Shown piece by piece: positions 1 to 64,000 of a stretch of 64,000 bases of DNA. Each line of letters opens with the position of its first letter. The stretch's first letter is position 1. Source of the DNA: an uncultured Verrucomicrobiae bacterium (GTDB lineage: Bacteria > Verrucomicrobiota > Verrucomicrobiia > Limisphaerales > Palsa-1400); assembly GCA_963707025.1 (NCBI GenBank), contig CAVPOM010000010.1, positions 160,001 through 224,000 of the forward strand, in the 5' to 3' direction. Below the pieces are notes generated by a model. That model worked only from the letters and a program-made list of their open reading frames with translations, ran no database searches and was not told the DNA's origin. The position numbers were made by a program, and so were the translations under genes.

Positions 1-105
1 GAACAAATCGCCGAAATCTCCGCCGCGCCCCTGGGCACGGTCAAGTCGCGCCTGCATTACGCCAAAAGCGCGCTGCGCAATCTGCTGGAGGAAAATCGTG
101 AATGA
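1..105 (+). CDS. ECF RNA polymerase sigma factor, C-terminal region 4 (5'-truncated by window edge)
   Basis: Frame 1 reads EQIAEISAAPLGTVKSRLHYAKSALRNLL, a sigma-4 HTH motif. The TGA at 103-105 overlaps the next ATG (ATGA). Confidence 0.85.
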   Translation, partial: EQIAEISAAPLGTVKSRLHYAKSALRNLLEENRE

Positions 106-491
106 AAACGCCCCGGGAAATTTTGCTGCAACACCATCAAGCGGCCGCGCCGAAACTGGACGCCATCCGGGCCGGGGTGGTCGCCGGACTGGCCCGCCCG
201 CCGGCGCGGGAGACGGTTTCGTGGCGGGATTTGGCGTGGTCGTTGCGCTGGCATCTCACCGCCATGAGCGCGGCCTGGGTGGTGGCGGGGATTCTGAACA
301 TGGATTCTTCGCCCAGCGCGGTGGCGAAGATTCCGCGCGACAAAATTCCCGCGGCGCAACAGCTTTGGGCGTCGTTGCGGGAGAACCGCCGGCTGCTCCT
401 GGAATACAGCGACGCGCCGGTGGTGGAAGCGGCGGCGGCGCCGGCGCCGGGACGCCGGAGTGAAATAGCCACAGAACAAGCGGTGGTTTAA
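102..491 (+). CDS. Small single-TM membrane protein, putative anti-sigma-like partner of the ECF sigma
   Basis: Translationally coupled to the sigma gene, with one hydrophobic segment (WHLTAMSAAWVVAGIL). Function is inferred from position only. Confidence 0.65.
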   Translation: MKTPREILLQHHQAAAPKLDAIRAGVVAGLARPPARETVSWRDLAWSLRWHLTAMSAAWVVAGILNMDSSPSAVAKIPRDKIPAAQQLWASLRENRRLLLEYSDAPVVEAAAAPAPGRRSEIATEQAVV

Positions 492-500
492 GGGAAGAGC

Positions 501-630
501 TAGGGCGGTTTGAGAAATGGTGTAGCCCTAAATGAGGATGGTAGGGCACGCACTCCGTGCGCGCCGCGGCGGGCAACGGAGTGCCCGCCCTACCGCGTAA
601 TGCGGCTACAGTATTTGTGAAACCGCTCTA
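501..630. mobile_element. MITE-like element, copy 1 (TAGRGCGGTTT terminal inverted repeats enclosing a GTAG-type REP doublet)
   Basis: Ends TAGGGCGGTTTGAGAAAT ... ATTTGTGAAACCGCTCTA. Inner IRs are TGTAGCC/GGCTACA and GGTAGGGC/GCCCTACC. A near-identical copy lies at 11256-11390. Confidence 0.75.
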
Positions 631-631
631 T

Positions 632-660
632 TGGAGTGATGGAGTAATGGAGTGATGGAG
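632..660. repeat. 8-bp tandem repeat (TGGAGTRA)n
   Basis: TGGAGTGA TGGAGTAA TGGAGTGA TGGAG. The same unit recurs at about 37662-37700. Confidence 0.8.
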
Positions 661-702
661 AGCGGGGAAGTGAAATCGCGGTGAAACTAATGGAGGTATA
701 AC

Positions 703-2382
703 ATGAATGATCAACCTAAAACAGAGTCTTCGATTTGGGAGCGCAGCAACATTATTCGAACTTCCCGCTGGCTGTGGAGCTGGCGCGGAATTCGGCGCAT
801 ACTGATTGTGCTGGCCTGGGCCGTGACGATCATCGGTCTGTTTTACGGCGAGGAAAACTGGCGCGGGCGGCACGCCTGGAACCAGTATCGGCAGGCCGCC
901 GCCGCGCGCGGATTGTCGCTGGATTGGAGCACTTACATTCCAAAACCGGTGCCGGATGACCAGAATTTCGCCGCGATACCGTTCCTCAAAACATTTTTTC
1001 AAACCAACGACAACGGTGTCATACTGACGAATGACCTCTGGTACCGCGCTTGCGACCATATTTCCGAGACCAACATCGCGAAAGACAAGGGCCATCGTCA
1101 TATTACCGATCTGGTGGCGTGGCGACAGGCGGCCGTGGCGCTGCAAAGCGGCCCGTTGAAGCGCGGCCAGGACTTTGAGACGGATATAACCGACCTGGCG
1201 GCGCGAGCGGCGGTGGCGCTGGCATTTCTGGAAGGCATGAAACCCGACGCGGCGGTGTTTGCGGAACTGCGCGCCGCCAGCAGCCGGGAGTATTCGCGTT
1301 ATGCGGTGGTTTATGACCTGGACAATCCGTGGATGATTTTGCTGCCGCATCTGGCCAAGATCAAGCAGACCGTGATGCGCCTGGAACTGGAGGCTTGCGC
1401 GGAACTGGCGGCGGGGCAGAGCGACCAGGCGCTGGCCGATGTGAAACTGATGCTGGCCCTGGCCGACTCCATTAAATCGGAACCGTTTTTAATCTCATAT
1501 CTGGTGCGCGTGGCGTGCGTCCAGATTACTCTTCAACCGGTTTGGGAGGGACTGGCCGAGCATCGCTGGACCGACGCCCAATTGCAGGAACTCCAGGCGC
1601 GTTTCTTGTCTTATGATCTTCTGGCCGACATGGAACAGTCTCTCAATGTGGAACGGGCGGTCGGAACTCTCACCGCGGATTTTGTCTCGAAGAAGGGAAT
1701 TACCTATGTGGCCGACACTTGGTCTTCCGATAACAATCAGGACCCGTTCACCAAGGTGATTTTCTACCTGATCGGCAAGGCCATGCCCTCCGGATGGTAT
1801 GACCGCGAAAAACTGAATTACAACCAGCTCTTTGACGCGCAGTTCGACGGGGTCGTGGACCTGGCTGCCAAAACCGTTTCTCCCCGCAAGGCGGCATTGG
1901 ATGCGGACGCGGTGGGCCGCCAAATATATGGCAAATACTGGCCGTCCCCTGCTGTGAACGCCCACCGATTTTTCGAGTTGGACCGCCAAGTCGGTGGCGA
2001 AGCTTCGGGAGTCGGGCCAATCAAAACCATTCTGTCCCACCGCCTTATCGCCAAGATGCTGCTGCCGGCCCTTAGAAATGTTCACACTAAATCCGCCGCC
2101 GCCCAAACCGCCGCCGACCAGGCCGCGCTGGCCTGCGCCCTGGAACGCTACCGCCTGGCCCATGGACAATTCCCCGAATCACTCGCCGCGCTGACGCCGC
2201 GGTTTATGGCCCGCGCGCCCAATGACGTGATTACCGGCCAGCCTTTCAAGTATCGCCGCACGGATGACGGGCAATTTATACTTTACTCCGTCGGCTGGGA
2301 CGAAAAGGACGACGGCGGTGTGCCCGGCAGAACCTTGTTCGATCTGCAAGGCGACTGGGTCTGGTCGTATCCGGGAAGATGA
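703..2382 (+). CDS. Hypothetical membrane-anchored protein with a GspG/pseudopilin-like C-terminal region
   Basis: 559 aa, GGAGG RBS, N-terminal TM. The C-terminus reads ACALERYRLAHGQFPESL...F.LYSVG.DEKDDGG. Confidence 0.8.
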   Translation: MNDQPKTESSIWERSNIIRTSRWLWSWRGIRRILIVLAWAVTIIGLFYGEENWRGRHAWNQYRQAAAARGLSLDWSTYIPKPVPDDQNFAAIPFLKTFFQTNDNGVILTNDLWYRACDHISETNIAKDKGHRHITDLVAWRQAAVALQSGPLKRGQDFETDITDLAARAAVALAFLEGMKPDAAVFAELRAASSREYSRYAVVYDLDNPWMILLPHLAKIKQTVMRLELEACAELAAGQSDQALADVKLMLALADSIKSEPFLISYLVRVACVQITLQPVWEGLAEHRWTDAQLQELQARFLSYDLLADMEQSLNVERAVGTLTADFVSKKGITYVADTWSSDNNQDPFTKVIFYLIGKAMPSGWYDREKLNYNQLFDAQFDGVVDLAAKTVSPRKAALDADAVGRQIYGKYWPSPAVNAHRFFELDRQVGGEASGVGPIKTILSHRLIAKMLLPALRNVHTKSAAAQTAADQAALACALERYRLAHGQFPESLAALTPRFMARAPNDVITGQPFKYRRTDDGQFILYSVGWDEKDDGGVPGRTLFDLQGDWVWSYPGR

Positions 2383-2396
2383 TTCGGGGTGATGCG

Positions 2397-2508
2397 CGGG
2401 GTGCGCCTGTCCTCGGGCGCAGCATGGCTCGCAGGTTCGGCAGCGTTGGGCTCGGCCGGGTGCCGCGGGAGGCCGGTCGTTGCTGCGCCCGAGGACGGGC
2501 GCGCTCCG
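2397..2508. repeat. REP doublet (REPIN-like), CGGAG-type
   Basis: 28-nt inverted arms CGGGGTGCGCCTGTCCTCGGGCGCAGCA / TGCTGCGCCCGAGGACGGGCGCGCTCCG. Each arm has an internal hairpin. Abuts the RAYT stop. Confidence 0.85.
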
Positions 2509-2514
2509 TCATTT

Positions 2515-3204
2515 TTAGGGAACGCACAAACGTTCATGGGCATCGCGGAATCGGGCGCTGCTCCACGGCCATTCCATCGGCGACAACACCAGCTTTGCCT
2601 TGGCAGGATTGTTCTCGATGTATCGCCTCATTTTGGACTCCTGTTCGCCGTCACGCATAAAGGTGTCCCAATAGCCCTCCTGCCAAAAGTGCCTCTTGCG
2701 TCCGAGCAGCTTGTTCGCCTCCTTGGCCGTGAAGCCTTTCCACGCATCCATCAGTTGCGACATCGGCACGTCCTGCACGAGGAAGAGCAGATGCACATGG
2801 TTCGGCATTATCACCCAGGCGCGCAGATCATATTGCACTTGGTGCCGAAACCGCAGCGAGCCTTCGACCATCGCCGCGATGTCCGCGCGCCGCAGATGAC
2901 ACGCGCCCCGTCCTTGGTCGAGATACGCCTCCAGTTCGATCCTGCGCTTACGGTCATCTTCGATTCTCAACAGCGATTCCCATTCCGAACGCAACTGCGC
3001 TGGGAAGGCGTCCGCCAACCGGAATGTGACAAACTGGACGAGACCCGGCTCGTCGCGATGAGGCAGATAACCGTTCTCATGCCAGCCGAGAAAACCGCGC
3101 TCAATCTCGTCCTTCGCCAGCGGACGCGACCATACGCGTTTGACCTCCACGAGATCGCGCACGTCCGGATTGTGGGGTGGGCTGGGTAATCGTTTGGGCT
3201 TCAT
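2515..3204 (-). mobile_element. REP-associated tyrosine transposase (RAYT, Y1/HUH, IS200/IS605 TnpA superfamily)
   Basis: Motifs GYLPH, FVTFRLAD, AWVIMPNHVHLL (HUH), WKGFTA, FWQEGYWD, RRYIENNP, WPWSS. Flanked by REP doublets. Start placed at ATG 3204 because the longer ORF runs through the REP. Confidence 0.92.
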
Positions 3205-3244
3205 CCCGGCAAAGCAGAAGGCAAAGCGAGGATCCTGACAAGCC

Positions 3245-3356
3245 CGGAGTGTGACCGTCCCCGGTCGCAGCAACGTCCGTCCGTCCGAAGGCGTTGGAAA
3301 ACTCCTGGCCGGCTCGAGTGTTGCCGCTTGCTGCGCCCGGGGACGGGCGCACTCCG
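3245..3356. repeat. REP doublet (REPIN-like), CGGAG-type, upstream of RAYT
   Basis: CGGAGTGTGACCGTCCCCGGTCGCAGCAA ... TTGCTGCGCCCGGGGACGGGCGCACTCCG. Confidence 0.85.
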
Positions 3357-3399
3357 GCGGTGCCTCCCGCCGTGGCTGACGGGTCACGACGCGGGGGCG

Positions 3400-4776
3400 T
3401 CATCTCGCTTCGGAACCGGGGGATTCGATCCGGTAGAGACTGGTTTTGGTGCGGAGGAAGAAGGCCTTGCCGGCCACGGCGGGTGACGCCATGAAACCGT
3501 CGGCCAGGGTGTTGGTCGCCAAAACTTCGCAGGTCCGGCCGGGCTTGAGCACGGTGGTGACGCCCTCTTGATTGAAGAAATAAATCCGCCCATCGGCATA
3601 AACGGGCGAGGCCTGGTAATTGCCTGGGATGCGCTCGCTCCAGACGACTTGGCCGCTGGCCGTCTCGAAGCAGGAAATGATGCTCTCCGCCGCGGCCATG
3701 TAGAGCAGGTCGTCCACCACGATCGGGGAGGAGAATTTGCCGATGTGCGCCCTTTGCCTCCAGACGACATGGGTGCCGGTCACGTCGCCCTGGCCGTCGG
3801 TCTTGACGGCGACCAGTTCGGTGCGGCCCATGCCGCTGACGAAGAAGGCCAGGCCGCGGTCGAACACGGGCAGGGGCGCCGGGGAATAGTCGGTGTTGTG
3901 AATCTTCCAGATTTCCGCTCCGGTGCGCGGGTCATAAGCGGTGGCGGCACTGGCGTCGGCGCTGAGCAGCATGGTCTTGCCGGCGGTGGTGACGATGACC
4001 GGCGTGCTGTGCGCTTTGTGCATATCCCCTTCCTTGAGATTCTGGCCGGGGGCGGCGTGGTCGGTCCACCAGGAGGTGCGGTCGGTTTTCCAGACGGTGT
4101 GGCCGTCGCTCTTGTCCAGGGCCACCGTGTATTGGAAGTCGGCGCCGTCCATGGTGAGGATCAAGAGATTGTCGAAGAGCACCGGCGAGGAAGACGGGCC
4201 GCGGTAATGGGAGCAGGGCAGGTCCTGCCGTTGCCAGAGCACCTTGCGCGCGGCGGTGTCCAGACAGGCCGTGCCATAGCTGCCGAAGGAGACGTAAACC
4301 CGGCCCGGCTCAAGGACGGGCGAAGGGGTGGCGTAACTGTTCCTGGGGTTGCCGGCGGCGGCCGCGCCGAGCGACTCCGGCGCGTCGCAATGAAAAAGTT
4401 TTTCGTTGCAGAGGATTTTTCCCGTGGCCGCCTCCACGCAGAGAACGAAGAAGTCATGGCCATCCTCGGTGGCGGTGGTCAGCCAGACCTGGCCGCCCAG
4501 GACGGCCGGGGTGGACCAGCCGCAGTAGGGAATGGGGGTTTTCCAGCGGACGTTTTCGGTTTCGCTCCAATGTAACGGGAGGCCAAGCGGCTGGGTGTCA
4601 CCCGGGGCGGAGACATGCCCGTTGCTCCACGGTCCCCGGAACCCGGGCCAGTCCCCTCCGGCTGCCGGCGCGGCGGCGGCCAGGACGGCCAGGCTCAAGC
4701 CGGCCAGGAGCGCGCTCTTGTTGACAAAGTTGCCTGTTTTACGGCCAAGGCAACGCGGGTGTGTCTTTGGGCACAT
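3400..4776 (-). CDS. PQQ-binding-like beta-propeller repeat protein (BamB-like), secreted
   Basis: Signal peptide then DWPGFRGP, WSETENVRWK, GWSTP, SSP repeats and a C-terminal FMASPAVAG..FLRT...LYRI. Start uncertain. Confidence 0.88.
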   Translation of the reverse strand: MCPKTHPRCLGRKTGNFVNKSALLAGLSLAVLAAAAPAAGGDWPGFRGPWSNGHVSAPGDTQPLGLPLHWSETENVRWKTPIPYCGWSTPAVLGGQVWLTTATEDGHDFFVLCVEAATGKILCNEKLFHCDAPESLGAAAAGNPRNSYATPSPVLEPGRVYVSFGSYGTACLDTAARKVLWQRQDLPCSHYRGPSSSPVLFDNLLILTMDGADFQYTVALDKSDGHTVWKTDRTSWWTDHAAPGQNLKEGDMHKAHSTPVIVTTAGKTMLLSADASAATAYDPRTGAEIWKIHNTDYSPAPLPVFDRGLAFFVSGMGRTELVAVKTDGQGDVTGTHVVWRQRAHIGKFSSPIVVDDLLYMAAAESIISCFETASGQVVWSERIPGNYQASPVYADGRIYFFNQEGVTTVLKPGRTCEVLATNTLADGFMASPAVAGKAFFLRTKTSLYRIESPGSEAR

Positions 4777-4912
4777 GCCGCAAACCTGACACGGCTGGAG
4801 ACGCAAGTCAAAGAATCAGATTGTTTTTGCTTGCGGTGGCTCTGGAAAAGTTCCAGCGTTGCCGCCATCCATGAAAGCGGCGCTCCAACTGCAAAAACCG
4901 AACAAAGAATAT

Positions 4913-5590
4913 ATGCGCAAGACAAAACAGACGATGCCGCGGTGCGGCGGGCTTATCATTTCAGCGCTGGCGGGTTTGCTGCTGGCGGGCTGCCAATCCC
5001 CTACCCCACCCGCTCCGGCTCCGCAGCCGCCAGCCATGCCAGCCGCCGCCGCCCCTGTCGCCGCGCCCGCTCCTGTGGCCGCGCCCGCGCCCGTCGCCGC
5101 AGCCGCGCCCGCGCTGGCCGATTCAACCAAACCGCAGGCGATTGTTCGCATCAAAGCCGGCGCCACCGCGCCGATGAAGGATGCGGAAGGCAATAACTGG
5201 CTGGCCGACCAGGGCTTCGCGGACGGGGACACGATCGAGCGCGCCGGCGACCTGAAAATTCAAAACACGACAACCCCGGCGCTCTATTTGACGGAACATT
5301 ACGGCATGACTTCGTTTTCCTACCCGGTTCGCAACGGCAAATATGTAGTCAAACTCCATTTCGCCGAGACCTACGAGGACATTTCCGGGCCGGGCCAGCG
5401 GGTTTTTTCGTTCAACGTGCAGGGGCATGAGTTTAAAGACGTGGACATCTGGGTCAAAGCCGGCGGCGGATTGCGCGCCTGCGTGGAAAGCGTGCCGGTG
5501 GAAGTCACGACGGGCAAGGTGCAGATCACCTTCGCGCCCAATGTGCAAAACCCCGAGATCAACGGTATTGAGATCATTCCGCAACCTTGA
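4913..5590 (+). CDS. Malectin-domain lipoprotein
   Basis: Lipobox LLAGC, Pro/Ala linker, then a malectin signature (W.ADQGF, LY.TE.YG, YVVKLHFAETY, GQRVFSFNVQG, INGIEI). Confidence 0.9.
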   Translation: MRKTKQTMPRCGGLIISALAGLLLAGCQSPTPPAPAPQPPAMPAAAAPVAAPAPVAAPAPVAAAAPALADSTKPQAIVRIKAGATAPMKDAEGNNWLADQGFADGDTIERAGDLKIQNTTTPALYLTEHYGMTSFSYPVRNGKYVVKLHFAETYEDISGPGQRVFSFNVQGHEFKDVDIWVKAGGGLRACVESVPVEVTTGKVQITFAPNVQNPEINGIEIIPQP

Positions 5591-5620
5591 GGGGGGCGCG
5601 GCGAGTAATGCGCAAGTAAT

Positions 5621-5672
5621 GGGTGGGCCGGGAAAGGCAGGGGCCCGGAAGGCCGGGACTGCCCGCCCTACC
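5621..5672. repeat. Degenerate GTAG-type REP at a convergent gene junction
   Basis: GGTGGGCCGG ... GGACTGCCCGCCCTACC matches the right arm inside the 501-630 element. Confidence 0.55.
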
Positions 5673-5714
5673 AATCATCACTGAGGCATTATCCGGGGCG
5701 CAGTCGGAAGGGCG

Positions 5715-7850
5715 TCAGGAGGCGGCACAGGCCTCTGTGACCGGCGACGGGCAGGGGCGGGATTCAACTGGCGGCGGGCTGCCGTTACCATTAACCCTGG
5801 CCGGGGCGTCGAGACATTCGCGCACGAATTGTGAGAGTTTGCCAATGGAGTAGGGCTTGGGCAGGAAATTGCGCTGTTCCAAAAGGGAAGCGTCCTTGCC
5901 CGCCATGCCGGGACTGTAGCCGCTGGTGTAAATGACCTTGAGGCGGGGACACAGGCTGGAGAGACGTTCGGCCAGCTCGCTGCCCATGATGCCTCCCGGC
6001 ATGACCATGTCCGTCAGCAGCAGATCCACCGGACGGTCGGCGCGCGCCCACACATCCAGGGCATCCCGGCCGGAGGCAGCCTCCAGCACGTTGTAACCCT
6101 GGACCTTGAGCACGTTGACCACCATCTGGCGCAAGTCTTCTTCATCTTCGGCCACCAGCACGGTTTCCCGGCCGCTGCGCAGGGCGGTATCCACCACCGG
6201 CACCGTTTTCTCGGCTGGTTGCAGGCTGGCCGGAAAATAGACGCGGAAGGTGGTGCCGTGGTTGGGTTTGCTGTCCACCTCCAGCCAGGCCTTGTGCTGG
6301 CGGACAATGCCGAACACCGTGGACAAGCCCAGCCCGGTGCCCTTGCCGACCGGTTTGGTGGTGAAGAAAGGCTCAAAGATCCGGGTCAGAACCTGCGTGT
6401 CCATGCCGACGCCGCTGTCGCTGAAGGTCAGGCAAACATAGTCCCCGTCCCGGGGTTCGGGGTCCATGGGAGTGGGAGCGCGGTGAATGGTCTGGAGCGA
6501 GGTGGCGATGGAAACCTGGCCGCCATCGGGCATGGCATCCCGGGCGTTGACCGCCAGGTTCATGGCGATTTGTTCGACCATGCTGCAGTCGGCGTGGATG
6601 GCGGGAATGGGGTTCTGGGGATGAAAGTGGATTTGCACATGCTCCCCCACCAGCCGTTCCAGCATGATGATGGCGTTGTGCAGGATGTCGTTGAGGTCCA
6701 GATGCCGGAATTGCATCACCTGCTTGCGGCTGAACATGAGCAATTGGCGGATGAGCGTGGCGGCGCGGGCGGTCGCGCCGGTGATCTGGTCCAGCGATTC
6801 CTTCTGCGGACTGTCGGGCGCCAAGCCCTGCTGCATCAGGCCGGCGTGCCCTTGGACGACGGTGAGGATATTGTTGAAATCGTGGGCCACGCCGGCGGCC
6901 AACTGGCCGATGGCCTCCATCTTCTGGGCCTGGCGAAGTTGGCGCTCCAACAAAGTCCGCTCGGAGATGTCCTGGGCCAGGAGCAGCACATGAGGCTGGC
7001 CGCCCAGGGAGATGGGGGACAGGGACACCAGCATCTCGAGCAAAACGCCTTCCCGGTTGCGGAGGCTGGCCTTCTGATCCCGCACCAGCTTCTGCCGCAA
7101 CAAATCTTCATACCAGGGCACGACCAACGCGGGTCTTTCCCACAGGGACAACTCGGCCGGGGTGCGGCCGATCATCTCCTGGCGCTGGCAACCGGCGATT
7201 TCGGCCAGGCGCTGATTGACATCCACGAAGCGCTGATCGGGCAGGTGTTGGATGGCGCTGGGAAGCGGGCTTTCGTGAAAGGCCTTGGAGAATCGCTCCT
7301 CGGACCTGGCCAGCGATTCGTTGGCCTGGGCCAGTTCGGCGATCTGCAAGCGCGCCTGGAAGTTGAGCATCCACTTTTTGGTCAGGGCGTGGGCCATTTG
7401 CCGCACTTCGATGTTGTCGAACGGCTTCTTCAGGACGAGCAGGTTATCGGGCTGGCCGACTCTGGCCCGCATTTCTTCCCATGAATAATCAGCGTAGGCG
7501 GTGCAGACGACAACCTGGAGTTCGGGATCCGCCTTCCAGATGCGGGCAATGGTTTCAATGCCATCCCAGCCGGGCGGCATGCGCACGTCCACGAAGGCCA
7601 GGGCGTAAGGCCGGTTGTCCGCCAGCGCCTGCTGCACCATCTCCAAGGCGTCCTGGCCTTGGTAAGCGGAGTCCAACTGGAAACTCATCGGGTCGGACTG
7701 GTCCTCGTCGAACAGCACCGCTTCCAAGGCATTGGCGGCGGTCTCGCCGGAGTTGTCCGGGCAGAGGATCTCGCGGAAGTCGTTGTGGATGCTCGCGGTG
7801 TCGTCCACGATCAGGATGCGGCGGTTGGGTCTGAGTTCTGTGCTTCTCAC
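5715..7850 (-). CDS. Hybrid sensor histidine kinase/response regulator (REC-PAS-HisKA-HATPase-REC)
   Basis: ILIVDD..DVRMPPGWDG receiver, PAS, H-box GVAHDFNNIL, FEPFFTTK..GTGLGL, and a C-terminal receiver LLTDMVMP. GTG start overlaps the upstream stop. Confidence 0.95.
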   Translation of the reverse strand: MRSTELRPNRRILIVDDTASIHNDFREILCPDNSGETAANALEAVLFDEDQSDPMSFQLDSAYQGQDALEMVQQALADNRPYALAFVDVRMPPGWDGIETIARIWKADPELQVVVCTAYADYSWEEMRARVGQPDNLLVLKKPFDNIEVRQMAHALTKKWMLNFQARLQIAELAQANESLARSEERFSKAFHESPLPSAIQHLPDQRFVDVNQRLAEIAGCQRQEMIGRTPAELSLWERPALVVPWYEDLLRQKLVRDQKASLRNREGVLLEMLVSLSPISLGGQPHVLLLAQDISERTLLERQLRQAQKMEAIGQLAAGVAHDFNNILTVVQGHAGLMQQGLAPDSPQKESLDQITGATARAATLIRQLLMFSRKQVMQFRHLDLNDILHNAIIMLERLVGEHVQIHFHPQNPIPAIHADCSMVEQIAMNLAVNARDAMPDGGQVSIATSLQTIHRAPTPMDPEPRDGDYVCLTFSDSGVGMDTQVLTRIFEPFFTTKPVGKGTGLGLSTVFGIVRQHKAWLEVDSKPNHGTTFRVYFPASLQPAEKTVPVVDTALRSGRETVLVAEDEEDLRQMVVNVLKVQGYNVLEAASGRDALDVWARADRPVDLLLTDMVMPGGIMGSELAERLSSLCPRLKVIYTSGYSPGMAGKDASLLEQRNFLPKPYSIGKLSQFVRECLDAPARVNGNGSPPPVESRPCPSPVTEACAAS

Positions 7851-9838
7851 GCGTCCTTTTCGGTTCCTGGTTGTTCTGCTGGCGGAACGGATGCGGCGGC
7901 GGGCAATTCGAGGGTAAATTCGGCGCCGTGGCCGGGGCCGTCGCTGCGGGCGGTGAGGGTGCCGCCCATTTCTTTGGCGGCGTTGGCGCCGCTATGGAGG
8001 CCGAAGCCATGGCCGTCCTTCTTGGTGGTAAAGCCGTGGTTGAAAATCCGGGTCAGATGCTCCGGCTCAATCCCGACACCATTGTCGGCGATGGTGATTC
8101 TTACCCGGTCAGGCGAGGCCAGGCCGACCCGCACGACCAGGCGCTTGGGCTGTCCGCCCTGCGCATCCATGGCATACTTGGCGTTGCGGAGCAGGTTGAT
8201 GAGAATTTGCAACACCTTGTGCCGGTCCACGCGCGCCAGCGGGATGTTCTCGGCAAACTCGCGAACCGGCTCGATGCCATGCCGGTCAAAGGCGGCCGCA
8301 TTCATGCGCAAGGCATCTTCCACCAAGGCGACCAGGTCCAGGTTTTCATAGACGCCGGAGACTTTGGCGTAGCTCTGCTGCATCGCCACAATCTCCTTGA
8401 TGTGCTCGATATGCTGGCCAACGGAGTCCATTTTCGCGATCAACTTGGTCTGTTCGCCGGCCAACTGGTCCGCCACCGTGACCAGGTATTCGGGAATGAG
8501 TTTGCCCTTTGGGTCGTCGGTGAGGAATTCGGCCAGGCGTCCGTTTTGCTCGCGCAAGACGGCGGCGGCGCGGCGCAGATTGGCCACCTTGGAGTGGCGC
8601 AACCGGTCCACCACCACCGTGGCGGCCACACTGACGCTGTTGAGGACATTGCCGACATTGTGCAGCACGCCCGTGGCCACCTCGGCCATGCCGGCCAGCC
8701 GGGAGGTGCCGATCAACTGCCGGTTGAGCTTGTCGAGTTGCTCGGCATCCAGTTTCTGCCGGGTGACGTCCAGGAAGATGCCGCGCAGGGCCACCGGCCG
8801 GCCGTTCTCCACCAGCACCGTGCCGCTCTCCCGGATCCAAACCGTCCGTCCATCGGCCGCCATCATGCGGTACTCGCAAGTGTAGGGCTGAGCACGGGCC
8901 GCCAGTTCGTGGCCGGTCCGGACGGCCTTGGCCGCGTCCTGCGGGTGCAGTTTCTCCTCCCAAAAGTTTGGCTGGTCCAGCCACACCTGGGGCTGATAAC
9001 CCAGAATCTCCTTGCACTGGCGGCTGATGAAGGTGAAGCGGAAGGTGTCCGGCGCGCGTTCCCAGACGATGCCATCAATGGAGTTAATCAGCGCTTCCAT
9101 CTTCTGTTGCGACAGGCTCAGCGCGGCATCCTGGCTCTGAATGCGGCTGAGCATCTCGTTGAAGGACTCGGCCAGCCTGCCCAGTTCGTCGCCCCGGCTG
9201 CCCACGACGGCGCGGACCGAGTAGTCCTTTTTCTCGCCGACGATATGGGCGGTCTGCGCCAACTGGAGCACTGGATTGGTAATGGTGCGTCCCAACCGGC
9301 TCGAAAGGAACGCCGCCAAACCGCTGGACACAGCTATGACACCCATCACGACCAGGCTGTAGAAACCGAGCAGTTCCAGAAACGTTTGCCGATAGTCCGA
9401 CCGCAGGTAAAGCGTGCCCACCCGTTCCCCCTTCGACTTGACCGCCTCGGTGACAAGCAGGTGTCCGCCGACGAAACGGTATCCTCCCGCCGGCGGAAAT
9501 TGCGACCGCGCCTCTGCGTTCTCAGCCGGCCCGGGAGGGTAATGGGCGAACAGGGAGCCGTCAGGCAAAACCAGGCTGGCCGCCAGCACGGTGGGTTTGG
9601 CCTGGAGGGTATTGAGCACCTCGGTCGCGGCCTGGTCATATTTGAAGTCCATCGCCGCGGTACTGTTGTTGGCGATGACGGTCGCCAGGGTGGCGGTGTC
9701 CTGCTGGAAATTGGAGCGGAAGTTCAGGACCTGGAAGGTGAACAGCGCCGCGATGGCGACGCAGAGGACCGCGCCGCAAATGAGCAGCGTCATCACCAGC
9801 ATCTTCTGCTCAATGGGAAGATTTCGCAACAGTTTCAT
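7847..9838 (-). CDS. Membrane sensor histidine kinase (periplasmic CHASE8-like-HAMP-PAS-HisKA-HATPase)
   Basis: Two TMs, HAMP DELGRLAESFNEML, PAS/PAC, ATGVLHNVGNVL H-box, FTTKKDGHGFGL. Confidence 0.95.
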   Translation of the reverse strand: MKLLRNLPIEQKMLVMTLLICGAVLCVAIAALFTFQVLNFRSNFQQDTATLATVIANNSTAAMDFKYDQAATEVLNTLQAKPTVLAASLVLPDGSLFAHYPPGPAENAEARSQFPPAGGYRFVGGHLLVTEAVKSKGERVGTLYLRSDYRQTFLELLGFYSLVVMGVIAVSSGLAAFLSSRLGRTITNPVLQLAQTAHIVGEKKDYSVRAVVGSRGDELGRLAESFNEMLSRIQSQDAALSLSQQKMEALINSIDGIVWERAPDTFRFTFISRQCKEILGYQPQVWLDQPNFWEEKLHPQDAAKAVRTGHELAARAQPYTCEYRMMAADGRTVWIRESGTVLVENGRPVALRGIFLDVTRQKLDAEQLDKLNRQLIGTSRLAGMAEVATGVLHNVGNVLNSVSVAATVVVDRLRHSKVANLRRAAAVLREQNGRLAEFLTDDPKGKLIPEYLVTVADQLAGEQTKLIAKMDSVGQHIEHIKEIVAMQQSYAKVSGVYENLDLVALVEDALRMNAAAFDRHGIEPVREFAENIPLARVDRHKVLQILINLLRNAKYAMDAQGGQPKRLVVRVGLASPDRVRITIADNGVGIEPEHLTRIFNHGFTTKKDGHGFGLHSGANAAKEMGGTLTARSDGPGHGAEFTLELPAAASVPPAEQPGTEKDA

Positions 9839-9854
9839 CGTGTCTCCAGGCGGA

Positions 9855-10217
9855 CTACGACTCCTGAATCCATGTCGGGAGGTTCACCTGGCAAGGCCTG
9901 GGGGGATCCGGGGCGGGTGCGCGCGCGTCCAAAGCCAAGGCGGAGACGTTTGACCGGCAAGGCTTGGGGGCATTTGGGGCGGGCCGCCGAAAACTCGCGC
10001 GGCGCCTTCTCCCAACCGCGGTGACCAACAGGGCAACCAGGAGAATCAAGATGGCATTCCAGAAATGAGCGCCCATTTGAAAATCCCACTGGGTGCCAAT
10101 CAAGGCAACCGTGAGAATCAAGAAGGCGGCCTGCCACGATAAAGCACGGCTCCATCTTACCTTTCGTACATGTAAGCCAGCATCCACGCAAGCTTTTTCG
10201 AGCAGTTGACGTGCCAA
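9855..10217 (-). CDS. Possible small two-TM hypothetical protein
   Basis: Two hydrophobic segments followed by RRRR, co-oriented and ending 17 bp before the kinase start. TTG start, no recognised homology. Confidence 0.35.
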   Translation of the reverse strand: MARQLLEKACVDAGLHVRKVRWSRALSWQAAFLILTVALIGTQWDFQMGAHFWNAILILLVALLVTAVGRRRRASFRRPAPNAPKPCRSNVSALALDARAPAPDPPRPCQVNLPTWIQES

Positions 10218-10463
10218 GGGCGCTGTTCGCGCCTTGCCTTGGCCTTTGTGGCGGGGGGTTGATTAAAAGCATCGGTCCATACCCGGTAAAATCTGCCCTG
10301 TGCTTTTGGGAAAGCGGCAAAAATGATCAGTTCGTCAAGCAGGAGTTGCTGTTGTAACCACCAAAGAAGGAACGAAATTTGGACCAGGCCTTCGCCCGGC
10401 AGCCGCACCTGCGCCGCCGCCTGCTGGAAACTGCCGGCCGGGTGGACCCCGCGGCCAAGGTAG

Positions 10464-11060
10464 TCAGCCTCCCGGACGCGACGCCAGGCTCATTAACTTG
10501 GAACTGATTTTCAACCCCGCGCTGGTGGCGGCGTCCTTGTTGATTTGGAACCGCATTTTGGTCCCCTCCACGAAGAAGTTGATCATGCCACCGGATTCGG
10601 TGAAATGGTCCGTGTCCCCCACGGTCAGGACACTGGCCCCTTTGAGGCTCTCCAGGATCTCCGGCAGCCGCTTTTTTTCGGAGCTGCTGATGAAAAGAAT
10701 GTGACAGTTGGTGACCTGCGCCGGCCAGCGAAACTCCCTGATTTCCAGCGGACGCGCATCCACGGTCTTATCGCGAATCGTGCGGGCCAGCTCGTCCCCG
10801 AAGGGGTTCTCGCCCAGAACGCCGAGGACAATGGGGTCTGTCCTTTTGGCAAAGGCCTGCGGCGGCCAATCCACGAATTTGGCGAAATTGAACAGAAAGG
10901 CGGCCTTGATCTGGTACTCCGTCGGCTGGGATGATGGCGCGCCGCCAGCGCCGCCGGTCAGTGGCAGCCAGGTCAGACTCAGGCCTAAAATTGAGATGGC
11001 GCGCCAACGCATGAACCTTTGAGTCGCAGTGCCCGCCTGGCGTCCTGCGGATTGCTCCAT
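10464..11060 (-). CDS. YfiR-family (DUF4154) periplasmic protein
   Basis: EYQIKAAFLFNFAKFVDWP, CHILFIS, VLTVGD, GGMINF, GLKISSKLMSLA. Alternative start at 11012. Confidence 0.93.
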   Translation of the reverse strand: MEQSAGRQAGTATQRFMRWRAISILGLSLTWLPLTGGAGGAPSSQPTEYQIKAAFLFNFAKFVDWPPQAFAKRTDPIVLGVLGENPFGDELARTIRDKTVDARPLEIREFRWPAQVTNCHILFISSSEKKRLPEILESLKGASVLTVGDTDHFTESGGMINFFVEGTKMRFQINKDAATSAGLKISSKLMSLASRPGG

Positions 11061-11255
11061 TTCATTTCGACCCAGTTTAACTCAAAACGCAAGGAGAAGT
11101 TTGCGCCCGCCATGCGGGTTCGGTTTGCCTGGGCGGAGGTTGACAGGGGCGAAGTCAAAGCCCTGACTTCGCAGCAGGCCCGGTCCATCCCCGCTCGGCG
11201 ATTCAGCGCGCCGCGCAGAACGGGCTTGCCAACCTCCCGTCCAGCGTGCTTGAGT

Positions 11256-11390
11256 TAGCGCGGTTTAAGAAATTGTGTAGCCCTGAATGAGGATGGTAGG
11301 GCGCGCACTCCGTGCGCGCCGCGGCGGGCAATCCCGGCCTGCCGGGACCCTACCGTGTAATGCGGCTGCAGTATTTGTGAAACCGCTCTA
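11256..11390. mobile_element. MITE-like element, copy 2
   Basis: TAGCGCGGTTTAAGAAAT ... ATTTGTGAAACCGCTCTA with the same internal sequence as 501-630. Ends 10 bp before the TonB-receptor ATG. Confidence 0.75.
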
Positions 11391-11400
11391 GGCGCAAAGC

Positions 11401-13473
11401 ATGAACAAGCCAAATTGCACCCGCCGGCCCGCCAGGGCTGGCGGGTGGCGTTGCTCCATGCTCCTGCGGCGCGCCTGGCCAATGCTGGCCTTGTTGGGGG
11501 CGCTGCTCGCCCCGCCGGCGGAGCTTGACGCGCAAACCAACCAGATGGATCTGACCCAACTCCCGCTGGAAGAGTTGATGAAGCTGGACGTTCCCAAGGT
11601 TTACGGCGCGTCCAGGCTTGAGCAAAAAACGACCGAAGCGCCCTCTTCCGTGACGATCATCACGGCTGACGAAATCCACAAGCAAGGTTATCGAACCCTG
11701 GCGGATGTCCTGGGCAGCGTGCAGGGCTTCAACATCTCTTATGACCGCAACTACGCCTTCCTGGGCGCCCAAGGCATCAGCCTGGGCGATTTCAACGACC
11801 GGGTGCTCCTGCTCGTGGACGGCCACCGGGTCAATAACGACTTCAACGACGGCGCGTTCATTGACACGGCCTTCCTCCTCGACATTGATCTGGTGGACCG
11901 GGTTGAAATCATCCGCGGCCCCGGCTCGGCCCTCTACGGCAACAACGCCTTTTTCGGTGTGATCAACGTCATTACCCGCCAGGGCAGGCAGCTTAACGGC
12001 TTCGAAACTTCCGGTGAATACGGTTGGTTCGGCGAGCGCAAGTTCCGGCTCAGTTATGGAGAGCACTTTACCAACGGCATCCAGATGCTGCTCTCCGCAA
12101 CCTATTACGACAGCGACGGCCAGGATCGCTTGTTTTACAAGGAATTCGACACCCCGGCCCAAAACCACGGCGTGGCGCAGAACATGGATGGCGATATCTC
12201 CGCCAGTTTGTTTGGTTCGCTGGGCTACGGGGACTTTACCCTGGAGAGCGCCTTTAATCAGCGGGTCAAATTCAATCCAACGGCCCAATTCGCCCTGACC
12301 ACCTTCGACGACCCGCGCTTGCGCACGATAGATGAGCAGGACTATTCCTCGTTGAAATACGCCCACAGTTTTCCGGATGTCGTGGATGTGACGGCGCAGG
12401 TTTATTACGACGGTTACACCCACGCCATTGGCTATCCGCAATCGGTGCCCACCAACAATTTGGTTTCCAGCAGATTTTCCACCGAAAAGGACATGGGCGA
12501 ATGGTGGGGCGCCGAACTGCAACTCAACAAACGCTTGTGGGACCGGCATGTTGTCACCCTGGGCGCGGAATTCCGGGACGACTTCCTGCAGGACTCGCGG
12601 GTGGTCGTGCAGGGCCAGCCGGACCAGGGTTCCCACGCCAGCACCAACCGCCTCAGCTACGGGGTCTATGCGCAAGGCGATTTCGCCCTGCTGACCAATC
12701 TCCATTTCAACGCGGGGGTGCGTTATGATCAATACGGCGATTTCAATCCGGCGGCCAATCCGCGTCTGGCTCTGATTTACCAGCCCTGGGAAAAATCCAC
12801 CTTCAAGGCCATTTACGGCACGGCCTTTCGCGTGCCCAGTTTTTATGAGCTGACCACTTCGGACCATGCGCTCAATCCGGAGGAAATCGCCAGCTATGAG
12901 CTGGTCTATGAGCAGGAAGCCGGACCGCACTTGCGATCTTCCGTCTCCGGCTATTACAATCAAATGGACAATTTGCTCGTTTTTAGCAGCGGGAGCTTTA
13001 CCAACTTCAACGCCAACACCAAAGGCCTGGAACTGGCCCTGGAAGCCTTCTCGGCCGGCGGCCTGCGCGGCCGGGCCAGCTATTCGCTTCAGGACACCCG
13101 CAATTCGTCGGTCGGCTGGGAGATGCCGGATTCGCCCGAGCAGATGTTCAAATTCGATCTCAGTGTGCCCCTGGTCAAAGACAAACTTTTTGCCGGCCTG
13201 GAATTCCAGTACACCAGCAGCCGCCGCAGCCTCCACAACATCACCGACCCAAGCGGCCAGCCGCTGACCGTGCAAGGCGAGGATACGGGCGGTTTTGGCA
13301 TCGTCAACCTGACGCTGTTGAGCCGGAAGGTGGTCAGGAACCTCGAATTCTCAGCCAGCGTTTACAACCTCCTGGACCACCTCTACGCTGATCCGGCCTC
13401 GCAGTTCCATATACAGGACATTATCGAGCAAGACGGCCGCAGTTTCCGCCTCAAACTGACGTACCACTTTTAG
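11401..13473 (+). CDS. TonB-dependent outer-membrane receptor
   Basis: Signal peptide, LTQLPLEELMKLDV N-terminus, plug motif VDRVEIIRGPGSALYGNNA, and C-terminal GRSFRLKLTYHF. Confidence 0.95.
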   Translation: MNKPNCTRRPARAGGWRCSMLLRRAWPMLALLGALLAPPAELDAQTNQMDLTQLPLEELMKLDVPKVYGASRLEQKTTEAPSSVTIITADEIHKQGYRTLADVLGSVQGFNISYDRNYAFLGAQGISLGDFNDRVLLLVDGHRVNNDFNDGAFIDTAFLLDIDLVDRVEIIRGPGSALYGNNAFFGVINVITRQGRQLNGFETSGEYGWFGERKFRLSYGEHFTNGIQMLLSATYYDSDGQDRLFYKEFDTPAQNHGVAQNMDGDISASLFGSLGYGDFTLESAFNQRVKFNPTAQFALTTFDDPRLRTIDEQDYSSLKYAHSFPDVVDVTAQVYYDGYTHAIGYPQSVPTNNLVSSRFSTEKDMGEWWGAELQLNKRLWDRHVVTLGAEFRDDFLQDSRVVVQGQPDQGSHASTNRLSYGVYAQGDFALLTNLHFNAGVRYDQYGDFNPAANPRLALIYQPWEKSTFKAIYGTAFRVPSFYELTTSDHALNPEEIASYELVYEQEAGPHLRSSVSGYYNQMDNLLVFSSGSFTNFNANTKGLELALEAFSAGGLRGRASYSLQDTRNSSVGWEMPDSPEQMFKFDLSVPLVKDKLFAGLEFQYTSSRRSLHNITDPSGQPLTVQGEDTGGFGIVNLTLLSRKVVRNLEFSASVYNLLDHLYADPASQFHIQDIIEQDGRSFRLKLTYHF

Positions 13474-13504
13474 ACAGTGGCACGGAATTAGCTTATTATA
13501 TTGA

Positions 13505-16150
13505 ATGTTCAGCATGAGAGAAAGGCTGGTTCTCAGTTGGCCGCGAGCGCCGGCCATCTGTCTTCTGTTTTTCAGCTTGCTTGCGGCAAGTCCCTGCCAA
13601 GCCGGCGGCCCGCCGCCATACATCATTGTCCAACCTTTGAGCATAAGTGTCCCAATCCAGGACACGGCGGCCTTTCAAGTCGTGGCCTACAGCGGTACCA
13701 CGATGAGCTACCAGTGGCTCAAGAACGGCTCGATCATTGCCAAAGCTAATCTCAGCAGCTACACGATTTCTAACGTTCAGGTCAACGATCAGGCAACCTA
13801 TTCGGTTCAGATCAGCAATGCGGGAGGTTCGGTCACCAGCTCCAACGCGACCTTGACCGTCCTGTTTCCACCGGCCATTACGACCCAGCCGCAAAGCCAG
13901 ATCGCGGCGCAGCATCAAAGTGTTTCATTCTCCGTCGCGGCCAGCGGCTCGACACCGTTCAGCTATCAATGGTATTTCAACGGCGCCTCGTTGGGCACGG
14001 CAGCCCAAAGTGCGACGCTCAAGTACAGCAGCGTTGGCACGGGGAGAACCGGCCGCTACACGGTGGTGGTGGCGAACGCGGCGGGCTCGGTGACCAGCGC
14101 GGTGGCGACGTTGACGGTCTATATTCCGCCAGGAATCGAGACCCAACCGCAGAACCAGACGGTGACGCAGGGCCAGGGCGCTTCCTTCTCCGTCGTGGCC
14201 AACGGCTCGGCCCCGTTGAGCTATCAGTGGAATTTGAATGGCACGGCCCTGTCCGGCGCCACCAACGCAACCTTGGCCCTCCCCAGCGCCCAGGGGACCG
14301 ACGCCGGCAGCTACACGGTGTTGGTGGCGAACCCTGTTGGCAGCGTTCTCAGCCAGGCGGCGACGCTGACGGTTAATATCCCGCCGGCGATCACAACCCA
14401 GCCGCAGGGCCAGACGCTGATCCAGGGGCAGAATGCCTCGTTCTCCGTGGTGGCGAGCGGCACGCCGAATTTGAATTATCAGTGGTATTTGAACGGCTCC
14501 TCGTTGGGCAGCGGCGCGCCGCAAAGCTCAACGCTCACGCTCAACGATGTTGGGGCGAACAACGCCGGCAGCTACACAGTCGTGGTCAACAATAACTTTG
14601 GCTCGGTCACCAGCGCGGTGGCGGCCTTGACCGTCCTGGTCCCGGCGGGCATCACGACGCAGCCGCAGAGCCAGGCGGTGGTGCAGGGTCAAAACGCTTC
14701 CTTCTCCGTGGCAGCCAGCGGCACGGCGCCATTGAACTATCAGTGGAGTTGCAACGGCGCGGCCTTGTCCGGCGCCACCAATGCCGCGCTGACGCTGACC
14801 AATGTTCAGCCGGCCAACGCCGGCAGCTACACCGTGCTGGTGTCCAACTCCTGGGGTTCGGTCCCGAGCGCGGTGGCGACGCTGAGCGTTAATATTCCGC
14901 CGGCGATCACGACCCAGCCGCAGGGCCAGACGCTGATCCAAGGGCAAAACGCTTCCTTCTCCGTGGTGGCGAGCGGCACGCCGAATTTGAATTATCAGTG
15001 GTATTTGAACGGCTCCTCGTTGGTCAGCGGCGTGGCGCAAAGTTCCACGCTCACCCTCAACGATGTTGGGACGAACAACGCCGGCAGCTACACGGTGGTG
15101 GTCAATAATAATTGGGGTTCGGTCACCAGCGCGGTGGCGGCCTTGACGGTGCTCATCCCGGCGGGCATCACGACGCAGCCGCAGAGCCAGGCGGTGGTGC
15201 AGGGTCAAAACGCTTCCTTCTCCGTGGCGGCCAGCGGCACGGCGCCATTGAACTATCAGTGGAGTTGCAACGGCGCGGCCTTGTCCGGCGCCACCAATAC
15301 CGCGCTGACGCTGACCAATGTTCAGCCGGCCAACGCCGGCAGCTACACGGTGCTGGTGGCCAACTCCTGGGGTTCGGTCCCAAGCGCGGTGGCGACCCTG
15401 ACGGTCTATGTTCCGCCGGCCATTACAACCCAACCGCAAAGCCAGGCGCTGGTCCAGGGTCAGACCGCTTCCCTCTCCGTCGTGGCCGGCGGCACGACAC
15501 CGTTCACCTATCAATGGTATTTCAACGGCTCCTCCTTGGGCGGGGCCGCGGCGCAAAGTTCCATGCTATCGGTTGACAACATTGGGACGAATAACGCCGG
15601 CAGCTACACGGTGGTGGTCAATAATAATTGGGGCTCGGCCACCAGCGCGGTGGCGACCCTGACGGTGATTGTTGGGCCGGCCATCACCTCCCAGCCGCAG
15701 AGCCAGGCCGTGGCGGCGGGCCAGAGCGCTTTGTTCCTCGTCGGAGCCAGTGGCCTGGCCACCAGCTTTCAGTGGAATTTCAACAGCGCGGCCGTTGCCG
15801 GCGCCACCAATGCTTCGCTCACTCTCACCAATGTTCAAACGACCAACGCCGGCAGCTACACGGTATGGGTGACCAATCCCGCCGGAAGCGTTCTCAGCCA
15901 GATGGCGACCCTGACCGTGACCAACCCCGTCGTCCTCCTGGCGCTCGCTGGTGGCGGCGGAATCCCACCCAGTGGCTTCACCTTCCAGGTGTTGGTGCCG
16001 AGCGGGCTTACCTACGTTATTCTGGCTTCGACTGATTTCCAGACCTGGACACCCATCGCCACCAACGTCGCCACCGCCGGAAGCGTCTTTTTTACGGATG
16101 CTGCCGCCACAAACCATCCCATCCGGTTCTATCGGGCGCTGGCACAGTAA
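13505..16150 (+). CDS. Secreted protein with nine tandem immunoglobulin (I-set-like) domains and a C-terminal putative sorting domain
   Basis: Nine units of P.ITTQPQ...YQW..NG...AGSYTV.V.N..GSV.S..A.LTV. Ends ASTDFQTWTPI..FTD..RFYRA. Confidence 0.93.
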   Translation: MFSMRERLVLSWPRAPAICLLFFSLLAASPCQAGGPPPYIIVQPLSISVPIQDTAAFQVVAYSGTTMSYQWLKNGSIIAKANLSSYTISNVQVNDQATYSVQISNAGGSVTSSNATLTVLFPPAITTQPQSQIAAQHQSVSFSVAASGSTPFSYQWYFNGASLGTAAQSATLKYSSVGTGRTGRYTVVVANAAGSVTSAVATLTVYIPPGIETQPQNQTVTQGQGASFSVVANGSAPLSYQWNLNGTALSGATNATLALPSAQGTDAGSYTVLVANPVGSVLSQAATLTVNIPPAITTQPQGQTLIQGQNASFSVVASGTPNLNYQWYLNGSSLGSGAPQSSTLTLNDVGANNAGSYTVVVNNNFGSVTSAVAALTVLVPAGITTQPQSQAVVQGQNASFSVAASGTAPLNYQWSCNGAALSGATNAALTLTNVQPANAGSYTVLVSNSWGSVPSAVATLSVNIPPAITTQPQGQTLIQGQNASFSVVASGTPNLNYQWYLNGSSLVSGVAQSSTLTLNDVGTNNAGSYTVVVNNNWGSVTSAVAALTVLIPAGITTQPQSQAVVQGQNASFSVAASGTAPLNYQWSCNGAALSGATNTALTLTNVQPANAGSYTVLVANSWGSVPSAVATLTVYVPPAITTQPQSQALVQGQTASLSVVAGGTTPFTYQWYFNGSSLGGAAAQSSMLSVDNIGTNNAGSYTVVVNNNWGSATSAVATLTVIVGPAITSQPQSQAVAAGQSALFLVGASGLATSFQWNFNSAAVAGATNASLTLTNVQTTNAGSYTVWVTNPAGSVLSQMATLTVTNPVVLLALAGGGGIPPSGFTFQVLVPSGLTYVILASTDFQTWTPIATNVATAGSVFFTDAAATNHPIRFYRALAQ
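14372..15403 (+). repeat. Intragenic tandem duplication, 516-bp period (two Ig domains)
   Basis: GTTAATATYCCGCCGGCGATCAC starts at both 14372 and 14888, and the two units are near-identical in DNA. Confidence 0.9.
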
Positions 16151-16179
16151 AGGCCCCGGTCCTTGAATTTTGCAGGGCC

Positions 16180-16300
16180 GGGACCTCTGCAAAACCCCTG
16201 TAGCAGAGGTCTATGACCATCGCCATGCCGTTACTTCCCCTGGTTTGCGGCGGCTACAGACCGCCGCCACAATCGTGGACGCGCGTTTTGCAGAGGTCTC
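16180..16300. mobile_element. MITE-like element with GRGACCTCTGCAAAAC terminal inverted repeats enclosing a GTAG-type REP doublet
   Basis: 16-bp TIR with 1 mismatch (GGGACCTCTGCAAAAC / GTTTTGCAGAGGTCTC). Inner arms are TGTAGCAGAGGTCTATGACC and GGCTACAGACCGCCGCCACA. Confidence 0.7.
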
Positions 16301-16438
16301 GGACCAGGACAGTCATGCTTTCACCTTCAAAAATGGCCGCCAGAGTCCCATCTGCCCGAAAATAATCGGGGCTAATTGTTGCGGCACGGAGTTGAATTCG
16401 CTATTGCCAGTTCACCATTCGGAATTCACCATGCCCGC

Positions 16439-17764
16439 GTGATCGTTCCCTGCCACAGGTTGCTGATCTGGACTGCCTTGGTGCTGTTGCCGGCGGCGCT
16501 GCTGGCGGGCGTGATCGCGCCCTTGTTCCCCATCGCCGCCGCGGTCGTCACCCTCTTTGCCGCGCTCGCCGCGCTGGATGCCATGCTCGGCCAGGGCGCG
16601 CTGGAGGGTATCCAGGTCCAGTTGCCCCCCGTCGTCAGGCTGAGCAAGGACCGCCCCGGCGCCATCGAAATTCAGATCAAAAACGACCTGCAGAAACCCA
16701 AACAGCTCCGCCTCGGCCTCCCCTTGCCCCGCGAATTTTCCGCCCCGCAGGAGGACCTGACTGTCCAGCTCCCCGGCAAATCCCTCCTTTCCCGACTCTC
16801 CTGGCCCTGCACCGCTTTGCGCCGCGGCCGTTACCTTCTGGGCCAGTGCCACATCGAAACCGTCTCACCCCTGGGCTTTTGGGCGGTGCGCGCCGCCGCC
16901 CCGGCCCCCTGCGAATTGCGGGTTTATCCCAATTTGCTCCTCGAACGCAACGCCTGCGCCGCCCTGTTCCTCAACCGCCACTCCCTCGGCGCCCACGCCC
17001 AGCGCCAGATCGGCAAGGGCCGCGACTTCGAGCAACTCCGCGACTACATCTCCGGCGACGGCTACGAGGACATCCATTGGAAGGCCACCGCCAAGCGCGG
17101 CCATCCTGTCACCAAGATTTTTCAGATGGAGCGGACCCAGGAAATCTACGTCATCGTGGACGCCTCCCGCTTGAGCGCGCGCCTGGCGCCGGGCGGCGTC
17201 ACCATCCTGGAGCGGTTCATCACCGCCGGCCTGGTCCTCGGCCTGGCCGCCCAGCAGCAGGGCGATCTGTTCGGCCTCATCACCTTCAGCGACCGCATCG
17301 AGAATTTTGTCCGCGCCAAAAACGGCCGCTCCCATTACAACCTCTGCCGCGACGCCATTTACGCCCTCCACCCCCGGCAGGTCACGCCCGATTTCGACGA
17401 GCTGGCCACCTTCATCCGCCTGCGCCTGCGCCGGCGCGCCCTCCTGGTCATCCTCACCTCGCTGGATGATCCGGTGCTGGCGGAAAGCTTTGTGCGCGAC
17501 ATGGACCTGATCTGCCGGCAGCACGTCATTCTGGTCAACATGATGCAGTCGCCGGACATCGCCCCGATGTTTTCCGGGGCCACCGCCTCGGGCCTGGACG
17601 ATCTCTACCAGCATCTGGGCGCCCACATTCTCTGGAACAACCTGCGCCAACTGGAAATCCGCCTGCAACGCCGCGGCGTCCGCTTCTCCCTGGTCCCGAA
17701 CGAGGCCCTCAGCGCCCAGCTCATCACCCAGTACATGACCGTCAAACGGAGGCAAATGCTGTGA
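16439..17764 (+). CDS. DUF58 domain protein (MoxR/vWA-associated)
   Basis: SPLGFW, LRVYP, GRDFEQLRDY..GD...IHWKATAKRG, and a DASRLS MIDAS-like motif. GTG start chosen. Confidence 0.92.
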   Translation: MIVPCHRLLIWTALVLLPAALLAGVIAPLFPIAAAVVTLFAALAALDAMLGQGALEGIQVQLPPVVRLSKDRPGAIEIQIKNDLQKPKQLRLGLPLPREFSAPQEDLTVQLPGKSLLSRLSWPCTALRRGRYLLGQCHIETVSPLGFWAVRAAAPAPCELRVYPNLLLERNACAALFLNRHSLGAHAQRQIGKGRDFEQLRDYISGDGYEDIHWKATAKRGHPVTKIFQMERTQEIYVIVDASRLSARLAPGGVTILERFITAGLVLGLAAQQQGDLFGLITFSDRIENFVRAKNGRSHYNLCRDAIYALHPRQVTPDFDELATFIRLRLRRRALLVILTSLDDPVLAESFVRDMDLICRQHVILVNMMQSPDIAPMFSGATASGLDDLYQHLGAHILWNNLRQLEIRLQRRGVRFSLVPNEALSAQLITQYMTVKRRQML

Positions 17765-18774
17765 TCATTGATCTGCACAAATTCCTCCAAACCGAGCGCC
17801 CCGCCTGGACCGAATTGGAACAAACCCTGGTCAAGCTGGCCGACGAGCCCAATTGGCGCATGGACCTGGCCCAACTCAAACACTTCCATTACCTCTACGA
17901 GCGCGCCTCCGCCGACTTGGGCAAAATCGTCACCTTCGCCTCCGAGCCGGAGACGCGCCACTACCTGGAAGCCCTCGTCGCCCGCGCCTACGGCGAAATC
18001 CATGAGTCGCGCGAAAAAGCCCATCGCCTCCGTCTGTTCCACTGGTTCTTTGTTCTTTTCCCGCAAACTTTTCGCCGCCACCTCCGCGCCTTCTGGCTCG
18101 CCGTGGCCGTGACCCTGGCCGGTATTGTTTTTGGCGGAGCTGCCCTCGCGCTGGATCCGGACGCCAAACCGGTCCTTCTGCCTTTCGAGCATTTGCAAGG
18201 CAGCCCCTCCGAACGCGTGGCCCAGGAGGAAAAGGCCACGCACGACCGTCTGGCCGGAAGAAAAGGCGCCTTTTCGGCCCAACTCATGACCCACAATACG
18301 GAGGTCGCCATCAAGTGCCTCGCCTTCGGCGCGACCTGGGGCTTGGGCACCATCCTCATGCTCTTTTACAACGGCGTCATTCTGGGAGCCGTATCCGTGG
18401 ATTATATTCTCGCCGGGCAAAGCAAATTCCTGGTCGGCTGGCTCCTCCCGCACGGCTCGTTTGAAATCCCCGCCATCCTCATCGCCGGCCAGGGTGGCTT
18501 TATCCTGGGCCGCGCCCTCATTGGCTGGGGCCGCCGCGCCTCGCTCCGCAGCCGTCTCCAGGCGGTGTCGCGCAACCTGGTCATCCTCATCTTTGGCGTG
18601 GCCGTCATGCTCGTCTGGGCCGGGCTGGTGGAAAGTTTCTTTTCGCAATATCATGAACCGGTCATCCCCTACACCTTGAAAATCATGTTTGGCGTGGCGC
18701 AATTGAGTTTGCTCGCCCTGCTCCTGTTCAGGTCCGGCTCCTCTGCCGCTGCCCAAACTGCGGATGCCGGCTGA
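17761..18774 (+). CDS. Stage II sporulation protein M (SpoIIM/DUF95) family membrane protein
   Basis: LMTHNTEVA, LFYNGVILG, LLPHGSFEIPAILIAG, GLVESFFS. Overlaps the DUF58 stop. Confidence 0.92.
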   Translation: MIIDLHKFLQTERPAWTELEQTLVKLADEPNWRMDLAQLKHFHYLYERASADLGKIVTFASEPETRHYLEALVARAYGEIHESREKAHRLRLFHWFFVLFPQTFRRHLRAFWLAVAVTLAGIVFGGAALALDPDAKPVLLPFEHLQGSPSERVAQEEKATHDRLAGRKGAFSAQLMTHNTEVAIKCLAFGATWGLGTILMLFYNGVILGAVSVDYILAGQSKFLVGWLLPHGSFEIPAILIAGQGGFILGRALIGWGRRASLRSRLQAVSRNLVILIFGVAVMLVWAGLVESFFSQYHEPVIPYTLKIMFGVAQLSLLALLLFRSGSSAAAQTADAG

Positions 18775-19564
18775 CCCCATGGACACCTCCCGCGTCAGCA
18801 CCCTGGTCATTCGCACGCCCGAAGGCATTGCTTTTTCCCTGCCCCTGGCCTGCCCGGTCACCCGCAGCGTGGCTTGGATCGTTGATTTTGCCTGCATTGC
18901 CGCGGTGAGCTACCTGGTTGGCGCTGGCTTGGGGGTTGTCAGGCTCATCAGCTTTGACATCGGCACTTCGCTGGCTGTCGTGGCTTATTTTGCCACCCAA
19001 ATCGGCTATGGAATTATTTGCGAGTGGTTCTGGCGCGGCCAGACCGTGGGCAAGCGCCTCTTGCGCCTGCGCGTCGTGGATGCCCGCGGCTTGCACTTGC
19101 AATTCAGCCAGGTCGTTTTGCGCAACCTCCTCCGTTTTCTTGACATCCTCCCCGTCTGCTATTTGGTGGGCGGGGTGACTGCCCTGCTCAATTCGCGCGC
19201 CCAGCGTTTGGGCGATCTCGTGGCCAACACCATCGTCGTGCGCAACCCAAAAACGCCGGAGCCGGACCTGGATCAACTCCTCTCCGGCAAGTTCAATTCC
19301 TTGCGCGAGTATCCCCATCTGGAGGCCCGCCTGCGCCAGCGCGTTTCCCCCGCCGAAGCCCGGCTCGCCCTCCAGTCCCTGCTGCGGCGCGACCAGCTCG
19401 ATTTGCAGGCCCGCCTGGAGTTGTTCGAGGAATTGGCCGCCCATTTCCGCTCGCTGGTCCTCTTTCCGCCCGAGGCCTGCGAAGGCATCACCGCCGAACA
19501 ATACGTCCGCAACGTCGTGGACGTCCTCTTCCGCCCCCGCGTCCCGCGCAGCTCCGAATCTTAA
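18764..19564 (+). CDS. RDD family protein
   Basis: IRTPEGI, R..AWIVD, GQTVGKRLLRLRVV, RNLLRFLD, QRLGDLVANTIVV. Confidence 0.93.
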   Translation: MPADPMDTSRVSTLVIRTPEGIAFSLPLACPVTRSVAWIVDFACIAAVSYLVGAGLGVVRLISFDIGTSLAVVAYFATQIGYGIICEWFWRGQTVGKRLLRLRVVDARGLHLQFSQVVLRNLLRFLDILPVCYLVGGVTALLNSRAQRLGDLVANTIVVRNPKTPEPDLDQLLSGKFNSLREYPHLEARLRQRVSPAEARLALQSLLRRDQLDLQARLELFEELAAHFRSLVLFPPEACEGITAEQYVRNVVDVLFRPRVPRSSES

Positions 19565-19610
19565 TCCTGTTCCTAATCTTAATCTTAATCTTAATCCTAA
19601 TCCTAATCCC
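19562..19610. repeat. Hexamer tandem repeat (TAATCY)n at a convergent junction
   Basis: TAATCT x3 then TAATCC x3, just after the RDD stop. Confidence 0.85.
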
Positions 19611-19626
19611 GCCTTCCGCTTCCTTT

Positions 19627-20454
19627 TCAGTTCCCTGCCTGCACCTTGGCCGCAATCATCCCGGCCACCAGCAAGGCAATCAGTCCAAAATACATCCCGC
19701 ACATCAGCCAGCGCTGCTCCGGCGTCACCTCAAAATAACGCGCTTCCTCCGCCGATTTCCCGCGGAACAGGGAAAAGAGCCGGGGCAGCGACATAATGAG
19801 AATGAGGAACAACAAGAAATTGAAATTCACGAACATGAGCAAGCCGACGACGACCACGCCCACCAGCCACAGCCACGGGGAAAGCGCCGTGACAATGCGC
19901 CCTCCATCCAAAAAGCCAAGCGGGGCCAAATTGAATAGATTCAACCAAAAACCGGTGTAGGCCAGAGCGCCCATCAAGCGATATCCGGTCGCCAGGTAGA
20001 TGACAAAACAAACCGCCGCTCCCGCCGCACCCAGCAGCGGACCGCCGATGCCGACTTGCGCTTCAATCCAGGCATTGCGCGGAGCCTCCTTGAGCAGGAT
20101 GATCGCGCCGATGAACGGGATGAACATCGGCGCCCCGACTTTCAACCCCAGCTTCCTCGCCACCAGCAGATGCCCGCATTCATGCACAAAAAGCAACAGC
20201 ACAAATCCAAGCGCAAACCGCCAGCCCCAGAGCATGGCGTAAGCCCAGGTGGACAAAATCATCGTCCCGCCCGTCTTCAAGATCAGCGGGAAGAATTTGA
20301 GGACCGGAATCAGCACCGCCTTGAATTTGGCCAGGATGGCTCCCAGCACCGCCAGCGGCCCCGCCGCCTTTTTCCAGCCCCGCCCGCCCCGGGTGTTGGG
20401 CGGCGGCGGAGGAGGAGGATTCGCGGGGTAGGGCGTTATTTGGTCTGCTTCCAC
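19627..20454 (-). CDS. Site-2 protease family (M50) membrane metalloprotease
   Basis: HECGH zinc motif, GGP, NLFNLAPLGFLDGGRI. Confidence 0.93.
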   Translation of the reverse strand: MEADQITPYPANPPPPPPPNTRGGRGWKKAAGPLAVLGAILAKFKAVLIPVLKFFPLILKTGGTMILSTWAYAMLWGWRFALGFVLLLFVHECGHLLVARKLGLKVGAPMFIPFIGAIILLKEAPRNAWIEAQVGIGGPLLGAAGAAVCFVIYLATGYRLMGALAYTGFWLNLFNLAPLGFLDGGRIVTALSPWLWLVGVVVVGLLMFVNFNFLLFLILIMSLPRLFSLFRGKSAEEARYFEVTPEQRWLMCGMYFGLIALLVAGMIAAKVQAGN

Positions 20455-20463
20455 ACGCGGATG

Positions 20464-20664
20464 TCATTTACCTTCAGGCTTGCGATTCCGCGCCCTGGCT
20501 TGCATTTTCTCTGCCCATTCATCTGCCTCGGCAAAACTCTTAAAACGCCAGACGCCTTTGGGGATGTATAACCGGCCCTGCTCGCTCGCGGCGTAGGCAT
20601 TTTGCACCGCGGCAAACGTGAGGATATTCGACTCGGTTTTGCCTTGGCGGCCCGCCACTTTCAT
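20464..20664 (-). CDS. Small hypothetical protein (PKGVWRFKSFAEADEW type)
   Basis: 66-74 aa ORF filling the mutY-S2P gap on the same strand. Start at 20664 or 20688. Confidence 0.6.
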   Translation of the reverse strand: MKVAGRQGKTESNILTFAAVQNAYAASEQGRLYIPKGVWRFKSFAEADEWAEKMQARARNRKPEGK

Positions 20665-20703
20665 CGGCTTTCGTTTGTCTTCTTGCACGGCTGCAACTTA
20701 AGT

Positions 20704-21864
20704 TCAAACCGCCTCTTTTTCGAGTTTTATTTCCTCTTGCAGCGCGGCCAAAACCTTCCGGTGCGCGCTGGTCATCGCCAGCCGCTCCAACTGCGCCGCC
20801 GTCCGCCACACCCCTGGCGCGCCGCCTTTGCCCGCCCGCTCCGGCCATTCCGCCCGCCAGGCCTCCAGCAGAATCCGGAACCGCGTGATCGAATGCCGCA
20901 CCCGGCAAACCGGCTCCTTTTCCGTCAGCACAAACGGCCCCGCCGCCGCCGCCGGATTTTTTTCCTCCGGCGCGATTTCCACATTGGGAAACTCCCACAA
21001 CTGCGCGTTGACCCCGCCTGCCTGCCGCTGCCGGGCCAGCAGGCGCCCATTCTTCTTGACAATAAACGCCAAAAACCGCCGCCGCTCCGCCCGCGCCGGC
21101 GCTTTCGCCGTGGGGAATTCCCCCACCCGGTCCTCCCGCCGCGCCCAACACCAGCGGCGCAGCGGGCAGACCGCGCAGCGCGGCTCCCGCGGCGCGCACA
21201 CCAGCGCCCCCAACTCCATCAACGCCTCGTTCAACCGCCCGCAATTGCCGCGCTTGGCTTTGCCGCCTTCCGCCATCCCCTTCCTTCCCTTGGTTTCCTT
21301 CTGTTCAAAGTTTCGTCCGGCCGGCTTTCCCCAACCTGCAATCTGCAATCCGCGATCCGCAATCAGAACCAGCTCTTCCGCCAGCCCCCACAACCGCTCC
21401 TTGGCCTCCTTCCCCCGCGGATCGCCCCCCACCCCAAACACCCGGCTCAATACCCGCGTCACATTGCCGTCCAACACAGCCGTCGCCTGGTTATAGGCGA
21501 TGCTGCAAACCGCCCCCGCCGTATAGCGGCCCACTCCCGGCAGGGCCAGCGCCTCGGCCAAGGTTCGCGGAAATTCCCCGCCATGCCGGGCCACCATCAC
21601 CCGCGCCGCCGCCTGCGCGTGGCGCACCCGCGCATAATAACCCAGCCCTTCCCATAACTTATGGACTTGCCCCGGCTGGGCGCGGGCGAAGGCGCGCGCA
21701 TCCGGCAGCGCCCGCATCCACCGTTCCCAGTACGCCGTCACCGTTTTCACCTGCGTCTGTTGCAGCATGATTTCCGCCATCCAAATCGCGTAAGGATCGC
21801 GGGTCCGCCGCCAGGGCAGATCCCGCGCGTTTTCCCCAAACCACTCCAGCAGCCCCCGCACCAT
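20704..21864 (-). CDS. mutY: A/G-specific adenine glycosylase MutY, with an in-frame low-complexity insertion
   Basis: RDLPWR, EIMLQQTQV, WEGLGYY, LPGVGRYTAGA HhH, LDGNV, C-x6-C-x2-C-x5-C Fe-S motif, LWEFP NUDIX-like C-terminus. Confidence 0.95.
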   Translation of the reverse strand: MVRGLLEWFGENARDLPWRRTRDPYAIWMAEIMLQQTQVKTVTAYWERWMRALPDARAFARAQPGQVHKLWEGLGYYARVRHAQAAARVMVARHGGEFPRTLAEALALPGVGRYTAGAVCSIAYNQATAVLDGNVTRVLSRVFGVGGDPRGKEAKERLWGLAEELVLIADRGLQIAGWGKPAGRNFEQKETKGRKGMAEGGKAKRGNCGRLNEALMELGALVCAPREPRCAVCPLRRWCWARREDRVGEFPTAKAPARAERRRFLAFIVKKNGRLLARQRQAGGVNAQLWEFPNVEIAPEEKNPAAAAGPFVLTEKEPVCRVRHSITRFRILLEAWRAEWPERAGKGGAPGVWRTAAQLERLAMTSAHRKVLAALQEEIKLEKEAV

Positions 21865-21964
21865 CTTGACTTTATTTTTGTTTGTTTTCAGCGTTCCCTT
21901 TTCTGTTCAAGCCTGATAATGAACACGGAAAAATTGTCCCGCAAGACGGGACTGAAAACCAGCC

Positions 21965-22942
21965 GTGAACCCCATCACCAGCCACACCTGCAAGCTGACC
22001 GACTCCCAGGCCGGCGCCCTGCAAAATTATTTGCGCGACCACGGCTACGCCTTCCGCGAAGTCCCCTACGCCCGTTTCGCCGCCGAAAAGGAAAAAACCA
22101 ACCTCGTCTTCTACCAAAGCGGCAAGCTCGTCGTCCAGGGCAAGGGCACCCAGGATTTTGTCGAATTTGTTCTCGAACCGCTGATTTTGCAGGAAGTCAA
22201 GCTCGGCTACGAAACCATTTTGCACCCGGAGTTGCTCGCCCCCCGCATCGGCGTGGACGAAAGCGGCAAGGGCGATTTTTTCGGCCCGCTCTGCGTCGCC
22301 GGGGTTTACATCAATGAATCCGTCGTTGCCGCGTGGAAAGGCGCCGGCATCCGCGATTCCAAAACCATCTCCAGCGACCGGCGCATTGCGGAGCTGGCCA
22401 AATTAATTCGCGACACCCCCGGCTGCGTCCACAGCGTCGTGCCCATTGGCGACGAAGCCTACAACCGGCTTTACCTCAAGATGCGCAGCGTCAACTCCCT
22501 GCTGGCCTGGGGCCACGCCCGCGTCATTGAAAACCTCATGGGCCAGTCCCACCGCATGAATCCCCTGCCCGTCCGCGCCATCAGCGATCAATTCGCCCAC
22601 GACAAAGCCACCGTGGCCGGCGCCCTCATGAAAATGGGCCGCAGCATCGAACTGGTCCAGCGCCACAAAGCCGAAGAAGACCTGGCCGTGGCCGCCGCCT
22701 CCATTCTGGCCCGCAACGAATTCGTCACCCGCCTGGCCGCCTTGGGCAAACGCTTCGACATCACCTTTCCCAAAGGCGCCTCCGCCGCCGTGGACGCCGC
22801 CGCCAAAGAATTCGTTGTCAAATACGGCGCCGGCAAACTCAGCGAAGTCGCCAAAACCCATTTCCGCACCGCCCTGCGCGCCCAGGGCCTCCCCGAGCCG
22901 CCAAAAAAAGAGTGGCAACCCCGCCGCCCAAAAAGTCCCTAA
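21965..22942 (+). CDS. rnhC: Ribonuclease HIII
   Basis: N-terminal TBP-like domain (FYQSGKLVVQGK), IGVDESGKGDFFGPL, GIRDSK, DQF, AVAAASILAR. Confidence 0.95.
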   Translation: MNPITSHTCKLTDSQAGALQNYLRDHGYAFREVPYARFAAEKEKTNLVFYQSGKLVVQGKGTQDFVEFVLEPLILQEVKLGYETILHPELLAPRIGVDESGKGDFFGPLCVAGVYINESVVAAWKGAGIRDSKTISSDRRIAELAKLIRDTPGCVHSVVPIGDEAYNRLYLKMRSVNSLLAWGHARVIENLMGQSHRMNPLPVRAISDQFAHDKATVAGALMKMGRSIELVQRHKAEEDLAVAAASILARNEFVTRLAALGKRFDITFPKGASAAVDAAAKEFVVKYGAGKLSEVAKTHFRTALRAQGLPEPPKKEWQPRRPKSP

Positions 22943-22975
22943 TCTTAATCTTAATCCTAATCTTAATCCTAATCC
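22940..22975. repeat. Hexamer tandem repeat (TAATCY)6 at a convergent junction
   Basis: Begins at the rnhC TAA stop. Confidence 0.85.
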
Positions 22976-23047
22976 CCTCCGTTCCAACCCTCCTCCCGCG
23001 CCCTTGCCGCCGAAGGACAACCCATGACCAACCCAAATGATCCATTC

Positions 23048-25195
23048 TCAAGGCGCTCTCTTCAGTCCTTCGCTCCGCACGGTCCACTGGCCGTTGTCCG
23101 GGAAACCGGGGGCCGGCTTGTCCGGCGCCCCGTCCCAGCCGCCCGCCATCATGGCCGCGGCGTAGAGCAGGCCGCCGTTGCCCGGCAAATAAACCGCCAG
23201 GCCCGGCCGCTGATAGTTGTGCCCGTTGAGGGCATAATGATTTTTCGGTGTGTCAAGCAAAAGCGCGTCCACCGCCCTTTCCGGTTCGCCCAGCCGCGCG
23301 GCGCACATGGCCAGCATCGGGCAATCCCAGCCCCAGGTCTCCGGCCAGTTCCAGTTCTCCCAGATCCAGTCCAGCGTCCGGCGCATCGTGGCCCGGTCCA
23401 CGCCCGGTCCCGGCAGCATGCCCAGCGCCGCCGTCACGGCGGGATGGTCCCGCGCCCATTTCTTTTCCGCATAAGTTCCGGTGGCCGTCTCGGTAAAAAG
23501 ATATTTGTCCTGCTCCACCGCGGGCGCGGCCAGCTTTTGCAGCACGGCCTCCCACTTGGCTTCCGGGGCCAGGCCCAGCCTCTGCCGCCAGCGTTGCGCG
23601 GTTTCCAGGCCCCAGCGCCAGTAGGTCAATTCGAAAGTGGGGTTGAGCGTGTGTTCCTTCGGAAAAATCTCCTGCGCGCTCTGCAGGACCGGCCCCAGCA
23701 CATAGCGTTTTCCGCTCTCCTCCCAGGCCGGGTAGGAGGCCATGAACTCGGCCGTCTGCAGCACCACGTCTTTGAATTCCTCCAGCGTCGCCCGGTCGCC
23801 GCGGGCGCGGTAACACAACTCCGCGAAAAAAATGGGATGCGGCTGCTGCCAGATCAGAAACGGGCCGACGGGAGAAGGCGAATCCCATCCGGCCGGGTCC
23901 GTCATCTTCGGCCAGCGCGCGCCGGCATAACCCTGGCGCCGCGCCGTCTCCTGGGCGCGCGGCAGGATGGTTTGATAGTAGCCGAGACTTTTTTCCAGCA
24001 AGGGCAGCCGGTCCCAAAGCGCGAAGTGCGCCGCGTGCCACCAGTGCATTTCCAGGTGGAACTTCCCCTCCCAACTGTTGCAAGTCAACCCGGTTTCCTG
24101 CGGCGGATAAATGCCGGCGCATTGAATGGCCGTCAAGTACTGCGACAAGACGATGCGCCGCTCCAATTCCTGCCAGCGCGGGTCTTTGCTCAACGACAGG
24201 TCAATCGCGCCGCCGCTGCTCCAGAATTGGCTCCAATGAGCCGCCGCCGCCGCCTCGGTTTGCCCAAAGTCCGGCCAGGGGCCGGGCGTCGCTTTGGGCG
24301 CGAACCCGCACTCCAATTCCATCGCCTCCGCGTCCGGCGCCGCCGTCAGGATGAAGCGGTGCGGCCCCGCCTGCGCCAGTTTGCCGCCGGCGCTCCAGCG
24401 CGCCGAGACATGGTAGGCGTCCTGGTCCAGGGTGCGCGCGAACTCCGCGCTCTCCGGCGTTGTCAATTGCAAAATGGTTTGGTGCGCGCCGGGCTGGCTC
24501 CAGTCCGCCGCGGTGGTCGCGCCCGTCCCGTATGGAAAATGCACCTCGATGCGCGCGCGGCCATCCTTGAGCAGCGGCGACACCACCCGCACCGCCAGCA
24601 AGTCGCGCTCGGGATGACACAGGGTCAGCACCTCCACCGGCTGCCCCTCGAATCGAAAGCGGCTGCGCAAAAGGCCGGTCCACAGGTCCAGCGTTTGCTC
24701 GATCTGCGCCAGGTCATTGCTCCGCGCCGCCCGGCCGTCCGCCTTGGTCAGGAGCAAGCCGATGCGCCCCAGATGCAGGCGGTGGGGATTGTCCCGCAGC
24801 CATTTGATTTCCGGCGTCTGGCGGTTGCCGGGCACATCATCGTAAGGGACTTTGCGGCCAAAAACCTCAAACTCCGTGAAATGAAATTTATCCAGGCTCC
24901 AGCCCGCCGGATTAGGGAAGGAATGCCAGCCCCATTGCGCCAGCGTGCCCAGCGGAATGGTGTTGGTGAACGCCTCCGCGAAGGTCTGCAATCCGGTGAC
25001 ATCCGCCGTGAAGGCAAAATTGCCATTGCCCACCGAGAGCGGATTGTCCGCGTCAAAGCGATGCAGCACCGGATTATGCCGCGCCACCAGGGCGTGCCGG
25101 TCAATGGGCGGCCCGGCCGGATCGGCCAGACCGATGAAACCGCCCGCCGCCAGCCAGCAGGCCAGGGCCGGAAGAAGCGGGGCACGGGCTTTCAT
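23048..25195 (-). CDS. Secreted six-hairpin glycoside hydrolase (GH65/GH95-like)
   Basis: Signal peptide, IDRHALVARHNP, LSVGNGNFAFTADVTGLQTF, PPQETGL..NSW.GKFHLEM, YLPGNGGLL. Exact family uncertain. Confidence 0.8.
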   Translation of the reverse strand: MKARAPLLPALACWLAAGGFIGLADPAGPPIDRHALVARHNPVLHRFDADNPLSVGNGNFAFTADVTGLQTFAEAFTNTIPLGTLAQWGWHSFPNPAGWSLDKFHFTEFEVFGRKVPYDDVPGNRQTPEIKWLRDNPHRLHLGRIGLLLTKADGRAARSNDLAQIEQTLDLWTGLLRSRFRFEGQPVEVLTLCHPERDLLAVRVVSPLLKDGRARIEVHFPYGTGATTAADWSQPGAHQTILQLTTPESAEFARTLDQDAYHVSARWSAGGKLAQAGPHRFILTAAPDAEAMELECGFAPKATPGPWPDFGQTEAAAAAHWSQFWSSGGAIDLSLSKDPRWQELERRIVLSQYLTAIQCAGIYPPQETGLTCNSWEGKFHLEMHWWHAAHFALWDRLPLLEKSLGYYQTILPRAQETARRQGYAGARWPKMTDPAGWDSPSPVGPFLIWQQPHPIFFAELCYRARGDRATLEEFKDVVLQTAEFMASYPAWEESGKRYVLGPVLQSAQEIFPKEHTLNPTFELTYWRWGLETAQRWRQRLGLAPEAKWEAVLQKLAAPAVEQDKYLFTETATGTYAEKKWARDHPAVTAALGMLPGPGVDRATMRRTLDWIWENWNWPETWGWDCPMLAMCAARLGEPERAVDALLLDTPKNHYALNGHNYQRPGLAVYLPGNGGLLYAAAMMAGGWDGAPDKPAPGFPDNGQWTVRSEGLKRAP

Positions 25196-25211
25196 GCGGG
25201 CCTTTGTCGTC

Positions 25212-26108
25212 TCACGCGGTGGCCGGCCGGCTTTGGTTTTTCAAAGCGCGCGCGCGGGCCTGGAATTCATCCAGACAGGCCCGGAGCAAACGGTTGGGCT
25301 TGCCCCGCCACAGGGCGCCGACCACCACCGGCAGGAAATCCGCCAGCCAAATCGGACGGGTTTGGGGAGGGAAGTTCATTTGCGGAATAGCCACCCAAAG
25401 GCCCAGGCCGAAACCGCCGGCCACATAGGTGGCGATCAAATCCACCGCGCTGGTTTCAATCCCCGGAATCCAGTCCACTCCCATTTTGGCCAGTCCTTGT
25501 TGAAAATGGCGCGACACCAGTTCGTCGGGCGGCAGGCAAATGAGGGTCTCGGTGATTTTGTCCTGCCGCCAAAGCTGGTCCGCCTCCGTGATTTTGCTCT
25601 CCTTGGGCGCGAGCAAGACCAGCGGCAGTTCCAGCAAGGCCAGCGACTGGATGCCCGGCCCGGACTTGGCTTCCAGCAGCGTGATGGCCAGGTCAATTTC
25701 CCCCTTGCGCAACAGGTGTTCCAACACCGGTTGCGGTCCTTCGCGCAAGCCCAGTTTGAGGCCGGGGAATTTTTGGCGCAGACTCTGCAAGATCTGCGGG
25801 AAATAATCGCGCAGCACAATGACCGGACCGCCCAGGCGCAGACGCGGCACCGGGCCGCCCTGCAATTCGGCCTCGATGGTTTCCAGATTGGCGAAAAAGG
25901 GCCGGATAAAGTCAAACAGTTTTTGGCCCGGCGGGCTGAGGGCAAAGGGACGGCGCTGAAAAAGAGTGACGCCCAGGTGTTCTTCCAATTGGGCGATCTG
26001 GCTGCTCACCGCCGGCTGCTGGATGCCGTAGGGCATGTGGCGCACCGCCTCGGCAATCCCGCCGTGCCGGCCCACGAAATAGAACAACTCCAGATGATGG
26101 ATGTTCAT
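25212..26108 (-). CDS. LysR family transcriptional regulator
   Basis: MNIHHLELF..IQQPAVSSQIAQLEEHLGVTLFQR wHTH plus substrate-binding domain. Divergent from acs. Confidence 0.93.
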   Translation of the reverse strand: MNIHHLELFYFVGRHGGIAEAVRHMPYGIQQPAVSSQIAQLEEHLGVTLFQRRPFALSPPGQKLFDFIRPFFANLETIEAELQGGPVPRLRLGGPVIVLRDYFPQILQSLRQKFPGLKLGLREGPQPVLEHLLRKGEIDLAITLLEAKSGPGIQSLALLELPLVLLAPKESKITEADQLWRQDKITETLICLPPDELVSRHFQQGLAKMGVDWIPGIETSAVDLIATYVAGGFGLGLWVAIPQMNFPPQTRPIWLADFLPVVVGALWRGKPNRLLRACLDEFQARARALKNQSRPATA

Positions 26109-26359
26109 CGCATTATATGATCCGGCCCCCAGTTTCATCATTCACCTTCGCCAGGGCAAGACCGGAAAACGCGCCCCATCCTAAGCCTCATCCAAATCAG
26201 GTCGCCAAACCGCGCATCCGCCCCCGGAGCTCGCTGACCAATTCTTCGCGTTCGGCGTCCAATGCGAAGGACGCCTGCGCCCAACAACATTTCTTGCGAG
26301 AACTCGCGAGAATTCGCGGGCCAAAACCAACCCCGAATTTCATCCCGGCGATTCCGGCA

Positions 26360-26387
26360 TTGACGCCCGCCGGACGGCCCGTAAAAT
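26360..26387 (+). promoter_or_regulatory. Putative sigma70 promoter of acs
   Basis: TTGACG-16bp-TAAAAT, ending 24 bp upstream of the ATG. Confidence 0.5.
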
Positions 26388-26411
26388 CAGCCAAATTTAA
26401 CCCAACGCGCC

Positions 26412-28424
<2,013 letters not shown>

Positions 28425-28431
28425 GGCGCAG

Positions 28432-29190
28432 TCAAAGCCCCACTTCCGCGGAGTTGTTCTTCAACCAGTCCTCCGCCGCGCGATAATCCGGGCAGACCCT
28501 TTCCACCTCCGCCCAAAAGCGCGCCGAGTGGTTCATATTCCGCAGATGCATCAACTCGTGCAGAATGAGGTAATCTCGCACCGGCTCGGGAACCTGGATC
28601 AATCGCCAATTCAGTGAAATCGTTCCCCGGACGGAGCACGAACCCCAGCGGCTTTTTTGATTGCGCACCATCACCCGGCGCATGGGCGCGCCGTGTTGGC
28701 GGGCCAACTCCTCCGCCCGGACCGTCAGTTCCCTGCGCGCCAGGGCGCGCAAATGCAGCTCCACCGCCGGGCGCAGATTCTCCTGCGGCGCGCCCGCCTG
28801 GACCCGTTGATTGTCAAACCAAATTTCCCGCAGGCCGCCCCGCTCGCGCGCCTCCAGCGCCACCCGCCTCCCGCGCAACAGCGTGGCCATGCCCGGCCGC
28901 AGGACCGGCGGCGGGACGCGCCGCGCCTCCAGAATCCGCCACTGTTTTTCCAGCCAGCCCCGGCGGCTGGCGGCAAACTGCCGGGCAAACTCCAGCGAAC
29001 CCCGGCGCGGCACCGTCACCACCACCGTCTTGTCGGCCCGCAAACGCAGCAGATAATGCCGGGCCCGGGGATGCCGGCGATAGAGGACAGGCACCAGGCG
29101 CGCCTGGATTTCAATCACCCCGGAATCCAGCGGCTTTTCGACGGCAGCAGCCGGGCGGAAGAACTTGCCAAGCTTTTCGACAAACCTCAT
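28432..29190 (-). CDS. YgjP/DUF45 (M48-like) metallopeptidase
   Basis: QKSRWGSCS, ISLNWRL, YLILHELMHL..NHS..FW. ATG 29190 overlaps the upstream stop. Confidence 0.92.
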   Translation of the reverse strand: MRFVEKLGKFFRPAAAVEKPLDSGVIEIQARLVPVLYRRHPRARHYLLRLRADKTVVVTVPRRGSLEFARQFAASRRGWLEKQWRILEARRVPPPVLRPGMATLLRGRRVALEARERGGLREIWFDNQRVQAGAPQENLRPAVELHLRALARRELTVRAEELARQHGAPMRRVMVRNQKSRWGSCSVRGTISLNWRLIQVPEPVRDYLILHELMHLRNMNHSARFWAEVERVCPDYRAAEDWLKNNSAEVGL

Positions 29191-30269
29191 AAAACGGCGG
29201 GGGCGTGTCCACTCGCCGGCGCGCCATTCCCTGCGGTTCCCGGCGCCTCCAGTTCTTCCCGGACCCTGGCATAAACGCTCAGCGCCGTCATGCTGTGCAG
29301 GCAGGCCAGGGGCATGGCATAGTGGCAGTTGGGCTTCATGCACGGGACGCAGGGCAGGCTGTTGATTTGCATGACCTGGTTAAGTTTGCCATAAGGCCCC
29401 GTGTTCCGCGGGTTGGTGGGACCAAACAGGGCGAGCAGCGGCCTGGCCAGCGCCGCCGCGACATGCATCGGCCCGGTGTCGTTGCTGATGACCAGCCGCC
29501 CGCGCCGCACCCATTCAATCATTTCCCACAACGAGGTTTGCCCCGCCAGATTCAAGCAACGTCCCGGATTGGCTTCGGCGATGGCCTGGCCCAAAGCCCG
29601 TTCGCCGCCGCTGCCCAAAATGACGAATTTCCAGGCGCCCATCCCGCGCATCAGCCTGGCCAGCTCCACGAAATTCTCCACCGGCCAGCGTTTGTTGTCC
29701 CAACGCGCCCCCGGCAGGAACACGATCCACGGGCCGGCCGCGGCGTGCCATTTCTCTTCGATGCGCGCGGCGATTTCCGGCCGTTGCGGCAGCCATTCAA
29801 AATTCCAATGCACCGGCACCTTCAGCAAGGGCAGCACCGCCAGATAGCGGTCCACCGCATGGGTGCCGGCGGCGGGGCGCGGCGGGGTCAAATCATAAAA
29901 CGCGCGCGCCCCTTCCCGGGAACCTTCGCCCGTGTTGTCCAGCCCGATGGTCAGCTCCGCATCGGCCAGCCAGGCAAAAATGCCGCTGCGGGCCAGCCCC
30001 TGCAAATCAATCGCCCAGTCAAAGTGCCTGGCCCGCATGTCTTGCACGCTGGCCAGCATCTCCGGCCAGCGGTGCGGCGCGGCCCAGCGCTTGCGGTCGA
30101 AGGCAATCACCCCGGCCAGGTCCGGGTCCTCCTCCAACAAGGATTTTAGACTGCGGTCCAACCACCAATAAATCTGGCTTTGGGGAAGATGGGCTTTGAG
30201 CAGGCGCAGCACGGGCAAGGCGTGGATGACATCGCCCAGGGAACTCGGTTTGAGGATGAGAATTTTCAA
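29187..30269 (-). CDS. Glycosyltransferase family 9 (LPS heptosyltransferase, WaaC/WaaF-like)
   Basis: KILILKPSSLGDVIH, DLQGL, PGARW.NKRWP, SNDTGPMHVAAA, LFGPT. Confidence 0.93.
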   Translation of the reverse strand: MKILILKPSSLGDVIHALPVLRLLKAHLPQSQIYWWLDRSLKSLLEEDPDLAGVIAFDRKRWAAPHRWPEMLASVQDMRARHFDWAIDLQGLARSGIFAWLADAELTIGLDNTGEGSREGARAFYDLTPPRPAAGTHAVDRYLAVLPLLKVPVHWNFEWLPQRPEIAARIEEKWHAAAGPWIVFLPGARWDNKRWPVENFVELARLMRGMGAWKFVILGSGGERALGQAIAEANPGRCLNLAGQTSLWEMIEWVRRGRLVISNDTGPMHVAAALARPLLALFGPTNPRNTGPYGKLNQVMQINSLPCVPCMKPNCHYAMPLACLHSMTALSVYARVREELEAPGTAGNGAPASGHAPAVL

Positions 30270-30308
30270 GGCGGGGAAACCCTTCCAGCTTCGGCCCCGG
30301 CGCGGGAA

Positions 30309-31031
30309 CTACTTTCCCATGGCCAGCCGTTCCGCCAGGCGCGCCGGCAACCCCGCCTCCAGGATTTTCTTCTGCGCCGCGGCAATGTCGTATTCCAGCC
30401 GGCGCAACTCGATGGAGCCTTCATCCATGTCGTAAATGACGTAAGCGGACTTCGGGTTGCTGTCGCGCGGCTGTCCGACCGCCCCGACGTTGACAAAGTA
30501 TTTCCGGCCCGGTTCCACCCGGAATTTCGAGTAGGTCCCGCCCCGCACCACGCTGTCCCGGATGAAGGCGACGGGCACATGGGTGTGCCCGAAAAAGCAG
30601 ACCGGGGTGTTCTGGTAGGTGAAGCTGGCCGCCGCGGCCAACTTGTCAAACACATATCCCCAGCGCTGCGGCGCGTCCAGGGTGGCGTGGACGATGGTGA
30701 AATTGGAGACCAGCCTGAGAAACTTCAAATCCCGCAGCCACTTGCGGTCGTCCTCCGTCAACTTCCCCCGCGTCCAGTTCCCCGCCTCCGCCGCGTGCGG
30801 GCTGAACCCCTCCATGGGGGTGTCACTGGAGCAGAATTCGTCGTGGTTTCCCTTCACGCAGGGAATGTTCATGGCCCGCACCGTGTCCAGGCATTCCTTG
30901 GGATTGGCATTGTAGCCGACCACGTCGCCCAGGCAGGCCACATGGGTGCATTTCTGCTTTTCGATGTCCTGCAAAACCACTTGGAAGGCCTCCAAATTGG
31001 CGTGGATATCAGCTATGATCGCGTACTTCAT
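30309..31031 (-). CDS. Metallophosphoesterase family protein
   Basis: DIHAN, LGDVVGY, GNHD, GHTHVP, NVGAVGQPRD. Confidence 0.95.
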   Translation of the reverse strand: MKYAIIADIHANLEAFQVVLQDIEKQKCTHVACLGDVVGYNANPKECLDTVRAMNIPCVKGNHDEFCSSDTPMEGFSPHAAEAGNWTRGKLTEDDRKWLRDLKFLRLVSNFTIVHATLDAPQRWGYVFDKLAAAASFTYQNTPVCFFGHTHVPVAFIRDSVVRGGTYSKFRVEPGRKYFVNVGAVGQPRDSNPKSAYVIYDMDEGSIELRRLEYDIAAAQKKILEAGLPARLAERLAMGK

Positions 31032-31049
31032 CGTATGCCTGTCCCTGCA

Positions 31050-31328
31050 TTATTGCGTAATCTCAAAACTTCGAAATTCATTCTTTGCCTCGGTCCAACC
31101 CAACTGCTCCTGCCGGATGAAACGGCCCACGTCCGACTGCCGCACGGCCTCCAGCAGGCCCTCCAACTCGGCCCGCGCCCCCTCGGCGATCAACTCCACC
31201 CGGCCGTCCTCCAAATTCCGCACCGTCCCTGTGACTTCAAACCCGTTGACCAGGATTCTGACCGAATAACGAAAACCCACGCCCTGCATCCGCCCGGAAT
31301 AATAAATTGTCGCGCGCTCTCGTCTCAT
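31050..31328 (-). CDS. acyP: Acylphosphatase
   Basis: SGRMQGVGFRY, G.VRNLEDGRVELIAEG. Confidence 0.92.
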   Translation of the reverse strand: MRRERATIYYSGRMQGVGFRYSVRILVNGFEVTGTVRNLEDGRVELIAEGARAELEGLLEAVRQSDVGRFIRQEQLGWTEAKNEFRSFEITQ

Positions 31329-31444
31329 CTCCCACATAGTACAACCCCAAGATAAAGCCACAAGACCGACACTTTGCGCAACTGAATTGTTGCGCCAATA
31401 AACAGGCCTTGCCCGCCAACCGGAAAGGGCCGTATCCTCTCCGC

Positions 31445-32590
31445 ATGAGGCTCATCAACCCGTTGCTGGTTGTTCTCTTTGGCTTGGCGGCCGCCGCGCA
31501 AAACGATGTGCCGGCCATGAAACCCATCCCGGGCCGCAACACGGCGGCGCATCTGGCGGCCAGGGGATTCATGCGCGGCGCCAATATCGCCAATTACCTG
31601 GAAGTGCCGCCCGGCCAGGGCTGGGCCGTGGCCCACACCGTCGCCGATCTGAAGTTCATCCGCGCCGAAGGTTTTGACCACATCCGGCTGCCGGTCGGCT
31701 GGCATCACTACACCGGACCGGCGCCCGGCTTCACCTTGTCGGACGAAATCTTTGCCAAGGCGGACCAAATGGTGACCAACGCGACCGCGCTGGGATTGAA
31801 CGTGATGATTAACCTGCATCATTTCAACGAGTTCACCACCGATCCAGCCGCGCAGACGGCCTGGTTCCAGGCCATCTGGCGCCAAGTGGCCGCGCACTAT
31901 GCCGGCGCCCCGGCCGGCGTCGCCTTCGAACTGCTCAACGAGCCGAAGGACGCGGCCACCACCGTCCGGTTGAATCCGATTTTCGCCGAAACCATCCGCC
32001 AGATTCGCCAGAGCAATCCGCATCGCGCCATTTTTGTCGGCCCCGGCCGGTGGAACTCCCCGGACGAGTTGGTCAACCTCCGGCTGCCGGAGGACGATGA
32101 CAACATCATCGTTACGCTGCATTGTTACGATCCCATGTACTTCACCCATCAAGGCGCGGACTGGGCCGGGCCGGATCATCAGGTCACTGGCGTCCTTTTC
32201 CCGGGGCCGCCCAAAGCGCCCCTGCAACCCGATCCCGGCCTGGGCTTGAAGCCCTGGGTGCTGGACTGGTTTCGCCAGTACAACACGCTGCCTGCCGACC
32301 GCAATCCCTCCAGCCCCCTGGCCTTTGTCCCCAAGATTCAGCAGGCCAAAGCATGGTCGGAGAAATATGGGCGGCCGGTGCAGTTCGGCGAATTTGGGGC
32401 CTACACCAAGGCGGACCCGGAATCGCGGGCTCATTTTTACGGGGCGTTCCGGCAGGCGCTGGAGGAGGCGGGCATCGGCTGGACGATTTGGGATTGGAAA
32501 TCCGGTTTTAATTATTGGGACCCAAAAACGCAACAAGCGCTGCCCGGCATGCCGGAGGCCCTCTTCCCCGCCAAGACCCGGAAACCATAG
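31445..32590 (+). CDS. Glycoside hydrolase family 5 (cellulase-like), secreted
   Basis: Signal peptide, GFDHIRLPV, INLHH, ELLNEP acid/base, HCY, GEFG nucleophile. Confidence 0.93.
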   Translation: MRLINPLLVVLFGLAAAAQNDVPAMKPIPGRNTAAHLAARGFMRGANIANYLEVPPGQGWAVAHTVADLKFIRAEGFDHIRLPVGWHHYTGPAPGFTLSDEIFAKADQMVTNATALGLNVMINLHHFNEFTTDPAAQTAWFQAIWRQVAAHYAGAPAGVAFELLNEPKDAATTVRLNPIFAETIRQIRQSNPHRAIFVGPGRWNSPDELVNLRLPEDDDNIIVTLHCYDPMYFTHQGADWAGPDHQVTGVLFPGPPKAPLQPDPGLGLKPWVLDWFRQYNTLPADRNPSSPLAFVPKIQQAKAWSEKYGRPVQFGEFGAYTKADPESRAHFYGAFRQALEEAGIGWTIWDWKSGFNYWDPKTQQALPGMPEALFPAKTRKP

Positions 32591-32591
32591 A

Positions 32592-34256
32592 TCAAGCGTG
32601 GCGGTTCCACGCCAGCGCGATGGGGCAGAAACCGATCCTCGCCAGCGGTGTCAATAATACAATGCCGAGCGACAGAGTCAGAAACCCGGCCTGGTCATGA
32701 AACAGAATTGCCGCGGGGATGAACAGGGTGGCGGCCAGCAAAACCCAGACGGCCAGATAGGCCCGGAGGGCGGACGGAGCGAGCAGGCCGCGTTTGAGGG
32801 AAACGCGAAAGGCCAGAAAGGCCAGCAAGAATTTCACGACCACCAGACAAACCAGCAAACCGGGAACCAGCCGCCAGAAGGAATTCCAAGTCGCATCGTC
32901 CTGGGACAGCATGGCCAGCGTCATTCCACCCAGGTAAGCCGCCAACATCAGCCAGACCGGCATCTTGGCCAGCCACCGTTTGCCTGACCAAGTGAAACTC
33001 AGGCTGACCGCGATCAGACGCCAGCTCAAGATCATCAATCCCAGGAGGATAATCGCCCTGTGTTGCGCCAAGGCCGACGAAAACTGGTCCACCTCTTGAA
33101 AAACGCCCAACCACGGCATGGCACACATCGCCGCCAAAACCGCCAACCACGAAATCAACGCGCCGATCCCCTCGGCTTTCAGCGTGGCCATCATCATCGC
33201 GCCATTGCTCAACGGGCGATTCATCACGAACGGCAGGTCGGTTTGCGGCGGCGCCACCGCAAAGCAAAAATAGAGCGCTGGCGGCATGAAAAGCAAATAC
33301 ACCACGAAGCCTAACACGGTGTCATCCTGCATCGGCCCCAGCCTTGCCACGAAGCGCGCCAGCAGATGGATGGCCACCGGCACCAACGCCAGCCCGGCCG
33401 CGTAAAAGCTCAAGCGGCGCGCAAACCGCCGCCATTCAAACCACAACTGCGCCTGCGCCGGCGAAGCAAAGCGCTTTGGCCCCCGCATCTCCGCGCGCCC
33501 GGACCACCAGGCCAACGGCCATTGCCAGGCCCATCCCTGCCATTGCCCGTGCCGCATCTTTTGCAGACCGGCCGCGGCCAGCGCCATGCCCAGCACAAAA
33601 AGCGGCGGCAAGACAAATGGCGACTCAAAAATTTCGCGCTGCGCCGGCGAACCCAGAAAACAAAAGAGCAGCGCCATCAACACCACCATCCGGGTCCTGG
33701 GCCAGGCGGCCAGCGCCCAGACAATCCCTTGCGCCAGCGCCAGCAGCGTCATCCAGCCAAAGCAGTTTTGGTAGACGCCGAAGATGTCCACATGCGGTTG
33801 CGGGACCCAATATACCCAACATCCGTAAAGCACAATGATGGCAGACATCCCGCCCAGAAAAAGCCACCAGAACAGAAACGGAGTCGAAACCGGCAGCGTG
33901 AACAGGCGCGCCGGAAAGGTCATCGGGTCCTTGGTTTTGGGATCGAATTCCGTAAAGGTGAACATCCACGTCACAAACAGAAGACTCAGCACCATCGCCA
34001 CCGCCGGCCCGCACGCGAGAAACAGGAGATACAGCACCTGCACAACCCGCTGGAGCGACGGCCCGGTGTTGTTCATTAGCCCAGCCCGTTTGACCATTTC
34101 CTCCAAGGCATCCGGACTGCCCGGGTTGAACCCCGCCAGCGCGCAGAGCGCCGGATACATCACGGCGAAGAACAAAATGAAGCCGACGATGGCGATTAAG
34201 CGCAGGCGGTGTCTGCGCCAAAGTTCCCAGGCTAATGCCGTAGCGGGTCTGTTCAT
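32592..34256 (-). CDS. Multi-TM membrane protein, probable ABC-2-type permease of the YtrA-like operon
   Basis: Two repeated halves (AWELWRR / QLWFEWRR), many TMs, AGGAGG RBS. Follows the ABC ATPase. Confidence 0.8.
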   Translation of the reverse strand: MNRPATALAWELWRRHRLRLIAIVGFILFFAVMYPALCALAGFNPGSPDALEEMVKRAGLMNNTGPSLQRVVQVLYLLFLACGPAVAMVLSLLFVTWMFTFTEFDPKTKDPMTFPARLFTLPVSTPFLFWWLFLGGMSAIIVLYGCWVYWVPQPHVDIFGVYQNCFGWMTLLALAQGIVWALAAWPRTRMVVLMALLFCFLGSPAQREIFESPFVLPPLFVLGMALAAAGLQKMRHGQWQGWAWQWPLAWWSGRAEMRGPKRFASPAQAQLWFEWRRFARRLSFYAAGLALVPVAIHLLARFVARLGPMQDDTVLGFVVYLLFMPPALYFCFAVAPPQTDLPFVMNRPLSNGAMMMATLKAEGIGALISWLAVLAAMCAMPWLGVFQEVDQFSSALAQHRAIILLGLMILSWRLIAVSLSFTWSGKRWLAKMPVWLMLAAYLGGMTLAMLSQDDATWNSFWRLVPGLLVCLVVVKFLLAFLAFRVSLKRGLLAPSALRAYLAVWVLLAATLFIPAAILFHDQAGFLTLSLGIVLLTPLARIGFCPIALAWNRHA

Positions 34257-34266
34257 AAGAATCCTC

Positions 34267-35169
34267 CTATCCTGATTTAGTTCCGGCCCAGGCCACAAAA
34301 ATTTCATCCAGCGACGGCGAGTCCTCCGCCACCACCCGTCCGCCCGTGCGCGCCGCTGCGGCCACCGCCTCCTCCCGTTTGCCGTTGCAAATCGCCGTCC
34401 ATTCCCGCCCGCCGCCAGTGATGCTCAAGACCCCCGGCACCTTGGGAGGGGACGGCTGGGGCGAATCAAACCGCAGCACCAGCCGGTGATGGTTCTCCTT
34501 CACCTCATCCAGCGCGCCGGCCAAAACCACCCGCCCGTTGAACATCATGGCCAGGTCGTCCGCCACCCGTTCCACTTCCTCCAGCAAGTGCGACGAGAAA
34601 AAAACGGTGCGGCCTTCGTCGGCGACCGTGCGAATAATGGCTTCCAGAATGTCCCGCCGCACTACCGGGTCCAGCCCCGAGCTGGGCTCATCCAGCAGGA
34701 GCAGTTCCGGCCGGTAGGCCAGCGCGATCAGCAATCCAGCCTTGGCATTTTCGCCGCGCGAGAGCGTCCTGATTTTCGCGCGCGGGGCCAGGCCGAATTG
34801 CCGCCGCAACTCCTCGGCGTAGGCCATGTCCCACTTCGGATAAAACGCCGCCGTGTAGCGCAGCAACTCGTCCACCCGCATCCACGCCGGCAGGTCCCGG
34901 TTCTCCGACAAATATCCAATCCGGCCCAGCACCGCCACCGCATCGGCCACCGGATCCAAACCAAAGACCCGCACCTCTCCGCCCTGGGCCTTCAGCCGGC
35001 CGAGGACATGTTTGATCAGGCTGGTTTTGCCCGCGCCGTTCGCGCCGACCAGGCCAAAGACGCGCCCGCGCCCGACTTGCAGCGATACTTGGTTGAGCGC
35101 GAGGGTGGCGCCGAATCGCCGGTTCAAGCCGGTGATTTCCACGGCGGGGAGTGCATCGGTTGTGTTCAT
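34267..35169 (-). CDS. ABC transporter ATP-binding protein (YtrB-like)
   Basis: GANGAGKTS Walker A, LSRGE signature, LLLLDEP Walker B, SSH. Confidence 0.95.
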   Translation of the reverse strand: MNTTDALPAVEITGLNRRFGATLALNQVSLQVGRGRVFGLVGANGAGKTSLIKHVLGRLKAQGGEVRVFGLDPVADAVAVLGRIGYLSENRDLPAWMRVDELLRYTAAFYPKWDMAYAEELRRQFGLAPRAKIRTLSRGENAKAGLLIALAYRPELLLLDEPSSGLDPVVRRDILEAIIRTVADEGRTVFFSSHLLEEVERVADDLAMMFNGRVVLAGALDEVKENHHRLVLRFDSPQPSPPKVPGVLSITGGGREWTAICNGKREEAVAAAARTGGRVVAEDSPSLDEIFVAWAGTKSG

Positions 35170-35558
35170 TTGTTCTCCTTGGGTTGAAGAGACTGGCTGC
35201 GCTCTTTGATCAGGCGGAACAATTCCTGCGGTTCCACCTCCAGATGCCGGGCCTCCGCCAGCAGGGCGTCCACCCGCTCGGAGACAATCCTGAGCCGTTC
35301 CTTGCGGGCCAGCGGCGAGGCGGCGTCGGAGATGTAGGTGCCGGAACCGTGGCGCTTCTGCACCACCCCTTCCCGCTCCAGCTCCAGATAGGCCCGCGCC
35401 ACCGTGTTGGGGTTGACCAAAAGCTGGTGGGCCAGCACGCGAATCGGAGGAATTTCGTCCCCCGCCGCCAGCCGCCCGGAAGCGACCAGGTATTTCACCT
35501 GATTGGCGATCTGCCAATAGATCGGAACTCCGTCCCCCGTTGAAACATGCAGTTGCAT
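35166..35558 (-). CDS. GntR family regulator, YtrA subfamily
   Basis: PIY.QI...GDEIP.IR.LA....VNPNTVARAY.ELE.EG...G.GTYI, with a short C-terminus. Confidence 0.95.
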   Translation of the reverse strand: MQLHVSTGDGVPIYWQIANQVKYLVASGRLAAGDEIPPIRVLAHQLLVNPNTVARAYLELEREGVVQKRHGSGTYISDAASPLARKERLRIVSERVDALLAEARHLEVEPQELFRLIKERSQSLQPKENK

Positions 35559-35598
35559 TGTGTACTCATACACTAATACACTTTCCCGTCCCCGTCAA
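35559..35598 (-). promoter_or_regulatory. Promoter with overlapping palindromic YtrA-type operator
   Basis: TTGACG(35598-35593)-17bp-TAGTGT(35575-35570). The palindrome GTGTATTA-gtgta-TGAGTACAC covers the -10 and abuts the ATG. Confidence 0.75.
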
Positions 35599-35632
35599 TC
35601 GAATTTTTCACTTTTTTTGTAATGCCCCCTGA

Positions 35633-35743
35633 CGCAGCGCGCCCGTCCCCTGGCGCGGCAACGTCCGGACTTCCGCCGCGCCCGGCAAAGCCCGGCACCG
35701 CCGAGTCCCTGCCGGATGCTGCGCCCGAGGGCGGACGCACTCC
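35633..35743. repeat. REP doublet, third copy of the RAYT-associated family
   Basis: CGCAGCGCGCCCGTCCCCTGGCGCGGCAACGTCCG ... TGCTGCGCCCGAGGGCGGACGCACTCC. Confidence 0.8.
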
Positions 35744-35762
35744 TCCATTGACGCATCACCGC

Positions 35763-37526
35763 TCATGGCTGCGCCGGCAGGAGGCGGAGGCTGCGCAAAT
35801 TCATGGGATGCCAGCCCTGGGCCACGGGCTGGACGACGAGGTTAAACATGCCGGGGTTGGGGATTTCCAGGGTGCTAGCCAGGTTCGTGCTGGTGAAGAC
35901 CGTGTAGCTCCCCGTCGCCGGGGCCGCGCCTTGAAGTTGTTGCGCGCCGACCAGGACTTGAAATTTGCCCGAGGCTTCCGCGGCGATTTCGGCGACGAGG
36001 CGGAACTTGCCGGGACGATCCACTCGGAAGGTCCAGCTCGCCGTGTCCGCCGGGTTGGTCCAATAGCCGATGTTGTCCTTGCCCCCGCCGAGCTCGTATT
36101 GCAAGCCGCCGCGCAGTTCCGCCTCGCTGGCCATCAGGCGCACCGTGCCGTCGGCTTGCTGCTCGATCGGCCGGACGGCCACTTCCGGCGCGCCTTTGAT
36201 TTTCAATGCCACCGTGGAGGAAATCGGGTCCGGGGCGGCGTCCGGCACCCGCACTTCCACGCCCTCCGGCGTGCTGCTGAAGGGCAAGGCGGTTCCGCCC
36301 GCGAGCAATTGCGCCGAGATCACCGAGTTTTTCAATCCGGGCACAATCAGTTTGCCATCCTGCGGCCAGTTGAAGACATGGAGGTAAAGGGTCGTCTCGT
36401 TGCCGGAAATTATTTTTGTGCAACGGCCCCACGGCAGCCGTTTGAAGGGACTGGCGGTGGTGGCGTAAATGGCGTCGCCGTTGACCTTCATCCAGGCGCC
36501 GACGGCCTTGAGGCGCTCAATGCTCGGCTGGGGAAACAGGCCTTCGCGGGTCGGCCCGACGTTGAGCAGATAATTGCCGCCCTTGCTGGCGATGTCCACC
36601 AGGTTGCGGATGAGGGTTTCGCTGGATTTCCAATTGGTGTCGTCGCTTTTGAAGCCCCAGGTGTCGTTCATGGTCATGCAAGTTTCCCAATCCCGTCCGC
36701 CAAAGCCCGTGGCGGGAATGGATTGTTCGGGCGTTTCGGTGTCCCCCTTGTAGTCGCCGCCGAGGCGGTTGTTGTGGATGATGCCCGGCTTGAGCTTGAG
36801 CAATTCGATGAGCTTGCCGGCGCGCGCCTGCGTCATGTCGCAGGGGGTGTCCCACCACAGCACGGCGGGGAATTCGCCGTAGTTGGAGAGCAACTCGCGC
36901 ACCTGCGGCACGGCCACTTTGTCAATGTAATCGTCCATGTCATGCGCCTGGGCCGGGTCCCATTTGCCGCTGCAGGCGGCGCCCCCGTTGTTCCAATCCT
37001 GCGCCTGGGAATAATAAAAGCCGAGTTTGAGGCCGTATTTGCGGCAGGCGGCGGCGAGCGGCTTTAAAACATCCTGGCCATAAGGGGTCGCCTGCACGAT
37101 GTTCCAATGACTGGCCTTGGTGTCGAAATTGGCGAAGCCGTCGTGATGTTTGGCGGTGATGACGATGTATTTCATGCCGGCTTCCCGGGCGAGTTGCACC
37201 CACTGGTCGGGATCGTATTTGACGGGATTGTATTCCTTGGCGAAGGCCTGATAGGCGGCCATCGGAATCTTGCCATTGCACATGATCCACTCGCCAAGGT
37301 CCGGCACCCGCCCGCCGTGGTAGGTGCCGGCGGGAACGGAATAGACGCCCCAGTGAATGAACATGCCGAAGCGCGCCTCGCGCCACCAATTCAGGCGCGC
37401 GTCGTGTTGGGCGGGGGTTTCGTTGGCGTAAGGATCGGGCGTATCGGCGGCCAACAGCACGGCAGGAAGCAACCCGGCCAGCAGCAGACCGGCCAGCGCG
37501 GACGCGGCTTTGATTTTCTTGATCAT
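35763..37526 (-). CDS. Alpha-L-fucosidase (GH29) with C-terminal CBM-like domain
   Basis: Signal peptide, WWREARFGMFIHWG, ITAKHHDGF, LWWD, WETCMT, GGNYLLNVGP. Confidence 0.95.
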   Translation of the reverse strand: MIKKIKAASALAGLLLAGLLPAVLLAADTPDPYANETPAQHDARLNWWREARFGMFIHWGVYSVPAGTYHGGRVPDLGEWIMCNGKIPMAAYQAFAKEYNPVKYDPDQWVQLAREAGMKYIVITAKHHDGFANFDTKASHWNIVQATPYGQDVLKPLAAACRKYGLKLGFYYSQAQDWNNGGAACSGKWDPAQAHDMDDYIDKVAVPQVRELLSNYGEFPAVLWWDTPCDMTQARAGKLIELLKLKPGIIHNNRLGGDYKGDTETPEQSIPATGFGGRDWETCMTMNDTWGFKSDDTNWKSSETLIRNLVDIASKGGNYLLNVGPTREGLFPQPSIERLKAVGAWMKVNGDAIYATTASPFKRLPWGRCTKIISGNETTLYLHVFNWPQDGKLIVPGLKNSVISAQLLAGGTALPFSSTPEGVEVRVPDAAPDPISSTVALKIKGAPEVAVRPIEQQADGTVRLMASEAELRGGLQYELGGGKDNIGYWTNPADTASWTFRVDRPGKFRLVAEIAAEASGKFQVLVGAQQLQGAAPATGSYTVFTSTNLASTLEIPNPGMFNLVVQPVAQGWHPMNLRSLRLLPAQP

Positions 37527-37560
37527 AAAATGGTGTTATATACAGGCCCCCCTGGGCGGG

Positions 37561-37631
37561 AAGTGAAATTAGGTGAAACCAGGTGAAACCAGGTGAAATT
37601 AAGTGAAATTAGGTGAAATTAAGTGAAAACC
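37561..37631. repeat. 10-bp tandem repeat (ARGTGAAAYY)7
   Basis: AAGTGAAATT AGGTGAAACC AGGTGAAACC AGGTGAAATT AAGTGAAATT AGGTGAAATT AAGTGAAAAC. Confidence 0.9.
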
Positions 37632-37738
37632 TGGCGGTGGTTTTGAACCGCGAACGCCGAGTGGAGTGGCGGAGTAATGGAGTGATGGAGTGATGGGGTG
37701 GATGCTCATGCTCAAGGTGGTCAAGCTTCACAATTATG

Positions 37739-39696
37739 GTAGAGTAGGCGAAGTGGAAGGAGGCGGATTGAACTGACCGCAGTTGTCAGTCTCGCGCTGC
37801 CACTTCGCCCCTCATCGAACCGAACGGACGGATTTCCCATATTCGGCTCTCCGAACTCATTCATCGGGCCGCCTTCCACTTCGCCGTGGTCGGCAGTTCA
37901 TAGAGTCCATAACGCTGGTGCAACTGCTCGGGAACGTAGTGTTCCCACAGGCTGCGGCGGCAACCGTGTTTGCGCCACAGCCAGCGCCGAAAGCGGTTTT
38001 GGCTGTAGTGTTTCATCCGGTTCATCACCGAGACGCTGTTGCCGTAGTGGAAGTAGCCCGCCCATCCGCGCAAGACTTGGTTGACCTCTTTGACCACCTC
38101 CTGTATCGGACGCCCCTGCGTCCAGTGGTTGAGGATGCCGCCCAGTTTCTCGCGCAGGGCCCCCCGGCTTTTCTGGCTGGGTTGAACGTGCAGGTAGCCG
38201 CGCCCTCCAAAGGACTTGCGCCAGGTCAGGTTGAAGCCCAGGAAGTTGATCCCTTCCTTGCGAATGTTCACAATTCGGGTTTTGACTTCGTTGAGGGTCA
38301 GCCCTTTGGCTCGAAGCCATTTCTTGAGCCGCGCTATCAGCCCTCCGCCGCACCCCGCCGCGCACGCGATGACAAAGTCATCGGCGTAGCGCACCATGCG
38401 GGCTTGGCCGGAGGTTTTCTCGTTCACCCCGTGATCCAGCGGGTTGAGGTAGAGGTTGGCCAGCAGCGGCGAGATGACCCCGCCTTGCGGCGTGCCGCGC
38501 CGGTTGGGGATCACTCGCTTGGTGCCGTCCTGGTCTTCCTCCGCGACCGGGGCGCGCAGCCAGCTCTTGAGGAGCCGCAGCACGCTGCCGTCGCTGACCC
38601 GCCGGGCCACGGCCTTCATCAGTTCCCGGTGCGGAATCGTGTCGAAATATTTCGTCAGGTCCGCGTCGATGATTTCCACGTAGCCTTGCTGCACTGCTTG
38701 TTGGATTTCCGCAATGGCTTGGTGTGCCCGGCGTTTGGGCCGAAAGCCGTAGGAGCGCGGATGAAAGTCCGCCTCCAAGATCGGCATCAGCACCAGATAC
38801 ACCGCCGTTTGCACCACCCGGTCCTTGACCGTCGGGATGCCCAACGGCCGTTCCCCTCCGCTGCTCTTGGGAATCATCACCCGCCGCACCGGGCTGGCCC
38901 GATACGTCTTGGCTTTGAGTTCTGCTTGCAGGCGGTCGAGCCATTGCTGGCGCAGGGCCGGGTCGGCGGTGATGGACTCCATACTCTGTCCGTCCACTCC
39001 CGCGGCCCCGCCGTTGCGCTGTTGCGCTGCCAAGGCGGTTTCGAGCACGTCCTTGCGCAGCAATTCCCCATACAGGCTCCAGAACCGATACTTCGGCTCT
39101 GCTTTGGCTTTCCGATAGAGCGCGATTTGAAGCTGCCGAACTTTCTCCGGGGTTGCTATCCGGGTCGCCCCGGCCATCCCCGCATCCTTCGCTTCGCCTC
39201 CACGCATTGAGCAAGTGTTCCCCCTTTGCGTTCGCTCGCGCAACTCCCGGCGGAAATCCGCCTGGAGCGCAAACAAGTCCACGCTACTATGAGGAACTCC
39301 GACTTCTCCGGCAGGGCCGCTCGCCTGACTGGTCTTGCCAGCTTGCGCGGGCGGTTGGGCTGGCCGCCCGCCGCCGGAGTTCTCCCAGCTTACCTTGGTT
39401 GAACTTCCAGACGTGCCGTCCACGCCGACCCCGCCGGAGCGTTGAGAAGGCTCTGACTGTTGCCCTGCCTCCTCCCTGCGGCCTTCGCCGGTCAAACAGC
39501 GGCTCGGCTTGTCTCCGGTTCTAAACTTATCGAGGCTCATTGGATGTGGTTCATTTTCATTACGGCCCGTCTGTTCATCTCCCTCAGCTTCCAACCCCGC
39601 CTCGCGGCGGCGCTGTTGAGGTCGTGTTCCGTCGTGAACAGCCTAATTCGACGGACGGGACTTTCACCCGCGTTCCAACCAACTTCACTGGCGCAA
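37739..39696 (-). mobile_element. Group II intron (IIB, bacterial class F-like), apparently full length
   Basis: 5' end TTGCGCCAG at 39696, followed by GCGGGTGAAAGTCCCG. Domain V GAGCCGAATATGGGAAATCCGTCCGTTCGGTTC (37849-37817). Domain VI with bulged A ending CCTACTCTAC at 37739. RT ORF inside. Class is assigned from recalled RT N-terminus resemblance only. Confidence 0.9.
37861..39177 (-). CDS. ltrA: Group II intron reverse transcriptase/maturase (no endonuclease domain)
   Basis: GAAGVDG, RPLGIPTVKDRVVQ, SYGFRPKRRAH, DADLTKYFDTIPH, GTPQGGVISPLLANLYL, RYADDF, FLGF, and domain X LRGWAGYF. Confidence 0.96.
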   Translation of the reverse strand: MAGATRIATPEKVRQLQIALYRKAKAEPKYRFWSLYGELLRKDVLETALAAQQRNGGAAGVDGQSMESITADPALRQQWLDRLQAELKAKTYRASPVRRVMIPKSSGGERPLGIPTVKDRVVQTAVYLVLMPILEADFHPRSYGFRPKRRAHQAIAEIQQAVQQGYVEIIDADLTKYFDTIPHRELMKAVARRVSDGSVLRLLKSWLRAPVAEEDQDGTKRVIPNRRGTPQGGVISPLLANLYLNPLDHGVNEKTSGQARMVRYADDFVIACAAGCGGGLIARLKKWLRAKGLTLNEVKTRIVNIRKEGINFLGFNLTWRKSFGGRGYLHVQPSQKSRGALREKLGGILNHWTQGRPIQEVVKEVNQVLRGWAGYFHYGNSVSVMNRMKHYSQNRFRRWLWRKHGCRRSLWEHYVPEQLHQRYGLYELPTTAKWKAAR

Positions 39697-39726
39697 CGTT
39701 TGACCCGGTTTGACCGGTTTGACCGG
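39697..39726 (-). repeat. 9/10-bp tandem repeat (CCGGTCAAA)3 forming the intron 5' exon
   Basis: The minus strand reads CCGGTCAAA CCGGTCAAA CCGGGTCAAA CG immediately before TTGCG. Confidence 0.85.
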
Positions 39727-39999
39727 CGGGGGAAAAATGCATCCTCCTCCGCAGGGCCTTCCACCTTCGCCGGGCCTACGGAGGACAGGACGGAGGACAG
39801 GAAATGCAAAATGCAGAATGCAAAATCGGAAGCAGGCCGATAACGTCATGGTTTCCAGTGGTGCGACAAATTGGGGCGACATCCCGCCTCCGCCAAGCCT
39901 GCGGCGCGGCAAGGGGAAGGCACAGGAAAAGGATGAACAGGATTCTGAGAGGCGGACCCTCGCCCGGGCCGTCAGTTGCACATGGAACCTCGGACGCTT

Positions 40000-40082
40000 T
40001 GGAGTGTGCCGACGGGTCGGCACCGCTTTGCTCTCCGGGAATCGTTCCCAATCCAAAAGCGGGAGCCAGCTCCCGCACTCCA
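40000..40082. repeat. GGAGTG-type REP-like doublet
   Basis: TGGAGTGTGCCGACGGGTCGGCACCGCTTT ... AAAGCGGGAGCCAGCTCCCGCACTCCA. Each arm has its own hairpin. Confidence 0.7.
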
Positions 40083-40107
40083 TAAAAACCGCCCTCATAA
40101 CTAATGA

Positions 40108-40136
40108 AGATTAGCAAATGGAGGTTTCTTTGTCAA
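40108..40136 (-). promoter_or_regulatory. Near-consensus sigma70 promoter reading toward the repeat region and intron
   Basis: TTGACA(40136-40131)-17bp-TAATCT(40113-40108), with TGn extension and an upstream A/T tract. Confidence 0.7.
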
Positions 40137-40269
40137 AGGATATTTTGAAAAAAAGAGGCGGGGCTGGCGCCATCGCCAGGGCCTTGGCGGACAAGGGCTT
40201 GCGCATGAAAGGATCTGCGGAAGGACGATGAGGAAATGCGATTATGCGGCGACCCGTTTATGGCCCTAA

Positions 40270-42564
40270 TCACTTCTTTGGTTGGTTTTGCTCTAGTTTA
40301 TCGAACACTTCAATTACTGGCGCGAGCAATTCTTTGTCAGGTTGAAGCTGTGCTTGCTGGATTGCGCGCAGGTAATCCTGGTACAGGCGACCAATGAGTT
40401 GAGCGAAGCCCGGCGGCCCCTTTTGGAAATGCGGTGTTATCGCCCGGATGCCTTGCGCAAACGTCGCGGCGGCTTGCGCGTGCCGCTCCATTCTGTGGAG
40501 TACTCCACCCCGCACACCGTAAGAAGTCGCCAAGTCCGGCAGGAACGCCTCTGGCCGCGCCATTGCCAATTGCTCATAAATCCGCACCGCCTCCTGCGCC
40601 TTGTCCATCGCCTCCTCGCACCGGCCCAAATCGCTTAAGCTGGTGGCCAGATTGGTTAGTGACTTCGCCAAGTTTGGCAAGAACACGTCTGGCCGCGCTT
40701 TTGCCAGTTGCTCTCGTATCCGAACCGCTTCCTGCGCCTTGTGCAGGGCATCCCCGTGCCGGCCCAAAGCGTTCAACCTGATGGCGAGATTGTTCAGTGA
40801 CGTTGCCACCTCCGGCAGGAAGGCATCTGGCTGGACCTTTGCCAATTGCTCATAAATCCGCGCCGCTTCTTGCGCCTTGTCCAGAGCCTCCTCCCGCCCG
40901 CCCAACTCGCTGAACCGGTTGGCCAGATTACTTAGTGATCCGGCCACGTTCGGCAGGAACGCATCTGGCTGCTCCTTGGCCAATTGCTCATAAATCCGCG
41001 CCGCCTCTTGCGCCTTGTCCAGAGCCTCCTCCGGCCGGCCCAACTCGCTGAACCGGTTGGCCAGATTATTTAATGATCCGGCCACGTTCGGCAGGAACGC
41101 GTCTGGCCGCGCCTTGGCCAATTGCTGATAAATCCGCGCCGCCTCCTGTGCCTTGTCCAGCGCCTCCTCGCGCCTTCCCAAATCGCCCAACCTGTTGGCC
41201 AGATTGTTTGCTGATCCTGCCAAGCTCGCCAGGAACGTGTCTGGCCGGGCCTTGGCCAATTTCTCATAAATTCGCGTTGCCTCCTGCGCCTTGTCCAGCG
41301 CCTCCTCGCGCCGCCCCAAAGCGCTCAACATGCTGGCCAAGTTGTGCAGTGCGGTGGCGAAGCTCGGCAGGAAAGTGTCTGGCCGGGCGTTTGCCAATTG
41401 TTCATCAATCCTCACCGCCTCCTGCGCCTTGAGCAGCGCCTCCTCGCGCTGGCCCAACTCGCTCAACCTGGTCGCCAGATTGTTCAGTGACATCGCCACG
41501 TCCGGGAGGAACGCCTCCGGCTGAGTCTTGGCCAACTGCTCATAAATCCGCGCTGATTCCCGCGCCTTTTCCAGTGCTTCCTCGCGCCGGCCCAAATCGC
41601 TCAACATGTTGGCCAGATTGTTCAGCGACATCGCCACGTCCGGTAGAAACACTTCTGGCTGTGCCTTTGCCAATTGCTCAAAAATCCGCGCTGCCTCCCG
41701 TGCTTTGGCCAGCGCCTCGTCACGGTATCCCAACTCACTCAGAACCATCGCAAGATTATTCAAAACTCCTGCGTGCATGGCGTCGGGCCGAGGCTGTTGT
41801 TTGATTTCCGACGCATCTGCGAGGGAGTTCAATGCCTCGCGCCAGCATGATTCAGCCAATTCTAAACGAGCCTTCTCGTGGAAACCCGCTGCGGCGCGCA
41901 TGAGCAGTTCCGTCCGCTGAAAGGCAAGGTCTTTGCGGTTGGCAAGACGATGAGCCTGTTGCAGCGTGTAATCCGGGTCGCTTGCCGCCTCAACTCCGAT
42001 GAGGGCCTGTTGACTTTGCATTGAAGCTCCCTCTAGGCGGGACTCATCCGGTTCACTTTGCGGCAGCAAGCGCACCACCGTTGAGCGGACGGACCAGAAA
42101 TCCGGGGCGGCCTCGCGAAAGATTTGCTGCAGCCAGGGTTCGCCGACAAAGACCAGAGGAACGGGCAAGGCTTTGAGTATGCGGTTGCGATGCAGATTTA
42201 ATAAGGTGAACATCTTGCCGCAGGCAGCCTTCCAAGCGTCATCGGTGCGGTCGGGGCTCAAGAAGCTTACCCAAACACCGCCGATGCCATCCGGGTTTAG
42301 GCTGAGGAGCTTCTCGCCCAAGCGGATGATTTCCGAGGCGGAAGAGAAATGTATGCGTTCCAAGCGATGGTTGTCCTTTAGGAGGCGTTCCGCCAAGGCT
42401 TGTTCGCAAATCAGCGCCCCCGAAGTCCCAGGCAGGAGGAGGACGAGCAGGGACGAGCCGGCCGCCAACTCGAAATGAGCCTCGAACAGGCGCCAATCTT
42501 CAAAGGCTGCCTCGCCGAAAAAGCGAAGAACCTCGTGATCGGCTGGTGATTCGACCGTGGGCAC
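40270..42564 (-). CDS. Tetratricopeptide-repeat protein: N-terminal alpha/beta (possibly degenerate NTPase-like) domain plus nine 46-aa repeats
   Basis: Repeat consensus LNNLA..LS.LGRREEALDKAQEA.RIYEQLAKA.PDAFLP.VA.S with a 138-bp DNA period. N-domain has LNLHRN...PLVF...AAPDFWSVRS. GTG start 6 bp after the ATPase stop. Confidence 0.9.
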   Translation of the reverse strand: MPTVESPADHEVLRFFGEAAFEDWRLFEAHFELAAGSSLLVLLLPGTSGALICEQALAERLLKDNHRLERIHFSSASEIIRLGEKLLSLNPDGIGGVWVSFLSPDRTDDAWKAACGKMFTLLNLHRNRILKALPVPLVFVGEPWLQQIFREAAPDFWSVRSTVVRLLPQSEPDESRLEGASMQSQQALIGVEAASDPDYTLQQAHRLANRKDLAFQRTELLMRAAAGFHEKARLELAESCWREALNSLADASEIKQQPRPDAMHAGVLNNLAMVLSELGYRDEALAKAREAARIFEQLAKAQPEVFLPDVAMSLNNLANMLSDLGRREEALEKARESARIYEQLAKTQPEAFLPDVAMSLNNLATRLSELGQREEALLKAQEAVRIDEQLANARPDTFLPSFATALHNLASMLSALGRREEALDKAQEATRIYEKLAKARPDTFLASLAGSANNLANRLGDLGRREEALDKAQEAARIYQQLAKARPDAFLPNVAGSLNNLANRFSELGRPEEALDKAQEAARIYEQLAKEQPDAFLPNVAGSLSNLANRFSELGGREEALDKAQEAARIYEQLAKVQPDAFLPEVATSLNNLAIRLNALGRHGDALHKAQEAVRIREQLAKARPDVFLPNLAKSLTNLATSLSDLGRCEEAMDKAQEAVRIYEQLAMARPEAFLPDLATSYGVRGGVLHRMERHAQAAATFAQGIRAITPHFQKGPPGFAQLIGRLYQDYLRAIQQAQLQPDKELLAPVIEVFDKLEQNQPKK

Positions 42565-42570
42565 AAAAAC

Positions 42571-43938
42571 TCATTCCTTTAAATTCAAACGCTGGACAAT
42601 CTTTTTGACCTCATCCCGAATCAAGGGATGAATGTCGTAATAATCGCCGCCATTTGAAAAATACAGCACCAGGTGCTGATTGAGCAAACGACTGATGCGC
42701 GATACTTCCTGCGCACTGCTGTTCCGAAGGCCGGAGTCGCGATGTTCTGCAATGGAAGAAAGCCGTGTGGCGTCCTCTTCCGAAATCGGCAAATATTGTT
42801 CACGAATGCGCTGAATCGCTCCTTCGATTACAGGTTGTGACGCGGGCAGCGTTTCGGTCTGCGTCGAAACTCGGACAAGGACTTCTCGAATCAGGCGAAG
42901 GAGGTCGCGGAAATGGCCCCCGCTCGCTTCGATGAGAGGATCTGCGCAGGGAAGTTCGTGGCCAATCAGCCGGGCAAAACCTTCCTTTTCCAAACGACGT
43001 TCGATGAGATGTCGAACAGCAGTCCAGACCGGCTTGATGCGGGTTCGAGCGGGATCTCTATCCCACAAGCGGAGGGAGGGAAGCAGTTCGATCTCCTGGC
43101 CGTGAAGGACGAAAGGCAGCCAGGGTGGAACCGTATAAATGGCATGGACGAACGGGAGTTTCAGTTTGTCCAAATGTCCAGCAAAGAGGCGTTCAATGCT
43201 GGCGATAACCTCGCTTTCATTGCTGAGGGAACCGCTGATTTGCTCGAGTTGGTCAAAGATGAGCACAATCCTGGCCTCGGCGCCGCACTTTGCCCGCAAC
43301 GCCTTGACGCCTTCTTCGATGAATCGGTTAACTTCCTTCTTCAACTCACCGAGGCGGTTTTCAAGAAACGCCCGGAGCTTTTGGCGGAAGGTGTTGGACT
43401 CCTTCAAAGCTAATTTGAGATCAACACCGCCTTTCAATCCCCCGAGCACGTCCTTTGCAGGATTTTCGGCCTCGATTTTCGCGGTCGCTGCCGTCACCTC
43501 GACGGAAGTTGTTGTGAGGTAGTTTGTAATCCTGGCCCACCACGAGTCCCGCCCGATATCAACTCCGTGACTTGCCTCTGCGCTGTCATTGAACGCGCCG
43601 GCCAAAATCAATAACAAATCCGAAATGTCCAGAGGCTCGGATGGGTTCAAGTAGTCGAGTGCATCCGCATAAAGAACAATCGCCCCATTCTTTTCAAGCT
43701 CCCGCCGCAAACGAAAAAGCTCGGTCGTCTTGCCGGAGCCGTTGAAGCCTGAAAACAATTGCAAACTCTCCGCCCCCGCCCATTCGATTTGATCCCGCAA
43801 ACGGGCAACCGGGTCTTCACAATGACCGCCGGCGTAGATAGGCTGATACCGGGGATCGTCCGGCAGCAATGGTTCGCGTGGATTGCACCGATTAAACAGC
43901 TCTTTGAGCAAGGACTTGTCGGCGGCTGATAATGCCAT
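42571..43938 (-). CDS. P-loop ATPase, AAA+/STAND-like
   Basis: Walker A GFNGSGKTT, Walker B IVLIFDQLEQ, ASGGHFRDLLRL helical motif, C-terminal YYDIHPLI. Confidence 0.9.
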   Translation of the reverse strand: MALSAADKSLLKELFNRCNPREPLLPDDPRYQPIYAGGHCEDPVARLRDQIEWAGAESLQLFSGFNGSGKTTELFRLRRELEKNGAIVLYADALDYLNPSEPLDISDLLLILAGAFNDSAEASHGVDIGRDSWWARITNYLTTTSVEVTAATAKIEAENPAKDVLGGLKGGVDLKLALKESNTFRQKLRAFLENRLGELKKEVNRFIEEGVKALRAKCGAEARIVLIFDQLEQISGSLSNESEVIASIERLFAGHLDKLKLPFVHAIYTVPPWLPFVLHGQEIELLPSLRLWDRDPARTRIKPVWTAVRHLIERRLEKEGFARLIGHELPCADPLIEASGGHFRDLLRLIREVLVRVSTQTETLPASQPVIEGAIQRIREQYLPISEEDATRLSSIAEHRDSGLRNSSAQEVSRISRLLNQHLVLYFSNGGDYYDIHPLIRDEVKKIVQRLNLKE

Positions 43939-44023
43939 GTGCGGGATGATAACAGGAAACTGGCTGGGGTAAAGCCGTTAAAGGCCGAGAATCGCCCGAC
44001 AGCATGCCGTGCCCATCCTCCTC

Positions 44024-46891
44024 CTACCTTTTGTCGCCGCCGCGGCGCTGGGCGCGGCGCTTGGCGTCGAGCAAACGACTCGCGGTGCTCGCCGCCCCCG
44101 GCGCGGGCTTTTTGCCGTCTCCCGGCGGCGGCTCTCCCGCCGCCTGCTTTTTTGCCCCGGCCCCGCCCGGCTCTTCGGCGGCGGTGACTATTTTGTCCGG
44201 CTGGAACAGATCGGGGCTGGGCGGGGCCACCAGGGGCGGTTGCTGGGCGCGCACCTGGCCGCGACGGTTGAGCAAAGCGGCCAGGGAATCGTCCGCCTCC
44301 TTCGGGCGCGGGACGCCTTGCCAGAAGAAAATCCAGCGCCGCAGGGTCGCGATGGCTTTGAGCCATTGCTCCCAGTCCAACTGGATGCGCCGCACGCCCA
44401 CGTCAAGGGGAAAGAGCAAGATGGCCAGGGTCAGGAGCCAATCGCGCAAATCCTGCGGTTGAAAGGTCTTTTGCCGGTCGTGCAAAAACGGACTGTCGGC
44501 GGCCGGATCGAGGACTTTGCCGCCGCCCAATTCGGCCAGGCGGCGCAGGAGGTTCAAGTTGGGCTCGCTGTCGTCGAACTCCGGCGAATAATTGACGCTC
44601 AAGCCCAGGGCCTGGGAGCGCCCCGAGCCGAGGTCGCGCAAGTTCATCAAATAGGCGCCGACGTCCTTGGTCGGAAACCTGGCTTCGTAATGGCCGGGGC
44701 CGGTTTGTTCGAGGCGGACGATTTGGTTTTCGCCCTTGGGGCTGACCACGATGGTATCCAGATTGAGGAAATTGCGGTAATTGCCGCGCGGGTCCACCGC
44801 CTCGACGCTGATGTGGCCCTCGCCTTTTTCGACCGCCACCTCGGTGGTGAAATCGGCGGCCTCGACGCGCCGCAAGCTCCACTGGGCGACCTGCAGCCAG
44901 AACTGGCGGTACTTCTCCCAGCCCAGCCAGTCGGCCGCCCATTTGCCCTTGGCATCGGAAGTCCAGGCCACGGCGCGCCCCAGTCCAAATTGCCAGTGGG
45001 CCAGGAGGGGATCGCCCTTTTGCGTGACCAGGGGAATTTCGGCCCGGGACTTGGGGGTGGTGCAGACATAACCGAGCAACTGGGGATACTCGGCCGGGCC
45101 AATGCCCTTGACCAGTTCGCTGGACATCTGCATCTGCGGCTTGAAGGGCTCCTCGAAGATGGCCGACTTCAAAATCACGCTGGCTTCCTTGATGAAGATC
45201 TGGGGCAGATCGCCCGGTGAATCCACCGGCCAAAACTGGCCGTGACCCTCCGCCGCCAGCCAGCTCATGGTATCGGGCGCGACATGGCCGCCGATCATCA
45301 CCGTGCTGATGGTGATTTTATCGTTGACAATGTCCGAGACCAGGGATTTTTTGGGCGCACCCGGATCGCCGTCGCTGAAGACGACCAGGTGTTTGAGATT
45401 GGCGTGGGAGGCTTTGAGAGCCTGATAGGCCAAATCCATGGGCTGCTGGAAATCCATCATGTCGCCGGGGTTCATGCCGGAAATGAGGCGGCCCATCTCC
45501 TGTTTGTCGCCGACCTTTTCCAGCGGAAAAAGCCAGCGGCCGGTTCCATCCCACAGGATAATGCCCATCTCATCGGCCGGCCCGAGGGCGTCCAGGGCGG
45601 CGAAGGCGATGTCGCGCGCCCAGCCGTTGCCGCCCGGATATTCGGTGGCGTGGCAGACAATGGCCAGGGCGCCGTTGGGCAGGACTTTTTTGCTGCTTAA
45701 CTCCATCTCCACCGGGAGGGTCTCTTCCAGCGGGGTGCCGCGATAGCCGCCCGCGGCGAAGGCCTGGTCGCCGCCCAGGCAGACCAAACCGACCCCGAAA
45801 TCGCGCACGGCGCTTTCCAGCAGGCGCATGGAGTCCAGGCCGAGGTCGCCGGCGGCCATGTTGCACAAGAAAATGGCGTCGTAACTTTGAATTTCGGCCA
45901 GGGTGCCGGGGAAGCGGTCGGCCAGATGCACGTCCAGGGTGCCGGTTTGCAGCGCGGCCAGCAGGGTGGCGTCCTCCTTGGGATTGCTGGAGACGATGAG
46001 CACGCGCGGGTCGCCACGCACGGTGGCGAAGGCGGTGGCGTGATTGTTCTGCGGCACCGCATCGTGCGGGGCCTCGATCTGGGCGTCGTATTTGTAAAAG
46101 CCGGCCTCGGGGAGCGTCTGGGGAAAGGTGAAAAGATTTTTGCCCGCGGCCAGTTCGACCTTCTGTTCGCCCAGATACGTTTCGTTCAGATACAGGCGCA
46201 TGGTGCCGGTTTGGGCCTCGTCGGATTGGACGACAATCTTCACATCGAAGGTGGTTCCCTTTTTCAAGCCGGCAGGCACGCTTAATTTTCGCACCGAGAC
46301 ATCGCTGCCGCGGCTGACCCCCAGGGGCAGGGCGTCCAGCGTCACCCCCAGCGGCCGGGCGGCCGTCAGGGCGGAAAAAGCGTCGCCCACGTTTTCGTTG
46401 CCGTCGGACAAGAGCACCAGGCGTTTCTGGCCGGTTTCGGGAAAGGCGGCCGTGCCCAGGCGGATGGCGCTGGCGATGTCGGTGCGTTGCGAGCCGACCA
46501 CCGCCCGGATGAGGGCCAGGTCAAGCTGCGGGTTGGGGCGGGTCTCAATGGCCGCTTCGCCGCCGAAAACGAGGACGCCGGCCAGGTCGTTGGCTTTCTT
46601 TTCCTTGGCCGATTCCAGCACATATCGGCGTGCCAATTCCTGCTGGTCCGACGGCACGCTCTCCGAGCGGTCCAGCAGGTAGAAAATGGTCATGCCTTCG
46701 ATGGGCCGTTTCCACTGCAAACCGGCCATGGCCAGGGCCAGCGCCAGCACCACCAGCAACCGCAGGGCCAGCGCCGTCCCCTGCCGCCAGGCGCCGATCT
46801 GCACATCGGATTTCCAGGACAGCCAGAGGACCCAGGGCACCGCCGCCAGCAGGGTCAAAAGCCAGATGGGATTGGTGAATTGGAAATTCAT
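44024..46891 (-). CDS. Membrane-anchored VWA-domain / glutamine-amidotransferase-like (DUF1355-type) protein
   Basis: BatA-like N-terminus MNFQFTNPIWL, MIDAS LLDRSES, LVLLSDGNEN, GGDQAFAAGGYRGTPLEETLPV, a second vWA-like region, and PLLAHWQFGLGRAVAWTSD. Confidence 0.88.
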   Translation of the reverse strand: MNFQFTNPIWLLTLLAAVPWVLWLSWKSDVQIGAWRQGTALALRLLVVLALALAMAGLQWKRPIEGMTIFYLLDRSESVPSDQQELARRYVLESAKEKKANDLAGVLVFGGEAAIETRPNPQLDLALIRAVVGSQRTDIASAIRLGTAAFPETGQKRLVLLSDGNENVGDAFSALTAARPLGVTLDALPLGVSRGSDVSVRKLSVPAGLKKGTTFDVKIVVQSDEAQTGTMRLYLNETYLGEQKVELAAGKNLFTFPQTLPEAGFYKYDAQIEAPHDAVPQNNHATAFATVRGDPRVLIVSSNPKEDATLLAALQTGTLDVHLADRFPGTLAEIQSYDAIFLCNMAAGDLGLDSMRLLESAVRDFGVGLVCLGGDQAFAAGGYRGTPLEETLPVEMELSSKKVLPNGALAIVCHATEYPGGNGWARDIAFAALDALGPADEMGIILWDGTGRWLFPLEKVGDKQEMGRLISGMNPGDMMDFQQPMDLAYQALKASHANLKHLVVFSDGDPGAPKKSLVSDIVNDKITISTVMIGGHVAPDTMSWLAAEGHGQFWPVDSPGDLPQIFIKEASVILKSAIFEEPFKPQMQMSSELVKGIGPAEYPQLLGYVCTTPKSRAEIPLVTQKGDPLLAHWQFGLGRAVAWTSDAKGKWAADWLGWEKYRQFWLQVAQWSLRRVEAADFTTEVAVEKGEGHISVEAVDPRGNYRNFLNLDTIVVSPKGENQIVRLEQTGPGHYEARFPTKDVGAYLMNLRDLGSGRSQALGLSVNYSPEFDDSEPNLNLLRRLAELGGGKVLDPAADSPFLHDRQKTFQPQDLRDWLLTLAILLFPLDVGVRRIQLDWEQWLKAIATLRRWIFFWQGVPRPKEADDSLAALLNRRGQVRAQQPPLVAPPSPDLFQPDKIVTAAEEPGGAGAKKQAAGEPPPGDGKKPAPGAASTASRLLDAKRRAQRRGGDKR

Positions 46892-46892
46892 C

Positions 46893-49229
46893 TTACGCCC
46901 CCGGCTCCTTGCGCAGGAATTTCTGCACGCGATGGTTGAGCGCGTCGGCCACGTAAAGATTGCCCTTGGAATCCAGCGCGATGCCCCACGGCTCGCTGAA
47001 CTGTCCGGGCGCCCCGCCCGGCCCGCCCAGGATTTCCAGGGGCTGGCCGTGGGCGTCAAAGATCTGGATGCGCTGGTTGCCGAATTCGCAGACGTACTGC
47101 CGCCCCGCCCCATCCACCTGGATGTCGTAAGGATAACTGAGTTCCCCCGCGCCGGAACCGGGTTTGCCATAAGCGCGCAAAAACTTGCCGTCGGCGGAAA
47201 AAACCTGAATGCGCTGGTTGCACGAGTCGGCCACATAAACCCGGTCCTGCGCGTCCAGCGCCAGCCCCTCGGCCCGGTTGAATTGGCCCGGCGCATCCCC
47301 AAACCGCCCCCAACCGCCGGGCAAAGGCCGCCCCTCCGCCGTGAACTTCTGCACCCGCTCGGAGTCGCCGTATTCGCAGACAAAGATTTCGCCGCGGGCG
47401 TTGGCCGCCGCCCCGCGCGGCATGCCGAGCTGGCCGGCGTTGGTCCCCTTGACGCCCCATTGCGCGAGGAGTTTTCCTGCGGTGGAAAAGACATTGATGC
47501 GCGAATAATGCGGCTCAATGACCAGGATGTTGCCGTTGTGATCGCGGCACATCCCCTTGGGCTTGCCCTTGTCGGTCTGCATCATCTGCCAGTCCAACAA
47601 ATAGACGCCGTCCGGGGAAAACTTCTGCACGCGGGCGGTCATGTCCACCACATACAAATTGTCGTCCGCATCCACCGCCACCCCGCGCGGCTTGTTCAAC
47701 TCCCCCACCCCGGTGCCCCGCGTGCCGATGATCTGCACCGCGCCGAACAATTTGCTGCGGATGGGAAAAACCTTCTCCGCGTGAGGCGAACAGCCGGCCG
47801 CTGTCAACAAGACCGCCGCCAGCGCCGCCGCGCGCATGGGCCAGCGCCGCCGCCCGGAGCGGAGGCCGGCCCAGAGTGCCCAGCCGAAAAGAGGCAGCAC
47901 GGCCAGAGCCAGCAGCCCCAAACAGAGGGCGTTGACCTGGGGGTTGTGGCCGTAATGGAGCAAATTAAAAATCCGCAAGGCCATGGTCTGGCCGCCGGGC
48001 GGCACGATCAAGACCAGCGTTTCCACGTCCCATAAACAGAGCAAATAGGTCAGGTACCAGGCCGCGGCCAACTGCGGGGAAATTTGCGGCCAATAAACAT
48101 GGCGCGCCATTTGCCAGAAGGAGGCCCCTTCCAGCCGGGCCGCGTCCGCCAGGCCGCGGTCGGCCGCGCGCACGGCCCGCGCCACCGTCGTCCAACCCAG
48201 CGCCGCATAGCGAAGGGAGTAGGCCAGAACCACCAGGACCCCGCTTTGATAAATAAAATTCAGCCAGGCGCGGTTGAAGATCCAGATCAAGGCAATCCCC
48301 AGCAAAACCCCCGGCGTAAAAAACGGAATCCACAGGGCCCAATCCAGCCGCGCCCGCCATGTCAACAATCCGAACACGATGACCGCCGTCGCCGTCAGCG
48401 CCGCATAGCCCAGGGAATGGGCCAGGTCCGCCCGGCCGGCGGCCAGGGCCGGGGCCAATTGCCGCCAGGTTTTGGCGCTGCCCGCCAGTTGCCAGAGGGG
48501 AATCCCCAGCGAAAACACCGCCAGCAACAGCGCGACCGCCCCGCCCGCCCGGCGCCAGCCCGCGCCCAACTGGCGCCGCATCGCCTGGGCCGCGGGCGCA
48601 TCCGAGCGCCAGGACCAGGCCGGCTCGCGCCGCCGGAAAAAGCTGACCAGCAGGAGCGGCGCCGCGATCAACGGCCAGCTCAGCGCCAGGGCCGCTCCGT
48701 AATCGAAGGTCGTGTTAAACCGCACCCAGATTTCGGCGGGGAAAACCTTCACCTGCAAAAGGGCCGGGACGGCGAAATTGTTCAGCGCCAAAACCAGCGT
48801 GAGAATGGCCCCCTGGATCAGGCTCGTTCGCGCCAGCGGCAGCAAAAGCCAGCGCACCAGCGCCGTGCCGCGCAAGAGCGGGTCAACCTCCAACTGGCTG
48901 GACTGGGCCCGCCGCCACGCCCCCGCCACCAGGAAAAAGGTCACCGGCCATGTCAACAATACCAGGACCCAGACCGTCCCGCCCAGCGAATAGATGTTCC
49001 AAGGCAGCCAGGGCCGCCAGAGGCCATGTTCGCCGAGCAACTCGATCCAGCAATTGACCACCAGGAACGGCGGCAGCGCCAGCGCCACCACCGCCCCGGC
49101 AAAAAAAGCCGGCCGCCAGCGCGCCGCCAGCCCCGCCAGCCAGAGCGCCGCGAAAAAGCCGCCGGCGACCGCGCCCACCGTGGCCGCGCCGCTCACCAGC
49201 AGGCTGTTGCAGACCAGGGGCCAGTTCAT
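46893..49229 (-). CDS. Fusion of an FbpB/ThiP-like ABC importer permease and an NHL-repeat beta-propeller
   Basis: Duplicated permease modules with an EAA-like LADAARLEGAS loop, then NHL repeats (GELNKPRGVAVD...LYVVD; GQFSEPWGIALD..LYVADALNHRVQKF). Confidence 0.88.
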   Translation of the reverse strand: MNWPLVCNSLLVSGAATVGAVAGGFFAALWLAGLAARWRPAFFAGAVVALALPPFLVVNCWIELLGEHGLWRPWLPWNIYSLGGTVWVLVLLTWPVTFFLVAGAWRRAQSSQLEVDPLLRGTALVRWLLLPLARTSLIQGAILTLVLALNNFAVPALLQVKVFPAEIWVRFNTTFDYGAALALSWPLIAAPLLLVSFFRRREPAWSWRSDAPAAQAMRRQLGAGWRRAGGAVALLLAVFSLGIPLWQLAGSAKTWRQLAPALAAGRADLAHSLGYAALTATAVIVFGLLTWRARLDWALWIPFFTPGVLLGIALIWIFNRAWLNFIYQSGVLVVLAYSLRYAALGWTTVARAVRAADRGLADAARLEGASFWQMARHVYWPQISPQLAAAWYLTYLLCLWDVETLVLIVPPGGQTMALRIFNLLHYGHNPQVNALCLGLLALAVLPLFGWALWAGLRSGRRRWPMRAAALAAVLLTAAGCSPHAEKVFPIRSKLFGAVQIIGTRGTGVGELNKPRGVAVDADDNLYVVDMTARVQKFSPDGVYLLDWQMMQTDKGKPKGMCRDHNGNILVIEPHYSRINVFSTAGKLLAQWGVKGTNAGQLGMPRGAAANARGEIFVCEYGDSERVQKFTAEGRPLPGGWGRFGDAPGQFNRAEGLALDAQDRVYVADSCNQRIQVFSADGKFLRAYGKPGSGAGELSYPYDIQVDGAGRQYVCEFGNQRIQIFDAHGQPLEILGGPGGAPGQFSEPWGIALDSKGNLYVADALNHRVQKFLRKEPGA

Positions 49230-49257
49230 GCGCGCCTCTCCCCTCGTTTCATCCCCC

Positions 49258-51099
49258 TCATGCGGTCCTCCGATGGTAGAACCACCATTCGAACATGAGC
49301 ACGGCCAGGCCGCCGGCGGCGATCCAGCGCCACAGGTCCACGTTGGAGCGCCGCACCTGGGTGGCGCCGATGGTGTTGAACTTCCCAAATTCCAGTTCCT
49401 CGCGCGGCTTGGTGTTGCTCTCCGCCGCGTCCAGCACGTTGACGCAGAAGGTCACGTCGTTGGTCCCGACGCGCAAATGGTAAACGCCTTGTTTGCCCGT
49501 CTCGCCAAAAACGATCTCGCGCGCGTCTCCCGGGGTCAGCGTCCGTTTGGTGCCGTCCGGCATGGTCACCTCGGCCGTCGCGGCCGGCTGGGTCAGGGCC
49601 AAGCGGAACGGCTCGCCGCCATGCACCATGAGCTGGCTGGATTTGGTCGCCGCCGGATTGAGCCAGTCCACGGCGTTGGCGATGAACATGGGAAAGGAAA
49701 TGCGCAGCGGCCAGGTGCTTTGCAGGGTGTCGAAGCCGATCCAGACAATCTTCTGCCGCGACAGTTCCCCCGCCAGGATCAGCGGGGTCTGTTGCGCCTC
49801 CACCAGGGCCGTGGCCCAGCCCGGCGTCTTGACCCCCAGCGTCTCGCCGATTTGCACGTTGTCCAAATTGATGTAGCGCAGGAGCGGATGCGTGTTTTTC
49901 CAATCCACCGCCGCCGGCTCCGGCACCGTCGTCCAGCCCGTGTCGAACCAGTTGGAGTTGGCCACATGAATGGCCAGCAGATTGGCCTTGGGCCAGACCG
50001 GCGGGATGACGTCATCCAGCACCACCAGGTCAAAGTCCTCCGCCGCGTCCGCGCACTCGCTCGTCACCGTCAAATCCACGTTGGCGGCGGCGTGGAGCGC
50101 CTTCTCCAAAAAACGGTTGCCCCGCGAGACCAGCTTCACTTTGACCGGCGCGGGCAACAGGCTGACGATGGAGGCCTGGTTGTCCGCCGCCAGATCGTCC
50201 CTGGCGTCAATGCGCACGGTGAAAACGCCGTTGCTCTCCTGCGCGGCGGTAAAAACCTGGGGCGAGGTTTCCCCCGGCTTCAGGACGAGCGAGCGCGCAT
50301 CCACGGGCTGGTTGTCAAATAAAAGTTCCAGGTCGGTCTGCTCCTCGTTGGTGGAAAAATTGGCCACGCTGGTGTAGATGGCCCGTTGCGCCCGGTTTTC
50401 CGGATTTTCCCGGATGTCCAGCGTGGTGATGCCCAGGTTGCGGGAGCGCTGGCCAACCTTGTGATAGGCGACGTTTAGATTCTGGTTGGCAAACTCGCTC
50501 AAGTCCCCCGCCGCGCCGTCGCTGAAGAGATCGATTTCCGGGGAGTGTTTGTTGGAATTGGTGACGAGCGTTTGCGCCAGTTTCAGAGCCTCGGTCAGGC
50601 GGGTGGACGAATCGGTGACCTGGCAATTCTGGATGGCCCGGCGCAGGCTGGCCTTGCTGCTGGTGGCCGATTGTTTGACCTCGGTGTTGCCGCCCGCCAG
50701 CAACACCAGCATCTGGTCCTGGTCCTTCAGGCTGTTGACCAGCGCCAGCGCCTCCGCCCGCGCCTTCTCGAACCGCGACGGCTCCTCATCGGTGCTCTGC
50801 ATCGAAGCCGAGGCGTCCAGAATCACCACCCGCAAGTCGCTCGCCGTGGAGTGTCCGACGAAATAGGGGCGGCTCAAGGCCAGGATGGCCAGGGCCAGAA
50901 GCAGCAATTGCAGGAGGAGCAGCCAGTTGTGCCGCAATTTTTGGAAGGGGGAACTGGCCTGGGCATCGGCCAGGAATTTTTGCCAGAGCAGCGTGCTGGA
51001 AACCAGCCGGACCACCCGCTTGCGTTTGAGCAGATAAAACGCCACGACCACCGGAATCGTGGCAGCAAACCAAAATGCGCCTGACCAGAGAAATCTCAA
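49258..51099 (-). CDS. BatA and VWA domain-containing membrane protein
   Basis: FYLLKRKR...VSSTLLW, LLLLQLLLLAL..LALSRP, MIDAS VILDASASM, C-terminal TM ..LMFEWWFY. TTG start. Confidence 0.92.
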   Translation of the reverse strand: MRFLWSGAFWFAATIPVVVAFYLLKRKRVVRLVSSTLLWQKFLADAQASSPFQKLRHNWLLLLQLLLLALAILALSRPYFVGHSTASDLRVVILDASASMQSTDEEPSRFEKARAEALALVNSLKDQDQMLVLLAGGNTEVKQSATSSKASLRRAIQNCQVTDSSTRLTEALKLAQTLVTNSNKHSPEIDLFSDGAAGDLSEFANQNLNVAYHKVGQRSRNLGITTLDIRENPENRAQRAIYTSVANFSTNEEQTDLELLFDNQPVDARSLVLKPGETSPQVFTAAQESNGVFTVRIDARDDLAADNQASIVSLLPAPVKVKLVSRGNRFLEKALHAAANVDLTVTSECADAAEDFDLVVLDDVIPPVWPKANLLAIHVANSNWFDTGWTTVPEPAAVDWKNTHPLLRYINLDNVQIGETLGVKTPGWATALVEAQQTPLILAGELSRQKIVWIGFDTLQSTWPLRISFPMFIANAVDWLNPAATKSSQLMVHGGEPFRLALTQPAATAEVTMPDGTKRTLTPGDAREIVFGETGKQGVYHLRVGTNDVTFCVNVLDAAESNTKPREELEFGKFNTIGATQVRRSNVDLWRWIAAGGLAVLMFEWWFYHRRTA

Positions 51100-51249
51100 C
51101 CTTCGCCAAGACTACACTCCCGCCGCCGGCATTTCGACAGAAAAGAAGTCAGCCACTCCATCATTCACGCGCCCGGGCCAGCGTCCCACTTTGCTCTTTC
51201 AACCTGCCCATTTGAACTTAAACTCACCGCGCAAGGCTAAAAGACAGAT

Positions 51250-51834
51250 TTGAAAAAGCCGGCCCATTCGCCCCGACCGCCCCAGCCGTGGCGCCGCGAG
51301 ATTCGCTGCGTTTTGATCTCGCGGGCGCGTCTGGCCCGCCGCGTCCACGCCCTGGCGCGGCAGATCGAAAAAGATTTCGCGGGCCGCGACCTGGTGATCG
51401 TCGCCCTGCTCAACGGCACGGTCATGTTCCTGGCCGATTTGCTGCGGGGCCTGTCCCTGCCGCTGCGCCTGGACTTCATCGGGGTCTCCAGCTACCGCGA
51501 GGGGGCCGGGCCGGGCGGCCTGATATTCACCAAGGAATTGCGCCTGGACGTGCGGGGCCGGGATGTGCTGCTGGTGGACGATATACTTGACACTGGCCAG
51601 ACCCTGGCGCGGGTGCTGGCCAAATTGGGCCCGCTCCAGCCCAGCCGGATCAAAATCTGCGTGCTCCTGGACAAACCGGCCCGCCGCGTCGAAAACATCG
51701 CCGCCGATTACATCGGCTTCACCATTCCCGATGAATTTGTGGTCGGCTACGGATTGGATTACGGCGAGAAATACCGCAACCTGCCTTTCATCGGCCTGCT
51801 CCACCCGAAGATCGCCCAAGCCGTCACTTCTTGA
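51250..51834 (+). CDS. hpt: Hypoxanthine phosphoribosyltransferase
   Basis: LNG..MFLADL, SSY, VLLVDDILDTGQTL, LLDKP, FVVGYGLDY.EKYRNLP. Confidence 0.95.
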   Translation: MKKPAHSPRPPQPWRREIRCVLISRARLARRVHALARQIEKDFAGRDLVIVALLNGTVMFLADLLRGLSLPLRLDFIGVSSYREGAGPGGLIFTKELRLDVRGRDVLLVDDILDTGQTLARVLAKLGPLQPSRIKICVLLDKPARRVENIAADYIGFTIPDEFVVGYGLDYGEKYRNLPFIGLLHPKIAQAVTS

Positions 51835-52456
51835 AAAAGGGGAGCTGTTCCACGGCGTTGATGATGAATTGCACCGCCACCGCCGCGAGCAAAAGCCCGA
51901 ACAATCGCGTCACCAATTTGAGAGCCAGCGGGTTGAGATAATGCGCCCCGCGCACGGCCAGCCAAAAAACCCAGTAGCTGCAAAAGCAGACCACGACGAT
52001 CGAGGCAAACAGCGCCAGCACCTGATAAATTCCCGTCGCCTGATTAAGCAGGATCAACGCGGTCGAGATGGAGCCCGGCCCGGCCAGCATCGGCACCCCC
52101 AGCGGGGTGATGGCGATGTCATCCTTGGCCGCTCCGGCCGCCACCTCTTCGTCCGTTTCCTTGGCCGGCGACCGTTTGGCATACAACATATCCAGCGCAA
52201 TGCGCAGGAGCAGGATGCTGCCCGCCATTTGAAACGCCGGCAAGGTGATCCCCATCACCTTGAAAATCACCGGGCCGGCGGCGGCAAAAAGCATCAGCAC
52301 ACCCGCCGCCACGCAGCAGGCCAGCCGGGCCATGCGCAGCTTGACGGCCGGCGTGTCCTGCGGCGTCATGGCGATAAAAGCCGGCACCACCGCGATCGGA
52401 TCCAGGATCACGAACAGCGAACTGAGGGCGAACAAACTATATTCGCTGAGTTTCAT
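51824..52456 (-). CDS. MarC family membrane protein
   Basis: LFVILDP, GITLPAFQMAG, IAITPLGVPMLAGPGSI, TRLFGLLLAAVAVQFI. Confidence 0.95.
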   Translation of the reverse strand: MKLSEYSLFALSSLFVILDPIAVVPAFIAMTPQDTPAVKLRMARLACCVAAGVLMLFAAAGPVIFKVMGITLPAFQMAGSILLLRIALDMLYAKRSPAKETDEEVAAGAAKDDIAITPLGVPMLAGPGSISTALILLNQATGIYQVLALFASIVVVCFCSYWVFWLAVRGAHYLNPLALKLVTRLFGLLLAAVAVQFIINAVEQLPFFKK

Positions 52457-52680
52457 GCCATGTTTTGGGCCGGAACAATGTCGGTTTTCCAAAAAGGCGG
52501 CCCCCCCGTTCCCATTTCGCAGCCGCGTTCCTGGCGTGTCTGGCGCTTAAAATGCCCTGCGGGAAACAAATTGTCACCAACTCAATCTCGGCGCCTTTTT
52601 CCCAACAAGGCCGTCCCGCGGGCAGACCCTCACCCTGCCGCCCCGAAGGGCCGGTGCATTTCAGATTTCTGGGTTCCCCT

Positions 52681-52762
52681 CTTAATCTTGCTCCTAATCT
52701 TAATCTTAATCGCATCGCCCTCCCGCATTCGGATTAAGAGCAAGATTAAGATTACGATTAAG
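52681..52762. repeat. Inverted pair of (TAATCT)n hexamer arrays
   Basis: CTTAATCTTGCTCCTAATCTTAATCTTAATC ... GATTAAGAGCAAGATTAAGATTACGATTAAG. Confidence 0.85.
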
Positions 52763-53235
52763 AAAGAAAACCCAAAAATGTGAAATGCGCCCCGAACGGC
52801 CGCGGATCATCGGCAGAAGTTGACCGCCATAACATCTCCGGGTTAAGATGCCGGCGTGAAGTGCGCCGTGAGCAACTCCGGGCGGCTGGCGGCCTGAGAC
52901 CGTGGACTTCCGAACCGGTGCATCAAATAGCCCTTCCATCCCGTGCCGCGAATCGCTCCTCCTTGAGGATCGCAAGCCAGGCTCCCGTCAACGCCCGCGC
53001 CTGGAAGCCATCCCATGCAAGCCGACTCCTCAAAATCACTCGCCCCCCCCTGCCCCGCTGCATAAGACAGAGTTTTTGCCAACGACCGGAGACGCCCTAA
53101 AGTTGTTTTTGTGTCTTTTTCGCGCCGTTTTTGTGTTGCCGGACGGCGCGCTTTGTTATAGAGTCAAACCGTGACTCCAGCGAAAAACCTGCTTCGTCGC
53201 CCGGGCTTTTTACATGATCCCGGCTGTGGCTATCT

Positions 53236-53793
53236 ATGAGCGAGCTCACCCAGATGCTGCAATCCGTTCCGTCTGACGGGTCTTGCGCCCGCGACGAGCT
53301 GTTGCCGTTGGTTTACGGTGAATTGCGCCGCTTGGCTGCGGCACGCATGGCCCGGGAGTCGCCCGGCCAGACCTTGCAGCCGACCGCCCTCGTTCATGAA
53401 GCATGGGTGCGCATCAATGGCAACGGAGGACGGCGATGGCAAAACCGGGCGCACTTCTTCGGTGAGGCGTCCGAAGCGATGCGGCGCATCCTGATCGAGA
53501 ATGCCAGAAGGAAATCACGATTGAAACGCGGCGGCGGCCTGATGCGGCTGGACATAGATGAACTTGAACTGGCCGCGACGGCCACCGATGACAGAGTGCT
53601 GCTGATCAATGACGCGTTGGAACAACTGGAAATGGAAAACCCGGAAATGGCGCGCGTGGTGGTGCTGAAGTTCTTTGGCGGCCTGAGCAACCAGGAAGCG
53701 GCCGAGACCATCGGGGTGGCCAGGCGCACCGTCGAGCGCCAATGGACCTTCGCCAAGGCCTGGTTGTTCCGATGCATTCGGACGCAAATGTAA
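53236..53793 (+). CDS. ECF sigma factor, kinase-associated (TIGR02999-like)
   Basis: ELLPLVYGELRRLA, TLQPTALVHEAW, HFFG...AMRRILIENARRK...KRGG, RTVERQW.FAKAWL. Confidence 0.95.
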   Translation: MSELTQMLQSVPSDGSCARDELLPLVYGELRRLAAARMARESPGQTLQPTALVHEAWVRINGNGGRRWQNRAHFFGEASEAMRRILIENARRKSRLKRGGGLMRLDIDELELAATATDDRVLLINDALEQLEMENPEMARVVVLKFFGGLSNQEAAETIGVARRTVERQWTFAKAWLFRCIRTQM

Positions 53794-53820
53794 TTCGCGT
53801 GGCATGCCATCGTTGGTTTT

Positions 53821-56091
53821 GTGAAGAACCCGATAAAACTGGAAGAGGAAATCTTCGATGCCGCGCTGGAATTAACGGGAAACGCCGAGCGCGAGGCGTT
53901 TTTGGATCGCGCCTGTGCTCACGATCCGGCCCTGCGCGCCAAGATGGAGGAGTTGCTCTCCGGGCACGTCCAGGCCGAAGCGTTCTTCACGGAGTGCATT
54001 TCGACCTTGAAATGTTCCACCAACGGTTGTGGCTCCCTGGATACTGATGATGCCCCGCCTCCTGCCGCAGTTCCAAATTCGTCCCCTGACGAAGAACTGG
54101 GAACCCGCATTGGGCACTACCGAATTCTCACCAAAATCGGCGAAGGCGGCTGCGGCACTGTCTATATGGCCGAACAGGAACAACCCGTGCGCCGCCGCGT
54201 GGCCCTGAAAGTCATCAAGCTGGGCATGGATACCCACGCGGTCATTGCCCGCTTCGAAGCCGAGCGCCAAGCCCTGGCCATGATGGATCACCCCAACATC
54301 GCCCGGGTATTTGACGCGGGCGCGACGGACACCGGGCGGCCCTACTTTGTCATGGAACTGGTGCAAGGGGTCAGGATCACGGACTATTGTGATAAACATC
54401 ATGTGGACATGCCTGGACGGCTGGACTTGTTCATCCAGATTTGCCGCGCCATCCAACATGCCCATCAAAAGGGAATCATTCACCGCGACATCAAACCGTC
54501 CAACATCCTGGTCCTATCGCAGGATGGCGTGGCGGTGCCCAAGGTGATTGATTTTGGCATTGCCAAAGCCACCACCGGCCAGCGTCTGACCGACCTGACG
54601 GTTTTCACGGCCTGCGAGCAATTCATCGGGACGCCGGCCTACATGAGTCCTGAACAAGCCCAGGGCAGCGGGATGGACATTGACACGCGCAGCGATATTT
54701 ACAGCCTGGGTGTGCTGCTTTATGAATTGCTGACCGGCAAGACTCCCTTTGACGCGCAGGAACTGATCCATTCCGGCGTGGATGGGATGCGGCGCACACT
54801 GCTGGAGAAAGAACCGCACCGGCCCTCCACGCGGTTGGACGCGCTGAAAGCCGATGAATTGACCATCACCGCCCTGCGCCGGCACGCCGAGCCGCCCAAC
54901 CTCCAATCCCTGCTGCGGGGCGACCTGGACTGGATCGTGATGAAGGCGCTGGAGAAGGAGCGGGCGCGCCGGTTTGAAACCGCCAATGGTCTGGCCATGG
55001 ACATCCAGCGTCATCTGCACAACGAGCCGGTTCTTTCCCGCCCACCCAGCCGGATTTACCAGTTTCAAAAACTGGTGCGCCGCAACAAGATCCTCTTCGC
55101 CGCCGCCGCCGCCGTCACCGCTGCCCTCCTGATCGGATTGGGCGCTTCGACCTGGCTTTTCCTTGGCGAAAGACAAGCCCGCCAACGGGCCGTGGACGCC
55201 GAACAGCAACAAGCCCGCCTGGCTCGTGAAGCCGAACTGGCCCGCGCCAACGAAGCCGAACTGCGCCGCCAGGCCGAGGCCAGGGAGAAGATCACCCAAG
55301 CCTCCCTTCGCATCCACGATGGAGATTTCGACTCGGCGGAGAAAATAATGCAGGAGGTGACGCTGCGCCAGCCTTCCATGGAATGCGCGTCGGTCTTTCG
55401 CTCTCTGGGCGAATGGCGCGCCCTGCATCACCAGTGGAACAAGGCCGCCGGGCCTTATGCCCTGCTTTGGCAAGTTGATCAGTTCGATTCCTGGGAAACC
55501 ACCTCCTTTGATCTTCTGGTCGTGGCCCCAACCTTGGTCGAAGCCGGCGATCACAGAAGCTACGAGTCTTTTCGCCAGGCGGCAGTTCTGCGCTATGCCG
55601 GCACGACCAATGCCGTCGTGGCCGAGCGCGTCGTCAAGGACAGCCTCCTGGTCCCGGCCAGCGAACAACTCTTGCAAGCCTTGCGGCCCTTGGCCAGTTT
55701 TGCGGACACATTCTTCTCCATTCCAACCAACGACAGCGATGCCCAGATGAGGGCCTCCTGGGCATTTATCTCCCTGGCCCTCATGGAATATCGTGGCGGC
55801 GACTGGTCCAAGTCCGCGGATTACTGCCGCCGCTCCCTGGCCTGTCCGGTGGCCCACGCCGCGCGCGATGCCACCGCCCGTGTCATTCTGGCCATGGCCT
55901 CTTGCCGAATGGGCCAGCCCGCTGAGGCCAGCGCCGCCCTGGGCCAGGGCCGGGAAGTCATCCAAGGGGAGTTCACAAACGTTTTGGATGCTGGCAACGG
56001 GAGCCGGGGATTCTGGTTTGATTGGGTCTTTGCGCGCATCCTTCTGCGCGAAGCCACCGCGCTGATGCAGGGACCAGCAGCAAAGGCTTGA
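53821..56091 (+). CDS. Hanks-type Ser/Thr protein kinase with TM and C-terminal helical-repeat region
   Basis: IGEGGCGTVY, VALKVIK, HRDIKPSN, IDFGIAK, GTPAYMSPEQ, DIYSLG, TM at about aa 425-448. Confidence 0.96.
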   Translation: MKNPIKLEEEIFDAALELTGNAEREAFLDRACAHDPALRAKMEELLSGHVQAEAFFTECISTLKCSTNGCGSLDTDDAPPPAAVPNSSPDEELGTRIGHYRILTKIGEGGCGTVYMAEQEQPVRRRVALKVIKLGMDTHAVIARFEAERQALAMMDHPNIARVFDAGATDTGRPYFVMELVQGVRITDYCDKHHVDMPGRLDLFIQICRAIQHAHQKGIIHRDIKPSNILVLSQDGVAVPKVIDFGIAKATTGQRLTDLTVFTACEQFIGTPAYMSPEQAQGSGMDIDTRSDIYSLGVLLYELLTGKTPFDAQELIHSGVDGMRRTLLEKEPHRPSTRLDALKADELTITALRRHAEPPNLQSLLRGDLDWIVMKALEKERARRFETANGLAMDIQRHLHNEPVLSRPPSRIYQFQKLVRRNKILFAAAAAVTAALLIGLGASTWLFLGERQARQRAVDAEQQQARLAREAELARANEAELRRQAEAREKITQASLRIHDGDFDSAEKIMQEVTLRQPSMECASVFRSLGEWRALHHQWNKAAGPYALLWQVDQFDSWETTSFDLLVVAPTLVEAGDHRSYESFRQAAVLRYAGTTNAVVAERVVKDSLLVPASEQLLQALRPLASFADTFFSIPTNDSDAQMRASWAFISLALMEYRGGDWSKSADYCRRSLACPVAHAARDATARVILAMASCRMGQPAEASAALGQGREVIQGEFTNVLDAGNGSRGFWFDWVFARILLREATALMQGPAAKA

Positions 56092-56250
56092 CCAATTGGC
56101 CTGGTTCCGCCGTATTTTTTCTCCAACGGCGAATTCTCAAAAGATACTGTCAGTAAACAGCTTACAATTGCAATCCCCGCCTTGGGAGCTTTGGCGCAAA
56201 ATGGTGTGGCGGTTTTGGCAGGCCTTTGGCGCAAGTACAGGTAAGCGAAT

Positions 56251-57514
56251 ATGTCAGGAATCCGCAAAGTCATGCTTTTGGTCGCGTCGGCGCGGGCCTC
56301 AGATCGTGCCCTGCTGCAAGGGATCGCCAATTATTCCCGGCAACACGGATCCTGGTCCTTCTATTGGGAACCGGGCCTGTCCGAAAAGGCCTGGCCGATG
56401 CTCAGGTCCATGGAGCTGGACGGCATTATCCTGCAAGACCCGGGCCAAGCGGTGGAAATCCTGCCGGCGGGGATTCCCGCGGTCGTGTTGGGATGTGGGC
56501 AAAATGAGATGGCGGGGGTTGTCCATTTGGTGACGGATGACAGGGCGATTGGCCGCATGGGGGGGGAGCACCTTTTGGCTTGTGGGTTCCGTCATTTTGC
56601 CTATTGCGAGGCAGGGGAGAGGTGTGGAACACAGGCGGCCAGCTCTCGGCTGCGCCAGGAAGGTTTCTCGGAAGTGGCGGCGGAAGGCCGGCTGCAAATG
56701 CCACGCGCATATCGCCTGGCGCAGGTCCGGGCAAACGATGCAACAGACACGCCAGGAGTTGGCGCGATGGTTGCTGTCCCTGCCCAGTCCGGTCGGGGTG
56801 CTGGCCGGCAGCGACGAGCAGGGCGCACAGGTCGTGGAGGCCTGCAGGCTGGCCGGCCTGCGCGTGCCGGAGGCGGTCGGAGTTTTGGGAGTGGATAACG
56901 ACGAATTGCTGTGCAGCATGGGCAATCCTCCGATCTCGAGCGTGGCGGTTAATTACGAGCGGGCGGGTTACGATGCGGCCCAGGCTCTGGATGAGGCCAT
57001 GCGGCTGCCAACGGCCCTTGCGGCGAAGATTATTACGGCGTCGCCAACCCATGTCATGGCGCGCCGCTCCACGGAGGCGGCGGCGGCGCAAGACCCGCAT
57101 TTGGCCAGGGCCTTGCGCGTGATTCGGGACCGGGTCAGCCAACCGCTGGCGGTGGACGAAGTGGCGCGCGTGGCGGGACTTTCGCGCCGGGCGCTGGAAC
57201 GGCGGTTTCGGACCGAGATTGGCCATTCCATTCTCGAAGAAATCCGGCGGTTGCGCACCGATCAGATCGCCCGCTTGCTGGTGGAATCGCGCTTGCCCAT
57301 CGGGCGCATTGCCGACGTAATGGGCTTTGAGGATGTGCAGCACTTCGCGCGCTATTTCCGCAGTTCCAGGCAGATCAGCCCGCTGGCTTACCGGCGGATG
57401 TTTGGGGCGTGCCCCGGGGCGGGTTCGGTGTCGCAAATTGGCGGAAGGTTGCCGCAAGATGGCGTTGAAGCAACCGGGCTGCGGCCTGTAGAGTTGCCCC
57501 AGTTAAGCTCGTAA
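56251..57514 (+). pseudogene. XylR-type (periplasmic-binding-protein-like + AraC HTH) regulator, split by a 1-bp frameshift near 56680
   Basis: The N-half in ORF 56251 (LLQGIANY, DGII, GGEHLLACGFRHFAY) continues in the ORF 56537 frame (WLLSLPSPVG, VPEAVGVLGVDNDE, LSRRALERRF, HFARYFR). The break is at GTGGCG-G-CGGAAG. May be a sequencing error. Confidence 0.8.
57432..57494 (+). promoter_or_regulatory. AraC/XylR-type activator direct repeats plus promoter of the LamG gene
   Basis: CGCAAATTGGCG (57432) and CGCAAGATGGCG (57453), 21 bp apart, abut TTGAAG-18bp-TAGAGT. Confidence 0.7.
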
Positions 57515-57580
57515 GCAGGATTTCATCAATCTGGTCTCTTAAATTCGTTCAACATCCAGTCCAAAGAACTAACACAAAAT

Positions 57581-60559
57581 ATGAAAATCCACCTCCGTAA
57601 AGGTTGTCTCACGGTCTTTTCCAGTTGCGCGGTGCTCTTGGCGGCGCAATTGGCGGCAATGGCCGGGGGAAGCGTGACCCACCGCTATAGTTTCTTCAAC
57701 ATGCCCGACGGATCCGTTCCTCTGGACTCGGTCGGCAGCGCCAATGGAACGAATCTCGGCACCGCCCAAGTGGTCGGCGGCCAGTTGGATTTGGATGGGG
57801 CGGCCGGCGATTATGTGCAACTGCCGGCCGGCATCATCACCAACGACCAGGCGGTCACGATCGAGGCTTGGGCCACCTACCCACCGCTGGGCACCGGGGG
57901 CCAGGGCGTTTGGGCGAATCTGTTCGACTTTGGCGCGCCGGGCGTGGTGGATGCCGGCAGATCGGACGCCTATAGCGTCTCGTTTTGTGTCAATTCGGGA
58001 GGAACCAGCCAGGACATCGCCGGCATCAGTGATTTCGATGATGCCAACGTGAACCGTCAGAATTGCCTGACCTCGGGCAACCCGCTGGCCGACCAGGCCC
58101 TGGTGCCCGGGACTTATGTCGCCGTGGTTTTCAATCCTCCTGGCGGCTACTCGGCGATCTATGTCAATGGCACGCTGGTGGGAAAACTCTACGGGCTGAC
58201 CAACACGATAACTCCCGGCGTGCGGGACGTGAGCAACCTGATTGGCTATGACAACTGGCCGGACGCCACCATGGAGGGCTTTATCCAGGAGTTCCGCATT
58301 TGGAACGGCGCCCTGAGCCCGCTGGAAATCGCCGCCAGCTACCAGAACGGATCGAATAACATTATCACCAACGCCGGCACGATTACCAGCATCCAATTGC
58401 AGCCTCTCGTCGCGATGGTTTTTGGAGGACGCCAGCAGGCGGCGGTAACGGGCACGGCCTCGTTAATCACCAACACGGTGGATCTGACGGGCTTTTGCAC
58501 TTATACCTCCGGCAACACTCATACCGTCACGGTTGACACCAATGGCGTCATCCGTGCCGTGGGCGTGGGCACCACCACCATCACCGCGTCCAACGCCGCC
58601 CTGTCCTCCGTGCAATCCGTCACGGTCAACGCGCCGGCGCTGGTCATGACCCACCGCTATAGCTTTGCCACCGATGCCTCCGATTCGGTTGGCACCAACA
58701 ACGGAGCCCTGATGGGAACCGCCGCCGTCAGCGGGGGGAAGTTGGTGCTGGACGGCACCACGGGCTGTTATTTGGACCTGAACACAAACCTGGTGAATGG
58801 AACCTCCTACGGGGGCATCATTTCAAGCTATCCATCGGCCACGATTGACTACTGGGCCACGTTTACCACCCTGCAAAACTGGAGTTACGTCTGGGCCTTT
58901 GGCAGCAGCCCCAACGGCGCCGGCGTAAACTATATTCACAACGTGCCCCGGAATGCCGCCCCCCAGCATAGGATTGACCACACCAGTTCCGTCGGCGGCG
59001 CGAACTTCAACATGGCCGGGGATTTTCAAAACGAAACGGTCCACTGCACCACGGTGGTGGATCCCAACAGCGGCATCCTGGCCGTCTTCACCAACGGCGT
59101 TCTGAGCGGCGTGAGCCACGCGGACTCTGGGGCGCTGACCGGCATTGCCACCAACCTGGTTTACATTGGCCGTTCGCTCTGGACCTCCGCCGGCCCGCTG
59201 GGCACGGGGGATCCGTATCTGTTGGGCAGCGTTGACGAATTCCGCGTTTACAGCGGCACCATGACCCCGGTGCAAATCGCCATGGCCGACCTCTCCGGCC
59301 CCGATAACATCAATATTGACCCCGGCGCGCTGCAAAACATCGCGATCGCGCTCCCAGCCAGCATCGAAATGGGACAGGGCGTGGTGGGCGGCTTGATCGC
59401 GAATTACGCCAACCTGCCTAATTACAATGTGGGGTTGAGCATCCTGACCAACAACGGCGTCGTTTTCACCTCCACCGATTCCAACGTTGTGTCGTTCGCC
59501 GGCGGCAGGATCCAAGCCCACAATGTGGGGAGTGCGACCGTCACCGCCACTTACCTGGGTTTAACCAGCAGCCAATTGGTGACCGTAACACGTCCGCCCA
59601 TCCCGGTCTTGGTTCACCAATACACGTTCCACGATGCTCCGGGCAGCACGACTGCGGCCGACACGATCGGGGGCGCGGCCTTCGCCGGCACCCTGCCCAA
59701 CGGCGGCACTTTCACCGGCACCCAGCTCATGTTAGAGGCCAGCAACAACCCGTCTGGAGACGGCGTCACCTTCCTGCCGCAATATGTCCAACTGCCGGTG
59801 GGAATCCTTGCCTCCAATGGGACCGGCACTTCCTACCCGGCGGTGACGATTCAGTTCTGGGCCAGCTTCACTAACACCAACGGGGCGGGCGGCATCTCGC
59901 TGCCCATCCCGGGCAACTCCCAGGTCTTCGCTTTCGGCAACACCGATGCCGGTGGCGCGGGAGATTACTACCTGTTCGCCGCGCCGCAGGGTGGACGCAT
60001 GGCCATCAGCGATGCCGACCCGGGCTATAATGACGAGCAGGGTTCTGGCGGCGCCGGCAACTGGAGCGGCAAGACCAACTTCCAAGTCACGATTGTTTTT
60101 GATTGCCCGGCACACTACGATGCCATCTACACCAATGGCGTCTTCGTATCCGCCGATACATCCGTTACCATTAACATGTCTTCGGTGACCACCAATGACG
60201 TGCTCAACTACCTCAACCATTCGCTCTATACGGGTGATCCCCATTACAGCATGACCTTTAGTGAATTCCGCATTTACAACGGGTCGTTGCTGGCGGATGA
60301 AATAGCCGCCACCCAGGTCTTGGGATCCGGCGCCGTGCTCACGCCGACCAATCGGGTGGCGGCGGGGGCCTCGATTTCCGGCACCAACGCCGTGTTGTCG
60401 TGGCCGCTCACCTCCGCCGGTTTGCATGTCGAGTCAAGCCCGACCGTGAGCGGCGCGGTCTGGACGCCATTTGATGCAACGCCGACGATTGTCGGTAATC
60501 AATTCCAAGTGTCCATCGCTCCCACCGGGACAGCGAATTACTTCCGGTTGAAGAGATGA
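57581..60559 (+). CDS. Secreted protein with three LamG-like jellyroll domains, Ig-like (Big_2) linkers and a C-terminal putative sorting domain
   Basis: Three units beginning THRYSF/HQYTF and ending EFRI(W/Y)NG. Signal peptide. Ends LSWP...ESSP....W...YFRLKR. Confidence 0.9.
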   Translation: MKIHLRKGCLTVFSSCAVLLAAQLAAMAGGSVTHRYSFFNMPDGSVPLDSVGSANGTNLGTAQVVGGQLDLDGAAGDYVQLPAGIITNDQAVTIEAWATYPPLGTGGQGVWANLFDFGAPGVVDAGRSDAYSVSFCVNSGGTSQDIAGISDFDDANVNRQNCLTSGNPLADQALVPGTYVAVVFNPPGGYSAIYVNGTLVGKLYGLTNTITPGVRDVSNLIGYDNWPDATMEGFIQEFRIWNGALSPLEIAASYQNGSNNIITNAGTITSIQLQPLVAMVFGGRQQAAVTGTASLITNTVDLTGFCTYTSGNTHTVTVDTNGVIRAVGVGTTTITASNAALSSVQSVTVNAPALVMTHRYSFATDASDSVGTNNGALMGTAAVSGGKLVLDGTTGCYLDLNTNLVNGTSYGGIISSYPSATIDYWATFTTLQNWSYVWAFGSSPNGAGVNYIHNVPRNAAPQHRIDHTSSVGGANFNMAGDFQNETVHCTTVVDPNSGILAVFTNGVLSGVSHADSGALTGIATNLVYIGRSLWTSAGPLGTGDPYLLGSVDEFRVYSGTMTPVQIAMADLSGPDNINIDPGALQNIAIALPASIEMGQGVVGGLIANYANLPNYNVGLSILTNNGVVFTSTDSNVVSFAGGRIQAHNVGSATVTATYLGLTSSQLVTVTRPPIPVLVHQYTFHDAPGSTTAADTIGGAAFAGTLPNGGTFTGTQLMLEASNNPSGDGVTFLPQYVQLPVGILASNGTGTSYPAVTIQFWASFTNTNGAGGISLPIPGNSQVFAFGNTDAGGAGDYYLFAAPQGGRMAISDADPGYNDEQGSGGAGNWSGKTNFQVTIVFDCPAHYDAIYTNGVFVSADTSVTINMSSVTTNDVLNYLNHSLYTGDPHYSMTFSEFRIYNGSLLADEIAATQVLGSGAVLTPTNRVAAGASISGTNAVLSWPLTSAGLHVESSPTVSGAVWTPFDATPTIVGNQFQVSIAPTGTANYFRLKR

Positions 60560-60595
60560 CAAAGCGGGTGAGACCCGGCTGGGCGATTGCTCAGG

Positions 60596-60634
60596 GCGCG
60601 GGCGGCATGCAGCTGGCGGGCCGCCCACGCTTTT
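60596..60634 (+). terminator. Possible intrinsic terminator after the LamG gene
   Basis: GCGCGGGCGGC...GCCGCCCACGC imperfect stem followed by TTTT. Confidence 0.4.
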
Positions 60635-60676
60635 AAGCAGCGGGGAAATGGAGGTTTTGCCGGTTGGCTGGCCGGT

Positions 60677-60705
60677 TTGTGAAGACATGCAGTGTGTGGT
60701 ATAAT
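60677..60705 (+). promoter_or_regulatory. Extended -10 promoter, probably giving a leaderless mRNA
   Basis: TTGTGA-17bp-TATAAT with TGn. The ATG lies 6 bp after the -10. Confidence 0.65.
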
Positions 60706-60711
60706 GATGTT

Positions 60712-61554
<843 letters not shown>

Positions 61555-61795
61555 GCCTCTCCAGCGGACAGGCGGAGCCGCACCATGGCCGGCCCGCTTC
61601 GCTTCGCTCTGGCGCGGCCCCGACTGATCGGTTGTTCCAAATCGGCTTACCATGGACTCCACCCGCCGGTCTCCCAGGGAGCGCCTTTCACTTCTTTCCC
61701 CGCTGCTTTGCCTTGGGCGGGATTTGAGCGATTCATGCGATTGAGAATTGGTCATTGAGGATTGGTCAACCTGTTCTGGCCGAGGTTTCCATATT

Positions 61796-61858
61796 CGCAA
61801 AATGGCGGTTTTTTTGCGCGAAGTGGCGTTGTTTCCGGGTAGCGGCCGCCGGTAATCT
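61796..61858 (+). promoter_or_regulatory. Second AraC/XylR-type direct-repeat operator plus promoter
   Basis: CGCAAAATGGCG (61796) and CGCGAAGTGGCG (61817), 21 bp apart, abut TTGTTT-18bp-TAATCT. Confidence 0.7.
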
Positions 61859-61919
61859 TCACGCGGTTGGAAGTTTGCAGGCGGTGGTTGGGCTGGCTGA
61901 GGCAGGCTCGGCTGGGGGC

Positions 61920-62151
61920 GAGGCTGTCCCCCACCCCGCTCGACACCGATATCAGGCTCAATGGATGGAAGAAATCCGGGGTGCAAGCCCGGGTCACAAC
62001 CCTGGCCTGCGCCGACGCTGAGGCGGAAAACCTCCTGCACAAGCCCGAAGTCGTCCACCCGCGCAGTGGAGAATTCACTGGCATTGCGCCGCAGTTCGAT
62101 TATATGCTTGCGCTAAATTCGCTCACGACCCTGCGCATTCCGCAACAATGA
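61920..62151 (+). pseudogene. Remnant resembling the C-terminal beta-sandwich of a GH51 alpha-L-arabinofuranosidase
   Basis: TDIRLNG..ARVTTLA.AD.EAENLLHKPEVVHP......IAPQFDY.LALNSLTTLRI resembles GH51 C-termini. No catalytic domain precedes it. Confidence 0.6.
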
Positions 62152-62161
62152 ATCTGGCCAG

Positions 62162-64000
62162 ATGTTCCGCCTTCCTATCCGCAGTGAACTCGCACGACAC
62201 CAACTCTTGAAAACTTCCACTCTGCTTTTGGCGTTAGTTTCCGCGCTGGGCGTCACGCCGGCGCCGGGCAGACGCTCAACCTGACCCACCGCTACAGTTT
62301 TAACGGCAACGCCAACGACCTGGCCGGCACGGCCAACGGGACGTTGCAGGGCGGGGCCGTCATTTCGAACAACGCCCTGGTGCTGGATGGCGTCAACAGT
62401 TATCTGGCGCTGCCGGCCAACGTCGTCACCAATTACACGGCCATTACCCTGGAGGCGTGGGTCACCGATCATGGCAGCGGAGCCTGGGCGCGCATCTTTG
62501 ATTTTGGCAACAACACCGCCGATTACATGTTTCTGGCGCTGCCGGCCGGCGGCGGCAATTTGCGCGGCGCTTACACCACCAGCGGCAACGGGGGGGAACA
62601 GGTCCTGCAGTGGCCCGGTGGCCAGGCCGTCGGCCAGGAATCTCATATCGTGTGGACCACCGACAGCGCAACTCAGTTGGGTTTGCTCTATGTCAACGGT
62701 GTGCCGGTGGGCGCCAATTCGGGCATGACGCTGACGCCCGCCGCCCTGGGCCCAACTGTCAACAATTGGATCGGCCGCTCTCAATTCAGCCCCGACGCCT
62801 ATTTCCAAGGCTCGATTGACGAATTCCGCATCTACAACGCGGCCCTGTCGTCGAATGCGGTTTTACAGGATTACCTGCTCGGGCCGGATGCGCTGGGCGC
62901 CGGCCCCGTCTATTTTTTGGCGCAACCGCAAAGCCAAACGGTGGTCCAGGCCCGCAGCGTGACGTTCAGCGCCGTGGTCGGCGGCATGCCTCCCTACTCC
63001 CTGCAATGGTATCGCAACAGCGCGCCCCTGGCCGGAGCGACCAACCAGACGCTGACCTTTACCGCCGCGCTGACGGACAGCAACGCGAATTACCGGCTTT
63101 GGGCCACCAACATTTACACGAACACCGTTTTCGTCGCCGCGAGCAGCAACGCCGTGCTGACCGTCACCGCCGACACGGTGCCGCCGGTCCTGTTGGGCGC
63201 CCAAAGCGTCTCCACCAACACCATTGAACTGGTTTTCTCAAAACCGCTCAGCGCCGCCACGGCGACGAACCTGGCCAACTATGCCATCATCGGTCCGGCC
63301 GGACTGGTGAGCATCACCGCGGCCACTTTGGACGCCACCGGAAGCAACGTCACGCTCGCCATTCCGCCGCTGGTTTTCGGCGCCAGCTACACCGTGACGG
63401 TCAACGGCGTCACGGATCTGGCCGGCAATCTAATCGCGGCGGGCAGCCAGGCGACCGTCATCTATGTGCCCAATGTCATCACCGTCCAGGCCGATCAGCC
63501 CGGCGTGACGATAAGTTCCAACCTTTTTGGCATCTTCTTCGAGGAACTCAGCTCGGCCGGGGACGGCGGCCTTTACGCCGAACTGGTGCGCAACCGCTCG
63601 TTCGAGGATAACACGAACGCGGATTACTGGACCCTGGTCACCAGCGGCACGGCCGCCGGCACGATGGCTCTGGACACGTCCCTGCCCTTGAGTTCGAGCA
63701 ACCACACTTCCCTGCGCCTGACGCTGGCCGGCGGCGCTGGAACCGTGGGCGCGGCCAACAGCGGTTATTGGGGCATCCCGGTAACTTCAGGCGCGCAGTA
63801 TAACCTCGGCTTTTACGCCCGCTGTTCGAGCGGTTTCTCCGGCTCGATCACCGCCTCGCTGGAAAGTTCCAGCGGGTCCGCCGTCTATGCCTCGTCTCCC
63901 GCGACCGGGGTGACGACCGGGTGGTCGCACTTTACGGCGCAGTTCACGCCCAACGCCACCGACCCGGCGGCCCGCCTGGTTCTGCGCATTTCCCAGCCCG
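62162..64000 (+). CDS. Multidomain secreted GH51 alpha-L-arabinofuranosidase (LamG-Ig-Big_5-GH51), 3'-truncated by the window, with an apparent frameshift after the signal peptide
   Basis: Frame 1 is open from about 62266 to the window end: LTHRYSF LamG, QPQSQ Ig, DTVPP..FSKPL Big_5, then ISSNLFGIFFEELSSAGDGGLYAELVRNRSFE and NSGYWGI (GH51). The signal peptide (LKTSTLLLALVSALGVTPA) is in frame 2, implying a missing base near 62263. Confidence 0.85.

Follow-up and report, generated by a model that had tools for sequence, protein, structure and literature searches.

STAND-class NTPases carry a Walker A motif, a Walker B motif with a second acidic residue at position +3, a helical lid and a winged helix with a terminal histidine. 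A GxP motif in the lid replaces the sensor-2 arginine of other AAA+ proteins. In the accessible part of PMC8195603, nSTAND2 is described as a mobile two-gene operon encoding an active and an inactive STAND-type NTPase, which are predicted to form a hetero-oligomer, and the inactive chain bears TPRs and variable C-terminal modules. In type I BREX, according to the accessible part of PMC13326643, the inactivated AAA+ domain of BrxB donates an arginine to the ATP pocket of BrxC, the ATPase activity rises 2–6-fold, and BrxB bridges BrxC to PglZ.

Here we analyze a pair of genes within a DNA stretch of 64,000 nucleotides (the window) from an uncultured Verrucomicrobiae bacterium. Like nSTAND2, as far as the accessible part of PMC8195603 describes it, the pair forms a two-gene mobile operon of an active and an inactive NTPase.

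Organization and Spread of the Gene Pair

Two coupled genes separated by a 6-bp gap had been annotated initially, and both open reading frames are present at these positions.

42571..43938, minus strand: gene 1, a Cdc6/Orc1-like (basal STAND-type) ATPase of 455 aa, with an AAA+ core that has a large insert, a lid and a winged helix
40270..42564, minus strand: gene 2, the partner, of 764 aa with a GTG start, comprising a pseudo-AAA+ domain, a linker, a constant helical hairpin, a TPR array and a cap

The AT-richness ascribed to the pair relative to its neighbors holds for gene 1 (GC3 0.596, 6th percentile of 2423 long, script-called ORFs of the genome), but it is weak for gene 2 (GC3 0.69, 23rd percentile). 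The GC3 of the adjacent VWA gene is 0.826. Promoter-like and terminator-like sites show no excess and occur at chance level. The genomic setting is as first described, with the VWA gene upstream and a group II intron and repeats downstream. A VWA operon link was rejected, as relatives in the genus keep the VWA gene without the pair adjoining it, and a link to the intron was rejected because the group II intron is a multi-copy element.

Across relatives the two genes co-occur, as the initial annotation supposed they should if they form one module; the N-domain of gene 2 is encoded in 81 of the 82 downstream ORFs (duplicates included). The commonest spacing is a 4-nt overlap (34/80 pairs). When pairs are compared with one another, sequence identity in one chain tracks that in the other (62 pairs, Spearman 0.67; kin among them are not independent). 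One distant ATPase, G307, has no partner adjoining. The pair is accessory and mobile, in agreement with the suggestion that it was acquired horizontally and is not part of the core genome; its distribution is patchy (5 of 61 relatives), and its insertion sites change. Transfer between sites and phyla involves the cassette alone, copies on plasmids exist, and dN/dS values of 0.12–0.19 indicate purifying selection. A single-protein search of the genome contigs returned 3 true loci, and no relatives were found in the phage records and viral contigs searched.

A scan of 172 neighboring ORFs, with no control set, revealed no recurrent defense gene and no conserved effector gene, and the neighbors that could be matched belong mostly to housekeeping families. 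Neither a defense-island context nor an effector acting in trans, both of which had been considered, is therefore indicated by the neighborhood. No described system matched the pair, which is unnamed in Pfam, NCBIfam and PADLOC. None of the PADLOC models matches the ATPase or the N-domain, and no description of the ATPase or partner family was found in the literature searched. The claim of an undescribed module thus stands insofar as there is no matching described family, but its theme is known, since an active-plus-inactive STAND operon is predicted for another family in the accessible part of PMC8195603.

Predicted Structure of the ATPase

All of the motifs initially named for gene 1 are present (GFNGSGKTT, residues 64–72; IFDQLEQ, 227–233; SGGHFRD, 339–345; and IHPLI, 436–440). 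Their conservation is given here for 127 family representatives.

43723..43749, minus strand: Walker A GFNGSGKTT, residues 64–72; position 66 is Arg in most of the family and Asn in the window copy
43405..43515, minus strand: insert between strands 2 and 3, residues 142–178, with an alternating polar/apolar pattern
43240..43269, minus strand: Walker B strand IVLIFDQLEQ; D229 is conserved in 99% and E232 in 95% of the 127 representatives
42904..42924, minus strand: SGGHFRD lid motif; R344, a sensor-2-type arginine, is conserved in 96%
42616..42780, minus strand: winged helix ending YDIHPL; H437, which resembles the MHD histidine of STAND proteins, is conserved in 91%

The predicted model of gene 1 has a pLDDT of 90.8, and its best fold match is Cdc6 (Z 15.0, rmsd 3.3, 242 residues aligned). 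Judged by its predicted fold, gene 1 lies nearest the group of Cdc6/Orc1, TnsC and archaeal ATPases, with Avs and plant NLRs more distant. Gene 1 has no match above cut-off in Pfam, NCBIfam or PADLOC. Pfam ATPase_2 is touched by 60 of 65 family members, all under its cut-off, and a sequence search of solved structures yields P-loop matches. PifA, Sll1717 and ComGA were rejected as identities, as they match at the P-loop level only. None of the 65 ATPases matches Pfam KAP_NTPase, a family with transmembrane helices in its insert, at E 0.01; a distant KAP kinship is possible because look-alike Atlas clusters carry KAP on 14–95% of their members. The family comprises 653 clusters (50% identity, E <= 1e-30) from several phyla, and its ATPases are mostly 420–480 aa long.

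The insert is predicted from its residue pattern to form an amphipathic β-hairpin. The mean β-moment z is 2.36, with values above 1.64 in 85% of 126 rows; in the structure model the insert appears as a low-confidence helix and coil. Between the sensor-1 strand and strand 5, there is no conserved arginine in the 127 ATPase representatives. A lysine is found at position 275 in 50 of 76 ATPases, and it could substitute for an arginine finger.

A Predicted AAA+ Core Lacking Walker Motifs at the Start of the Partner

The proposal that the N-domain of gene 2 has a P-loop-like fold agrees with its model, a predicted AAA+ core that lacks the Walker motifs. The motifs LN..RN (residues 122–127), PLVF and APDFWSVRS (residues 153–161) named in the initial annotation are all present.

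42055..42564, minus strand: pseudo-AAA+ core, residues 1–170, with five strands and neither Walker A, Walker B nor lid; model pLDDT 88.2
42184..42201, minus strand: LN..RN motif, lying in the helix that follows the degenerate Walker B strand; both N123 and R126 occur in 63/63 near homologues
42085..42108, minus strand: APDFWSVR motif; R160 is present in 56/63 near homologues

The closest fold matches of the N-domain are Elg1 (Z 11.2, rmsd 3.2, 142 aligned) and RFC (Z 10.5). By end-register, that is from alignment end points with no gaps assumed, R160 lines up with the SRC arginine finger of clamp loaders. With p97 as the reference, the end points leave R160 one to two residues away. When profiles are compared, the N-domain matches gene 1 weakly (E 0.014–0.14), in register with the Walker A strand, which is too little to derive the domain from gene 1. 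Judged from the sequences, gene 1 thus carries the cis motifs and gene 2 the candidate trans arginines, R126 and R160. In six cyanobacterial pairs, the arginine pattern between the chains is reversed.

Repeats and Exchanged Tails of the Partner

The remainder of gene 2 encodes the following elements.

41785..41979, minus strand: constant helical hairpin DP..AL..A.RL...RA, residues 196–260, common to TPR-type partners
40527..41718, minus strand: array of TPR repeats of 46 aa, highly identical to one another; their differences cluster at repeat positions 7, 14, 15, 18 and 27
40273..40526, minus strand: C-terminal cap; four one-chain STAND-TPR proteins have C-termini that are 57–71% identical to it

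The nine TPR-like repeats counted initially were recovered as a tandem repeat with a 138-bp unit (46 aa; 8.6 copies, 79% matches) and as 9 TPR_10 stretches. Only a single repeat position shows variation clearly above the synonymous rate (1.37, uncorrected). Searched by sequence against solved structures, the partner matches designed TPRs.

The tail of the window partner is 63–67% identical to one-chain STAND-TPR proteins. Among the best 119 non-self tail matches, a Walker A motif precedes the repeats in 111 and the N-domain in none. The swapping of C-terminal domains among homologues, which had been put forward as a check, is indeed seen. Of 36 scanned partners, 34 contain TPR families only; tails in relatives include SIR2-NACHT-FGE, TIR-NACHT or nSTAND1-WD40. 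Fusions of immune type (TIR, SIR2, PtuA-like and HEC-01A-like) occur on both chains.

Proposed Function of the Pair

The products of gene 1 and gene 2 very probably form a physical complex. A partner arginine probably acts in trans on the ATPase, and an anti-invader role of the pair is somewhat favored. The explanation that we tentatively prefer, at slightly less than an even chance, is a mobile two-gene module whose two chains would together make up an immune sensor-switch of NLR-like type. The dead AAA+ domain of the partner would dock on the nucleotide site of the ATPase and supply the arginines that the ATPase lacks, while the repeats would serve to capture a foreign protein. The activated ATPase oligomer may then itself be the executor, possibly via the amphipathic insert, whose hairpin-like form makes it a candidate output element. 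The output is the weakest step of this explanation. The ATPase oligomer is favored for it, given the lack of a conserved third gene and of an enzyme domain in most partners. In favor of the split sensor-switch are the near-constant pairing, the predicted folds, the distribution of arginines between the chains, the BrxB precedent, the tails common to NLR-type proteins (the L057 partner, described below, among them), the immune-type fusions and the purifying selection. Weighing against it are the mostly housekeeping neighbors, the lack of a recurrent defense gene or conserved effector, the prevalence of TPR-only partners, the absence of a PADLOC match, the no-gap assumption behind the R160 register, the lysine at position 275, the partnerless G307 and the single repeat position above the synonymous rate.

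The leading alternative, which we consider unlikely, is that the ATPase is a dedicated remodeler or regulator, and that the pseudo-AAA+ domain is its address tag, fused to a whole NLR or to a TPR adaptor that brings substrates. The remodeler would load, reset or disassemble the tag-fused protein, and the cassette would therefore modulate other immune or signaling proteins and execute nothing itself. In locus L057, the partner consists of the N-domain and a 75% copy of the adjoining SIR2-NACHT-FGE gene; here, in L063 and in the cyanobacterial nSTAND1-WD40 partners, the tag precedes an entire NLR that brings an NTPase and an effector itself. With such partners, in L057 and the cyanobacteria, execution need not fall to the ATPase. 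In L017, an adjoining NB-ARC-TPR gene and the partner have a common tail (67%), which also suits a remodeler, and the bridging of BrxC to PglZ by BrxB is comparable (PMC13326643, accessible part). Against this, the window genome has no NLR with a closely similar tail (the best other match is about 30%), and at most loci no NLR is nearby.

Less probable again is an accessory signaling or DNA-binding switch outside defense, in which the winged helix of an ORC/TnsC-like oligomer would bind DNA or a host protein in response to a host cue detected by the TPR partner. The best folds of gene 1 are DNA-binding initiators and transposition ATPases, and the neighbors are housekeeping genes, as such a switch would have it. 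The patchy distribution, the changing insertion sites, the high internal repeat identity, the tails common to NLR-type proteins and the immune-type fusions argue against it.

A more elaborate form of the sensor-switch explanation is a bacterial sensor/helper NLR pair, in which a pseudo-ATPase adaptor that takes up sensor tails of NLR genes would lend the arginine finger, and hairpins of the oligomerized ATPase would form a membrane β-barrel that kills the infected cell. A β-barrel executioner hidden in the ATPase would account for no effector gene being seen, but we regard this version as doubtful.

The outputs suggested in the initial annotation, a depletion of ATP upon triggering or an effector whose gene lies at another place in the genome, appear improbable. 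The catalytic motifs are intact, a trans activator is plausible, and a distant effector gene would be invisible to neighborhood analysis. However, a required third gene fits poorly with a cassette that moves alone between sites and phyla, and the known analogue BrxC-BrxB is stimulated only 2–6-fold (PMC13326643). A selfish addiction-type cassette, with an ATPase that is toxic unless capped by its partner and with incidental repeats, would explain the near-obligate pairing, translational coupling and plasmid copies, but it is very improbable given the size of the tails, the selection acting on them and their repeated exchange, and given that G307 stands alone.

The pair represents a large multi-phylum ATPase family that has no model in the libraries searched, and it would tend to escape surveys that score defense by island context or fused effectors. 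Should the pair prove to be an NLR-type receptor of two chains, it would exemplify a sensor split from its switch, a switch gated by an arginine lent in trans, and a trade of sensor tails with ordinary NLR genes. Because the system is compact, with two genes and clear point mutants, the role of inactive STAND domains is directly testable in it.

Comparison with Known Systems

In nSTAND2, as presented in the accessible part of PMC8195603, the arginine finger is kept in both chains, whereas the window-family ATPase has no conserved finger before strand 5. The inactive nSTAND2 chain, again in that part, keeps its wHTH and usually has GT4 or HEPN at its end; the window partner is modeled as a bare core without lid or wHTH, and GT4 or HEPN is present on 0 of 36 partners. 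Pfam gave no nSTAND2 family for the 65 ATPases (E 0.01) or the partner. The partner motif was not found in 12 of the 13 supplements of PMC8195603. In that paper, the name Npun2340/2341 denotes an NTPase central to one-chain FGS proteins.

One-chain NLR-type receptors such as Avs and bNACHT have similar sensor types (TPR, WD40 and FGE) in the accessible part of PMC13581612. They hold effector, NTPase and sensor in one polypeptide, whereas the window pair has its sensor and active NTPase on separate chains, joined through a pseudo-ATPase and without an N-terminal effector. None of the PADLOC Avs models matched. The accessions of six relatives are absent from the 7 accessible supplements of PMC13581612, and the clade may still be in that survey.

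Gene 1 shares with the STAND class the Walker A motif, the Walker B motif with its acidic residue at +3, the lid, and the winged helix with a terminal histidine. Instead of the GxP of the lid, it has GGHFR in the window clade and GGHPR, GGCPR or GGNPR in three distant homologues. Its closest folds, Cdc6/Orc1, TnsC, PAB2304 and SSO1545 (Z 13–15), have in common with it the AAA+ core, the lid with a sensor-2-type arginine and the winged helix, at a sequence identity of 11–16%. Unlike them, gene 1 has a long insert of amphipathic-hairpin pattern, lacks a conserved finger and is almost always paired with a pseudo-ATPase. The pair also differs from the iSTAND ternary systems, in which a MoxR-vWA pair is the constant neighbor of an inactive STAND: no VWA or MoxR family is found among the neighbors scanned, and the VWA neighbor is local.

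At the level of folds, with the AAA+ fold alone common to both systems, BrxC matches gene 1 weakly (Z 8.8, compared with 15.0 for Cdc6). The 50 best fold matches of the N-domain do not include BrxB, whose profile comparison with the N-domain is not significant (probability about 1%, with only six BrxB rows) and which has no match in the window genome. The locus has no BREX gene, PglX and PglZ included, and BrxB, in the accessible part of PMC13326643, has no repeat sensor, whereas the window partner has one. The likeness lies in the combination of an ORC-like AAA+ ATPase with a small inactivated AAA+ domain, and by this analogy BrxC-BrxB of type I BREX, as described in that part, would be the closest mechanism to the window pair.

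Organization of the Gene Pair and Its Surroundings

The two open reading frames of the initial annotation, and every motif named there, were found where it had placed them. Gene 1 encodes a 455-residue ATPase, and gene 2, after a 6-bp gap, a 764-residue partner with an N-terminal domain (N-domain, residues 1–170) and a tail of mainly TPR repeats that have a period of 46 residues (138 bp × 8.6). Each gene is present in one copy in the 88%-complete genome. An AT-rich, foreign composition had been claimed for both; it holds for gene 1, which is compositionally foreign with a GC3 of 0.596 (6th percentile of 2423 script-called long ORFs of the genome), but is only mild in gene 2 (0.69, 23rd percentile).

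Features of the region (window coordinates)
31393–44023: 12.6-kb accessory stretch with glycoside hydrolases, a regulator-ABC-membrane cluster, an intron, and the pair (gene labels are interpretation)
37561–37628: 10-bp tandem repeat, 6.6 copies, 85 BLAST matches in the genome
37700–39700, minus strand: group II intron with RT/maturase
39690–39840 and 39960–40095: dispersed repeats between the intron and gene 2 (72 and 28 matches)
42564–40270, minus strand: gene 2
43938–42571, minus strand: gene 1

The 12.6-kb stretch is accessory because in the related genome G004 the VWA gene is directly followed by the counterpart of the gene at 31393. In G003, a different gene lies beside the VWA gene, and the pair sits on another contig; identity to the window is 78% for the pair and 90% for the VWA gene. 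Synonymous distance to locus L001 is 0.58 for gene 1 and 0.28 for gene 2, an inequality suggesting that recombination took place between them. The group II intron, with 16 genomic matches ≥1 kb long (itself counted) and >99% identity among the matches listed, looks recently expanded.

The ATPase Gene Is Coupled to Its Partner Gene

Among 89 loci (L001–L089), one has no ATPase and six have too little downstream DNA. The remaining 82 include the window and several duplicates, and in 81 of them the next ORF downstream of the ATPase contains the N-domain, according to a profile that itself derives from 49 sequences of this kind; the two genes do co-occur. The single exception is the second fragment of a split ATPase, whose true partner matches the profile. 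Matching partners also accompany distant homologues in genomes G099, G382, and G016 and on five cyanobacterial plasmids. The G456 partner has the motifs and no profile match, and the G307 ATPase stands alone, with no partner. In the G016 pair (L112, 4048–6328), the ATPase is fragmented and the adjoining partner looks intact. At L090 (NZ_CP030841.1, 9260–10924), the TPR partner is annotated from a late start, and its N-domain lies in frame upstream, omitted from the plasmid annotation.

The ATPase is present in 5 of 61 close genomes and, with four candidates scored per genome, in 5 of 401 genomes of the phylum, the own genome being counted each time. It belongs to a large family, with 653 representatives at E ≤ 1e-30 and 1936 at 1e-10. 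Gene 1 has no match above the curated cut-offs of Pfam and NCBIfam and nothing but a faint match in PADLOC; its 65 aligned homologues touch ATPase_2 (60) and AAA_16 (58), all weakly. Library matches of gene 2 are to TPR families only. Look-alikes by Atlas features fall into clusters that are mostly unnamed or partly KAP-labelled, many of them cyanobacterial.

Predicted Structure and Conserved Residues

The predicted structure of gene 1 is confident (pLDDT 90.8). The model most resembles Cdc6 (Z 15.0, rmsd 3.3, 242 aligned), followed by TnsC (Z 14.7, rmsd 4.2, 291 aligned) and PAB2304 (Z 13.9, rmsd 4.8, 288 aligned), with lower scores for plant resistosomes (10.8–11.8), Avs3 (9.2), and BrxC (8.8). 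Across 127 ATPase representatives, Walker A (Gly-69 and Lys-70, 100%) and Walker B (Asp-229, 99%; Glu-232, 95%) are kept, as are Arg-315 (100%), Arg-344 (96%), and His-437 (91%), and no conserved arginine is found from the sensor-1 strand to strand 5. Of 76 ATPases in the near clade, 22 have an arginine somewhere along this stretch, its column varying, and 50 carry Lys-275. The window's gene 1 deviates from the family consensus by R66N and W433Y, despite which its dN/dS is 0.12–0.16 against three relatives.

For the N-domain, the P-loop-like fold anticipated by the initial annotation is predicted as an AAA+-type core, with five strands in AAA+ order (pLDDT 88.2). The top fold matches of modelled residues 4–170 are nearly all AAA+ cores, among them Elg1 (Z 11.2, rmsd 3.2, 142 aligned), an AVAST5 chain (Z 10.6), and RFC (Z 10.5); a Foldseek search puts Hda and DnaC at the top. 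Neither the Walker A nor the Walker B positions are conserved. In 63 distinct near homologues of sufficient length, Asn-123 and Arg-126, the latter in the helix following the Walker B strand, are invariant, and Arg-160 is present in 56.

In clamp loaders, the arginine finger of the SRC motif and a motif of the central helix come from the neighboring subunit (PMC9010301). Structural alignments of the N-domain with 1iqp, 1sxj_C, and 7sgz_C have zero offset at their ends, and the SRC-type arginine of the genome's own MgsA maps by end offset to residue 160 of 1iqp and Rfc3. Arg-160 would thus occupy the arginine-finger position, if the ends are gap-free. Six cyanobacterial pairs, which come from five plasmids and are mutually related, have an arginine before strand 5 in the ATPase and none in the partner; G099 has the same pattern, and in G016 the partner carries the arginine. 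The presence of the arginine in one chain or the other, over few independent events, is suggestive.

An insert in the ATPase (residues 142–178; median length 26 residues, maximum 47) is rich in Gly, Lys, Thr, and Glu and, in almost every homologue, has polar residues alternating with apolar ones. Its β-moment z averages 2.36 and exceeds 1.64 in 85% of 126 rows, compared with −0.45 to 0.21 for three helical control segments. In the gene 1 model this segment is predicted as helix and coil, less confidently than any other part of the chain. Such an insert might form a membrane-inserting hairpin as the output, which would account for the absent effector, but we consider this improbable. Archaeal ATPases presumably have a short soluble hairpin at the corresponding place, which argues against membrane insertion. 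Moreover, the strands of bacterial gasdermin, 17–18 residues each (PMC10153256), are longer than those of most inserts.

Partner Tails Are Exchanged

TPR families alone are matched in 34 of 36 partners scanned, and repeat periods vary (40, 41, 42, 46, or 47). The L057 partner contains SIR2_2, NACHT, and FGE-sulfatase domains, and the L063 partner, truncated at a contig end, TPR, TIR_2, and NACHT. Among the cyanobacterial partners, nSTAND1 is matched by two and WD40 by two, one partner matching both. Mapped onto a quick tree of 41 ATPases, the eight tail classes require 10 changes versus a minimum possible of 7, and the two NLR-type tails are nested in well-supported TPR clades. These changes and the SIR2-, TIR-, and WD40-type tails bear out the C-terminal domain swapping considered at the outset.

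At L057 (5733–12709), the next gene encodes a SIR2-NACHT-FGE protein that stands alone, and the partner joins the N-domain to a copy of this protein (75% identity) that begins at its first residue. In L017, the partner's tail and the tail of the NB-ARC-TPR gene beside it are 67% identical; in L029, which is related, identity to the neighboring gene is 59%. Of the 119 highest-ranked non-self matches to the window's tail, 111 carry a Walker A ahead of their repeats, and all lack the N-domain; the ranking favors long arrays, and partners of the pair's own family are closer still. Four one-chain matches are 62–67% identical over ~500 residues, through the last residue. Five one-chain STAND-TPR proteins with the window's tail (P0348, P0429, P0439, P0374, and P0440) have, instead of an enzyme, a short N terminus rich in Gly, Asn, Gln, and Val, which we take to resemble bacterial amyloid signalling motifs.

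In 48 repeats from 8 proteins (two further proteins gave no repeats with the pattern used), variation is highest at positions 7, 14, 15, 18, and 27. Position 7 alone is clearly above the synonymous rate (1.37, uncorrected), and overall pN is 0.18 and pS 0.44. Repeats that are highly identical within one protein yet variable at certain positions have been described in the NLR sensors of fungi and bacteria (10.1101/2020.01.06.895854 and PMC13449251).

Evidence for and against a Role in Conflict

The fusions to SIR2, TIR, NACHT, and nSTAND1/WD40 tails would favor a conflict role. Also counted in favor are a Calothrix plasmid locus (L107, AP018277.1, 7884–15391), where genes for an ATPase and an ATPase-TIR_2 protein accompany a partner that has N-domains in a tandem pair, helical repeats, and nSTAND1, and two family ATPases (P0286 and P0303), each joined to an ABC ATPase that matches models of HEC-01A or Septu PtuA. 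Counted against it are the neighbors: among 172 of 252 ORFs around 43 loci (strict threshold; short, edge, and far ORFs dropped by hand), matches are mostly to housekeeping families, with a few NLR-, CHAT-, NYN-, and antitoxin-type genes; many of the ORFs match no family, and no third gene recurs beside the pair.

Comparison with Known Systems

No description of the family was found in the literature, subscription journals being largely outside the scope. The survey by Lee et al. 2026 (PMC13581612) concerns one-chain receptors; a search of its journal supplements for the accession numbers of six relatives found none of these. The iSTAND with MoxR-vWA (Kaur et al. 2020) does not apply to the pair. 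Kaur et al. 2021 (PMC8195603) predicted a two-gene system of active and inactive STAND (nSTAND2); the pair shares this theme, but lacks three of four nSTAND2 features. The inactivated AAA+ domain of BrxB lends an arginine to the BrxC ATP pocket, raising activity 2–6-fold (PMC13326643), a precedent for the contribution that the partner may make here. Profile comparison with six BrxB sequences detected no homology to the N-domain. The module is real and widespread and appears to belong to neither the BrxC-BrxB nor the NLR family; by analogy, it is predicted to work as BrxC-BrxB coupled to an NLR sensor.
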